Positions 1 to 64,000 of a stretch of DNA of 64,000 nucleotides are shown here, piece after piece. The translations under genes were made by a program, and so were the position numbers. The stretch comes from Mobula birostris (Eukaryota), in the NCBI RefSeq assembly GCF_030028105.1, contig NC_092371.1:65862057-65926056 (forward strand), read 5' to 3'. A model generated the notes under the pieces. That model saw only the letters and a program-made list of their open reading frames with translations. It made no database searches and was not told the DNA's origin. How positions within the stretch are numbered: the stretch's first letter is position 1; each line of letters begins with the position of its first letter.

Positions 1-635
1 CTCAATGTAGTGAATTGATCTGAATGAACTGTATGCCAGTTTTTCCACTGTACCTCAGTATTGCTGCTGCACACCAACAAATTTCATGGCAAATATTAGT
101 AATAACCTGATTCTGATGTGACATTAATAAACCAATTTAGGATAATGGTGTCAAAATAACATACTTCATCAAAAAGATAGTGAATCTTTGGTTGTGTCTT
201 CCCAAGAAGTTCTTTTGGGGGGGGGGGGGGGTGGAGGATCAGACACGAGAGAGATTTATAAATTTTTGAATATTAAGAGAATTAAGAGATGCGGTGGTTA
301 GAGTCACAGAACACTATAGCATAGAAATAGGCAATTTGGCCCATCTAGTCCATGCTGAACTACTCTTTGCTGAGTCCCATCAATCTACATTGGTTTACTT
401 AAAGGAAGTGACACTGAAGTAAAAGATCAGACCTGTTCTTATTGAATAGCAGAAGAGATCTGAACAGCTGAATGGCCCACTCTTTCCTCAACCTTGTGTG
501 TTCTTACGAATTGGAATATTCTACGTAAGAGATTGTGAAAGCTTAAGTTCAGTGTTCGGTGTAAGTTGCTTTTTCACAAAATATAACATTTGTTTTCAAA
601 ATTTCCTGAAGAATTGTTGAACTCAAATGGGATCG

Positions 636-1264
636 CAGGCATCCCACCTCTCCCGGAAGTTCCGGGAGTCTCCCGTATGTGAATAGTGGCTCCCTGATGC
701 CCGCAAATTATATACAATATCACAGAAATCAATTTTTTTGAGAGTGAGCAAGAGAGAGAGCGTGAGAACAAGCAACCGAGAGCGCGAGAGAGAGAGCGAG
801 AGAAAACAAGCGAGAGAGAGCGCAAGAGCAAGCAAGCAAGAGAGAAAGCAAGCGAGAGCGCGTGAGCAACCACGCGAGAGAGAGAGAGAGCGCGCGAGCG
901 ACAGAGAGAGCAAGAGCGCGCCATGGCAGAGTGTTCCAAAAAAAAAAGTATAAAACGTACGTCACCCCAGACTACACTAAGGTGTACCCCTGCCTAATAG
1001 GGGTCAAAATAATGACAGTGTTGCTCGCTGCACTGTTTGCAACAGTGACTTTTCTATTGCCCATGGCGGGTTAAGACTGTAAAAGACATGTTGAGGTGAG
1101 TTTAACAGGTGTCATTCATTCATTAGCATAGCTAACGTTGTTTAAACTAGCTGGCCAGCTGCTCAGGAGCTACTCTATTGCAGACATCCCTCCTGTCCCG
1201 GAAGTCTCCCACAAATTAATGGTGCTACCTCCCTGAAATCAGTTTTTGCAGGGTGGGATGTCTG
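636..1264. mobile_element. Non-autonomous DNA transposon (hAT-like MITE) with internal GA-rich microsatellite
   Basis: TIR cagRcatcccacc at 636 and ggtgggatgtctg ending at 1264; flanks ggatcg/ggatca. Confidence 0.7.
740..920 (+). repeat. Degenerate (GA)n/(GCAA)n microsatellite
   Basis: Runs of gagagaga, gcgaga and gcaa. Confidence 0.9.
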
Positions 1265-1454
1265 GGATCAGAAAGCAGCTTCAGAGTGGAATTTTAGTTT
1301 TTCTTCTGACTTGTCAGAGAGTACCAATTTCTTAACTGTACCATTTTGGTATTATTAAAAAAAGAATTTGCTGTTGTTTAAAAGAGATATATAACTGCTA
1401 GACTGATGCTATTTAAACTTGAGTGTATTTTATGAGCAAATCTATTGCTAACAT

Positions 1455-1780
1455 TACAACGATGTAATGTTGTGACTTTATAAAGCACTGGTGAGGGCTC
1501 ACTTGGAGTATTGTGAGCAGCTTAGGGCTCCTTACCTTAGAAAGGATGTGCTGAAACTGGAGAGGGTTCAAAGGAGTTTCATGAAAATGATTCCAGGATT
1601 AAACAGCTTGTCGTAAGAAGAGTATTTGATGGCCTGGGCCTGTATTCACTGGAAATTAGAAGAATGAGAGGTGAACTAATTGAAACCTATTGAATGGTGA
1701 AATGCCTTGATAGAGTGGATGTGGAGAGGATGTTTCCGCTGGTAGGAATGTCTAAGACCAGAGAGCACAAGACTCAACAT
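1455..1780 (+). mobile_element. CR1-like LINE ORF2 3' fragment
   Basis: Decayed DVMLxLYKALVRxHLEYCEQ...RKDVLKLERVQ coding sequence. Confidence 0.85.
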
Positions 1781-4495
1781 ACAAATTAACCTTTAGGGAA
1801 TCCTGCACAAGGACTCCCTACTAGCTTTGCACCTCGGATTTTTTTTTTGTATTTTCTCACCATTTAGAAAATAATCAAACCTTTAATTTCTTCTACCAAA
1901 GTGCATGACCATACACTTCCTGACACAAATTCCACCTGCCATTTCTTTGCCCATTCTCCTAATTTGTATAAGTGTTTCTGTAGCCTCTTTACTTCCAGAA
2001 AAATACCTGCCCCTCCACCTATCTTCATATCATCTGCAAACTTTACAACAAAGCCGTCAATTCCATCATCTAAATCATTGACATACAAGACAAAAAGAAA
2101 GAATCAGTGCCAACACAGACCCCTGTGGAACACCACTAATTACCGGCAGCCAGCCAGGAAAAGCACGTTTTATTCTCACTCTTTTTTTCCTGCTAATCAG
2201 CCATTACTTTATCCATGCTAGAATCTTTCCTGTAATACCATGGGCTCATAGCTTGTTAAGCAGCCTCAAGTGTGACAGCTTGTCAAAGGCCTTCTTAAAA
2301 AAAAAGTACATATCAACCGATTCTCCTTTGAATATTCTGCTTGTTATTTCTAGAAAGAATTCCAACAGATTTGTCAGGCAAGATTTTCCCTTGAGGAAAC
2401 CATGCTGACTATGGCTTATTTTATCATGTGCCTCCATGTACCCTGAGACCTCATCGTTATAATTGACTCCTACATCTTCTCAACCACTGAGGTCAGGCTA
2501 ACTGGCCTATAATTTTCCTTCTTTTGCCTCTATCCCTTCTTGAAGAGTGCAAAATCCTAGTCTCCTGGAGCCATTCTAGAATCTAATGATTCTTGAGAGG
2601 TCATTACGAATCCCTCCACAATCTCTTCAGCCACCCCTTTCAGAACTCTGGGGGGTACACCAACTGGTCTAGATGACTTATTTACCTTCAGACCTTTCAG
2701 TTTCCTGAGAATCTTCTCTCTAGTTATGGTAACTTCAACACTTTATGACCCCTGACACCTGGAACTTCCACCATATTGTTAGTGTCCTCCACAGTAAAGA
2801 CTTATGCAACATACTTATACAGTGTGTCTACCATTTCCTTGTCCCCCATTACTACCTCTCCAGCATCGTTTTCCAGTGGTCCATTATCCACTCTGCCTCT
2901 CTTTTACACTTTATGTATCTGAAGAAACTTTTGGTATCCTCTTTAATATTATTGACTAACTCACTTTTGAATTTCATCTTTTTTCCTTAATGACTTTTTT
3001 AGTTGCCTTCTGTTGGTATTTGAAAGCTTCCCACTCCTCTCTGTTCCCACTAATTTTTGCTCTAATTTATGCCCTTACTTTGACTTTTATGTTTACTTTG
3101 ACTTTTCTTGTTAGTCACTGTTGTGTCATCTTTCCTTTGGAATACCTCTTCTTTGGGATGTATATATCCTGTCCCTTCCAAATTGCTTCCAGAAGTCCTA
3201 GCCATTGCTGCTCTGCCATCGGCCCTGCGAGTGTTCTTTTCCAGTCAATTCTGGCCAACTCCATTCTGCAATTCCCTTTACTCTACTGTAATCCTGATTT
3301 AGCTTCTCCTTCTCAAATTTCAGGGTGAAGTTGAGCATATTTTAATTACTTGGCCCTATGGGTTCTTTTATCTTAAGCTCTCTGAACAATCCTGGTTCAA
3401 TGCATAACACCCAATCCAGAATAGCTAAGCCTCTGGTGGGCTCAACCACAAGTTGTTCTTAGACATTAAGTTCCCAGCTATAGCCTTTCAGCCAGGATTT
3501 AGTGATGCCTACAACATCATATCTGCAGCTGTGCTGCAAATTCATCTACCTTATTCTGTACACTGCGCGCATTCAGATACAACATTCCTGTATTTACACA
3601 ACAGTCGCCTTTTTGATTTTGTCCACCTTTTACATTGCAAGTCATCCTGTAGACTGCAGTTTTGCCCTTTCAACAGATTCTCCTCACTACACAGTGCCTC
3701 TGTCTGTAAACCAGCCACCTCATCTTCAGAAGTATTATCTGCCTTTCCTACAATATTTCTTGCATTGCAATACAGGCAGCTCAGGACACTAGTCGCACCA
3801 TGCTCAACCTTTTCATTCCTAACTTTGTCTGAGGTCTTACCAGCATCTGCTTCCACAACCTCTCCACCAACTATTCCGGCAGTCTGGTTCCCAATCCCGT
3901 AACTCTAGTTTAAAGTCCACCATGCAGCATTAACAAACCTTCCCGCTAGGATATTAGTCCCCCCCTCCAGCTCAGATGCAAACCGTACAGGTCCCAACTT
4001 CCCTGGAAGAGAGCCCAATGATTCAAAAATCTTATATCCTCCCTTCTACATAAACCTCTTAATCACGTATTAAACATATAATCTTTCTAGTTCAGGCCTC
4101 ACTGGCACATGGAATGGGTATCAGTTCTTAGATCACAACCCAGGAGTTCCTGCCCTTTAACTTAGCACCTATCTCCCTGAATTCCCTATGCAGAAATTCG
4201 CCACTCATCCTACCCGTGACATTGGTACCGACATGGATCATGATTTCTGGCTGTTCACCCTCCCACTTAAGTATGCTGAGGACTCGATCCAAGATATCCC
4301 GTACCTTGGCACCCAGGTGGCAACATACCATCCAGAAATCAAGTTCTCACCCACAGTATTTCCTGTCCGTTCCCCTAACTAACGAATTGCCTATCACCAC
4401 AGCGTGCCTTTTCTCTTCTGCCACCTTCCCTTCTGGGTTACAGAGGCAGACTCAGTGCCAGAGACCCGACCACTGTGACTTTCCTCTGTAGATCA
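1781..4495 (-). mobile_element. CR1-like LINE, internally deleted (ORF1 esterase, endonuclease start, RT)
   Basis: ORF fragments MVCCHLGAKVRDI..IHVGTN (esterase ORF1), LSCLYCNARNI (APE start), SQHGFLKGKSCLTNLLEFF and YVNDLDDG..KFADDMKIGG (RT). Confidence 0.9.
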
Positions 4496-5339
4496 TTACA
4501 CCCCCGCCCCCTACTGTATTCAAAGTAATGTACCTGTTATACCAGAACAGTGACATTATACCTACAGAGAAAGGAGGAACAGGACAGGTGTCCTTGCTCT
4601 TGAAGAGAAAAGGATGAGAGGTTCATCAGGTTATGTAATGATTTGATATAAGCAGACAAAGAAAACAAATCAACAGTGGGGAAGGAATGAAGTAAGAGGC
4701 TGGGAAGTTGCAGTGAGGTAAGGGTTAAAGGCAATGTCCCGCCAAGGATGACCTGGGTCACTTGTCGTCAAGTGAGAGCGCCAGAGACGCTTCTGTTTAT
4801 GGCAGATGAAGTAGGCTGGGGTGACTGTGACAGTGTGTATTTAAGCCAGACGAGTGAGGCCTCTAGTGAGAACTTTGTAGGAAAGTCTTCCTTAAACATA
4901 GTGTCCCTTTGCACAATAGGAGACGTCAGAGACAGATGAGATAGAAATAACGGAAGGATGTGCACTACACAGCGAACATCTTAAGGGATAATTGCTTCAC
5001 TAACTTCAAAATATCATCAGTTGTCAGCTTGAAGTTTCAGTTGACTCTTAACACCTCTATTGTGAACGGTGATTGATCTTGCAAGTAAGGAATTCCAGCA
5101 AATAAAAGTTACCAATATCTGTAACAGTTAAGCCAATTCTTTATAAAAATAGTAGCTTTCTGTTCAGCCTTCCGTACAGCGTGGGTGACAGGAGCCATGT
5201 TGTTCTCCTTGTGCACGAGTAAAATAAGAAGAAAGCTTGAGTTGTAAGAGTGCGTGTGCTCTGGGCTCGGTTATTTTGGTTATTTCATTTTATTATCGGT
5301 GATGACGAGGCCACCAATGTATAGTGATCATTAAGAAAT

Positions 5340-5792
5340 CAAGAAGCCTCAAGAAAGCAGCATTCATCATCATGGACCCCCACCATCCAGGCCATGCTCT
5401 CTTCTCGCTGCTGCCATCGGGGTAGGAGTTACTGGAGAGTTTGGTCTCACACCACCAGATTCTGGAACAGATGTTACCCCCTCAACAATCAGGGTAACAT
5501 CCTGAAGCAGCAGAGGTAATTTCATTCAACACTGAACTGATTCCACAATCTATGGACTCATTTTCAAGGACTCTACAATTTATATTCTCAGTATCATTTA
5601 TGTATTATCTTTCTGTATTTGTACAGTTGGCCTTTTGCACATTGATTGTGTGTTAGTCTTTGTCTATGTTTTAATTTTTTGTTGATTCTGTTGTGTTTCT
5701 ACTGTGAATGTCTGAAAGAAAATGAATCTTAGGCTAGTATATGGTGACATATATGTACTTTGATAATAAATTTAATTTGAACTTTGAACTTG
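5340..5792 (+). mobile_element. Rex1/Babar-like LINE 3' fragment
   Basis: KAAxIIxDPHHPGHALFSLLPSG coding remnant, then a 3' UTR ending aataaatttaatttgaactttgaactt. Confidence 0.7.
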
Positions 5793-5972
5793 GAAGACAA
5801 TTTAGAATAGTGAGATTGTTATTCACTACCAGTGAGTATTTGAGGCATGTGGTTTGAATCCATTTATTGCAAAGACGGACATGCACAGAAGTGATGGTAA
5901 GAGATGGTTATGCTGAAGTCATAAGAGGAAATCTGGGAGTTGGGGTGTAGAATAAACAACTGATTGGTCTCG

Positions 5973-6213
5973 TGTAATATTTTGTAACTACAAAACAAAA
6001 AAAAATTAGAAAAACATGAGAACGGGAAATGAGAGTCTAATTTCGTGATTACTTTAAGCAAGGCATGCACGTATCACCTAGTGTCATGATAAATGCAATT
6101 CACTTATTTTTACATATCACCCATAATGAATTATTTAAATGAACAAGAATTCTTAATCAAACAATATATTTATGACATTACTCAAATACTACTGAAAGGT
6201 TAAGTACACAACA
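5973..6213 (-). mobile_element. Solo LTR of the same Gypsy family as the 16.5-20.2 kb element
   Basis: Starts TGTaatattttgtaact and ends tactactgaaa..acACAACA; colinear with LTRs at 16512-16756 and 19231-20171. Confidence 0.8.
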
Positions 6214-8049
6214 GTATGTCCTGCTTTTATGTGTCCTTGTGTAGTTATGTGCAGTGCCTTTTTCTATTCATTGTACAGAGATGGGGTGAAGTAGTGTGTG
6301 GTGAAAGTAAGGTAGTGTAGGAACCCAGGGGCATAGATGACTTGCTGTAGCATGGATTCAAGCACCTTTCTATATAATTAAATTTCCAACCTCCTAAAGA
6401 ATTAACCTGCTGTTGACAGAATCATAAATGGCTAACTACTTTAAAGCCTAAGCATTTAATAACATTACAAAATAAATTGAGTAGGCTTAAACTAGAATCA
6501 GGAGGTCTATTAACAAATCTTAACTTTAATTCCTCGGAGTCATTCCACTCTTTTGAACTCCTACTGCAAGAAATGTTAAACGTTCAGCTGCATAGTTGGG
6601 AAAATACCAGCAAGGTATTGTCACCGAGTATGGGGCTTACATGTTTATGCATGTATGTGAGGAATTCCTGACATCTCTCTGCAACTATTCTGACAACTCT
6701 CTGCAAACTCAGGCTCAGTAATAAAAATTATTACGATGTTATGTCTAGGTTACTAGCAATAAAACTGATAGCATTTACTATGGGTGTTAGGTTATGTACC
6801 TTTTATTCAACAAGCTTTCTGTGTTTTCACTGAAACAAAGGAAAAAGTTATCAAAACATAATATCCTGCATAAGTGATGCATCCTTTCTACAGTGATATC
6901 CATTCAAGGCCACATTGAATTGTATGGCTTTAGATTACAAAGGAAAAATTTTTGATGGTCTTAAAAAAAAGAATCCAATATGCACAACTATATTGGAAAA
7001 CACCATTCAGTGGGGGAATTGTCTTTCAGTGTATAATAGTGATTTGATTCTGCTGGGGAGGATGATAAAACATTAACCAATTGTACAGATGGATTTAAAG
7101 TTAGAAAAGGTGAGTGTCAAAGCACTTCTATAAATGAGTAGACAACTTTTTTTTTGAAGGAACAATAACTTTTGGCAAATCACTTGATGCTTAGTCATAT
7201 TATGTAAAACTGTCATTATGTCCTTTGCCAAGCCACAAAAATGGAGTCAAGCAATGTTAAAGAGATTAGCTTTATATACATCGAAACATACACTGAAATG
7301 TGTTGTTTTCATCAACAGCCAGCACAGTCAGAAATGAGCTGGGGACAGCCTACAAGTGTCGCCATGCTGTTATTAAACAGATTTTTAACGAATCTAGTTT
7401 CCACATAAACCTCAAACCCAATGCACGAAGTAAAGAACAAAGTTCAATGTAAATTTATTATTAAAGTGCACCGTATACAACCCTGAGATTCATTGTCTTG
7501 TGGGCATTACACAAATGGCAAAAAGTGAGTGAATAACAGATAGAATATTAACATCAACCAGGAGTTCAGGAATATTTAGTTTAGTTCAGTTCAGTTCCGT
7601 ACCACTAGCTGACTGCAGGCCACAGAGCCGATCTTTACTGGAGCGCCCCAGTCCCCACCGATTGCGCTAATCAAACCACTCAAAATCAGCAAACAAGAAG
7701 AGTGACCAGAATCCAGTAACACATGGATTACAGAACAGGTCAAAAATTGCAATCAGCACAGGCAGTGCTCTGAGCATCAGTTTTCAGTTTGTGTTCTGGC
7801 AGTTATTATGTTGCGGTAAAGGCGTTTACTTTCCTCTTTTAAAAGCTCCAAATGAAAGTTCAAGAGAATGAAGCACTGACAGCGTCAGCTTTCAGCAGCC
7901 AGACAGCATGTTGCTTGTTGCAAAGTACAATTGATGCCACCTGAGTCTCTGCTGTGTCCACCGTCTGAAATCAAGTGATGGATATTAATATACAAGTTAG
8001 TTGCTTGTATTTAATCAAAGCACACTCCAGTCGGAGACTAATACTATAT

Positions 8050-8563
8050 GCACTCACTGGCTACTTTATTAGGTACCTCTGTATCTAGTAAGGTGGCCTC
8101 TGTACGTTCACAATCTTCTGCTGCTGTAGCCCATCCACTTCAAGGTTCAATGTGTTGTGTGTTCAGAGGTGCTCCTCGGCAAATCACTGTTGTAATGTGT
8201 GGCTATAAGAGTTACTGTTGCTTTCCTGTCAGCTTGAACCAGTTCTGGCCATTCTCCTCTGACTTCTCTCATTAACAAGGCATCTTTGCCCACAGAACTG
8301 CCGCTCACTGGATTTTTTCTTTCTTTTTGCCCCATTCTCTGTAAACTCTGGAGACTGTTGTGTGTGAATATCCAGGGAGATCAAATGCTCAAACTATCCA
8401 CTCTGGCACCAACCATCATTCCACAATCAAAGTCAATTAGATACTTTCTTCCCCATTCTAATGTTTGGTCTGAACATGTCATGCCTGCATGCTTTTAATG
8501 CATTGAGTTGCTGCCACATGATTGGCTGATTAGATGTTTGCATTAATGAGCAGAGGTACAGGT
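8050..8563 (-). mobile_element. Tc1-like non-autonomous element, truncated
   Basis: Terminal cactcactggctactttattaggtac; homologous to 34551-35058, which carries a Tc1 HTH remnant. Confidence 0.75.
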
Positions 8564-8565
8564 TC

Positions 8566-9010
8566 AAATTTCAAAGTAAATTTTTTAAAGTGCATATATG
8601 TCACCATACACAACCCTGAGATCTGTTTTCTTGCGAGCATATTCAATGAATCCAATAACCATAATAGAATCAATGAAAGACCACACTAACAGGGCTGGCA
8701 ACCAACAAAGAAAGAATGATGCTAATAAATAGATAAGCAATAAATATTGAAGACATGAGATGAAGAGTCGTGAAAGTGAGTCCATAGGTTGCTGGAAGAG
8801 TTAAGTGCTGGGACCAGTGAAGTTATCCCCTTTGGTTCAAGAGCTTGATGGTCAAGGGGTAATAATTGATCTGAACTTGGTGGTCTGAGTCCTGAGGCTC
8901 CTGTCCCTACTTTCTGATGTCAGCAAGAAAAGAGCATGTCCTGGGTGGTGGGGGTCCCTGATGATGGATGCTGCTTTCCTGGGACAATGCTTGTGTAGAT
9001 TGCTCAGTGG
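8566..9010 (-). mobile_element. Rex1/Babar-like LINE 3' fragment
   Basis: ORF 8852..9109 RKAASIIRDPHHPGHALF; tail matches 5340-5792 in reverse. Confidence 0.7.
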
Positions 9011-9254
9011 CAGGGAGGTCTTTGCCTGTGATGGACCCCACTGACCGAATACAGAGACCACTGAGTGTATGTTGTATTCAATGCAACATTGAGTAAGCCT
9101 GTGCAGCAAGTTGTGATATTCTGAAATGTTTTTAGTGCTTACACTAACTGGAAAGCAAATGTTTTCACTGAAAATTATCCCTTTGTATTTTCCGTTTCAA
9201 CACTTTCTTCATAATGGTGTATTTGAAGTCAATGGTGCACTTGTGAAGCAGCCA

Positions 9255-10945
9255 GTGATCTGCTGGACGAAGTCGGCGGGTGTTGGCAGGAGTGAGGAGG
9301 AATTGTCAACATTTTGGGTTGAAGCCCTGAATCGAGACTGAGTGTTGAGAGGGAAGACAACCAGAATAAAGATAGGTGGAGTAGTGAGACAGGAGCCTGA
9401 GACAGGTGGACTGAGGAGGGGTTAAAAAAAATGTGTAGGTTGGACCAGGTAGATGAAGGAAGGGGTGTGAAGTTGGAAGAAAGTGACAGGTGAGTGATAG
9501 ATAGAGGCAAATAAAAGAAAGGGTAGGAGGAAGAGGGGAAGTGAGAGGCAGATGGAGTGAGGTGGGAGGAGGGACGGTGAAAGTTAGATATACTGCTGGA
9601 GGGTATTAGTGTTACTGGTGCTGGAAACTGATAAACAAAAGAGGTGATAATAGGAACCATTAGGGGAGGAGAGATTGAACCAGATAGATGGGGTTGTGGA
9701 AGGGAGCCGGTGAGTGAACTATATTCTAATGGGTGTTGGAGGAGAAGGAGGAAGGGCCAATGATGGATATGGGTGATGTCTGGATTTGCAGTTTGTGTTC
9801 CCTTAGTCCTCACTCTTCTTCATATGAGCCTCCGCATCTAGTACATCATCCTTTGTCATTTTCATCAGATGTAATGTGATCCCACCAGCACCCACATCTT
9901 CTCCTTACCCCTTTCCACATCTCCCTGGTGCTCTCATGCCTTCACACCCAACCCTCCCTGACCCCTGGCACTTTCCCCCTACAACTGCAGGAAGTGTAGT
10001 GTTGTTCCTACACCTCTACACCTCCTCATCTCCTCTCACCAGCATCCAGGAACGTGAACAATCCTTCCAGATGAGACAAGGACCTTTGTGCAGCTTTGTC
10101 TTCGGCAATCAGTGATCCCAATGTGGCCACCGAGAGTGAGACTGGGCAACATTTGCATGCAATTTGAATTCATCTTCCCATTCCCACACTGACCTGTGCA
10201 TCATCAGACTGCTCCATTACCGGGGCAAAGCCCAGTGCAAGGTAGAGGAACAACACCTTGTATTCCACCTGGATAGTCCACAACCATTTGGTATGAACTT
10301 TCCAATTGTAGGTAACACACCCCCAGAGAGAGTTACCCCATTCCACTGCTTCAGATCCTCCTCCCATTTTTGTCCCCATAGCCAATTACCCAATCAAACC
10401 CTCAACCCCCTAGACCTCCGTCACCTATCTTCATCCTCCTCTTCCTTTTCTTTCTCCTCCTCTGCCAACTATACACACAGTTTACTTGCAGGCTTATTCC
10501 ATCCCTTATTTGGTTTCCATTATCATCTCCTTTACATGTCAGATTCCAGCACGTACCCTTTTCTGTCCCTGTTTAAAAGCCTCCAGCAGCTGTGTCCAAA
10601 CTTTACCTTCCTCTCTTTCTACTGCATTACATCTGCCTCTCATTTATGTTTTTCCTTGCCTCCACCTGCCCACAAACTCCCAATTCCACCCACCCACCCT
10701 CTTTCTGGCACAACCTGCCCATCATCTTTCTCCACTCCTCAGTCCATCATTCACCTCAGGTTCTCGTGCTGCACTCTTCCGCTCCTCTTTATACTGGTTA
10801 TCATCCCTCTTCGCCCTCAGTTCTGATGCAGGGTTTTGACCTGAGATGTCAACTATTTCTTCGCCCCCACAGGAGCTGCTCGACCCACTGAGCCCCTTTA
10901 ACAGGCTGTCTGCCGCGAAAGATTCCAGCATCTGCAATCTCTTGA
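9255..10945. mobile_element. Penelope-like elements in inverted arrangement (minus copy ~9255-9830, plus copy ~9830-10945)
   Basis: GIY-YIG C-terminal remnant HSHTDLCIIRLLHY..EEQHLVFHLDSPQPFGMN, pyrimidine-rich UTR and decayed hammerhead-like ends on both sides. Confidence 0.75.
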
Positions 10946-11068
10946 GTGGACTTTTGAATCTATCTGGGCTGTACAACTGGATATCTTTGTGCTAATATTT
11001 ATTTGAAATTTGAACAGGACTGGTTAATTGCAATGTAATACTTCTTTTGTCTCTCTTGTATCTTGCAG

Positions 11069-11167
11069 GGAAGGTGATTGGTGGTTAGGCCGGTCCCTCG
11101 CTACAGGAAACACTGGATACATCCCCAGCAATTATGTTGCACCTTCTGACTCCATTCAGGCTGAAGA
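11069..11167 (+). CDS. SRC: SRC coding exon, C-terminal half of SH3 ([32 protein letters not shown])
   Basis: Pyrimidine tract plus tgcag acceptor and ga|gtaaat donor; 99 bp, the size of the orthologous SRC exon; WWL and APSDS are SRC-type (YES/FYN have WWEARS, APADS/APVDS). Confidence 0.95.
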
Positions 11168-11452
11168 GTAAATAATTTGTTTTGCAAATGATAATCTATT
11201 TAAGTTTTGATGCAACATTATTTTGTAAGGAGGGATGCTCGTGATATCTCCCTTTGATATTTTAAGGATAGAGCATGATTTGCTTGTGTAAGCAGTCCTC
11301 TAAACTTCTCCAGGTACTGTTTTGAAAAGGGTAAAGACTGGGGTGCCATGCTTGTCTAGATATTGGGCTATGTATAGGTTGAAACAAGACCGATATCCAG
11401 GACAACTCCAGTGTGAAATCTGTATTTTTCATAAAACGTTGAACTTTTACAC

Positions 11453-11531
11453 CAGGGATTCTCAACCTTTTTAATGCCACAGAGCCTTACCATTAACCCA
11501 GGGTACATGAATCCCAGGTTGGGAACCCCTG
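11453..11531. mobile_element. 79-bp hAT-type MITE
   Basis: TIR cagggattctcaacct / aggttgggaacccctg; 8-bp TSD ttttacac / ttttaaac; second copy at 24129-24208. Confidence 0.85.
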
Positions 11532-12024
11532 TTTTAAACCAATGACAATCTCTAAAAACTTAAACTAGTTTTGCACAGATTCCAGTTCAAGACATCTTTC
11601 TTTATACCTGTAGATGTTAATGCTGATTTTATTTTATCACAACACTTACTGAAGTGCGGGAAAGGAGCACACTTCTTTTTGATCTTCTTTCTTGTCCTTC
11701 TCCAGACGTTGACTCAAGTCATCTTTCTTTATTTGAGTCCGATTGGCTGTCTGATTGGAAGGATGGGGGTAAAGAGAGACCATGGCAGCAGATGCAGCTC
11801 ACCCTGTTCCCTGATAACACCACTACAGTCAAAATGTAACAGCCTGACTTCAGCTGCCCTCCAGCACTTGTGTTACTGTAGCTGCTACTTGCGTTCCAGT
11901 GGCCAGATTTGCAGCCTTGAGATAAAAACAAACAGGCCTATGATATTAGCAATGCAACTTGTCATCAAACTTAAAACAGCCAATCCCAAGTGTAGTTGAT
12001 TCAAATTAACTGACCGATTTAAAT

Positions 12025-12261
12025 TTTTTTAAGCGTGTCGTACCAGACATTCAGCCATTCTTGTCCGGCACGTGGTGTCAGGATTAACCGGGTCACGTTA
12101 TGAACGTTCCTGACTTGACCCTTGTATTTTTTACGAGGCCGAATGGCTAGCTCAACACTCAACCCGGCACGGATGGAAAGCGTGCTCGGGGGTGGCCTGA
12201 CCTGGATTCGAACTCGGGAACCTTCGCTCCAGAGTCCAGCGCTGATCTCACTGCGCTACCA
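12025..12261 (-). mobile_element. tRNA-derived SINE
   Basis: Minus strand begins tggtagcgcagtgag (A box) ... gttcgaatcc (B box), then a non-tRNA body and A-tail; head shared with 38835-38985. Confidence 0.75.
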
Positions 12262-12304
12262 ATATAAGTGGACTTCATAGAATATATACTATACTTCACT
12301 GAAA

Positions 12305-12525
12305 TCCTTTGACAGAGGTGAGGAGTTTGTACGTTCTCCCTGTGATCGCATAGGTTTGCTTCAGGTGTTTCGGTTTCCACCCACAGTCCAAAGACATGCC
12401 AGTTGGTAGGTGAATTGGTCACTGTAGATTGTCCATGATCAGGCTAGGATTCAATTGGAACATTGCTAGGTGGCTTGAAGGGCCTATTCCACGCTGTATC
12501 TCAATGAATAAATCATAAATAAATG
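12305..12525 (+). mobile_element. V-SINE (HE1-like) copy
   Basis: V-domain-like core gttctccctgtg...ggtttccacccacagtccaaagac and (taaa)n tail. Confidence 0.75.
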
Positions 12526-12534
12526 TCTGTAGCT

Positions 12535-12760
12535 AGATTATAGTGAATCTGTGGAATTCATTGGTACAGACGGCCGTGGAGGCCAAGTTATTGGGTACAT
12601 TTAAAGTGGAGGTTGATAGGTTCTTGATTAGTAAGGGCATTAAAGGTTACGAGAAGAAGGCAGGAGGATAGGGTTGAGAGGGATGATATATCAACAATGA
12701 TGGAATGGAGAATATACTTGATGGGCCGAATGACCTTATTCTGCTTATATATGTTATAGC
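12535..12760 (+). mobile_element. CR1 3' end fragment
   Basis: gtgaatctgtggaattcattg...gatgggccgaatgacc..attctgct 3' terminal motif. Confidence 0.8.
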
Positions 12761-14726
12761 TAAGGTATGATTTCCTCTATTGCGAAAGGGTATAATATCA
12801 AACCTAAGCAGTTCCAAAATTGAAACTGTGTTGAAGCCATGTTTTCTTTTGATAAGTGGTGCACAGTTGACTTTGTAGCAGAATTGGCAGTGAATGTGTG
12901 TAATGACAAAGCAGGACTTGAGTTAGCTAATGTCACCTATTGCAGCAACACCATGGATTTATGGGAAAATTGGGCAAGTTTCTTACTCCCGATCACCAAC
13001 TCTAAATCACTATTCTACATCTATGAACATTTGGTGAAGATAAAATTGAGATTGACAGGAAGGGTAATATTTGGGATGGGTGCAGATGGTGGTAGAATTC
13101 CATGCAGTCACTAAACACACTCTGCCTGTACTCACCCCCACAGATGAATTCATTCCAAATAACACCCTCTTGTATATATGTAGCACTAGTGATTGAAGAC
13201 AGAGATGAGGAGGGATTATTCCAACTGTTAAATGCATCCTAATAGCAATATTACTTCATTGGTGAATAAATTTTGGGCTAGACAATTTAAGTCGGGCAAC
13301 CCTAGAGCTATGAAGATCAAGATGACCATGGATTTAGACTACAATGAGAAGATAACAAGACATAGGACCAGAATTAGGCCATACAACTTATTGAGGCTGC
13401 TCCCCCATTCGATCTTGGTGACTGATTATCCCTCTCAACTCCATTTTCCATGATCTATCACGGACTTTATACAAGTAACTTGTGTTGTTCCTGAAGCCAG
13501 AAACCTTGGATATCCTTAAATTAAACCAGCTTAAAATATATATACTTTTAACATTTATTTTTGAATTAAATTAAATATGGCTGTAATAAGCTGTAATGAG
13601 CAGCAAGTTATTTGTGGATGTTGGAGAACCATCGAGAAGGGGCAAGATAAGGAGAAGGCAGGGGAATTGTTCCTTTGTAAAAAAATGGGGACAAGATTAA
13701 AAAATAGAACATCTGAAAGATAATCCTGAGAAGTTGCTTTGGTACTTCAGAGGTTAAACATGCTGCTTGGAGGGCTCCAGCTCTGGAAGGAAGATTTCTT
13801 CGATTCTTTCAACTCAGCAGGTTATTGGTGCCTTGGCTGTGAGCACAGTGGGGGCTGCAGTGAAGGAATCAGTCCTTAGCTGGGAAGTGCTGGTACAGAA
13901 AGAAAAATTACTGAGATGCTACAGAAAATGTCATTATCCAAGAACCAACCTACTGGAAAATTTATTCTCCGATGTATCTCCAAATCTACACTTTGAGGCA
14001 AGCCACCTGAATTATTGAAGCTGCTATCTAGGGGGCATATGTATTATTAATGGACTATAGTGTGTGGTCTCAACACAGTGTATGATTGACTATTTGAAGA
14101 CATGTTTGAGAGAAAGATTAGTATTTGGTTGAATTTGAAAGGGTTAGCTTGGAGCAGGGAATAATTCACTCTGATTGCAATGTTAATGGCCAAATTTTAA
14201 ATCCACCTGAACAATATGCATTGGTAATATTGATTACCCTAGCCAGATTTTTGCAGCAGTAACTACCTTTGCCCTCTGGGATTCAGATTCCATTATTGAT
14301 CATGTGCAGCAAAACAGTGAAATGCATCATTTGCATTAACAACCAACACAGCCTAAGGATGTGCTGAGGGCAGCCCACTAGTGTTAAAGGTAGATTTAAT
14401 ATCAAAGCACATATATGTCACCATATATAACACTGACATTTGTTTCCTTGTAGGCATACTCTTTAAATCCAATAACCATAATAGTATTAATGAAAGACCA
14501 CACCCAAAGGGGCAGACAATCAGTGTGCAAAAGACAACAAATTGCACAAATACAAAAGAATAAATAAATAAATAAATAAACAATAAATATGGAGAACAGG
14601 AGATGAAGAGTCCTTGAAAGTGAGTCCTTGAAAGTTGTGGGAACAGTTCAGTGATGGCGTGAGTGAAGTTATCCCCCATTTCAAGAGCCTGATGGCCACA
14701 CATTCTGGAACCAACACAGTACGACA

Positions 14727-14865
14727 AGACAAAATGCACTTTAATTAAACAGGATGACTGACAATAGTTGACAATGCTCACCAGAACAACACAGTAACTG
14801 TTACAGCTCAGAAACCATTGTCAACTATTGTCAGTCATCCTGTTTAATTAAAGTGCATTTTGTCT
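14727..14865. repeat. Perfect 50-bp inverted repeat with 39-bp spacer (MITE-like)
   Basis: 14727-14776 is the exact reverse complement of 14816-14865. Confidence 0.92.
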
Positions 14866-16303
14866 AGACATACATGTACTGGCTGCTGATTATAAGGCAC
14901 AAGGGACTGTACAGCAGTGGTAGCTTCCAAGGTTGCAGTCTCCCTCCTAATATTTCCAAATTGCCAGTGAATTCACTCTGGTATACCCTCACCCCATTCC
15001 CAAAAGTGTGGCGTTACAACATCAAGAGTGTTCAGTGCTGGCTGTATCATTGCAGCTTGTTGGGAGAGAGACAGATATTAGGCAATGACTATTCCGTTTA
15101 ACAAACTAAAAATAGTTATGAAAACCATTTTAAAATGGCTGCTTTTGACTCAAGTAAGTAATGTGGATTTATCTCTTATCAGTTGTTAAAGGATGCCTCA
15201 AAATCTTCACATTCAACAAGCTATTAATGTAGTGTAGACACTTATTGCATAGAAACAAGGTAACCAAGTACTTAGCACCGATGTCCACAATTACAATGTG
15301 ACCAATTGCCAGAGAATCTTGAGAGCTTTGTTTTGCCAAAGCCCCCAAGAGAATTCTACTTTTACTCATGAAATACTGTGATTAATTTCATAATGTCAAA
15401 CAGGGTAATATTCTGATCTGAAGGACAATACCATGCTCTTTTTTTTTGTGCTGAACTCAAATGGTATTTTAGATTATGTGTCACATCCTAAAAGGACCTT
15501 AGAATAGAGAGTTGAGTCAAGAAGATTGATGGAAAAACAATTGTTTTTAAGATCCCCTCCTGGAGAACTGAAAGGATACATTGTGTGAAATCACAAAGGC
15601 ATCTAATCTTTGAAAATCAAAAAGAAAAATAGCCAGAAAAGAAGCCCAAATGGCACTTTTAATTATTTTCATTAATTCATTCAATGAATTGGTTACCTAT
15701 TAAAAAGTCTCTGTGGAGAACAATCGTTGTGGTTAAAATCCCTTGTTACCAAAGCTAATGGGATGGTTAATTTATATATACAAGGTATGTATGTTTGCTG
15801 AAATTCCAAACAGATGTAGCATTTAACTTTATAATGTTTAATAAGGCTGCTTGATTGAGCTATTCTGACCAAAAAGGGGCTTTCTGGACTAAATTTGAGA
15901 GCTAAAGGATTGGTAATCCAACAATTCAATGCACCATACTCTTTTTATTTTGATATCCAGTTGGCTTTCAAGCATAACGTAAAGACTTGACACTTTAAAA
16001 GAAGAATTGTGAAATGAATTATTGAATGCAGTGGTGGGGTAAAAGTGCTAAAAATTGCAATGAAGTTGGTGGTGGCGTTTAATGACTATTGTTTCTAGTC
16101 TCATTAGTGAAAGCGCCATCGTTTCCTTAGAATGACTTTTTGATTATTGAACTGTGTAATTCTGTTGGAATTTTCAGCAAAATGGAGTAAAAAGTGCCAG
16201 GTTTGATGGAGTGGCAATAACTGAATATCTTTCAGTCATGCTTGTTAAAATTATCATAACTGTGCACAGTGACCTTGAACTGGAATTGTTTGACTCCTTT
16301 CAG

Positions 16304-16407
16304 GTGGTATTTTGGGAAGATTACTCGAAGAGAATCAGAACGAATGTTACTCAGCCCTGAAAATCCCAGAGGTACCTTTTTGGTCAGAGAGAGTGAGACC
16401 ACAAAAG
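16304..16407 (+). CDS. SRC: SRC coding exon, SH2 N-terminal part ([34 protein letters not shown])
   Basis: ctttcag acceptor and aag|gtaatt donor; 104 bp; in phase with the previous exon; FLVRES phosphotyrosine-binding motif; KITRRESER is SRC-diagnostic. Confidence 0.96.
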
Positions 16408-16511
16408 GTAATTATTAATTCTAATGAATGAATGAAATTCCTTTTAGAAAGATATCGTGTTGTTTTCTTTCCCTGTGGAGTTCCTTTGCTAATTGATTTT
16501 TTTTGACTAAA

Positions 16512-16756
16512 TGTAGGATGTTTTGTAACTCCAAAACATAAAACTAATTTAAATGGAAAATGCAGAGTCCAGAATCCAAGGCTAACTTTGTTTATTTGAA
16601 GTGAGCCACACATTCATTATGTGGTGGCGTGATGACATATTCCATTTACGTACTTTTACAGATAACCCACAATGCATTATGTAAACAACAAAGAAAGCCT
16701 AATGAAACAGTGCATTTACAATATTCAAATGCTACTGAAATATTAAATATGCAACA
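16512..16756 (-). repeat. 3' LTR
   Basis: tg..ttttgtaactccaaaaca ... gcAACA, followed by cttctccct (PPT on the minus strand). Left edge uncertain by 2 bp. Confidence 0.85.
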
Positions 16757-16882
16757 CTTCTCCCTGCTTAGCTATAAATTCAATATAGAATGCATCTCAG
16801 CTATATACACAGTATACTATGTAATACAACTACTATATAGATATCCACAGCATAGTACATTTTAAGTTATCCTGTTTAGGCC

Positions 16883-17046
16883 CTAAAGATTTAATTGCTG
16901 TAGAAGATTTCTTGCTCTTGAGGCATAGTGTCTTTCCTGTAAGACACTATGGCAGGTAACCTGTGGCTGGGAAAACAGTCTCCTCCGTGGTGGTTGTAGG
17001 AGTTGACTTTGAGACTGCAGGAAGCATTTCTAATAGCTCCAGGCAC
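16883..17046 (-). pseudogene. Gypsy pol/integrase extreme C-terminal remnant
   Basis: LPAVSKSTPTTTTEE then, after a frameshift, QERHYASRARNLLQQLNL-stop, resembling the RRYPxRxRxPPxRL terminal motif of Gypsy integrases. Confidence 0.65.
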
Positions 17047-17049
17047 CTT

Positions 17050-17740
17050 TCTTCTCCTTTTCTTGGCTTTTCTGTCTGGATCTACTTCGATCCTTGCTTT
17101 TCTCCCGGACCCAGTTTCTTTCTCTTTCTCTTTATCCTCCTCTTTCTTTTCCTTTTTCTTTTTTCTAGGATGCGCATCTTCATCTTAGGAAGGTGCATTT
17201 AGTTCACTGGAGTGTTCTGTTATTAATCTTTCTATTGCTCCCTTTACAATCTGATCTCTCCTCTTGGTTTTCTCATTCACAACGTCATCTGATAAATCTT
17301 CTGTGATTGGATCTTCATTGACTCCTTTATTTTTGGCCTTCCATTCATGCAGCTGGGCTTTGGTCTTTGCATCTACTTTTACAAGCAGCTTTTTGTCTCC
17401 TACATGAAGTTCATGCAATAACCTTAATGCACGCAGAGTAGATTCTGGTTCATTATACTCACAAATGCTGAATGCTTGCAACTTTCCTGAAGCTCCTTGA
17501 ACTCTCTTCCAGCTTAAAACCGAGCCACATTTCACAGATACCTGCATGATTACCATATCAGAAGCTTTCTCAGATATGTCGCCCACAAAAACGATTGTAG
17601 TCAAACCACTGCTTTCATCACTTTGATAATTCCTCTGAGCAGCATGGTCCTTCCTTGGTACACTAACCAGAGGTACAGAGGTTGGCACCAATACCTGTGT
17701 CCTCTGATGTGCAATGGTTCATGGTGTACAGCATGGACAC
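17050..17740 (-). pseudogene. RBM25: Processed RBM25 fragment (RRM plus part of the RE/RS-rich region) inside the LTR element
   Basis: ORF 17185..17691 VFVGDISEKASDM..SWKRVQGASGKLQAF..EPESTLRALRLLHEL..KKLLVKVDAKTKAQL..SSELNAPS matches RBM25; intronless, no ATG (TTG in the ORF track), stop after APS, substitutions in RNP1/RNP2. Confidence 0.92.
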
Positions 17741-17744
17741 AGTT

Positions 17745-18969
17745 GTGGCATCATCCAGTACTTTTCTTAATTTGCTTTCAGTTGGCTGTTACAAGGGATG
17801 TGGGATAGATCTTCAATCAAGATGTAGTTGTCTCAGCCAGTCATGTCCCCACGGTGCTGGTCCTCCTGTTTTTACCACATACAAGCCCAATGGGTCTTGT
17901 TATAGTTCACTATCACAGATGTCACTCCCACAGGAGTTAGCTTTTCTCCAGTATAAGTTCTTAGTTGGATATCTGCAGGCCTCAGTTTAGTATCTTTGAA
18001 ATCCATTCAGACTCATTTTGTGTAATGACTGATACCGCCGAGCCAGTGTCCAATTCAATTTTAATTAATTTGTGTTCACTTCTGGTATAAGCCATATTGC
18101 TTGGCTCTTGATAGTTTTTACACTGTAACTCTCAAGGCTATTCAGTTCAGCATCACACACCATGACCAGATTTTTCATCAACAACATGCAGATTAATGCT
18201 CTTTTCGAAACTGCAACTTGACTTTTTATCTTTTTCTCTTCCCTGTGCAACCCATTTATTTTTATCTGCCTGACATAAGCTTTGTATGTGTCCTACTTGG
18301 TTGCATTTTCTCCAAGTTTCACCTTTAAGTCTGCATTGGTCTGGTATATCTGAGTCCTTGCCATAACGGTAACAGTTTGTTTGACCAGGCAGTTTCTGTT
18401 TAGACATTGCAATTTTGTTCACGCTCACTTTAATTTCTGACTGCAAGGCAATTGCGTCTCTGTCTGCTGTTTCCATTGGTATAGGAACTTCAACTGCACT
18501 TTGAAATGTAAATTGGGCTTCAGTTAGGAGTTATTTTTGAATGCTTTCTTGTAAGATTCCACGAACTAAACAATTTCTCCATGCACAAGGAAGCCCATTA
18601 CTGAACTGACAATGTTCAGACAATCTCTTAAATTCAGCTACATACGCTGAAATTGACTCCTCTTTCTTTTGGTTCAACTTATGAAACCTAAAGTGTGCTG
18701 CAATCAACAATGGTTTCAGCTCTAAGTATTTCTGCATTACTTTCATGATCGTCTTTATTTTCACAAAGCTCATTTTGGCTGGTTTGGTTGGATCAGTCAA
18801 ACTCCTAAGCAAACTGTATGGTTCTCCACCCAATGCACTCTGTCAAACTGGTATTTGTTTCTCATCTGCTATTTCATTTGCATTAAAATAATGTTCAATC
18901 TATTCCATATATATTCCAGTTACCTTTTGTGTAATCAAATATATCAATATTTTGGATGCAGCCAGCCAC
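17745..18969 (-). pseudogene. Gypsy gag-protease remnant
   Basis: YSLLRSLTDPTKP..RFHKLNQKKEESISAYVAEFKRLSEHCQF (gag), CYRYGKDSD..CNQVGHIQSLC (decayed CCHC), ELDTGSAVSVI (aspartic protease, ~18030-18056); stops and frameshifts present. Confidence 0.88.
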
Positions 18970-19230
18970 TTCTGCCCCTTTTTAAAATGATTATCACCAG
19001 GTACTGTTTATGAAACCAAGAATTCTTCTGTTTTCTCCCTATTTTTGTTTACTCGATTGTCTTTTCTTTCACAAAGAAAACATGCTGCTCGAAAGAAAAG
19101 AAAATGAGCTGTGCTTTTTTAAAACTTGACTGTTTCTCACTGCACTTCTTTTTAAAAGCTGCAATGTCTCGCTACGCTTCAGCAGGAAGGTAGTCATCTT
19201 GGGTTCACTTTAAAAATACCTCGTCATCAC

Positions 19231-20171
19231 TGTTGTGTTTTGTAACTCCAAAACAAAAAAATTAATTTAAAAGAAAAACGCGTAGAGTCCAGAATGCAAG
19301 TCTGACTTCGTTTTGTACTTTAAGTGAGGCATGTACATATCATGTGGTGGTGTGTTGGCGTATACCGTTTACGTACTGTTATAGATGACCTGCAATGCGT
19401 TATGTAAACAACAAATTCTAAATCAAACGTGATATTAGATTATGAGAACACTCGGTCCTCTTTTTATTGTCATTTAGAAATGCATACATGCATTAAGAAA
19501 TGATACAATGTTTCTCCAGAGTGATATCACAGAAAACAGGACAAACCAAAGACTAACACTGACTGAACCACATAATTATAACATATAGTTACAGCAGTGC
19601 AAAGCAATACCATAATTTGATGAAGAACAAACCATGGGCATGGTAAATAAAGTCTCAAAAGTCCCCGAGTTGATCGACTCCTGAGTCCTCGATAGCAGGT
19701 GGGAAAAGGGAGAAACTTCCTGCCATAAACCTGCAGGCACCGTCAACTTACCGATGCCTTGGAAGCAACCGATCACAGCCGACACGGAGTCCATCCGTCC
19801 AAAAACTTCAAGCTTCCAACCAGCCTCTCCGATACAGCCTCCCGAGCGCCATCCTCTGCCGAGCGCCTTCGACCTTGCTCCGGCCGCTGAAACATGCAAA
19901 GCCGAGGATTTCGGGACCTTCTGCATCAGAGATTCCGTTTACCACACAGTAGCAGCGGCAGCGAAGCAGGCATTTCAGAAGTTTTCCAGATGTTCCTCCG
20001 TACTCTCACGTCTGTCTCCATCAAATCAGGATTGTGCACGGTCCCCTACTTGACAGATAACAGACATCACCACCGAAGTGGCCGCGTGCACTGCCGTCGC
20101 GCCGCCATCTTCTCCTCCCTCCCACATTCACAATATTACTCAAATACTACTGAAATATTAAATACACAACA
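19231..20171 (-). repeat. 5' LTR, split by a ~690-bp insertion
   Basis: TGTtgtgttttgtaactccaaaac at 19231; LTR sequence resumes ~20124 and ends acACAACA at 20171. Confidence 0.85.
19434..20123 (-). mobile_element. Short non-autonomous non-LTR retroelement nested in the LTR
   Basis: GC-rich 5' end aagatggcggcg; 3' end gacaataaa..ctcataatcta(a); the same tail occurs on + at ~32200-32298. Confidence 0.7.
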
Positions 20172-20461
20172 TTCACAATCAATTATGCACCATAATGGCA
20201 TATTAATGTACTGAGGAGTAGCAGACTTTTGTAATCTTGTACATACTGGTTGTACAATCCAAGAATATCTTCAATGGACTTAGCCAAAATCAATTGAAAT
20301 CTACCCTGCTGCTGAGATCGATGCATTCTTCTGCATTTAAAAGAAATTGAGTTATTAAGCAAATGAAAGGACAGATCCTTTTCAATAGGAGAGGCTCATG
20401 ACGGAAATATGAATATCGTGATTATTTTGCACCGATTTTCCCAGCCATGGAGGGTTTTTCA

Positions 20462-20780
20462 GGGGTAGCACAGTAGCGTAGTGGTTAGCACAACACTTTA
20501 TAGTACCAGCGACCTGGTTTCAATTCCCACTGTTGTCTGTAAGGAGTTGTATGTTCTCCCCGTGACCGTGTGGGTTTCCTATAGGTGCTCTGTTTCCTCC
20601 CACAGGTCAAAGATGCACCGGTTGGTAGGTTAATTGGTCATTGTACACTGTCCCATGATGTTCTGTTTGCGCTGGAAGTGCACTGACACTTGAGGGCTGC
20701 CACCAGCACACTTGTTGCTGATCTGATTTGACGCAAAGAATGCATTTCATGTATGTTTTGATGTACATGTTAAACTGAGC
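20462..20780 (+). mobile_element. V-SINE copy
   Basis: A box tagcgtagtgg, B box gtttcaattcc and V core. Confidence 0.8.
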
Positions 20781-21745
20781 TGCTGCTTATGCAGTCTAGG
20801 CTAAAAGCCAGCAATAATTTTAATATTCTTGCTGTGCTCTTGGCCAAATAGTCAACGATGACCCTGATAATCAAAAGAATCAAAGCCCAAGCACGGCCCT
20901 GAGATGATACATGTGTTGATTTCAGAGCTTGAGGAAGTGAATGAAATGGCTATGTTCTCTTTCCTTAAATGTTACTGAATGACAGGCTTTTTCTCTAAAA
21001 CTGTATCCTCAAGAACCCGTTTGGTCTTGCTAAAGAAGAATGGTTTTGGCTAAAAGCACTGGAACCTGAAAAACACTCAGAACGAAATGATGGACTATGA
21101 AAGTTAGGGTCAGAAAGCAAATTCATTTGTTAGTCTTTTATTGTGTGTGGGGTTGAGGGGAGGTTGCTGGTGATGGAGGAGGTGATTCTCTGTCACTTAC
21201 ACAAAGTCTGACGAGCCTGATTCAGATCGCTTTTGAGCACTTGAGTAAGCATTCTCAGTTAAAGCAAGCTGAAATGCATCTTGCCTTCACCAAAGATTTT
21301 TATTCTTGAGCTCTTACTAGTGTGTAAGAATGTAGGATGTGGAAAGTGGTGCCCTTGGGCTACGGCTTGACAGCTTCTCACTCGTGCATTACTTCTGCTT
21401 CATTGTTTCTGTGCAGAGGGCAAATGTGAGTTCCTGTCATTTAGTACAATGATGAAAAGAACAATATTTCACAAGGTCTGTTGACAGTAGCAAGCAAATC
21501 TTCTCCATTTTGACATGTGTAGTGCTCCCCATTTTGTAAGCTTTCGTGACAATTTACAAAACAGCAGACTAAAAGAAGGTAAGTGCGAGACAACAGAACT
21601 TGAAATGTTCTTTTGGCTACAGCTTTTCGAAATGACTAAGAGTTCACTGGGTGACTGGATGAGCATAAAATTCATGCGGTGAAGTAGAGACTTAATTACA
21701 GGCCATACAAAATGTGGAGTTGTCCCTCAGCAAAAATACTGTCAC

Positions 21746-22222
21746 TAGTCATAGTCATAGTTATAGTCACACTTTATTGATCCCGGGGGAGATTGGTTTT
21801 CGTTACAGTTGCACCATAAGTAATAAATAGTAATAGAACCATAAATAGTTAAATAGTAATATGTAAATTATGCCAGTAAATTATGAACTGTCCAGGACCA
21901 GCCTATTGGCTCAGGGTCTCTGATCCTCCAAGGGAGGAGTTGTAAAGTTTGATGGCCACAGGCAGGAATGACTTTCTATCACGCCCTGTGATGCATCTTG
22001 GTGGAATCAGTCTCTGGCTGAATGTACTCCTGTGCCCACCCAGTACATTATGTAGTGGATGGGAGATATTGTCCAAGATGGCATGCAACTTAGACAGCAT
22101 CCTCTTTTCAGACACCACCGTCAGAGAGTCCAGTTCCATCCCCACAACATCACTGGCCTTATGAATGAGCTTATTGATTCTGTTGGTGTCTGCCACCCTC
22201 AGCCTGCTGCCCCAGCACACAA
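21746..22222 (-). mobile_element. Rex1/Babar-like LINE 3' end with (GACTAT)n tail
   Basis: ORF 21903..22235 VVCWGS..SHPLH..RKSFLPVAIKLYN. Confidence 0.8.
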
Positions 22223-22686
22223 CATTCCTGATCAAAACTTCTCCATGGACGGCTTCCAGACCATTCCAGCTGACCAGAAGTGCACTGAGAGCGGTAAGCG
22301 TAAAGGAGTTGGGTGCTTACTGTTCTGGTTAACAACAGATGGTGCAACTCGGGTCATATTACGATCGAGGAACGTGTTTGTAGACCGGATATTGAACTTT
22401 TTACTGTTGGACTTCGGCCACATTCCACCGAGATACAACACCGGGTGGCACGGGAGGTCGTTCCTGCCTGTGGCCATCGAACGTGCAGCTCCTCCCATGG
22501 AGGGTCAGACACCCTGCGCCAATAGACTGGTTCTGGACTTATTTTCCATCTGGCATAGTTTGCATTTTGTTGCTTGATTGTTTGTGGTTTTTGTATTGCT
22601 ATATTTACGCTCTATTCTTGGTTGGTGCGGCTGTAACGAAACCAAATTTTCCTTGGGATTAATAAAATATATCTATCTATCTATCT
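22223..22686 (+). mobile_element. Rex1/Babar-like LINE, endonuclease fragment fused to a 3' end with (TATC)n tail
   Basis: DGFQTIxADxKCTESGKRKG..VNNRWC (APE), then RSFLPVAI and aataaa(tatc)n. Confidence 0.75.
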
Positions 22687-23066
22687 ATATTGCGGTGTTT
22701 TTGCGCACTTGTCATACCTTCCCCTATCTCGCCGTGCTTTCATGCACCTCCCATAGCTTCCCCTACATCGCTGTGTTTTCGCACACCTCCCATAGCTTCC
22801 CCTATATCGCTGTTTTCACGCACCTCCCATAGCTTCCCCTACATCGCTATGTTTTCGCGCACCTCCCATAGCTTCCTCTATATCGCTGTGTTTTCGCGCA
22901 CCTCCCATAGCTTTCCCTGTATCACTGTGTTTTCGCGCACCTCTCATACCTTCCCCTATATCGCTGTGTTTTCGCGCACCTCCCATAGCTTCCCCTATAT
23001 CGCCGTGTTTTTGCGCACCTCTCATAGCTTCCCTTATATTGCCTTGTTTTCGTGCACCTCTCATAC
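22685..23066. repeat. 39-bp minisatellite, about 10 units
   Basis: Unit cctcccatagcttcccctatatcgctgtgttttcgcgca. Confidence 0.95.
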
Positions 23067-23094
23067 TAGGAAGTACATAGTAACCAAATGGCAA

Positions 23095-23760
23095 ACACAA
23101 AGTGCTCAAGGAGCTCAGAAGGCCAGGTAGCATCTATAGAAAAAGCAGGATCTCCCAGTGGCCACCCATTTTATTTCCACTTCCTATTCCCATTCCAATA
23201 TGTCCATCCATGGCCTCCTCTACTGTAGTGACGAGGCCACACTTCGGTTGGAGGAAACACACTTTATATTCTGTCGGGGTAGCCTCCAACCTGATGGCAT
23301 AAGCATTGATTTCTTGAACTTCCGGTAATTCTGCCCCCCCCCACCCCCCACCCAACCATTCTCCATCCCCTTTTCCCTCCCTCACCTTATGTCCTTGTCT
23401 GCCCAGTGCTTCCCTCTGTTGCTCCTCACCCCTTTTCTTTCTTCCATGGCCTTCTCTCCTCTTCTGTCAGACTCCCCCTTCTCCATTCTCCGGCCCTGTA
23501 TCTCTTTCACCAATCAACGTCCCAACTTTTACTTCATCCCTCCCCTTCAGGTTTCACCTATCACCTTGTGCTTCTCTCTCCTCTCTCCCCACCTTTTAAA
23601 TCTACTGCTCCGCTTTTATTTTTAGCTCCAGTCCTGCCGAAGGGTCTCGGCCCAAAACCTCAACTGTACTCTTTTCCATAGATGCTGCCTGGCTTGCTGA
23701 GTTCCTCCAGCATTTTGTGTGGGCTGCATGAATTTCCAGCATCTGAAGATTTTTTCTTGC
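23095..23760 (+). mobile_element. Penelope-like element 3' fragment with short inverted terminal segment
   Basis: HFxSTSxSHSNMSIHGLLYC..RLEExHxIF..SLQPDG remnant and decayed hammerhead end. Confidence 0.8.
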
Positions 23761-24128
23761 AAGTAACCAATTGGAATGGCTTCTGATGTTATCAAGTCCT
23801 AGACAATATTTGGGTTGGTGATATAACTGCAAGATAATAGATTCAAGGTCTAGTTCACTGCCAAGTTGGTGAAAGCATTCTGGGAACCTCATTGCATTGA
23901 TTTCACTATGGCACTGTAAGTATTTTAAGTTAAATCTGAATAGTGTTTTGAGTTAACATTATTGGTTGGACAATGATTGATTAGTCAAATAAATTTAGCA
24001 ATTTAGAACTGAACTAGGCACTTAGTTTGCAGCAGTACTATAGCTTTTTAAATACCCATCACCAAATAAAAATCTGCAATCTTGGAAATGGTTGGAAGGG
24101 TTCATTTCATTAAAAAGTCTTATATATT

Positions 24129-24208
24129 TAGGGGTTCCCCACCTGGTGCCCTCAGACCCTTTGTTTAATAGTATTGGTCCATGGCATAATAAAGGTTGGG
24201 AACCTCTG
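24129..24208. mobile_element. hAT-type MITE, same family as 11453-11531
   Basis: taggggttccccacct / aggttgggaacctctg termini; no TSD recognised. Confidence 0.7.
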
Positions 24209-25624
24209 TACGTCTGTAATCTGAAAGTTCAAAAAAGAAAATACTCTTGTTACTAGCTTAGTTTCTATTAATCTCGTATTCCATTAAGGATTTATTGAGT
24301 ACGCCTGCAAGAAAATGAATCTCAGTGTTGTATATGGTGACATTTATGTGCTTTAATAATAAATTTACTTTGTACTTTCAACTTAGGTTAGACATTTTTA
24401 TTATAGACTGAGTCTATAATAAAAAAAAAGAAACCCCCTATTGGCTAGAGGCAGAATAGTGTGAAAAGTAGGTCACTGAATGGATAAAAATGGGTTTGTT
24501 GCCTTGCTCTCAAGGCCAAATAAAACAGACAAAGTTCAATTCTGAAAGTCTATTAAATACCACAAACAGTAATATCATTACCGTCATTGTGTCAGGCATC
24601 AACAATACCAGAAAATTGTTATTTGAATATAATACTGAAGTGTTATTTGCTGCTAAATAAATTATAAATTTTTATTCCTGTGCTGAATGCTACATTTCAG
24701 AAATAAACATAGAGATATGTTTTCATCCTGAGAAAAATTGATAGCCTGTTGAGTAAACTAAGAATCCTAGGAATAAGTATAGATTTCCTCATGTAAATTG
24801 AGTTTTCGGAGTTTTCCTATGTTTGTATCTGGAGAAAGCCAGTTAGTTGTCAAAGGCACTTTTGCAACCATCCTTGCATCAGACAGGATCAAGCAACAAG
24901 AGCCCTCCATCCAATCTGGTACACTGTTGACTGACTCACAGAATAATGACTGAGAACTGGGGCATTTGGGTCAGTGCTCCCATGTAGCAAACTGTCTTCA
25001 AATTGCAGTAGGAACGACGTGTGCAGATTGACAGCCTGACTTATGATATCAAGCAAAAAGTTGTGTACTGTAGCTCAGGCCTCGCTCTATACTCTGGAAA
25101 AATGCAGAGTCAACCCTATTGCATGGGTAATTCAGCAACAGTCCTGCCTACTTGGGCCTTGCCCAATCCCATGGTAAAATCCACAGTCACAAAGCGCCTT
25201 CCCCCCACCCTTCTCTGTTTTTGTTACTTAAAAGGATCATTACTTCATGGAAGTTCCATTCCCACCTTTACATCTCCAGGATGCTGCTGATAGTCGTGAA
25301 TCATTTGATGCATAATGATCTGCTCAACGGCAAGCCATTGATCATTTTAAATTTCCTCTACTTGGCCACTGGGAAGTCTAAATTCAGGATTTTATTGTCT
25401 TGCCAGTGATTTGATACACTGCAACAGTCACTCAAGCTGAGCCAAATTACTAACAAACTTCAATACCTTGCTTCATCGCCATACCACATTTTCATTTCCA
25501 GAATGTTGCATTCCTCTGTCATATTTCATTTCCAGTCAGTTCTTTCCCCTGACTGACTAGTTCTTGATTTGGTTCATGTGCTCTTTGCTAACATCTCTAA
25601 TGTTTAGTTCTTGGTAAAATCGGC

Positions 25625-25925
25625 ACGACATGGTAGTATACAGCGCCAGCGATTTCTGATTAGGTTTTGATTCCTGCTGCTCTGTGTACGGAGTTTGTCT
25701 ATTCTCCCTGTTACTGCTCCAGATGCTCCGGTTTCCTCCCATATTCCAAAGACATATGGTTGGGGTAGGGTTTGTAAGTTGTGGGCATGCTGTATCAGCG
25801 TTAGAAGTGTGGCGACACTTGTGGGTTGCCCCTAGCACAATCTTCACGGACTTGATTTGATGCAAATGATGCATTTCATTGTTTTGATGTACATGTAACA
25901 AATAAAGGTAAAGTTTGTCTTTATC
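25625..25925 (+). mobile_element. V-SINE-related copy
   Basis: ggagtttg..ttctccc..gctccggtttcctcccatattccaaagac core. Confidence 0.65.
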
Positions 25926-26094
25926 CTTGAGATCTTTAATCTTTAAACTCTTAGTGTGTGTTAACATTGGTTACCTGTGCCTTGTACCACACTCTTCTTT
26001 CCCTGTTGCCCTGCATTGGCTGCCAGTTTAAATGGTTTGATTTAAAGCCCCTCATACCCTCAGCCCTATTTTAAGTGTACAACATCTTTAAGCG

Positions 26095-26930
26095 AGAAAC
26101 ACAAGAGGTTCTGCAGAAGTTGGATATCCAGAGTGGCACATACAAAATGCTGGAGGAACTCAGCAGGTCAGGAGACGTCTATGGAAATGAATAAGCAGTC
26201 GATGTTTCGGGCCAAGGCCCCTCATCAGGACTGGAAAGGAAAAGAAAAGAAGCTAGAATAAGAAGGTGGGGTAGGGAAAGGAGTGGCATGCTAGAAGATG
26301 ATAGGAGAAGCCAGGTTGTGGGGGGAGGGTGGATGAAGTGATAAGCTGGGAAGTGATAGACAGAAAGGGTAAAGGGCTGAAGAAGAAGGAATTTGATAAG
26401 AGAGGAGAGTAGACCATGGGAGAAAGGAAAGGAGGAGGGGTCCCGGGGGGGTGGGGGGAGGTAATAGGTAGGTGAGGAGGAGGAGAGAAGAGAGAGTCAG
26501 AGTGGAGATGAAGTGGTGGGGGAGGGGACTGGAAGTTAGACAAATTGATGTGCATGACATCAGGTTGGAGGCTACTCGGACGGAAGATAAGATGTTGCTC
26601 CTCCAACTTGAGCATTGCAGCTCCTTGTGAGAAAGAGAATGGGCATTGGATTTTAAATGGTTGACCACTGGGAAATCCTGCTTGCTGTGGATAGATCAAA
26701 GGTGTTTGACAAAGTGGTCCCCCACTGTACATTGTAGAGGAGAATGCATCGGGAGCACCAGATACAGTAGACGGCTGCAACAGATGTGCAGGTGAAGTGT
26801 TGCCTCACCTGGGAGGACTGTTGGGGGCCCTGAATGGAGGTGGAAGAGCAGGTGTAGCAGTTCTGGCTGCAGAGAAAAGTGCCAGGAGGGACGAATGGAC
26901 AAGGGAATCACGAGGGGATTGGTCCCATAA
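26095..26930 (-). mobile_element. Penelope-like element, GIY-YIG fragment and terminal repeat
   Basis: LKLEEQHLIFRPSSLQPDVMHINLSNF; hammerhead motif at 26196-26233. Confidence 0.85.
26196..26233 (-). ncRNA. Minimal type I hammerhead ribozyme motif (Penelope-derived)
   Basis: CAGUC CUGAUGA G GGGC-CUUG-GCCC GAAAC AUC GACUG; helix I and II pair, helix III palindrome broken (ACAU instead of ACGU). Confidence 0.6.
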
Positions 26931-27539
26931 GCCACCTTCTCTTGTGCTGTGATGATTTGTCCAACACCGGGCTTCTAACGTTTGCTGTCCTTCCTTCTCT
27001 CCTCAATTCCTTCATTAAAATGGCTCCTACTATCGGGATTTCCTCAAACCTGGTGCTTCTTTTCCCAAGCATTCAATACACATTGTTTTAGACTATACCT
27101 TCTAACACTTCTACCTTTAGCTTAGTGATTTTAGAGTCATTGATTTTAAATATCTAATTTATTAAACTCCAAATACTCCAGGAGATGCTTTGTTAAAGGT
27201 AATATATGTAGAAAATTAAAGCATTTTCCTTTTTTGTGTCATTTTTAAAAAATCAACCCTTCTTTCTGAAATTTCAGTCCCAGTCTGGAGCCACTTATAA
27301 TCAGCAATGGCTCTGTGATTGATGTGTTGTATCAGTAGGACAGATCCATTTATAGAGGAATGAATTTCCAATAGGTAAAGCAATTCACAGCCAAAGGACA
27401 AGCATCAATACTTCATAAATTCTGTGAAAAATGAATCGTTCACCTGCAATTTTTGTCCATTAGTGCAGTGGTTCCCTAATTCTTGCAGGTGTCCAGGCCC
27501 CGCTATTCCATAGTGGCACTGGCTGAATACTAATGCCAG

Positions 27540-27810
27540 GAGGGCAGCATGCTGGCGTAGTGGTTAGCAAAACGCTTTACAGTACCGGCGACCCGGGTTT
27601 AATACCCGCCACAGCCTGTAAAGAGTTTGTATGTTCTCCCCCCTGTCCACATGTGTTTTCTCCTGGTGCTCCAGTTTCCTCCCACAGTCCAAAGACCTAC
27701 CAGTTAATTGATCATGATTAGGCTAGAGTTAAATTGGGGATTGCTGGGTGGCATGGCTTGAAGGACTGGAAAGGCCTACACCACACTGAATATATATAAA
27801 TAAATAAATA
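27540..27810 (+). mobile_element. V-SINE copy, near full length
   Basis: tggcgtagtgg A box, V core and (taaa)n tail. Confidence 0.8.
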
Positions 27811-27811
27811 A

Positions 27812-28612
27812 CAGTATTGTGCAAAGGCCTTTGGCACATATTTATTAATTTATTTGAGATACAGCACAGAGTAGCTCTTCTGACCCTTCGAAACACACTG
27901 CCTAGCAATCTCCCAGATTTAATCCTAACCTAATCATGGGGCAATTTAAGTGATCAATTAACCTACCAACTGGTGCTTCCTTAGATTGTGGGAGGAAACC
28001 AGAGCATCCGGAGGAAATCCGCACAGTCAAAGGGAGAACGTATGAACTCCTTACAGGCAGTGGTGGGAATTGGACTGGGTCACAGGTACTGTAAAGCATC
28101 ATGCTAACCACTATGCTATATAGCTAGGGTGCTTATGACTTTTGCACAGTACTGCATTTATCAGTGTGGAACAGAGAGCACATTTGTAAATCTGGCGGGA
28201 GCAAAGGATGTTGGAAATAGTGAGGGTGGAGTGCTGCAGGAGAGGTATGGACAGGCGGCAGAGAACGCATGCCAGGAGTGGTGTGGGTGCAGGCACACAC
28301 AGCCCCGAGACACTAAATAAAGTCATTTGATTCCAAACAGTTGGTTTATTGAGCATCACAGAATGTCTCTCTGATGCTTCCCACTCCCTCCTCTCTCCCT
28401 TCCTCTTTATTGAACCATGATTCCCCTCTCCTTGCCCCCTTCCCACTCTCAGTCCAGAATAGAGACCCATATCAGAATCAATTTTATCATCACTCACATA
28501 TGTCATTTTTTTTTCAGCAGCAGTACAGTGCAATACGTAAAATGATTAAAGTGTGCAAGAGTCTTAGGCACCCTAGCTATATATATGTACCTAAGACTTT
28601 TGCATGGTATTG
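27812..28612. mobile_element. Composite Tc1-type MITE (hairpin ends), interrupted by a V-SINE at ~27841-28113
   Basis: Same structure as 52799-53342. Confidence 0.75.
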
Positions 28613-28804
28613 TGAATTAAAATAAAAGTGATGCAACTCATCTGTTGGAACCCCAGTACCATTGACAGACATTTGTTTACAAATTCTTTATTGGTCTTGG
28701 TCTTGTGCCTTCATTTCTTTCTGAAAGTCTTACAAACATACTGTTTGTAATGCTCCTTGTTTGCTGCTGCTGTAACCCATCCATTTCAAGGTTTAATGTG
28801 TCAA

Positions 28805-30897
28805 GGGGACAGAAAATCCAAGGGTCAGATACAAAGTGTGACTAAAAGGGCTGGACAGGAAAGAGTTTGTCCAATGTGTTCAGGAAAGTTTCCTTCCTCA
28901 ATGCACAGATGTCCACAACAAGAGAGCGCATGATACTGGATCTCTTATTAGGAGATGAGACGGGGCAGGTGACAAGAGTTTGTGTAGGAGAACACCTTGC
29001 CTCTAGTGATCATAATGCTATTAATTTCAAGGTAATTGTGGAAAAGGATGGATTTAGTCCTCGGGTTAAAATGCTCAGTTTTCAAGAGGTAATAAAGGCC
29101 CTGGTTAAGAAAAACAAGGAGGTGTGTAACAGATATAAGCAGGTAGGAACAAGTGAGGTACTTGTCGAGTATACAAAATGCAAGAGAACACTTAAGAAGG
29201 AAATCAGGAGGGCTAAAAGAAGGCATGAGGCTGCTCTAACAGAGAAAGTGAAGAAGAATCCTAAAGGCCTCTACAGATATATTAAGAGCAAAAGTATAGC
29301 AAGGGAAAAATTGGCCCTCCAGAAGATATGTGTGGAGGTGAAAGAGATGGGGGAGATGTTAAAAGGATTTTTTTTTTGCATCTGTATTTACTAGGAAGTC
29401 AGACACAGAATCTATGAATGCGAAGCAATGCAATAGCAGGGTCATGGACTCTATACAGATTACAGGGGAGGAGGTGTTTGCTGTCCTGAGGCAAATTAGA
29501 GTGGATAAATCACCAAGCTGTTCCATTGGATCCTGTGGGAGTCTAGTGCAGAAATTGCAGAAGCCATAGCAGAGATATTTAAAACATACTTATCCATGAG
29601 TGAGGTGCTGGAGGACAGCTAATGTTTTTTAAAAAGTCTCTAAGAATAATCCAGGAAAGTATAGGCTGGTGTGCCTGACATCAGTAGTGGGAAAGTTACT
29701 GGAAGGTTCTTAGGAAGTTGCCAGGAAAGTTAACGATAACAAGGCAGTGGATGTTGTCTACATAGACTTTGGCGAGGCACTTGAGAAGGTCCCGCATGAG
29801 AGCTTGCTGAAGAAGGTTCAGTCACTTGGCATTCAATACAAGGTAGTAAATTGGGTTAGACATTGGCTTTGTGGGAGAAGCCAGAGAGTGATAGTAGATA
29901 GTTGTCTCTCTGAGACTGGAGGCCTGTGACTAGTAGCGAGTCAAAGAGATAGGTGCTGGGTCCATTGTTGTTTGTCATCTATATCAGTGATTTGGATGAT
30001 AATGTGGTAAACTGGATCAGCAAATTTGAAGATGATACCAAGACTGGGGATATTGTGGCTGCAAGGAATACCATCGAAGTTTGAAGTGGGATCTGGACCA
30101 GCTGGAAAAATGGGCTGAAAAGTGGCAGATGGAACTTAGTGCAGACATTGTGTTGCACTTTGGGAGGTTCAATCAGGTAGGTCTTGTACGTTGAGCAGTA
30201 GGCACTGAGGAACGGAGGGATCTTGGAATACAGATCAATAATTTCTTGAAAGTGGTGTTACAGGTAGGTAGTTTCATAAAGAAGGCTTTTGGCATATTGG
30301 ATCATAAAGCAATGTATTGAATACAGGAGGTGGGATGTTATGTTGAAGTTGTATATGACATTGGTGCAGCTTAACTTGGAGTATTGTGCCCAGTTTTGTT
30401 CACATACCTACAGAAAAGATTGAAAGAGTGCAGAAAAAAAAATTACAAGGATGTTGCTGGGACTTGAGGATCTGAGTTATAGGGAAAGGTTGAATAGGTT
30501 AGGAATTTATTCCCTGGAATCTAGAAGATGGAGGAAATATTTGATAAGAGCTATACACAGTTATGAGAGGTATAGATAAGGAAACTAGTAGCAGGGTTTT
30601 TCCATTGAGGTTGGGTGAGACTACAACTGGAGGTCATGGGTTAAGAGTGAAAGATGAAATGTGTAAGGGGAACATGAGGGGAGCTCTTCACTCACCTGCT
30701 GGTGAGAGTGTGGAATGAGCTGACAGGGCAAGTGTTGGATGTGGGGTCAATTTTGACATTTCGGAGATCTGGATAGGTACATGGATGGGAGATGCCTGGG
30801 GGGCTATGGTCCAGGTGTTGATTGATGGAACTAGGCGGATTAATGGTTTGGCATGGACTAGATGGGCTGAAGGACCTGTTTTTGTGCTATGACTATG
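28805..30897 (+). mobile_element. CR1-like LINE ORF2, multiply deleted, with 3' end
   Basis: ILDLLLGDE..SSDHNAINF (APE), DVVYIDF..KVPH and YIxDLDD..KFxDDTK (RT), (tatgac) tail. Confidence 0.88.
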
Positions 30898-32424
30898 ATG
30901 GTGAGAAAGGAGAAGAGAAGATGTGAGAGGGCCACCAGAATGGGGAGAAAACAAAAAGGTAATGGGGTGGTGTAAACTAAACTCTTATAAAGGTTAGGCA
31001 GTGTCATATATTAACAGTCTTGTTGGTTGATATTGGCTCAGACCAATGCATGAATAACAATGAAACAGGTTGAATGTGACTCGAATTCAGACCTAGAGCC
31101 AGCAGGCTGGGTAGGTATGAGGCCACAAAAATTACTAAAAACATTGGAAAACAGTCAAAAAGCTGATTCACAGAACAGTATTAGGTGAATGAATATCGAC
31201 GTGTATTTTATAGCAAATTGCAAAATTTACTTCTATACTTTCCTTTTTAAAAATGTTTACATACACACTTTTCAATCAGGCTTGGCTGATGGAGAAAAAT
31301 CATGGTACCAAGTTTATTTGATATATTTGTGTGTATGTTATACAGAATATTGCAATGCTTGTGAGCATGCATTTCATTATAATTCAATAATTGCTGTTAT
31401 TTCAGTTGGTCTATGCTATAGAACACATTTCTTTTGAAGAAAGTATTTGCAAGTCCGTATACATCTTGGATTTCTGAAAGATGTTCTCATTGATGCAGCA
31501 TATTGATTTTACAACTAAATTAGTTCAACTTACCAGGCAAAATAACCTGAAAATTAGCATTTCATGTCTTGGTGTCTTGAAGAATGCTCGGGTTTTGAAG
31601 CATCTGCAAAGTTGATTTGTATGCAAGTCCTGTCCTAGTATGAAGGAAAATTTTATTCCCATTCACTTAATGGTGCTACATGGAAATTCCTCTTTCATTT
31701 AAGTCATGTCAGTTCATAAATTTGCTTGTCTGGCTAAGGCAATGCTGACATGCTCTAACATTTCTGCACCTGGACTGTGTGCTTCTCTGAACATTCTTGA
31801 GTTACACTTTTGCTTTCATGGTCATAATTTCAAAATTGTCTCACTAGTCCTCTGCCCTTCTATATTTGATTTCTTAAAGTTAGTGCTGCATGGTGAAAAT
31901 TTGTTAGATGCTTGTGCTTAGCATTCTCAGGGCTATGAGGAAAGGAAATATCTAGCAAGTTTCCTGTCTCCCCCCCCCCCCCCACCCCAGCCCCATCACA
32001 GTCTTTCGCAAAAATCCTCTATTACTCGACATAAGTCCATTGTGTTAACGTTAATTATTTGTGAGAGCAGTCCACATGTGATCCCAATCTCTCCTCAGAT
32101 CTTTGAGATTTTCTGGTCTTTGCACTATATCCAGTTTTTCTTTAGAGGCCAGGACCATTTATGTTTACTAAGTAAGTGCATTACCCTTTTTGTGTAGTAT
32201 AACTCTGGAGGAACATTGTATCATTTCTTAATGCATGCATGCATTTCTAAATGACAATAAATGCGGACTGAGTGTCCTCATAATCTAATCTAATCTAAAA
32301 AACATCTCTCAAGTATCCAGGTTGCAGTTGCCTGTTATGAATTACAAATTGTTTAATACAAATATTAACATAAGATTTTTATGATTAATATTTTGTGCAG
32401 TTGCTTTTCAGTCATCAACTTCAG

Positions 32425-33135
32425 TGCTTCCAGGTGAGGCAACACTTCACCTGCAAGCATGCCGAGGGCAACGGCTATACCCAGTGTTCTGGGGTGTGGT
32501 CTCCTCTACTTTGGTGAGACCTGATGTCAAGCATCTTCACTTTGTCTACAAAAGGGTGGATTTCCTGTTGTCCAACCATTTTAATTCTGTTCTCTATTCC
32601 TATTCCAACATGTCAGTCCATAGCTTCCTTTTCTGCCATGCTAAGGCCACTCCCTGGTTGGAGGAGCAACTCCTCATATTTCGCTTGGCTAGCCTCCTAC
32701 CTAATGGCATGAACATTGATTTCTCTAACTTCTTACCTCACCCCCTTTTTATTCTTTTTCCATTCCCCATTCTGGCTCCACTCTTACCCCTTCCCTTCTC
32801 CTCACCTGCCCATCACCTCCCTCTGGTTCTCCTCTTCCTTCCCTTTCTCTCATGGTCCACTCTCCTCTCTTCTTGGATTCCTCCTTCCTCACTCATTTAT
32901 CTTTTCCAGCTGTCACCTCCTAGTTTCTCACTTCATCCCCTCCTCCCCCACCCACCTACCATTCTCCTCATCTATCACCTTCTATTCTGTACTGCTTCCC
33001 CTCCGACCTCCTTATTCTAGTTTCTTCCCCTCCCTTTCCAGTCCTGATGAAGGATCATGGCCTGAAATGTAAGCTGTTTATTCCTCTACATTGCTGTTGC
33101 CTGATTGTTGAGTTCCTGCAGCATTTTGTATTTGT
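32425..33135 (+). mobile_element. Penelope-like element 3' fragment
   Basis: HFNS..MSVHSFLFCHAKATPWLEEQLLIFRLASLLPNGMNIDFSNF; cagtcctgatgaagg..cctgaaatgt end. Confidence 0.85.
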
Positions 33136-33809
33136 TATATCCAATTAGTGTGTTCATCTTCTCTTTTATCAGTCTACGCCTGTCACCTTAAGCTCAATAA
33201 GTCAGTTATGACATCAACCCACAAGTTCCAGAAAGTGCCCTGATTTGATCTCTGGACTATACAGAGACAACTGATCTGCACTCTGGCTAGGGAGAAGGTG
33301 ACCACAGTGCATTGGCCTTTGATGAATATGTACTTATAATGCCTTCCATGGGAAAATGAATAACTCTTTAACATGCATTGTCTGGCCTCACATCTGTCTG
33401 GTCACATGGGTGAAAATTGGATCAAAGATTGTGGTCAATACATTTTAATGACTTTCCTTGTTAAATTAAAATGAAGTTCAGGCTATGCATTCTGATTGTT
33501 CTCCCTAAGTAGAAATCTATGCCAAAGGAGTTAATTGCAGAGACAAAACTGAGATGCTAAGAAATGATCTTGAGGTTTATTTTCAGATTTTTGACTTGAA
33601 ATCCTAATTCAAAATGTATAGTTGGTGCAGTTGTTTAAAGAGTCATTGACAGCGATGTTTAGCTGTACAGAAGAGGTAACTACAAATCTTAACTCCTGAT
33701 CTGTGCTTAGTTATCTGATCTGAGCCAGTTAATAGCAAGGATGCTACACTTAGAGATACTATAACTACAGTAAATGGTATTGTACAAGGGGGCAAAGTAC
33801 CACTTAGGG

Positions 33810-34440
33810 CAGGGGTGGCGAACCTATGGCACATGTGCCTGAGACTGCATGCACAAAAGTTTTGTTGGCACACAGAATGCAGTGCTGCCGCTCAGTTCTT
33901 TAATTAAAAAGATACATAATAATTATCTTTCCTGTCAAATGAAAAAGCAGATGATTTTTTACAGCTGGAGAGCAGTGAGATGTTTTCACAGGAAATGTCT
34001 CAAACTGTCTTGGTGCCAGCTAGACAGTGCGGGAACATGTGACATTGGATGCTACATTTTGAAATTCTCGCAGGCCTGGTATACACATCAGTATATGGAT
34101 AGTAAACAGTTGGTCCAGTTGGCATTGGCTTTGCTCTGCTTATATTATGTTCTTCTGTGCCTTGTGAGCGAACACTGGATATTCAGTTATAATAATGGCA
34201 AATACAGTATGTAGTTTAACACCATGAATACTACAGTTTTTCACAATAGACACATTTTATTTAAAACTGGTAAAACTATGTAATTTAAGTTTATTGGTGA
34301 GATATCTTTAAATTGCAATTATCCTTTTCAGCTTGATAAAAATACACCAGCAAAGAAACAACAACATTCAAATATTGGGAGAAGCAACAGAGGTTTTCAA
34401 GTGTGGTGGCATGAAAGATTTGACATGACTAAAAGGGTGA
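33810..34440. mobile_element. hAT (Charlie-like) non-autonomous element, right end decayed
   Basis: Starts caggggtggcgaacctatggcac; matching right TIR not clearly recoverable. Confidence 0.45.
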
Positions 34441-34550
34441 TATGTATATGGATCTTCTTTTCTGAGGCAGTAGTGTGCAGGACTTCTGCTCTAAATTGAA
34501 CAATAACAAATGGAACCCTTTTCTTGAGATATCAGCTACAAAAAAAAATA

Positions 34551-35058
34551 CACTCAGTGTCCACTTTATTGTATGTTCGTGGCCTGCTGCTGCAGCCCAT
34601 CCACTTCAAGGTTTGATGTGCGGTGCATTCAGAGATGCTCTTCTGCACACCATTGGTGTGACCAGTGGTTACACTGTCAGCTTGAACCAGTCTGGCCATT
34701 CTCCTCTGACCTCTCTCATTAACAAGGCATTTTCGCCCAAAGAACTGTTGCTCACTAGACTTTTATTTGTTGTTTTGCACCAGTCTACTAACTGTAGAGA
34801 TTGTTGTATGTGAAAATCCCAGGAGAGCAGCAGTTTTTGAGATATGCAAACCACCCTGTTTGGCACCAACAATCATTTCACAGTCAAAGTCACTTAGATC
34901 ACACTTTCTCCCCATTCTGATGTTTTGTTTGAGCCACAACCAAGCCTCTTGACTATGTTGACATGCTTTTATGCATTGAGTTGCTGCCACATGATTGACT
35001 GATTTAGGTATTTGCATTAATGAACGGGATTACAGGTGTCCATGATAAAGTGGCCACT
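34551..35058 (-). mobile_element. Tc1-like non-autonomous element
   Basis: TIRs cactcagtgtccactttatt / gataaagtggccact; ORF MGRKCDLSDFDCEMIVGAKQGGLHISKTAALLGFSHTTIS (Tc1 HTH). Confidence 0.85.
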
Positions 35059-35804
35059 ATATTTTGATAACATTTATTTTAGGTCGTTCCAACTGCTGTT
35101 AGCTTTGAGGGTTCAAAGGTTATTGCCCAACATTTAATCTGCCAAACCACTCATTGATGGGGAATGTGCTAAAGAATCATTGCTAGGGTGTGCTCTTTTC
35201 TTTTTTGACAGTTCTCCAGGAAAAAAATATACAGCGCATTAAGGATTTGCTAGTAAGCAGAAATACAGTAAAAGACAACAGCTGCAAAAGATTGTCTGGA
35301 ATCACAAACATAACATGCTAACAGCCTATGCTGCTGAGAATTTTGGCTTGAGAACTGGTTTCTGCAGCGATACCAGGAAAGCACCCAGTAGGATAATATA
35401 AAAGGTGTCAGCGGGCAGGTTCAACCTCCAATGGATTTTGTGCTAAATCTAATTTAACGGTGTTGGGAGCTGTTTCCCTGTAAATGCACAATGCATTCAA
35501 AATGATCTTCAAGCTGTGTTGCTCAACATAACAATGAGCCTCCACCTTTGTTATTATTCCCTGTCTGCTGTCTCTCCCAGTAAGATATTGCAAACACTTC
35601 ATTGATCAGTTCTGTGTCAGACAAATTTTGCCTGTGTAGTTAGAAGAGAGGGAGCACTACTTGGAATATACTTTCTTGTTACTCTTTGGGAAAAGCTGAA
35701 AGAAACTGAACAACTTTGCACTTGCATGAGTCTTCATGTAAGCTGTTGATCTGGACTTACTGGAAATGTTCTAAAGGAGCAGTTACAATCCCTAACAGTT
35801 GCTC

Positions 35805-36260
35805 TCAGCAAAATTTACAAGGATGTTGCCAGGACTAGAGGACCTGAGTTATAAGGAAAGATTGAATAGGTTAGGACCTTATTCCTTGGAACGTAGAAGA
35901 CTGAGAGGAGATTTGACAGAGGTAAACAAAATTATGAGGAGTACTTACGGGGTAAACACAAGCAGGCATTTTTCACTGAGGTTGGATGGGATGACAACCA
36001 GAGGTCATGGGTTAAGGGTGAAAAGTTTAAGGGGAATATGAGGGGAAACCTTTTCACTCAGAGGGTCATGAGAGTGTGGAACGAGCTACCAGTGCAAGTG
36101 GTGCATGTGAGCTTGATTTCCGCATTTGAGAGAAGTTTGATGAGGTACAATGTTGGTAGGGGTATGGAGGTCCTGGTGCAGGTTGATGGGTATAGACAGT
36201 TTAAACAGTTTGTCATGGACTAGATGGGCCGAATAGTCTGTTTCTATGCCCCTGTGACTA
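35805..36260 (+). mobile_element. CR1 3' fragment
   Basis: KFTRMLPGLEDLSYKERLNRLGxYSLERRRLRGDL..TRGH..FTQRVxRVWNELP. Confidence 0.88.
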
Positions 36261-37369
36261 AGTATGAAGTACTAAAATTTCATTACGAGTTGTAATAAAA
36301 GAAACTTCACTGAAGTTGAACAGGTGGTATATTTGACCATCTAAACAAAGCTAGTTTTAAGATTAAGGATATGTGGTGTCTTGTTCATAGGCTTTCTAGT
36401 GTAAGTAAATATTCCATTCCTGAACAACAATGTGTGAACCTGAGGGTCCAAAGATCCATTTTGCATTGAGGAATTTATCATTAGGATGGGGTAAAGGAGC
36501 AAATACAATGGGAAAAAAAAACAAACAGTACAGAAAACAAAGGCTTCTGCTTAAACAGGTGAAACGATTGTAAGGATTTTGAAAATTTGAAATGCAGTGT
36601 GTTCTCTACATAACAAAAGTGAATTACAGGGGGAGAAATAGAAACATTAGGCATTTCTAAGGAATTTTCAAAGGAATATCTAATTGTTAGCATGTCCAAA
36701 CGGGAACCTAATTTGCTCATGGTTGCCATTGTAACAATCCCAGACACTCATGCTGGTAGTGTACAACTGGTGATGATAACATGTCTTATTAGCTGGGATA
36801 TATTTGAAAGCAAGTATTTGTTTCAGTGTGATCTACTTGGGGGCTACCCATCTTCTTGGGGCCAGGCAGCTCATTAAAGTATTGTGATATTTTGACCCAC
36901 AGAGAAGACGTTTCTTTCTGTGGCGATGTCCTGCTGATAGTATTTTAGCTATGCACAATCGAGCCTGCATTTTTTTTGCAGAATAATCAGTTTCACCTCA
37001 CCCAAATATATCAGGTTCCTTCAGTAACACACAAAATGCCAGAGGAGCGCCATGGGTCAGACACCATCTATGGAGGGACATTGTTTCAGGTCGAGGCCTT
37101 TCATCTGGATTGCTCACCCGTGTTCTGTATGTTGCTTCAAATTCCAGCATCTGCATTCACTTGTGATACCGTGTTTCTTTTTCGCATCATGAGCAGAGGA
37201 AGGGCTATGCGATGACTTATCTTCAGTGCAGTTCTGTAGGTTCTAAGGTGGCCAGTGTGGAATTTGCAGACTTAAGCAAGTGGGACAGCTGGCTTTCAGA
37301 AGTCGGGATAGGAAAGAAATTTGGAAACTGGTGCATTTCTGCTGCTGACTAAGCAGGGGATCTGGATTA

Positions 37370-38085
37370 GAGAGCATGTGTTATAGGAATGGTCGGACAA
37401 AGCTGGGTCGTTTTCTCTGAGGGGAGACCGGATAGAATCTTATAAGATTATGAGAGGCATAGGTAAACAGCTCGTATCAAGTGTCTATCACTAGCAGGAA
37501 TGCATTTAAGATGAAAAAGTGTAAGTTCAATTGAAATGTGTATGGCAGTGTCTTATTTTTCTTAGTTTTGTTTGATACAGTGGTGAGTACTTAGAATGTG
37601 CTGCCAGGAATGGTAGTGGAGACAAGTTTGACAAAGGCATGTAAGAGATTTGTGGATAAGTATATGACTATGCAGGAAATGAGGGATCTGTCTAGGCTGA
37701 TGGGATTTGTTATTAATTAAATTAGTTCAGGGCAATTCTGTGGGTCAAAGGACCTGTTCTTATGCTGTATGTGTTCTATGATCTACGCACATTGGACTTT
37801 AGGATAGTCCAGACACTGTGGTCACTTTATTTTAGTAATACAGCACAGGGTAGGGCCTTCCGGCCCAGCAACCCCCAACAGACCTGATTAACCCTGACCT
37901 AATCACGGGACAACCGAGAATCACCAATTAACTTATCTGGAACGTCTTTGGACTGTGGGAGGAAACCAGAGGACCCAGAGGATCCCACTCATTCCATGGG
38001 GAGGATGTACAGATGCTACTTTCTGAAATCCGGGACGCCCCGAGCCGCAAATAGCTTTGTGCTAACCGCTGTACTACCGTGGTGC
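37370..38085. mobile_element. Decayed CR1 3' end (+) followed by V-SINE (-)
   Basis: CR1 terminal motif to ~37780; ctttggactgtgggaggaaacc (V core, reverse) at ~37945. Confidence 0.65.
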
Positions 38086-38329
38086 CCTGCTTTGCAGCTC
38101 CTGTTGGCTGAAAGTCATCAGGTTGTCTGTGAGATGACAGCTTCAAGGGTTCTTGAAACATCTAATGTGCACGCTGCAGTTTTCCTGTTACCACCATTGA
38201 CTTGGGCCAGGCTGATGAAGATCGTGGACACCTCTCTAGAGGTTTATGTGACACCTGGGCATCCTGTTCACAACTAGATGCAGGAGAATATTGTCATTAA
38301 CAGACTACCTAAGGACATGAACTGAAATA

Positions 38330-39840
38330 TAATAAGATTTAAGATTCATCTCAAGATTCAAGATTGTTTACTGTAATTCAGCAGTGTAATTGAGAATCAA
38401 AGGATTGCTACTGCAGATCCAGTGCAGCATTAAAAAAGCACAATAAGCATAAAGAACGCACTACAAAAATCACAATAAATACAAATACAAAACATTAGCT
38501 GATATAGATACACTTCTTGTATGTACATGAAGTGATTCTAGGTACAGGAGTGTTTGTACATAAGGCGACTGACAGGAAGTGATAAAGTAGTGGTGGTGGG
38601 GTGGCCTGGGTGGGGGTGTTGATCAGCCTGACAGCTTGGGGAAAAGTAACTGTTTTTGAGTTTGGTGGTCCTGGCGTGGATGCTGTGCAGGCTCCTCTGT
38701 GATGGGAGTGGGACAAGTAATCCATGGGCAGGGTGAGTGAGATCCTTCACGATGTTACTGGACCTTTTCTGGCACCTTTCTATATAAGGTAAGGTTCGTC
38801 CATCGTCACCGATGAAGACCTCGACACCATTAGTACTTTTTACGAGGTCAGGTTGCTAGCTCGACACTCAACCTGGCACGGATGGAAAGCGTGTCTGGGA
38901 GTGGCCCGACTGGATTTGAACTCGGGAACCTTCACTCTGGAACCTTCACTCTGGAGTCTGGCGCTGATGTCACTGCGCCACCAGCCAGTTTATGATGGTG
39001 TCAAGACTAGCGCGTGATTTGGATTTAAGTGAGAGAGAGTTGCGCAGTGTCAGCCTCACTCTCTCTTCCCAGTTCCCATCTGGATCCAGTGGCAAGACAA
39101 AGTCAAGACGGCTGGAGATGGGACTAGGCGCAGTGGATGACCAGGACATCTTCTGTGTCTTGTCCTGCTCTATGCATTCCACGACGCTTACAGAGACCGC
39201 CTTCTTGACCGTTGGACCTTCCATTGGTCTCGTCCCCTCAATCAGCCGGAGTCTGTCTTCACATGCTGAGATAGACAACTCCCTATCTCATTGAGGGTTT
39301 GAGACCCGTCGGCTGCTCTCACCTGATTTAGCCGGCTTGTTGAAGCCATTGTCTGGGGTGTGGCCGCTGTCGCATGCAAACAGCTACAGGGAGCCACAGG
39401 TGGGAACTGAGTTCCAGGTGGGGACCAGAGGTGGACAAACCACCTTGAAAAGGACGCCACATGTTCCCCCACCAGAGGTGCTACCTCTCCCTGAGGCCCC
39501 ATACACCCCACCTTTCTATATATACAGTACCTTGATATGGGTAGGACTGTGCTGGTGATGCTTTGAACAGTTTTGACTACCCGTTGTAGAGCCTTCCTGT
39601 CTAGTGTGGTGCAGTTCCTGTACTATGCAGTGATGCAGCATGTTGGGATGCTCTCTACTCCACCTCTGTATAAGGTCTTGAGTATTGATGTACATCATCC
39701 AGCTCTCTTCAGTCGTCAGAAAATAGAGGTGTTGGTGAACATTCTTGACTGTGGAGAATGTGTTCTGCGACCATGACAGGTGGTGTGTAATGTGGACTCC
39801 CAGGATTTTGAAACTGCTGTGCCACCAATGTGGAGGGGTG
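38330..39840 (-). mobile_element. Rex1/Babar-like LINE 3' part, split by the 38787-39508 insertion
   Basis: FKILGVHITHHLSWS.. (39516..39896) continues as KDLTHPAHGLLVPLPS..RTTKLKNSYF (38538..38750). Confidence 0.75.
38787..39508 (-). mobile_element. Non-autonomous RTE-related retroelement with internal tRNA-like module
   Basis: Perfect 14-bp TSD cacctttctatata (38773-38786 and 39509-39522); (acctt)2 tail; the RTE assignment rests on a recalled 5' UTR motif. Confidence 0.7.
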
Positions 39841-40167
39841 TAAGTGAGGCTAAACAAATTTAAATAAGTGACAGTTGTAACTTCTGGACAAATCAAAAAT
39901 CTGTTTTGTTTGCTTCAGCTAAGTCACTTCAGTGAATTAATATCTGTGTAGCAGGAGAACCAAAGTAGTAGTACAGTGGATTGTGGTTGTATTGGGACAC
40001 ATCAGGACCAATACATTTTGGCCCAATTAAGCAGCTGCTCCAAATTGCGAAGGTTCATGGAAATAGTTCAGGAAGGTATAAAAAAGGCAAACTACTGTTT
40101 GACTGAGAAACAAATTCTGTATTTAAATGAAATACAGAACAAATTAGAACACTACCTACAGTACTAC

Positions 40168-40701
40168 TGTCTATCTGTCTAGGTACCACATCCGATGCGG
40201 ACTTTGTGACCATGGTTTTCCATATAGGTCGCTCCTTCGTTTTTTGGATGACTTCCATTTCCTCGATGTGTAGACACCTGGCTATGCTTTTGATGTACAT
40301 AAGCCGAGGTCTTCCTCTAGGTTTACTCCCCTCAATCTTTCCAGAGAGTATGAGTTTTTCTAGTTCATCTTTCCGCATGATGTGTCCTAGGAATCTGAGT
40401 TGTCTTTCTCTTATTGTTGGTATGAGTGATCGAACTGCTTGGGCTCTTCTGAGAACTTCTTCATTTGATGTGTGTGTGGTCCATGATATTTTTAATATTC
40501 TCCTGCAGAACCATAATTCAGCTGCTTCTAGTCTCTTTTCCATTGCTGGAGAAATGGTCCAGCATTCACTTCCATAAGTCAGGATAGAGTAAATGTAGCA
40601 CTGCAGTATTCTGTTTTTAGTGTCCGTGCTCATCTTTCTGTCTGTTAATATGGTCTTCATTTTTTGGAAAGCTTCTTTCGCCATTGTTATTCTGTATTTC
40701 T
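40168..40701 (-). mobile_element. RTE-clade LINE, 5'-truncated, reading frame open
   Basis: AKEAF..ILTYGSECWT..RRILKISW..NEEVL..RQLRFLGHIMR..GRPR; 8-bp TSD agtactac (40160-40167, 40702-40709). Confidence 0.9.
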
Positions 40702-41126
40702 AGTACTACAGTAACTTAAAACTGTATTCCTAAAAGTTTTCGACAGACAGTGTATGCTGCTATATTCTTTTGATTGACTGTAAATGTGCAAAATCAGCCA
40801 GGCACCAAGTGCAGACAGCATCTTCCCTACCTTCATTTTCATTGTAATATTCAAGACAATTGTTGATAACTTCAAATTGTTCATAGTTCCTAACTTGTTG
40901 AAGTAATAAGGACATTTCATTTTCACTCCTGGCTGATTCTGGCATCTCCAAGCTGGAATGCTTGAAACCGCTGTGAGCAAACAGTACTGAATTGTTTTAC
41001 TGCTTATTCTTGCCAAAAATCACTGTTTTTTGAACACAGACACAGACAACTGACACTGTTTAAAATCTGTTTGCTCTAAGCACAGTGTGGTGTCTAATGG
41101 CCACACAAGTGCCTGTGTCTGACGCT

Positions 41127-41510
41127 AGTTAGATTAGATTCAACTTTATTGTCATTGTGCCGAGTACAGATACAAAGCCAATGAAATGCAGTTAGCATAG
41201 TGTTATTTTCAAAATAACTGCGAATAAAAAGTGCTACAGCACACAAATATAAAAGTACTGAGACAGTACAATACGGGTGCAATACTGCTTAGTGCTGTGA
41301 TGTTGAGGTTCAGCAGGGTCACAGCCTCAAGGAAGAAGCTCTTCCTGTGCCTGCTGGTGCGGGAGCGGAGGCTCCTGTAGCACCTACCGGATGGGAGGAG
41401 AGTAAAAAGTCCATGGTTAGGGTGAACTGCATCCTTGATAATGCTTTTTGCCCTGCCCAGGCAGCGCTTATGGTAGATGTTCTCAATGGTGGGCAATTGG
41501 GTGCCGATAA
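41127..41510 (-). mobile_element. Rex1/Babar-like LINE 3' fragment
   Basis: IIKDAVHPNHGLFTLLPSGRCYRSLRSRTSRHRKSFF; (tctaa) tail. Confidence 0.8.
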
Positions 41511-41775
41511 TAACTGTTTGTCAACAGTCACCTGCCTCAGTTAAGTGGCATAGTGTCCCAAATAAATGAAGTGAATCTCATCAACTTTCTCAATTAGTTT
41601 TTGTTCTTTAAGAGTTTTCCCAAATAAGTAGGTGCCTGATTAACCAGTGGCCCATTTAACCGGAATCCACTGTACAGAGTTGTACAAAATATGCTGATTG
41701 TAACTGGAATCCACTGTACAGAGTTGTACAAAATACGCTGCTTGTAAATGAAAATACCTTCTTCCTTTTATTCAG

Positions 41776-41925
41776 GTGCTTATTGCTTATCCGTGTCTGA
41801 CTATGACAATGCAAAAGGACTGAATGTAAAGCACTACAAGATTCGCAAGCTGGACAAGGGTGGCTTCTACATTACATCACGAACACAGTTTGATAACCTG
41901 CAGCAACTGGTTGTCCACTACTCAA
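41776..41925 (+). CDS. SRC: SRC coding exon, SH2 C-terminal part ([49 protein letters not shown])
   Basis: tttattcag acceptor and a|gtaagt donor; 150 bp; AYCLSVSD and GLNVKHY are SRC-type. Confidence 0.96.
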
Positions 41926-42199
41926 GTAAGTTATAAAGAAAGCAAAGGTTGTGCAGCCTGTAATGAAGATATCTTTCATTGTTACAATGGTGCCTTTGAA
42001 TAAGTGGATTAACGTAAGTGTTGTTCATCTGTCAGCAGAATCCCTTAAACAGCTAGAGTGGCAGAAATAACACATTCCACTGTTGTACATGTTCCTGGTG
42101 CTCTGTTTATACACATCTTAATGCTGATTCCACAGGAAAACAGATCCTAAGGTGTCATGCACCAGACTACATCAATATTGCCTTTCAGTTACACAGAAG

Positions 42200-42802
42200 A
42201 TAGAACCAGAAGCAGTACAGCACAGTACAGTACAGGCCCTTCAGCCCACAATGTCATGCCAACCTTTAACCTACTCAAGGATCAATCTGCCTCTTCCCTC
42301 CCACATAACCCTCCATTTTTCTTTCATCCATGTGCCTATCTAGGAGTCTATTGAATGTCCCTAATGTATCTGCTTCTACCACCACCCCTAGCAGCACATC
42401 CCATGTGACTACCACTATCTGTGTAAAAACAAAACTAGCTCTGACCTTCCATCTATATATTTTTAATTTTACTTATTGAGGTACAGTGCTGGCCCTTTGT
42501 GCCATGCCGCCCAGCAATCCCCTGATTTAATCCTGGCCTAATTATGAAACAATTTCCAATGACCAATTAACGTTCCAACCTGTACATCTTTGGACTATGG
42601 GAGGAAACCTACGCAGTCATGGGGAGAACACACAAACTCCTTACAGACAGCGGTGGGAATTGAACCTGGGTCTCTGGTGCTATAAAGTCTTGTGCTAACC
42701 ACTACGCTACTGTTGTCCTCCAGTCACCTTAAAATTAAGCACCTTGTATCAACCATTTCCACCCTGGGTAAAGTCTTTGGCTGTCCACTCTATCTATGCC
42801 TT
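42200..42802 (-). mobile_element. CR1 3' fragment with nested V-SINE (~42465-42712)
   Basis: CR1 terminal motif in reverse; SINE B box and V core in reverse. Confidence 0.7.
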
Positions 42803-43864
42803 TTGACATCAATTGAAGTTTTAAAAAAAAACTGCTCAATAAATTTCAGTCTGAATCAAGGCGCATAGACTAACCCATGCAGTGCCTTAATTATTCAAAA
42901 GTAAATATCTCAGTTTTCTTATTGTTTTAAAAGGTGGGAAGTAAGAATATTTGGTAATACCAGAGAGAAACTCACATGAACCCCTTCCCTCAGAGTCTCA
43001 TTATAACCTTGAACGAACCTGCACATTTATGGAGAGCACATGCCTTTGAGAGCTGTAGAACAAAGCACATTCATCTAAATAGAATGAGCTGCCATTATCC
43101 TGGCTGCCTAACCATCCTCTGAGAGTCTGTGATGGGGATATTAGTGAAACCTTGCTGAAAAATAATGAACCCTTCCGGAAAAAGTACTCCAGACCCAAAA
43201 CAACATAGAAAGCCATTCTCAGCTGAAGTTCTTTGTATGCACAAATAAATAAAATAATTTATGTTAACATAAGAAAGATGGAGCTTGGGCTCTCCTGGGA
43301 TATTCTAAAATGCTTCACTTGGAATTTTCTTTGTGTCGCAATTCATGTTGTTCAGTGTGTTTGCTTGACCTATGTTTCCCCTTCTGAAATAATTCCTCAG
43401 TTTTAAAATAATTTAGCCTTATTTTCAAACCACTTCAAGATCTTGCCCTCTTTGTCAGCAATCAACTCCAGCCCAGCAATCTCTGATTTTCTACTTTCTG
43501 TTAACGATTTTTTGATCATGCTCAAATTTAATCACTTCACCTTTAGTAACTGTGCTATCAACTGCTAGGACTCCAGGCTATAGAATTCCTTTTGGAAGAC
43601 ACTCTACATCTCTATCACTCTTTCTGCCTTTAAGACACTTTACAAACATATTTTTCTGATTTGGCTTTTGTTTTGCTATTTAGACTGGCATCAATTCTTA
43701 CTTGATATTGATTCTGTGAAATGTGTCTTGGTTTTGCTGCATTTAATGCACTAAATGGCAATTGATGTTGTGTATAATCCCGATACAGCCAGGTTGCACA
43801 AGTTACTCATGAAGTAGGTATTTAGTTAATATACCTTTTATGCTTTCCATTGAGAATTGAACAC

Positions 43865-45245
43865 TTGATGCTGAGATACATCGGAGGATGCATTGGGACA
43901 CATCATCAGGTATTCTACTTGGGGTCATCAGGTGTTTCGAGTCTTTCAACGTCATACACTACAGCCCAGGAAACCCAGCCAGATTGATCGTGTCCTGGCT
44001 TGTGTCCCAGCAGCATTGGTGCACGGGTCACACTTCTTGTTCCATATCCATCTGGAGGCTTGCTCAGCAACTTCTGTGATGGTCCTGATGGCTCTTCTCT
44101 TTGCAGCCCCCGTAAGGCCAAGGAGAGAGTAGGTTTTGCGGACCGAACAGCCAGGAAAGCCTCTACACCCCATCTCGATAAGCTCACACGGTGCCCTCCA
44201 TCCCTGTCTCTGCCACTGCTCTACCAGCTCCTGGTATTGGGCTTTCTTACACTTGATTGCCTCCTCAATCCAGTTTTGCCAAGGCACCGTCAGTTCTATC
44301 ATCATCACCCTTCTCCAAGGTTTCTGTCAGGGCTCAGTGATGATGATGTGATGAAGTCAGGGAACTTTAATTAAGCACCTCCTCTCCATGCGCCAAAAGC
44401 AGAACTTCCCACTGACAAAACAGTTTAATTCTGATTCCCATTCCCATTCTAACATGCCAGTCCATGGCCTCTTCTTGTGCCATGATGAGGCCACCCTCAG
44501 GGTGGAGGAGCAACACCTTATAGTCCGTCTGGGTAGTCTCCAACCTGATGGTGTGAATATCGATTTTTCCTTCTGGTTTAAAAAAAAATCCTCTTCTCCC
44601 CTGTTCTTCTATTCCCCAATCTGGCCTCTTACCTCTTCTCACCTGCTTATCACCACCCCCTGGCTTCCCTCCTCCTTCCCTTTCTCCTATGGCCTACTCT
44701 CCTCTCCTGTCAGATTCCTTCTTCTCCAGCACTTATCTTTCCAACTCACCTGCGTTGACCTATCACCTTCTAGCTATCCTCCTTCCCCCTTCCCCCATCA
44801 TTATATTCTGGCATCTTCCCCTTTCCTTTTCAGTCCTGATAAAGGGTCTCGGCCTAAAGTGACGACTGTTTATTCAGTTCCATAGACTCTGCCTGACCTG
44901 CTGAGTAGCTCCAGCATTTTGTGTCTGTTGCTACGGAATTTTAATTGGTTATCAAAACTGATTTTCAGTTGCCAGTCAGATGACATGGTGAGCAAGCCTG
45001 CTGGTGATCTGGGCCGAGGCTGTGGTTGGTCCCCAGCTTTGACAAAGGCTATGGGCTTTCTTGGCTGGTGGTGTTTACTGGTGTTAATGGCTGAGGAAGT
45101 ATTTTCTGCTACTACCTTCAGCATCTGGTCATGACACCAGTGGTACTGACCAGGCCACTAGGAGAAATCCACGGTCTTGGATGAACAATGTGCTTGCTTA
45201 TTTTCACCGGCCTCAAAAGAGGGGACCAAGAAACAGTTTAAGTTG
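43865..45245 (-). mobile_element. HERO-like (R2 group, restriction-like endonuclease) non-LTR retrotransposon 3' part, split by a Penelope insertion
   Basis: IAFVKAG..GLL..DWQLKI..QLKF (44870..45124) joins SLSPD..IELTVPW..KKAQYQELV..IEMGCRGF..ASRWIW (43952..44308). Confidence 0.8.
44373..44934 (+). mobile_element. Penelope-like element 3' fragment
   Basis: FNSDSHSHSNMPVHGLFLCHDEATLRVEEQHLIVRLGSLQPDGVNIDFS; flanked by ggaactttaatt / ggaattttaatt. Confidence 0.88.
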
Positions 45246-45287
45246 CTGCCCAAGTTCTTGACTTATGTCAAGCCATGGAAAGAAGTA

Positions 45288-45440
45288 CAGGTCAACCTTC
45301 ACTAATCCGGCACCATTGGGACCTGAGGAGTGCCGGATTAGTGAAAATGCCGAATTACAGAAGGATCACATTAAGCATAATCAGTGCCGGATTATCGAAG
45401 GAACCGGATTACAAGTAGTTGGATTAGTGAAGGTCGACTG
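45288..45440. mobile_element. Tigger/MER2-type MITE
   Basis: TA-flanked TIRs caggtcaaccttcactaatcc / ggattagtgaaggtcgactg; internal ccggatta repeats. Confidence 0.85.
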
Positions 45441-46181
45441 TAGTAGTGATCCCTGAAGGTGGGGGAAAGAATAAAAGGATTGATTGGTTTATTGTGGTGC
45501 CTACCAATTGTCAGTCAAAGATAACTTACCAGAATTGTTCACCTTTCTACTAGCAGACTATGAAAGATAACGGTGTCTTTTATATCATTAGAAATTTTGG
45601 TGCATGTCTTAATTCAGGAGGAAAATATACCACAGCATTTTATAAGATGATAAGAATGCTATATACTACATAAACCACTGTGTGTTTAAAGACAGTATAT
45701 TGGGAATGGATACATTTACAAATGCATCCTTCTGACAAATAACTCAGTTCCTTAGATACACACATTTAGGAGTACGCTACGTTAAGTGAATACTGGCCAT
45801 GTGCTCCCTATTTGTTAGGGTGCCAAGTTCTGAGATTTCCCCTACTGTGCCTCTGTCTGTTACTTGAACAACAGAGTTCAATAGCAGCACAGAGCTTGTT
45901 TAGAATGTTTCCAGGTTCCAGTGGGAAGGTCACACTTCCCTACTCCTACATTGCATCCTTTAGGATCAGTTGGGTTCCGTGTGGAGAAGACATCTTTGAC
46001 CTCACCATCAGATTTTCCCTTGTACACTTACTTGAAGCTCAGTTACATTTGGGCATAGATGAAGGAAGTCTATTCTACTCTTAAATGATGCTGTACTTCA
46101 GGGTATGTACAACTTTTGGTTGGTTAGATGAAGGGTTCCAGATTCAAGTTCCTCTTCAGAGACTCATCATCATCATTATGT

Positions 46182-46787
46182 AAACACGAGGAAATCTGCA
46201 TAATCCATGTCCCATTCCCATTCTGACATGTCTATCCACGGCCTCCTCTACTGTAAAGATGAAGCCACACTCAGGTTGGAGGAACAACACCTTATATTCC
46301 GTCTGAGTAGCCTCCAACCTGATGGCATGAACATTGACTTCTCTAACTTCCGTTAATGCCCCACCTCCCCTTTGTACCCCATCGCTTATTTATTTATTTG
46401 TTTGTTTGTTCATTCATTCATTCCCCCTTTTTTCCCTCCTTTTTTCTCCCTCTGTCCCTCGCACTATAACTCCTTGCCCATCCTCTGGGTTTTTCTCTCC
46501 CCTCCCCCTTTCTTTCTCCCTAGGCCTTCCGTACCATGATCTTCTCCCTTCTCTAGCCTCGTATCCCTTTTGCCAATCAACTTTCCAGCTCTTGGCTCCA
46601 TCCCTTCCCCTCCTGTCTGCTCCTATCATTTTGGATCTCCCCCTCTCCCTCCCACTTTCAAATCTCTTACTATCTCTTCTTTCAGTTAGTCCTGACGAAG
46701 GGTCTCGGCCCGAAACGTTGACTGTACCTCTTCCTACAGATGCTGCCTGGCCTGCTGTGTTCACCAGCATTTTTGTGTGTGTTGCTT
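46182..46787 (+). mobile_element. Penelope-like element 3' fragment, well preserved
   Basis: SHSHSDMSIHGLLYCKDEATLRLEEQHLIFRLSSLQPDGMNIDFSNFR-stop and intact terminal hammerhead. Confidence 0.9.
46688..46723 (+). ncRNA. Minimal type I hammerhead ribozyme motif (Penelope-derived)
   Basis: AGUC CUGACGA A GGGU-CUCG-GCCC GAAAC GUU GACU: intact CUGANGA and GAAA cores, helices I and II, palindromic AACGUU helix III, NUH triplet GUU. Confidence 0.7.
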
Positions 46788-48884
46788 GATCATCATCATG
46801 TGCTGTATCATGTGACATGGGTGATCATGGTCTCTTGATTATGATTGTTCTTGGCTATTTTTTCTACATAAGTGGTTTGCCATTGCCGCCTTATGGGCAG
46901 TGCCTTTACAAAATGGGTGATCCCAGCCATTATCAATACTCTTCAGAGACTGTCTGGCGTCAGTGGTAGCATAATCAGGACTTGTGATGTGCAGCAGCTT
47001 CTCATATGACCATCCATCACTTGCTCCCATGGTTTCACATGACCCTGATCAGGGTGGGGGGGGGGGGCGGGGCTACGCAGATGCTTCACCTTGTCCAAGG
47101 GTGACCTGCAGGCTAGTGGATGGAAGGAGCACCTCACGCCTCCTTTGGTAGAGTCGGATCTCTACCCTGTCCCCTACTTCAGAGACTAAAGCACACACTG
47201 ATTGTCCACTGAAGTACTGCTCTCTCAGCTGGACATATGATCCAATGGTACTACTTCAAAGAAGATCTGTAGGGTTATCCTGATGACTTGGTCAGCATTT
47301 AACTTGTAAACAGCATTTCAGAAATGAAACATGTGATTAGATGACAATAAGATTGTTAGCTGGGGAATGCCTAGTATGTGCAAGTGAACTGACTGATACC
47401 AGGTAGTCTGTTTGGTTTTTATTCTGTAGTGACTTGGTAGTAGTGTCATTGACTCAGCTGGCCAAGTCTTGAAAGATATATCCTTGTGTTCCAGATCAGT
47501 TCCTCCAAGAGAACCGCAATCTTGTCGTAGGGATTGAAGGCTTGTATGCCTCAATGAGCTATGTTGGCTGGAGCCAGGGCTTGTGCTTTGACTCTTGGTA
47601 GGGTCACCCATGCCAAACAGGTCAAAGGGTAGAGGCCAGATGAAGAATGGTCCTTTGGTCTTTCAGGTTCGTGGGTACAGCTCAGGACCAACAACCGTGA
47701 CTTGTCCAAAAAAAATTGTCACACAAACAGCAATAAAGAATCCTTTTATATCTGTGGTGGACTGTATGGACAGGCAGAGATGGAGGGCCTTCATTGCTGC
47801 TCTAAATGCCAGCAGTGTAACAGGCAGTAAGCTGGTCCAGGTTAGTTAGGGCACGATTCTCAAGTGGTTCCTTTTTAATCCTACTCAAGTGACAAACTGT
47901 TTGGAGCCCCGGTTCTCCGAGCACCAATCCTTCTTGTGTTAAGTGTGTTCCTCTTTTCATTCATTCTATAATCTCTTGTTATAAGGAATCCACCCCTATC
48001 TTCACCCTTTGGAAATCTATCACCTTTACGAGGGATGTCTCAATACTTGCAGCAGTCACCACATTTCTCAAACTGTGCATATGTTAGTGGTTGTATTGGT
48101 AATTATTTACCTCTTCAAAGACTACAAAGTATGGAGAACTACATGTACAAAGGCTTTGGCCCATTGCATCAAGCTTATCAGCACAAATAGAGAAGTGCAA
48201 ATATAATTTTGTCTCTCATATGGTTGTATCACCACTTCCCATAACACTATACCATCTTTGGGCAGGTATTGTACTGGAAGTGAGGGGTATTCCCGAGATC
48301 AGTTAGTGTCTCCTACCTATGAAAGTGGGACAGCAAAACACATACCTTTGGGATAACTGGTAGAATCTCACATATTCACCTGCATCTTCCAAACCATTCT
48401 GCACTAATAATTCAAGGTAGTACCTCACAGTTCCAATTTTAAGAACTATATCCATCCATTCCCATTGGGTTTAGTTGGGCCTCTTGTTGAACCACACATG
48501 GCCATAATTCACTCACACTTCGCCATGTGAACATATTCACATCATCAACCCACCCCCCACCTGATATTAGACTACACTTCCCAGATGATGATTCATCGTC
48601 GCAGGTGTCAAAGCTTTCCTTTTGATCCAATCCCAACCTGTTATCTAAATTCTGTCCTTTACGTCAGCGATACCACTCAGGAATCACCTAGTGAATCTTT
48701 ACTGCACTTCCTCCTTCGCAAGAACATCCTCCTCAGATGAGGAGATTAAAACTATACATGATACTTAGGTCCCACCAAATCCAGCTGCCATTGCCTCTCT
48801 CCTACTTTGGGCAGAATCTCTTTCAGTATCCTGCCTTTCAAGAGTCCTATGCCTCAGTCCCACCCTGCCATGACTATTTGGAGA

Positions 48885-49805
48885 ACCATAAGATATAGGA
48901 GCAGAAGTAGACCTTTTGGCCCACCGAGTTTGCTCCACTATTTCACATGGCTGATCCATTTTTCCTCTCAGCCCCAATCTCCTACCTTCCCCCCGTATCC
49001 CTTCATGCCCTGACCAATCAAGAATCTAACATCCTCTGCCTTAAATAAGACTTGGCTGCCACAGCTGGCTGTAGCAAGGAATTCCACAGATTCACCCTCT
49101 CTTGCTAAACAAATTCTTCCTCATCTCTATTCTGAGGTCATATCCTCTGGTCTTACACTCTCACAACATAGGATACATCCTCTCCACATCCACTCTATCA
49201 AGGCCTTTCACCAGTAAATAGGTTTCAATGAGGTCACCCCTCATTCTTCTGAATTCCAGTGAATACATGCCCGGAGCCATCAAACGCTCTTCACATGACA
49301 AGCCATTCAAATGCAGAATCACTTTCGTAAACCTCCTTTGAGCCTCTCGAGTTTCAGCACATCTTTACTAAGAGAAGGGGCCCAAAACTGCTCATAATAC
49401 TCCAAGTGAGACCTCACCTGTGCTTTATAAAGTCTCAACATTATATCCTTGATATTATATTCTAGTCCTCTTGAAATGAATGCTAACATTGCATTTGCCT
49501 TTGTCAGCACAGACTCAGCCTGCAAATTAACCTTTAGGGAATCCTACACAAGGACTCCCAATTCCCTTTACACCTCTGTTTTTTGTATTTTCTCTCCATT
49601 TAGAAAATAGTCAACCCTTTCATTTCTTCTACCAAAATGCATGATCTTACACTTCCTGAAACTGTATTCCATCTGCCATTTTTTTGCCCATTCTCCTAAT
49701 CTGTCTAGGTCCTTCTATAGCCTCCCTACTTCCTCAAAACTACCTGCCCCATCACCTATATTCCTATCAACTGCAAACTTTGCAACAAAGCCATCAATTC
49801 CATCT
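48885..49805 (-). mobile_element. CR1 RT and 3' end
   Basis: KANAMLAFISRGLEY..LYKAQVRSHLEY..FWAP; same subfamily as 1455-2440. Confidence 0.88.
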
Positions 49806-50554
49806 GGTCAGTTTTTCTGTCAGTATCCGCTTGCCCTGTTATCAATTTGCAGGTTGCAAGTCAGGTTGTGCTTTTAGGTATTTTAACCCGATTGTTTCAA
49901 AATTGGCCTCTCCATGGTCTGCGCATCAGTATGCTGATAATTTTAGCAGATATCTTTCTCACTCCCACTTGAGCATTTTTTGTTTTCTGAACTATATCAA
50001 CCTCTTCTGCACAGCTGCCTATCATCTCCTTGCTTCCCCTCCTTCTTCCCTTCCTTCTTCTCTGGCCCTTTACCTTTCTCACCCACCTGGCTTCACCTGT
50101 CATCTTCGAGCTTGTCATCTCCCCCACCCCCTACCAACCTTTTTGTTCTGACGATCTCGGCCCAAAACATGACTTTATTCATTTCTGTAGATGCTGCCTG
50201 AGCTGCTGAGTTCCTCCAGGATTTTGTGTGTGTTGCTGTTGATTTAGATAACTGCATGACTGATCTTCGTTGATCAGTACAATTTCACCACACACTTCAG
50301 TAGCTTGTTGACTCCCTTACAATTAATCATAACTGCACATCAACTATAATGCCCCAGTGCTTTATAATGTGCCATGCAATATCATCTATGCTTTGATTTC
50401 AATAGAGAGAAAGACATAAACCTCTGAGAAAAGATAAATAATTATCTAATTAGCCAAAACTTTCATAATTTAAATTTAAAATCAGGCTGAAGAGATGTCA
50501 TTGGAATGGGCTAACTTCACTGCCCTTATCCACATTGGCAGTGAGTGCCTGAAG

Positions 50555-51072
50555 TTAAGACCATGAGACGTAGGAGAAGAATAAGGCCATTTGCTCCATT
50601 GAGTCTGCTCTGCCATTCCATCAGGGCTGATTTATTATCCCTCTCAACCCCATTCTCCTGCCTTCTCCTCGTAATGTTTGATGACTTTACTAATAAAGAA
50701 AGTGTCACCTTCCATTTTGAATCTACCCAATGTCTTATCCACATATCTGCCTGCAGCAATGAATACCACAGATTTACCACTGACTGGCTAAAGAAATTCC
50801 ATGTTATCTCTGTTCTAAAGGAACGTCCTTCTATTCTACTCTGGTCCTATGCTCTCCCACTTTTGGAAATACTGTTGCCACATGCACTGTACCTAGGCCT
50901 TTCAGTATTTGATAGGTTTCAATGAGATCCCTCCTCGTTCTTCTGATCTCAAATGAGTACAGGCCCAGAGCCATCAAATCCTTCTCATATGTTAACACCT
51001 TCATTCCTGGGATCATTCTTGTGAATCTCCTCTGGACCTTCTCCAATGCCCACACATCCTTTCTTACATGGG
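50555..51072 (-). mobile_element. CR1 3' fragment
   Basis: RKDVWALEKVQRRFTRMIPGMK..RRDLIETYQILKG. Confidence 0.85.
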
Positions 51073-52798
51073 GTAAGTTAATTCTTTTATGCTGCTTTTG
51101 GATCTTAAAAAGTGGCATAAAGCTCATTTAAGCATCCAAATTCAAATAGAATATTTAAAACTATAGCGAACATCTTTAACTGATCAAACTTATAATTCCT
51201 TCTTGGCCAACATAACCTTTGTGTGGGAAGAGATAATCTAAGAGAAGCCAGTTCTTACACTTCCAGTGACTTAGTAAAACTGCATTTAAGTGTATGTTTG
51301 TATCTAAACTAAGCTATGTCACTCATTTCAATTTAAAACTGGATAAAACAAAAGCAATTTCATCTCGTAACCAAATTACCAGCATCAGTTTTAAAAGCTC
51401 CATTGACTTAGAAACATTCCCATAACCGAATTTCAACTTCAAGGCTACACCTTTAATTCTCTACAGCTATCAAAAATTAAAAATAAGACAACAGTGTTTG
51501 CAATAGATATTTTAAATTTCTTTCTAAAACGAATATGATGTAAAAGTTCCAAACAAATCCCTGTACATATACTGAAATGAACACTTAAAGCAAGAGAGAC
51601 AGCACAGGGTTAACAGTTTTCGGCTCTCAGTGTAAGTGACTGACACTGAAAACAAATTGCACTTTTTATAATGGACGTGGTTCCACACAAGGAGTTGACT
51701 AGGAAAACATTCAGACTCATCTTCACTAACCAGTGAAATTGCCATGAAATGCTTTGATCACTCAATCACTGTCCCTCTGCTCTGTCACATGCTATCATAC
51801 CAGGAATCATGCATTCTCCCCTTTATTCCTGTGCTGTTTTTGCTACCATTTCGCTGATCTTCAGGATCATACTCAGACCCTACCCTATTTTCACCATTTG
51901 GTCTGTTCTCTTTTGGTGCATTTCACTGAATGCTCCAGTATTAACTGTTCACCATTGAGTCCATCTTTTGTGGTCATGACCCTGTTCTGTTGTTTGAATG
52001 TTATCCGGGTCCATATAGAATTAATTTGCCTTGCAGTCTTCCTCTAGCACAGATTTCTCACTAGGTTTGCAACAACTGGTCAGTTTATATTATGTATACT
52101 CACCCAAGTGATACTCCATGTTCACTATATGTTCACTCATGGAAGATCCTGCCCAATGCACCAAATGATGTAGAGCATTCTGGTCTTAATGTCTAGATAA
52201 ACATTCAAGTGTGTCCGTACTTTGGTTAAACAAGGAAGGATCTGTTTTACCCACCGCAGGGCAGAGAGGACGCAGTACACACACTTTCCTTGATTGTATA
52301 CAGCATGGCATTTTATACACACTTTGGAGATGAAGTTTAAGAATTCTACCAATATATAAAGGTTCATTTCTTATCCTCATATAAAACCCAGAGCCAGAAA
52401 TGGTTTGATTGTCCACTTCTGATCACTTTCTCTGCTTGATTATCGAGTGCTTTGGAGACTCTTGCCATTGCTCTGTGACGAGTGGTCCAATTTTTTTTGT
52501 CATCTCTCCAGGGACTGTTTGGGCCTGTTTTTTTTCTAAGCCACATTTCTCCTGGTGGCCAACAGGCCTGTCACCTTTTTTGCACATTTCCGCACAGATT
52601 CGATTCATTGCGGAAAAAATCTATGAATCCCTTTATCTTCTCACAGGGACTAACTGGCTCAGGAGAGGCTGGTTGTTTCTGTTTGTAGAGTTTCTGTGTG
52701 ACCATATCTTCCATCTCTACTGTCCCATTGATATGTGCCCTCAGAAAACATGGCATACGCATTTTACTCTGAATATGTCAATATATTATTTTACTATA

Positions 52799-53342
52799 CA
52801 GTACTGCGCAAAAAATAAACTTGGGCACATATATATAACTAGGGTGCCTAAGACTTTTCAACAGTGCGGTATTTGTCAATATGGAGTGGAGAGCGAATTT
52901 GTAAATCTGGCGGGAACAATGGATGTTAGGAATGGTGAGGATGGAGTGCCGTGGGAGGGGTGCGGGACAGGAAGCAGAGAAGGAATTCCGGGGGTGGGGG
53001 GGGGGGTAGGTGGTGCATGGGTGCAGACACATCCAACCCTGAGACACCAGGCAAGGTCACTTGATTGCAAACAATTGGTTTACTGATCATTGCAAAATGT
53101 CTCTCTGCTGCTTCCCGCTCCTTCCCCTTTATCGAACCATGATTCCCTTCTCCCTGCCCCTTCCAGTCCACAATAGCAACCCATATCAGAATTAAGTTTA
53201 TCATCACTCACAACTGACATGAATTAATTTTGTTTTTACAGCAACAGCAGTACAGTGCAATACATAAAATTACTACAGTACTGTGCAAAGGTCTTGGGCA
53301 CCCTAGCTATATATATGTGCCTAAGACTTTCGCACAGTCCTG
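52799..53342. mobile_element. Composite Tc1-type MITE: two ~67-70 bp hairpin mini-elements around a ~400 bp core
   Basis: TA-cagtactg.gcaaa..cttgggcac..gtgcctaagactttt.. at both ends (52799-52869, 53276-53342), TA flanks. Confidence 0.8.
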
Positions 53343-53601
53343 TATATCAGTGTCGGAAAAAGCTGCCTGAGAAGGGTGAAATTTTGCGTACAGCTCCCAA
53401 GGGAATCAATAAATATTCCCATTTACAACCATTACAGTGGAAATCAACACTCACAACACGCTGAAGGAACTCAGCAGGTTGGGCAGCATCCGTGGAAACG
53501 ATCAGTCAACGTTTTGGGCCAGAACCCTTCTTCAGGGAATCTGCAGCCACAGAGACTGCAGTAAATAAATTCCCATTTATGTGAACTGGCCATCTTAAGA
53601 A

Positions 53602-53793
53602 CTACAACACAAGATGTTGGAGGAACTCAGCAGGTCAGGCAGCATCTATGGAGAGGGATAAACAGTCTACATTTCAGGCTGAGACCCTTTATCAGGTCCT
53701 GATGAAGTGTCTCACCCCAAAATCTCCACTGCTTATTCCTCTCCATAGATGCTGCCAGACCTGATGAGTTCCTCCAGTATTTTATGTGTGTAG
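53602..53793. repeat. ~190-bp imperfect palindrome of two Penelope terminal repeats
   Basis: Centre atcagg-t-cctgat at 53697; arms ggaggaactcagcaggtcaggcagcatctatggagag / ctctccatagatgctgccagacctgatgagttcctcc. Confidence 0.85.
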
Positions 53794-54151
53794 CTCTGAA
53801 TTTCTAGCATCTGCAGGATCGTGTGTTTCGTAGTCAGTCATTATCATACTTTATTGATCCCGAGGGAAATTGATTTTCGTTACAGTTGCCCCAACCAAGA
53901 ATATTTGTTTATTACCTTAAGTCCTGGCAGTCACAGCACTCCAGACCACCCAGGGAATGATGAATACTACCTTGTTATTCCATTTTTTTGCACAATCTAT
54001 TTTTGTAATTTATAGTTTTTTTTATGTCTTTGCACTATGCTGCTGCCACAAAATTACAAAATATCATGTCATATGTCAGTAATAGTAAAGCTGGTTCTGA
54101 TCCTTCTCGTATGCTGTGATCTAGATGTCTCATGACATGGACCTTTAATAG

Positions 54152-54700
54152 CAAGTCAGTCAGTTAGTCACTGCCCTTGGGGCAGCAAAGAAGTTCCTCC
54201 ATCTCTGTCTGTCCTTGGCCATTTTCTCTTTTGTGCCCCACTTGAGGTTCAGGGTCATCACTTCTGCCTCTACGGTATGATGCCAAATTGTCTTTGGTCT
54301 CCCACGTTTCCTCTGCCCCTCAAGGGTCCAATGAAGTGCTGCCTTGATGATGGATTTGGCCTCTTCTTATCACATGCCCAATCCATCTCCAATGTTTCCC
54401 CATGATTATTGTGGCCATGTCCTCTTGATGATACTGAAGGAGTAGGGTGTGGTGGTGTGGTTGGAGATGCTTCTTGGGCAGAAAATATGGAGGATCTTCC
54501 AGAGGCTCATGATGCAGAATGACAGAAGCTTGGCAAGGTTGCTGACTGTCATGTGCCAACGTTCTGATCCATACAAGAGTGTGGACAGAACACAGCTCTG
54601 GTACAGCTTCACTACGCTGTACTTGGTTGATCCCGGTATGCTGCTCATTGATCTGAAGCTGTTTTTAGCTTAGCTGAGTCTGCACTGGTTGTGGTCCTAG
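54152..54700 (-). mobile_element. RTE-clade LINE 3' fragment with (GACT)n tail
   Basis: KLYQSCVLSTLLYGSERW..WRWIGHVIR..GRPKTIW. Confidence 0.8.
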
Positions 54701-55356
54701 GTCCTACTATCATACCAAATGACGCTTCCCAGCTAGGTGAATCTGCCAGTGCTGGGGACGGCAATGCCATATGCTTTGTCAGAAGGAGTCGTCCTATAGC
54801 AAAGACTGCTATAATTCTGTGGCTTCCTCTGGCGATGAATTTATCTTCAAAGGAACATTTTATTGAACAGTTTGTATTGCTGAGCTTGCTAACTCAGTTA
54901 TAGAAACCAGGTCTGACAGTTGTGGAGTAGAAATAGTTCTTTTGTATAACAATATGTTTTATAGTACAATATGTAAGTTAACTCTGCATTTATTTCCTAC
55001 GTCATCACAATGGCCCTCTTCATGGGTAATTACGATTGACTAGAAACTCAGTTATACTAGCCACATAACGACAAGAGCAGGGATGCAGATGAGCAAGTGT
55101 CTCAACCTCAAAGTCTTTCCCCCATCTACTACACACAAGTCAAGAGCATGCTAGAATACTCCACACTTGAATGGGTACAAATCCAACAATTCTCCGAGTC
55201 AAAGCAGTTCACTTTATTAATTTATCATCCACTAATCTTAACATTCATTCTCTCACCTGCCAATGCACAGTTGTTGTCTCTGTACCATCCACAGAATGAT
55301 CTGGAGAATACTTCAACAGCATCTCCTAAGTCTAAGACCTTAAGCAGCAAGAAGGA

Positions 55357-55897
55357 TCATAAGACATAGGAGCAGAATTAAGCCATTAAGCTCATCAAGT
55401 CTGCTTCGCCATTCCATCCTGGTTTATTTATTCTCCCTTTCAACACCATTCACCTGCTTTCTCCCCATAACCATTACTGATAAAGACCTCTCAACATCTG
55501 CATTATATATACCCAATGACTTGGCTTCCACAGCCTTCTGTGGCAACGAATTCCACAGATTCACCATACTCTGACTAAAGAAATTCCTCCTCATCTCTAT
55601 TCTAAATGGACACCCTTCTATTCCTGGACTGTGCCCTCTGGCCTTAAACTCTCCCACTATTGGAAACATCCTCTTCATGACCACTCTATCTAGACCTTCC
55701 AATATTTGATAGGTTTCAATGAGAACTCTCCCTCATTCTTCTAAACTCCATTGAGTACAGGCCCAGTGCTATTAAATGCTCCTCCTACACTAACCCGTTC
55801 ATTCCCTGGCTCATTCTTGTAATTTCCCCCTCTGGACCTTCTCCAATGCCAACATATCCTTTCTTAGATATGAGGCCCAAAATTCCTCTCAATGCTC
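55357..55897 (-). mobile_element. CR1 3' fragment
   Basis: GLDRV..RMFPIVGE..RGHS..RRNFFSQSMVNLWNSLP. Confidence 0.88.
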
Positions 55898-57053
55898 AAA
55901 AAAAACAAGGCTTGCAGATGAATGGGAACACCACCACCTTCAGGTTTCCCTCCAAGTTGCACACCACCCTGACTTTGAAGTATGTTGTTTGTCCTTTATT
56001 GCTATTTGGTCTATATCTTAAAATTCCTTACCCAGCAGCACTGAGGGAGCATCTTCACCAGGAGTCAGTTGTTCATGAAAGTGATTCACCTCCACCTTCT
56101 AAGGGCAGTTAAGGATGAATAAATACCAGCCTTGTTTGTGATGCCCAGATCCCACAAAATGACATAAATCATTCTGAAAGTTCTCAACAGGTTCTTTCCA
56201 AATACAAAAATCTCCTTTTTACATTGAGTCTTATTTGACTGGGGTTCTTCTAGACATTTCATGTGCTGAGATTGACAAAACAGATTAATGGCCTAATACA
56301 GACTGCTGAAGGAACTCGGTAGGTCATTTGGCATCCAAAGAGGTGAGGGAATGGTCAATGTTTTGTGTTGAAAGGCCCCATTAGGAACTTCTTCAAGGTG
56401 AGTATGCCTTGAAGGGAGTTTGCGGTGGAGTATAAGAGGACACGCAAGAGAGTTCAGATGCTGAAATCTGGAGCAAAAAAAATCTGCTCGAGCAATTCAG
56501 CGAGCCAAGCTACATCTATTAAGGCAAAGGGATGGGGTTGACGTTAAGACCCTCCATCAGGAGCTTCTTCAAAATCAGAAGGCTGTTAAAGTGAATTCAT
56601 CGTACAGTATCCTAACCCATGCTAATGTGCCCCTGATACTTTGCAACAGATTATCGAGCTGGTTTACGAGAATAAAACATGGAAGTCAACTCATCTTCAA
56701 ACCTGACACAGTGACCTGTCGGTCCAATTGGTGCCTCCTTTCCACGTGGCTGTCAGGAGAGATGAATTTGTAAAATATTATCTATATCTCTGATTTATAG
56801 GCTTGTTTTAACTTCATGTCATTATAGTTTAAGTGACTGCTCCCTCCTGGAATAAATCTGGGATAACAATAGCAAGACTAGCCGGTAGCTTGACAGGCAT
56901 GGAATTTAAAGCAGCATTAGTTAATAATCCTCAAGTACAGCCTATGGAATACCACAGTATTTTCTGATGCAGCCTACAAAGATTAGAAAGTGTTCATTCT
57001 GGGTAATGGGAGCTGGAGGAGGTTTACACTGGGCCTGGAGCTTTGAAGGATAA

Positions 57054-57284
<231 letters not shown>

Positions 57285-58847
57285 TGAAAATTTCTCTTGA
57301 TGATAGAAATAAAAATAACTTTTAACAACTGCAGTTAAGTGTCTATTGGCAACTTTAAATATTGCCTTTTAAAATAGATTAAGGCCATTTTCAGTCTAAT
57401 TAGTTTAATTTAATGACTGCATGTTTCTTTGCTGCTTCATCCATGACACCACTGAATGTGTTAAATAGGAGCAAGATTAGGAATAGGCCATCTGCTCCAC
57501 CATTTAGTATAATCATGGTTCATCTACCTTCGGCCTTGGTTCTCCTTCCGTGCAGCTCTTCACAGTCCTCAGTTGTCCAATCATTCAATAAGTCACCTGT
57601 CTTCACTTTCAATTCCTTTGTGATCTAGCCTGCACCATTGTCTGGGATGTAGAATTCCAGAGATTCACCAACTCTGTGGGAAGAAAATGGAATGGTTCAA
57701 ATATAGACATGTTCAGGTACATTAGGGACATTTAAGAAACTCATAGGTATGCACCTGGATGTTAGTAGAGTGGAGGGTTATGAAGGAGGGAACGGTTAGA
57801 TCTTAGAGTAGGTTAAAAGGTTGGCATAACACTGTGGGCTGAATGGCCTGTACTGTGCTGCAATGATCTATCTTCAAAGTATACTTAAGCTCAGCTTCTT
57901 CTTATTTTTTGAGGTAGTGAATTGTTGGAGGTGGTATGGTTTAGGCCCTGATTGTCCCTTTGTTGTACATGCCCCAGAGGCAAAATAGGCCTCAGGTTAT
58001 TGCACATATTGTTCCATTCCCAGAAAGGTGGAGACACGGGAGAGAATGGCAAGAGTTTTGCTTCGTTATTCACTCTGACCCCTGAAAGGTCAAAGTTACA
58101 GTAACAGATTAAATATCAAGTTCGATGGAATTTTGTCTGCGTGTCCACTGATGGAGATTAAAGGTAAATTTCACCACATGGTGCTGGGATGTCATTGTTT
58201 GAGATCCCCAAATCATTTAGTAGTTGATTTAATCAACTGGTTGGTTCAAGGCAGGTTTTGACAGTGTCATAAAGAGGCACAACATGGCAACAAGTCCTTC
58301 AGCCCAGCAATCTTGTGCTGGGCAAATCCCATTTCACACATTGATCCAGCTCCAATCCATATTATTTTCCTTGTGTTCCTATCAACTCTCCCCTCCCAGA
58401 TTCTGCCAATTACCTGCATGTTATCAGCAATTTACAGTGGCTATTCGCCTACAGAAACACATATACATTATAATATGCATATGTATGTATGTTTGATGTT
58501 TTTCCTTGTACTGGTTGGTTCCATGGTTCTTCTTTGTTTTGTGACTGTCTGTGGGGAAGACAAATTTCAGGGTTCGATACTGCATACATACTTCAGTAAT
58601 AAATGTACTTTGAATTTTTGAAATTTATTGGGATGAGAGAGAAGGCAGCAGGAGAATGGGGTTGGGAGGGAAAATAAATCAGCCACAATCGAATGGTAGA
58701 ATAGACTCTAAGCTCCGGAATGGAGAGCCCAGAAGAAGCTCATGTTACAGGGAGAATGTAACCTCCACACAGCAAAGATAAGGAAGATTCCTTGTTACTT
58801 GAGCTATGAGGAAGCAGCTCTACCAGCTGTGCAACTGTGTGCCTTAA

Positions 58848-60657
58848 ATGCATAGTACTACAGTAATTTTATGTACTGCATTGTACTGCTGCCACAAAAA
58901 AAAACAAATTTTATGAGGTGAGGAATGATAAACTTGACGTGGATCTCTATTGTGGACTGAGACTGGGAAGGGGACAGGGAAAGGGAAATCATGGTTGGGA
59001 AAAGGAAGGGAATGAGAAGCACCAGGGAGACATTCTGTAATGATCAATAAACCAATTGTTTGGAATCAAATGACCTTGGCTGGAGTATGAGGGCTGGGTG
59101 TGTCTGCACCCATGCCACCCACCCCCCCCACCGCCCCAGCACCTGTCACCTGTCGCACATCCCCCTGTGGCACTCCACCCTCATTTTTCCCAGCATTCTT
59201 TGCTCCCGCCAGATTTACGAACTCTCTCTCCGCTCCACATTGACAAGTACAGTCCTGTGAAGAAGTCTTAGGCACCCTAGCTATATACAGTTGCAGGAAA
59301 AAGTTTGTGAACCCTTTGCAATTACCTGATTTTCTGCATTACTCTTAAAAAGTGATCTGATCTTCATCAAAGTCACAATAATAGACAATTTGCCTAAACC
59401 AAACTAACAATTGTACTTCTCGTCAAAACTGAGTAATCCATTTGAACAATCGCAGTCTAGGTTCTAAAAAGTATGTGAGCCTTTGGGTGATGCCTTCTTC
59501 AAAAGCTGTTTGGAGTCAGGTGTTCCAATCAATGAACGCTGAAGGAGGTGAAAAAGAACCCAAGGGTACAGCAAAAGTCTCACGCCACAGAAACCGGCAT
59601 AAGCACTGGCCTGATAGGCCACAAAGGCTTGGGACAGATTTTGACACATTTTGACACTTTTTTTTCCACTTAAGTCTCTGTCCTTGTGTCCACTATAAGT
59701 AAAACACAGAAAGAATTATGTTCATGGAGGGACACCATGGAGGAAACCACTGCTCTCCAAAAAAAAAAACAACATTGCTGAGGGTCTTACTTGCAAAAGA
59801 CAACCTGGATGTTCCACAATGCTTCTGGGACAATGTTCTGTGGACAGATGAGACAGAAGTTGAACTTTTTGGCAGACTGCTATGTTTGGAGGAAAAAGGG
59901 CACTGTACACCAACACTAAAACCTCATCCCAACTGTGAAGCATGGTGGAAGGGGCATCATGGTTTCGGGGCTGTTTTTCTGCCTTGGGGCCTGGATAGCT
60001 TACAGTCATTGAGGGAACAATAAATTCAAAATTGTATTAAGACATTTTACAGGAGAATGATAGGATAGCAGTTGTCACCTGAGGCTTAACCGAAGTTGAA
60101 TGATGCAGCAAGACAATGATCTGAAACACAGGAGTAAATCAACAACAGAATGGTTTAAAAAGAAGAAAATTCATGTTTTGGAATGGCCAAGTCAGAGTCC
60201 AGACTTAACCCAATTGAGATACTGTGGCATGACCTGAAGAAGGCTGTCATTGCAAGGTATCCTGGAAATAATGATGAATTGAAACAGTTTTGTAATGGAG
60301 CAATGGTCTAAAATTCCTCCTTGCTGTTGTGCAAGTCTGATCAGCAGCTACTGGACACATTTGGTGGAGGTTATTGCTGCTAAAGGAGATTCTACCTGCT
60401 ATTAAATACAAGGGCTCACTTACTTTTTGCAGCCTGGACTGTGAATGATTAAACAATGTGTTCAATAAAGTCATGAAAAGTGCAATTGTTTGTGTGCTAT
60501 TAGTTTAGGCAGATTGTGTTTGTCTGTTATTTTGTGACTTCGATAAAGATTAGATCACATTTTTATGAATAATTAATGCAGAGGACCAGGTAATTGCAAA
60601 AGGTTCAGAAACGTTTACTTGCAACTATATATGTGCCTGAGACTTTTGCATTGTACT
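58848..60657. mobile_element. Third copy of the composite Tc1-type MITE (reverse orientation), split by a Tc1 element
   Basis: Core 58865-59245 homologous to 52870-53275; hairpin gtcttaggcaccctagctatata resumes as tatgtgcctgagacttttgca after 60627. Confidence 0.75.
59288..60627 (+). mobile_element. Tc1/mariner (IR/DR-type) DNA transposon with disrupted DDE transposase
   Basis: ~200-bp TIRs cagttgca.gaaaaagtttgtgaaccc, TA flanks; WDNVLWTDET, VKHGG, QQDNDxKH and WPSQSPDL motifs, with frameshifts. Confidence 0.92.
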
Positions 60658-61319
60658 TCATATAAAGGAGCTTTAAAAGAACTGATGGACTATTAACCAG
60701 CAGAGTTACAAACTTTCTTCTGATAGTCCCAATGCTGCCCTAAAGTTTAGCTCTTTGTGACTAGTAAAGCCTTCACTGCAGTCTTAACTGGAGCTTATCA
60801 AAGTAGTTTGCTGTCAGTCTTCACTGAGGATAGGGGAATTGAAATTAAAACAGCAAAAGTTTGAAATACTGAACAGGTCAGACATGATTAAGTAGAGTTA
60901 ATGTTTCATGCCCTTGACTTTTATCAGAGCTAGGAAAATTTAGAGATACGGCCATTTACAGAAGGAATATGTGCCTGGAAAGCAGGCTGTTAATTAAAAT
61001 TTGCTAATAGAAAAGGGTAGGTTGATGTGCTCTGTGGATAGTTAAGAAGAAAGTTGTCTCTTGGCTGAAGAGTGACATAGTATTAGTGATTCATGAAAAG
61101 AAGACGTACCCTATGAATCATTGGCATTAAAATGAAAGTTTGTATATGGAATATAGCTAAATCAAAGAATATCTGATAAAAGGTCTTATGATCCAGAGGA
61201 AGGTGAATGTGGGGAAGGGGCTAAAGGGAATATGTTAGAATGTGAAAGAAAATGGTGTTGCTTCACAGAAATGATAGATCAGCCTGGAAGATTGTAAGCA
61301 GTTGGCTTCCTAAACCAGC

Positions 61320-61700
61320 GATATCACAAAGGACCCCACCCACCCTGCGCATGGATTGTGTGTCCCACTCCCATCTGGGAAGAGGCTACGCAGCATCCAC
61401 ACCAGGACCACCAGACTCAAAAACAGTTACTTCCCCCAAGCTGTCAGGCTGATCATTAACCTACCCCACCACCACTGTTTTATCATATGCTGTCAGTCAG
61501 CTTATGTACAGATGCTCTTGTACCAAGTGTCACTTTATGTACATAGTCAGTCTATGTATATAAGCTCATCTTATGTATTTATATTTGTTGTGTTTTTAAA
61601 TTTTGTCCTTAATGCTTTTTGTGTTTTTTATGGTACATTGGATCTGGAGTAACAATTATTTCAGTCTCATTTACAATTATGTTCTGAAGAATGACAATGA
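61320..61700 (+). mobile_element. Rex1/Babar-like LINE 3' fragment
   Basis: PLPSGKRLRSIHTRTTRLKNSYFPQAVRLIN. Confidence 0.78.
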
Positions 61701-62153
61701 TTCTGGGAATGAAAGGGTTACTGAATGAGGAATGTTTAATGGCTCTGGGCCTGACTTGCTGAGGTTGAGAAGGATGCGGGGGATCTCAGTGAAACCTATC
61801 GAATGTTGTAAGACCTTGATAGAGCGGATGTGGCGAGGATGTTTCCTTTCGTGGAGGAATCTATGGCAGAGCCTCAGAATAGAAGGGTGCCCCTTTAGAA
61901 CAGATGAGGAGGAATTTCTTTAGACAGAAGATGGTGAATCTGTGGAATTCATTGCCACAAATAACTGTGGAAACCAAGTCCTTAGGTATATTTAAAGCAG
62001 AGGTTGGTGGGTTCTTGATTAGTCAGGCCATCAATGGTTATGAGGAGAAGGCAGGAGAATGTGGTCGAGAGAGATTATAAATCAGCCATGATGAAATGGT
62101 GGAACAGACTTGATGGGCCGAATGTCCTAATTCTGCTCCCATGACTTATGGTC
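61700..62153 (+). mobile_element. CR1 3' fragment
   Basis: Reverse-complement homologue of 55357-55897 and 50555-51072. Confidence 0.85.
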
Positions 62154-62673
62154 GAATGAACAATTTTGAATCTTAATGGAAAATCCTGGAGAACTGGAAT
62201 AAAAGGTCTGGAAATATTGACTTAACTTGAGTTCAAAAGGGTTGAATGTACTGGATTGAAGGATGAGGCACACTTTCTGCAGCTGAAGTTGAACTTTGAG
62301 AAAACCTGCAGAAGGCAGAGGGCAGAGATTTGAGTAATTGTGGATGTGGAATGGGGAATTTAAATGAGGTGATTAAAGGTCAGGGTGCTTTTAGAAATGA
62401 AATATCAAATTCAATGATGTATACCAATGATTCGGGGATCACAAATAGTGACCTGTCCCTGGAAAGTGAAGGGCTTTTTTATTACTAAGGCAAGAATGGT
62501 TTGGATGAATGCTGTATTAATGGAATGGGAGATCCTTGCAAGTGGGGGGAAGGCACAAAATGTTGTTATTTGTGTGCGGAGAGAGGAAGCAGGGGACGGG
62601 GTTAATGAATAGCAGAAAGTACCTGAGTTTTTTTTAATGTGTATTCACCTTTGACATTTTTTTGTCCTGTTAA

Positions 62674-62865
<192 letters not shown>

Positions 62866-63514
62866 TAAATTCAAGGCCTTTATTACAAACTAACACTTTA
62901 CATTTATTCCCACTAAAATAAAGGTTAGCATTCTGTAAAATCAGTTATGAAATTGATAGAAGTATGAATAGATTCTGGGACCATAAAATAGGATTATTTT
63001 TCTCTCTCAGAAATGAAATCACTTTACAATAGGTTATACTTTTTATATTGTGTGAAGTCTTGTTTTCCTTGTATAGAAATTCATTAGTGGTTGAGTGTAA
63101 GAGCTGATTTCCTTGATGAATTTCAAATAAGTTGTAATACTGACACATCTTAGAGTTTGCAGTGTTTAAGTTGTGCTCCTTTGTACCATTCAGATAACCC
63201 CTTAAGGAAGGAAATTTGCTATCTGTACCTGGTTCAGCTTGCATGTCTTTCCAGACTTACTGTAGTGTGGTTGGCTCTGAACTTCCTTCTTAAATAGCCT
63301 GGCAAGCCACCCAGTCATCTACCAAGCTGCTGTGACAAAGATTGAGCTTTGTCTTTCAGCATAGTTCCAGCAGCAGCATTTATCCCACCACCTTGTTCAG
63401 TGATGAGCGCTGGCCTTGCTCATGATGACGTTTGTGCCACTTGTCCAATTAAGCTTCTCAGCTTTCCATTGATGAGAGGCTTTACAATAATTTATTTCAT
63501 TTTTCCTTGATGTT

Positions 63515-63745
63515 GTAGTGGATAATACAGTGCCAGCAATCTGGGCTCAATTCGTGCTCACCGCCTGTAAGGAGTTTGTACGTTCTGTCCCGTCAGGTTT
63601 CCTCACACAGTCTAAATTCATACTGGTTGCTAGGTTATTTGGTCATTGTAAATTGTCCTGTGATTAGGCTAGGGTTAAATTGGGGGACTGCAGGGCAGTG
63701 TGGCTCGAAAGGCCTATTCCACACGGTATCTAAATAAATAAATAG
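63515..63745 (+). mobile_element. V-SINE copy
   Basis: ctgtaaggagtttgtacgttct core and (taaa)n tail. Confidence 0.7.
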
Positions 63746-64000
63746 AATCAAGCAATTTAAATTTCAGTGTGTGTCTGATTATGTTGAAGCAGCCCAAGCA
63801 TTGATGATGCAGGAATTATAGGAAGGGTTGTTGAGCATTCCTCTGGGTTCATCCCCCTTTATTAGTATGCATTATCCCTGGAAAAAAGTATTTTTTGTGT
63901 GTAACAAAAATGAGAGATAATTCCAATAAATGTAATGGAAATGTGCTCCCACAGAAAATCTTTGAAATTTGCAAAGTTGGCAGATGTAGTGATCCTGTTC

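Follow-up and report, generated by a model that had tools for sequence, protein, structure and literature searches.

Tan et al. (2016) described retrocopies in which partial mRNAs replace internal open reading frames (ORFs) between LTRs of the same family, with microsimilarity at the junctions and with neither poly(A) nor TSD (PMC5131818). The available part of that report counts 15/15 polymorphic cases in fly, 5/7 in zebrafish, 4/10 in chicken, 8 in mouse, and 3 in human; in the L1-rich mammals, most retrocopies flanked by LTRs did not pass the filters (208 to 8 in mouse and 518 to 3 in human). Some captures were copied again in trans, and secondary amplification is already published for vertebrates and flies.

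Here we analyzed a window of 64,000 nucleotides of Mobula birostris (NC_092371.1, positions 65,862,057 to 65,926,056, forward strand; assembly GCF_030028105.1). On its minus strand, positions 16512 to 20171 hold a decayed LTR element in which RBM25 sequence stands where pol is expected. The order set out by a first-pass annotation of this DNA (LTR, PBS, gag, zinc knuckle, protease, RBM25, C-terminal tail, PPT, LTR) holds at the coordinates given below. We regard LTR-mediated retroposition of RBM25 by template switching as the probable origin of this arrangement.

Compared with the cases in the available part of PMC5131818, the window locus has the features listed for the LTR-mediated mechanism and differs in its chondrichthyan host, its RBM25 parent, and its much older LTRs, which are 16% apart. 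Maize Bs1 and fly CG17604_r and CG10212_r, as presented there, have the same nonautonomous layout with all cis signals kept; they exist in several copies with shared switch points and were moved in trans, whereas the window element is known from one copy with broken frames. The nectin3 and KIT-ligand captures of CrocERV31 (PMC4299795, available part) likewise place host mRNA in an LTR element of a nonmammalian vertebrate, and in the nectin3 case an element gene was lost to the capture, as it was here. The CrocERV31 elements, however, are multicopy retroviruses whose ORFs are intact and under purifying selection, while the window element is a Gypsy element without pol whose insert has decayed at about the neutral rate. 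The mechanism is already known; the combination of a chondrichthyan host and an RBM25 parent was not found in the literature searched, which yielded no paper on RBM25 in shark retrotransposons or on LTR-mediated retrocopies in cartilaginous fish and excluded most subscription journals. To a retroposition route that was already described, the locus adds a single old and inactive case from cartilaginous fishes.

LTRs and cis-acting signals

Both LTRs start with TGTTG and finish with ACA on the minus strand. The 5′ LTR (TG...CA; 19231 to 20171) is interrupted by a later insertion, and its alignment with the 3′ LTR (16512 to 16756) was made as two parts, one on each side of that insertion. The LTRs are identical at 200 of 237 aligned sites (84%), with a K2P distance of 0.177, which supplies the LTR-LTR dating that the first-pass annotation had proposed and with which the decay of the RBM25 insert agrees (see below). 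A solo LTR of the same family lies at 5972 to 6213 (minus strand) in an upstream intron of SRC, in the same orientation and with 74 to 76% identity to the element LTRs; PBS, PPT, and TSD were looked for at its flanks, and none was seen. It stands at K values of 0.305 and 0.321 from the element LTRs, compared with 0.177 between the two of them; since it is more distant from both, each of the element's LTRs has the other as its nearest relative in the window.

The later insertion (19434 to 20123, borders approximate, minus strand) spans ~690 bp with a GC content of 0.49 and a CpG observed/expected ratio of 0.83. It is confined to the 5′ LTR and missing from the other two LTR copies in the window. 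The final 103 nt of this GC- and CpG-rich sequence match positions 32188 to 32289 (plus strand) at 89% identity and are the sole part that recurs in the window; this repeated 3′ tail suggests a LINE/SINE-like insertion. Because the sequence is present in the 5′ LTR alone and its tail recurs elsewhere, we place its arrival after integration. The CpG observed/expected ratio of the LTRs themselves, from small counts, is 1.34 in the 5′ LTR (19231 to 19436) and 0.31 in the 3′ LTR (16512 to 16756).

Directly 3′ of the 5′ LTR is a PBS-like motif, the 12-mer GTGATGACGAGG (19219 to 19230, minus strand), recognized by sequence and position, which may match tRNA-Ser(GCT) with two mismatches. A polypurine tract (16757 to 16769, minus strand; 12 of 13 purines) abuts the 3′ LTR. 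The ends of the element show no TSD of 4 to 6 bp (GTGAA against TTTAG, with two of four positions matching as a 4-bp site), and decay may account for its lack. The cis signals kept are the two LTRs, the PBS-like site, and the PPT.

RBM25 sequence has replaced the pol core

Six K02A2.6-like polyproteins match the window by tblastn from position 18914 (18839 for one that is N-terminally short) to ~17738, corresponding to amino acids 20 to ~415. Within this stretch, the decayed gag (18156 to 18971, minus strand) was matched at 39 to 48% identity with E values of 1e-54 to 1e-69. Three stops interrupt its 272 codons, an ATG is lacking where the start is expected, and the frame breaks near 18915; two degenerate CCHC zinc knuckles lie at about 18374 to 18273 (minus strand), and the Retrotrans_gag profile gave a weak match below its cutoff. 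A gag query read through one stop retrieved 20 proteins from 692 candidates, and almost all of the 20 are Gypsy-type polyproteins. Every named protein among them comes from a ray-finned fish, and none is chondrichthyan named. Downstream lies a decayed aspartic protease and the linker before RT (17750 to 18155, minus strand), located by tblastn in two to three frames and by the Pfam domains of an intact relative, P0243. Its DTG is at 18050 to 18042 (minus strand), and the region holds several frameshifts and stops.

RT, RNase H, and integrase gave no match anywhere in the window with any of the six polyproteins (tblastn), as the first-pass annotation had reported for RT, RNase H, and the integrase core. 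In P0243 these domains occupy amino acids 505 to 1141. Teleost K02A2.6-like polyproteins such as XP_057202332 and XP_055076811 share the gag-knuckle-protease order and the terminal motif with the window element but carry PR-RT-RH-IN, which it lacks. Since the polyprotein matches end at ~17738 and the terminal motif resumes at 16936, ~840 pol codons (~2.5 kb) are gone, with 0.7 kb of RBM25 in their place. The element is thus discontinuous at the insert by far more than 20 bp, and pol is replaced by the RBM25 piece rather than interrupted by it.

The 3′ end of the polyprotein was located with a motif model of 17 terminal residues, built from 10 of 14 long relatives; the remaining four end differently and were not included. 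Its best score is at 16936, rank 1 among 127,894 six-frame positions, and a stop follows the motif (16936 to 16886). We delimit the C-terminal tail as 16883 to 17044 (minus strand), of which 17044 to 16937 is assigned to the putative tail by position and composition alone. A 44-amino-acid stretch, 16950 to 17081, had no match among 1.84 billion representatives and no usable match in the ESM Atlas. The paired TG...CA LTRs, the PBS-like site and PPT, and a gag and protease homologous to those of PR-RT-RH-IN elements together point to a Gypsy (Metaviridae-type) element, an assignment that applies to a copy without RT.

The insert resembles spliced chondrichthyan-type RBM25 mRNA

The insert comprises two pieces on the minus strand. 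The first (17137 to 17749) contains a chondrichthyan-type extra segment, the whole RRM (17592 to 17386), and the region after it, with one stop and gaps of 14 and 9 nt; its best match is Heptranchias perlo XP_067833824 (80% identity over 191 amino acids). The frame at 17188 to 17718 covers the whole RRM_1 domain (profile positions 1 to 69 of 70), and its named vertebrate matches, among those listed, are RBM25 or RRM-domain proteins of the RBM25 family; a PDB search with the frame returned generic RRMs only (4 sequences). The second piece (17045 to 17136, borders approximate) is part of the RE/RD-rich region with its SKDRSRS motif and was found by tblastn at 51 to 56% identity over 37 to 39 amino acids to gar, bichir, and paddlefish RBM25, in low-complexity sequence. 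It lies after a frameshift and an internal gap at 17136, which amounts to ~280 to 300 nt when RBM25s of four ray-finned fishes serve as the reference; 106 to 112 codons of those proteins correspond to 38 nt in the window. The ~690 bp of RBM25 with a whole RRM described by the first-pass annotation is accordingly confirmed in its RRM and its lack of introns at four borders and amended in its extent, to ~705 nt (17749 to 17045) in two pieces.

XP_067833824 begins with a segment, MLYTMN..., that the window carries at 17734 to 17702 and that occurs in 3 of 190 collected RBM25-type proteins, each of them a member of the Heptranchias cluster. The presence of this segment identifies the source as a chondrichthyan-type RBM25 transcript, and the captured sequence begins ~55 nt upstream of the point where teleost RBM25 aligns. 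In chondrichthyan-type RBM25, 16 to 20 extra amino acids precede the RRM exon (window 17738 to 17695), with two splice forms in Heptranchias. The window's version lacks 14 nt of the long form at 17702, through a deletion or as a further splice form. The locus documents a chondrichthyan-type RBM25 splice form.

Exon borders were placed from 19 named gene models of other species, in which ends, starts, and insertions cluster at 17695/4 (three models start or diverge), 17533/2 (one), ~17476 (three), 17317/6 (five), and 17137/6 (four). The insert passes the first four positions without an intron and so crosses at least four predicted borders; at the fifth, the window reads GAT, with no GT donor. 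With intron positions taken from other species' gene models, these data are consistent with an origin from spliced mRNA.

The insert is in sense orientation to the element and is shortened at both its 5′ and 3′ ends. Its longest A run is 6 nt and coding. A poly(A) tail and TSD around the RBM25 piece, the finding that the first-pass annotation had named as contradicting capture, were looked for, and neither was found; no direct repeat abuts both junctions, the best candidate being a 6-mer 19 nt outside the 5′ junction.

At the 5′ junction, the parents overlap by four residues, A-T-T-V (17738 to 17749, minus strand), which at the protein level fit the register and the reading frame of each parent. 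The junction reads LDDATTVSMLY: its V aligns with the V of a V-F motif in 14 Gypsy relatives (the motif was located in 14 of 19 examined), and ATTVSM is the reading of a shark-type RBM25, P0263, at the same place. The overlap keeps the pol frame, which chance would do one time in three. The 3′ junction is purine rich on both sides; the microsimilarity shown is this protein-level overlap at the 5′ junction.

The insert seems about as old as the integration

Among 107 RBM25 residues invariant in 11 named references, 17 are changed in the insert (16%; confidence interval, 10 to 24%). Neutral decay over half the LTR distance (about 0.09) would give 17%, and the insert fits this expectation (P = 0.40). 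The agreement between observed and predicted values indicates that insert and integration are of about the same age and that the insert has decayed without constraint. Both RNP1 and RNP2 are changed. A functional, living retrogene is ruled out by these changes together with the stop, the frameshifts, and the neutral-rate decay, and the locus is a dead, pseudogenized retrocopy.

Gag exceeds the divergence expected from the LTR age, with changes in 21 of its 77 invariant residues (27%; P = 0.02 versus 17%), a figure that is inflated because the references are teleost elements. Compared directly with the RBM25 insert, the difference gives a Fisher P value of 0.067 when 9 references are used and of 0.0035 when only the 4 closest are. 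The excess could mean that the element is older than the insert.

Origin of the chimera

Template switching during reverse transcription would account for this arrangement. In a Gypsy (Metaviridae-type) particle, RT would have switched, close to the 3′ end of the element RNA, onto a copackaged, spliced RBM25 mRNA and copied it, beginning in the RE/RD-rich region and stopping a little upstream of the RRM. A short stretch of similarity would then have brought RT back onto the element RNA, at the boundary between the protease and RT regions. The internal RBM25 gap could have arisen by a third switch, among purine repeats, or by deletion at a later time. The chimeric cDNA, retaining both LTRs, the PBS, and the PPT, would then have integrated antisense into an SRC intron and decayed neutrally since. 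We infer the switches and their timing from the structure of the locus.

The capture of spliced mRNA that the first-pass annotation proposed draws support from flanks of the same LTR family, replacement of pol, truncation of the insert at both ends, its sense orientation, the junction overlap, the lack of poly(A) and TSD, and decay that equals the LTR age. Several criteria of Tan et al. have a counterpart here: same-family LTR flanks, discontinuity of more than 20 bp, no poly(A) or TSD, and, as judged from other species' gene models, exon-exon junctions. Of the four filters in the available part of PMC5131818, one of which uses an outgroup, the locus passes three. Counting against capture are the lack of an element TSD, the overdiverged gag, the later indels, microsimilarity that is shown at the protein level at the 5′ junction and not at the 3′ junction, and the small share of LTR-flanked retrocopies that pass the filters in L1-rich mammals.

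The strongest competing explanation, to which we give a small probability, is a 5′-truncated RBM25 pseudogene made by a LINE and inserted into a resident Gypsy element, followed by one deletion that took its 3′ half, poly(A), and TSD along with RT-integrase. Two events suffice for this, and the locus has demonstrably been altered: the 5′ LTR took a later insertion, and the insert has deletions. For cartilaginous fish genomes, 14,081 retrocopies are reported, with counts that follow non-LTR content (10.64898/2026.06.26.734816, available part), and most LTR-flanked retrocopies in mammals fail the filters (PMC5131818, available part). The apparently greater decay of gag than of the insert would also fit. 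This history, however, needs a sense insertion in a small target and a deletion that stopped just short of the 3′ cis signals. Moreover, the insert's decay equals the LTR age and is not younger, the 5′ overlap is in register, and no remnant of poly(A) or TSD is present. Should capture by an LTR element be correct, some cartilaginous fish retrocopies counted as LINE products may likewise be LTR made.

Microhomology-mediated repair can patch a break with cDNA or RNA and may yield inserts of this kind. Such a repair of the resident element with RBM25 cDNA or RNA, with pol deleted in the same event, would likewise produce a truncated, spliced insert with a junction overlap and no poly(A). It gives no reason for the sparing of the PBS, PPT, and both LTRs or for the sense orientation, and the age of the insert agrees with that of the integration; we consider it very unlikely. 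Duplication of genomic RBM25 at the DNA level and a chimeric assembly both have negligible probability, as no positive point favors either, the four predicted introns are absent, and ~20% divergence from shark RBM25, the stop, and the frameshifts show that this is not a misplaced live gene.

Copies of the chimera

The window contains one chimeric copy. The first-pass annotation had suggested that the chimera may have been mobilized as a family, and sister copies were searched for in protein sets. The best near-length match is 79% identical among the best 120 of 140, and the best longer match is 70% identical among the best 120 of 273. None of the 20 gag matches has an RRM domain, and none of the 190 collected RBM25-type proteins, from sets that underrepresent pseudogenes, is a chimera or shares four window-specific motifs. 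No full-length chondrichthyan-named RBM25 appeared among the matches listed, from protein sets that held few shark RBM25s. Because pseudogenes are missed and shark RBM25s are few, these empty searches are weak evidence. That the chimera founded a nonautonomous Gypsy family in a chondrichthyan lineage, with the window copy as one decayed member, seems to us improbable. Because pol and the 5′ junction share a frame, the founder of such a family may have encoded a Gag-protease-RBM25(RRM) fusion. If it existed, the family may have dispersed sequence derived from RBM25, which could have yielded small RNAs directed at the parental gene or supplied an RNA-binding domain that helped packaging; the locus would gain significance as a multicopy family or as a source of small RNAs against RBM25.

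Setting in the SRC gene

The element lies antisense to SRC, 104 nt downstream of the exon that encodes the first half of SH2 (16304 to 16407, plus strand; Src accounts for the top 27 PDB matches), in an intron of ~25 kb. SRC-like exons near 11115, 41832, 57222, and 62698 (plus strand) lie on both sides of the element, so that the gene extends across the window with very long introns. That v-src is the classic case of capture and that this element sits inside an SRC intron is a coincidence. Exonization of the element into SRC is unlikely because of its antisense orientation.

Rfam returned no matches in 16000 to 20700, and ARAGORN found no tRNA genes in the whole window. LTRs aside, the neighborhood carries a near-perfect, MITE-like inverted repeat at 14719 to 14873 (arms of 58 nt at 95% identity, spacer of 39 nt) and a tandem array with a 39-nt period at 22646 to 23092, with inverted arms on either side at 21763 to 22007 and 22422 to 22676.
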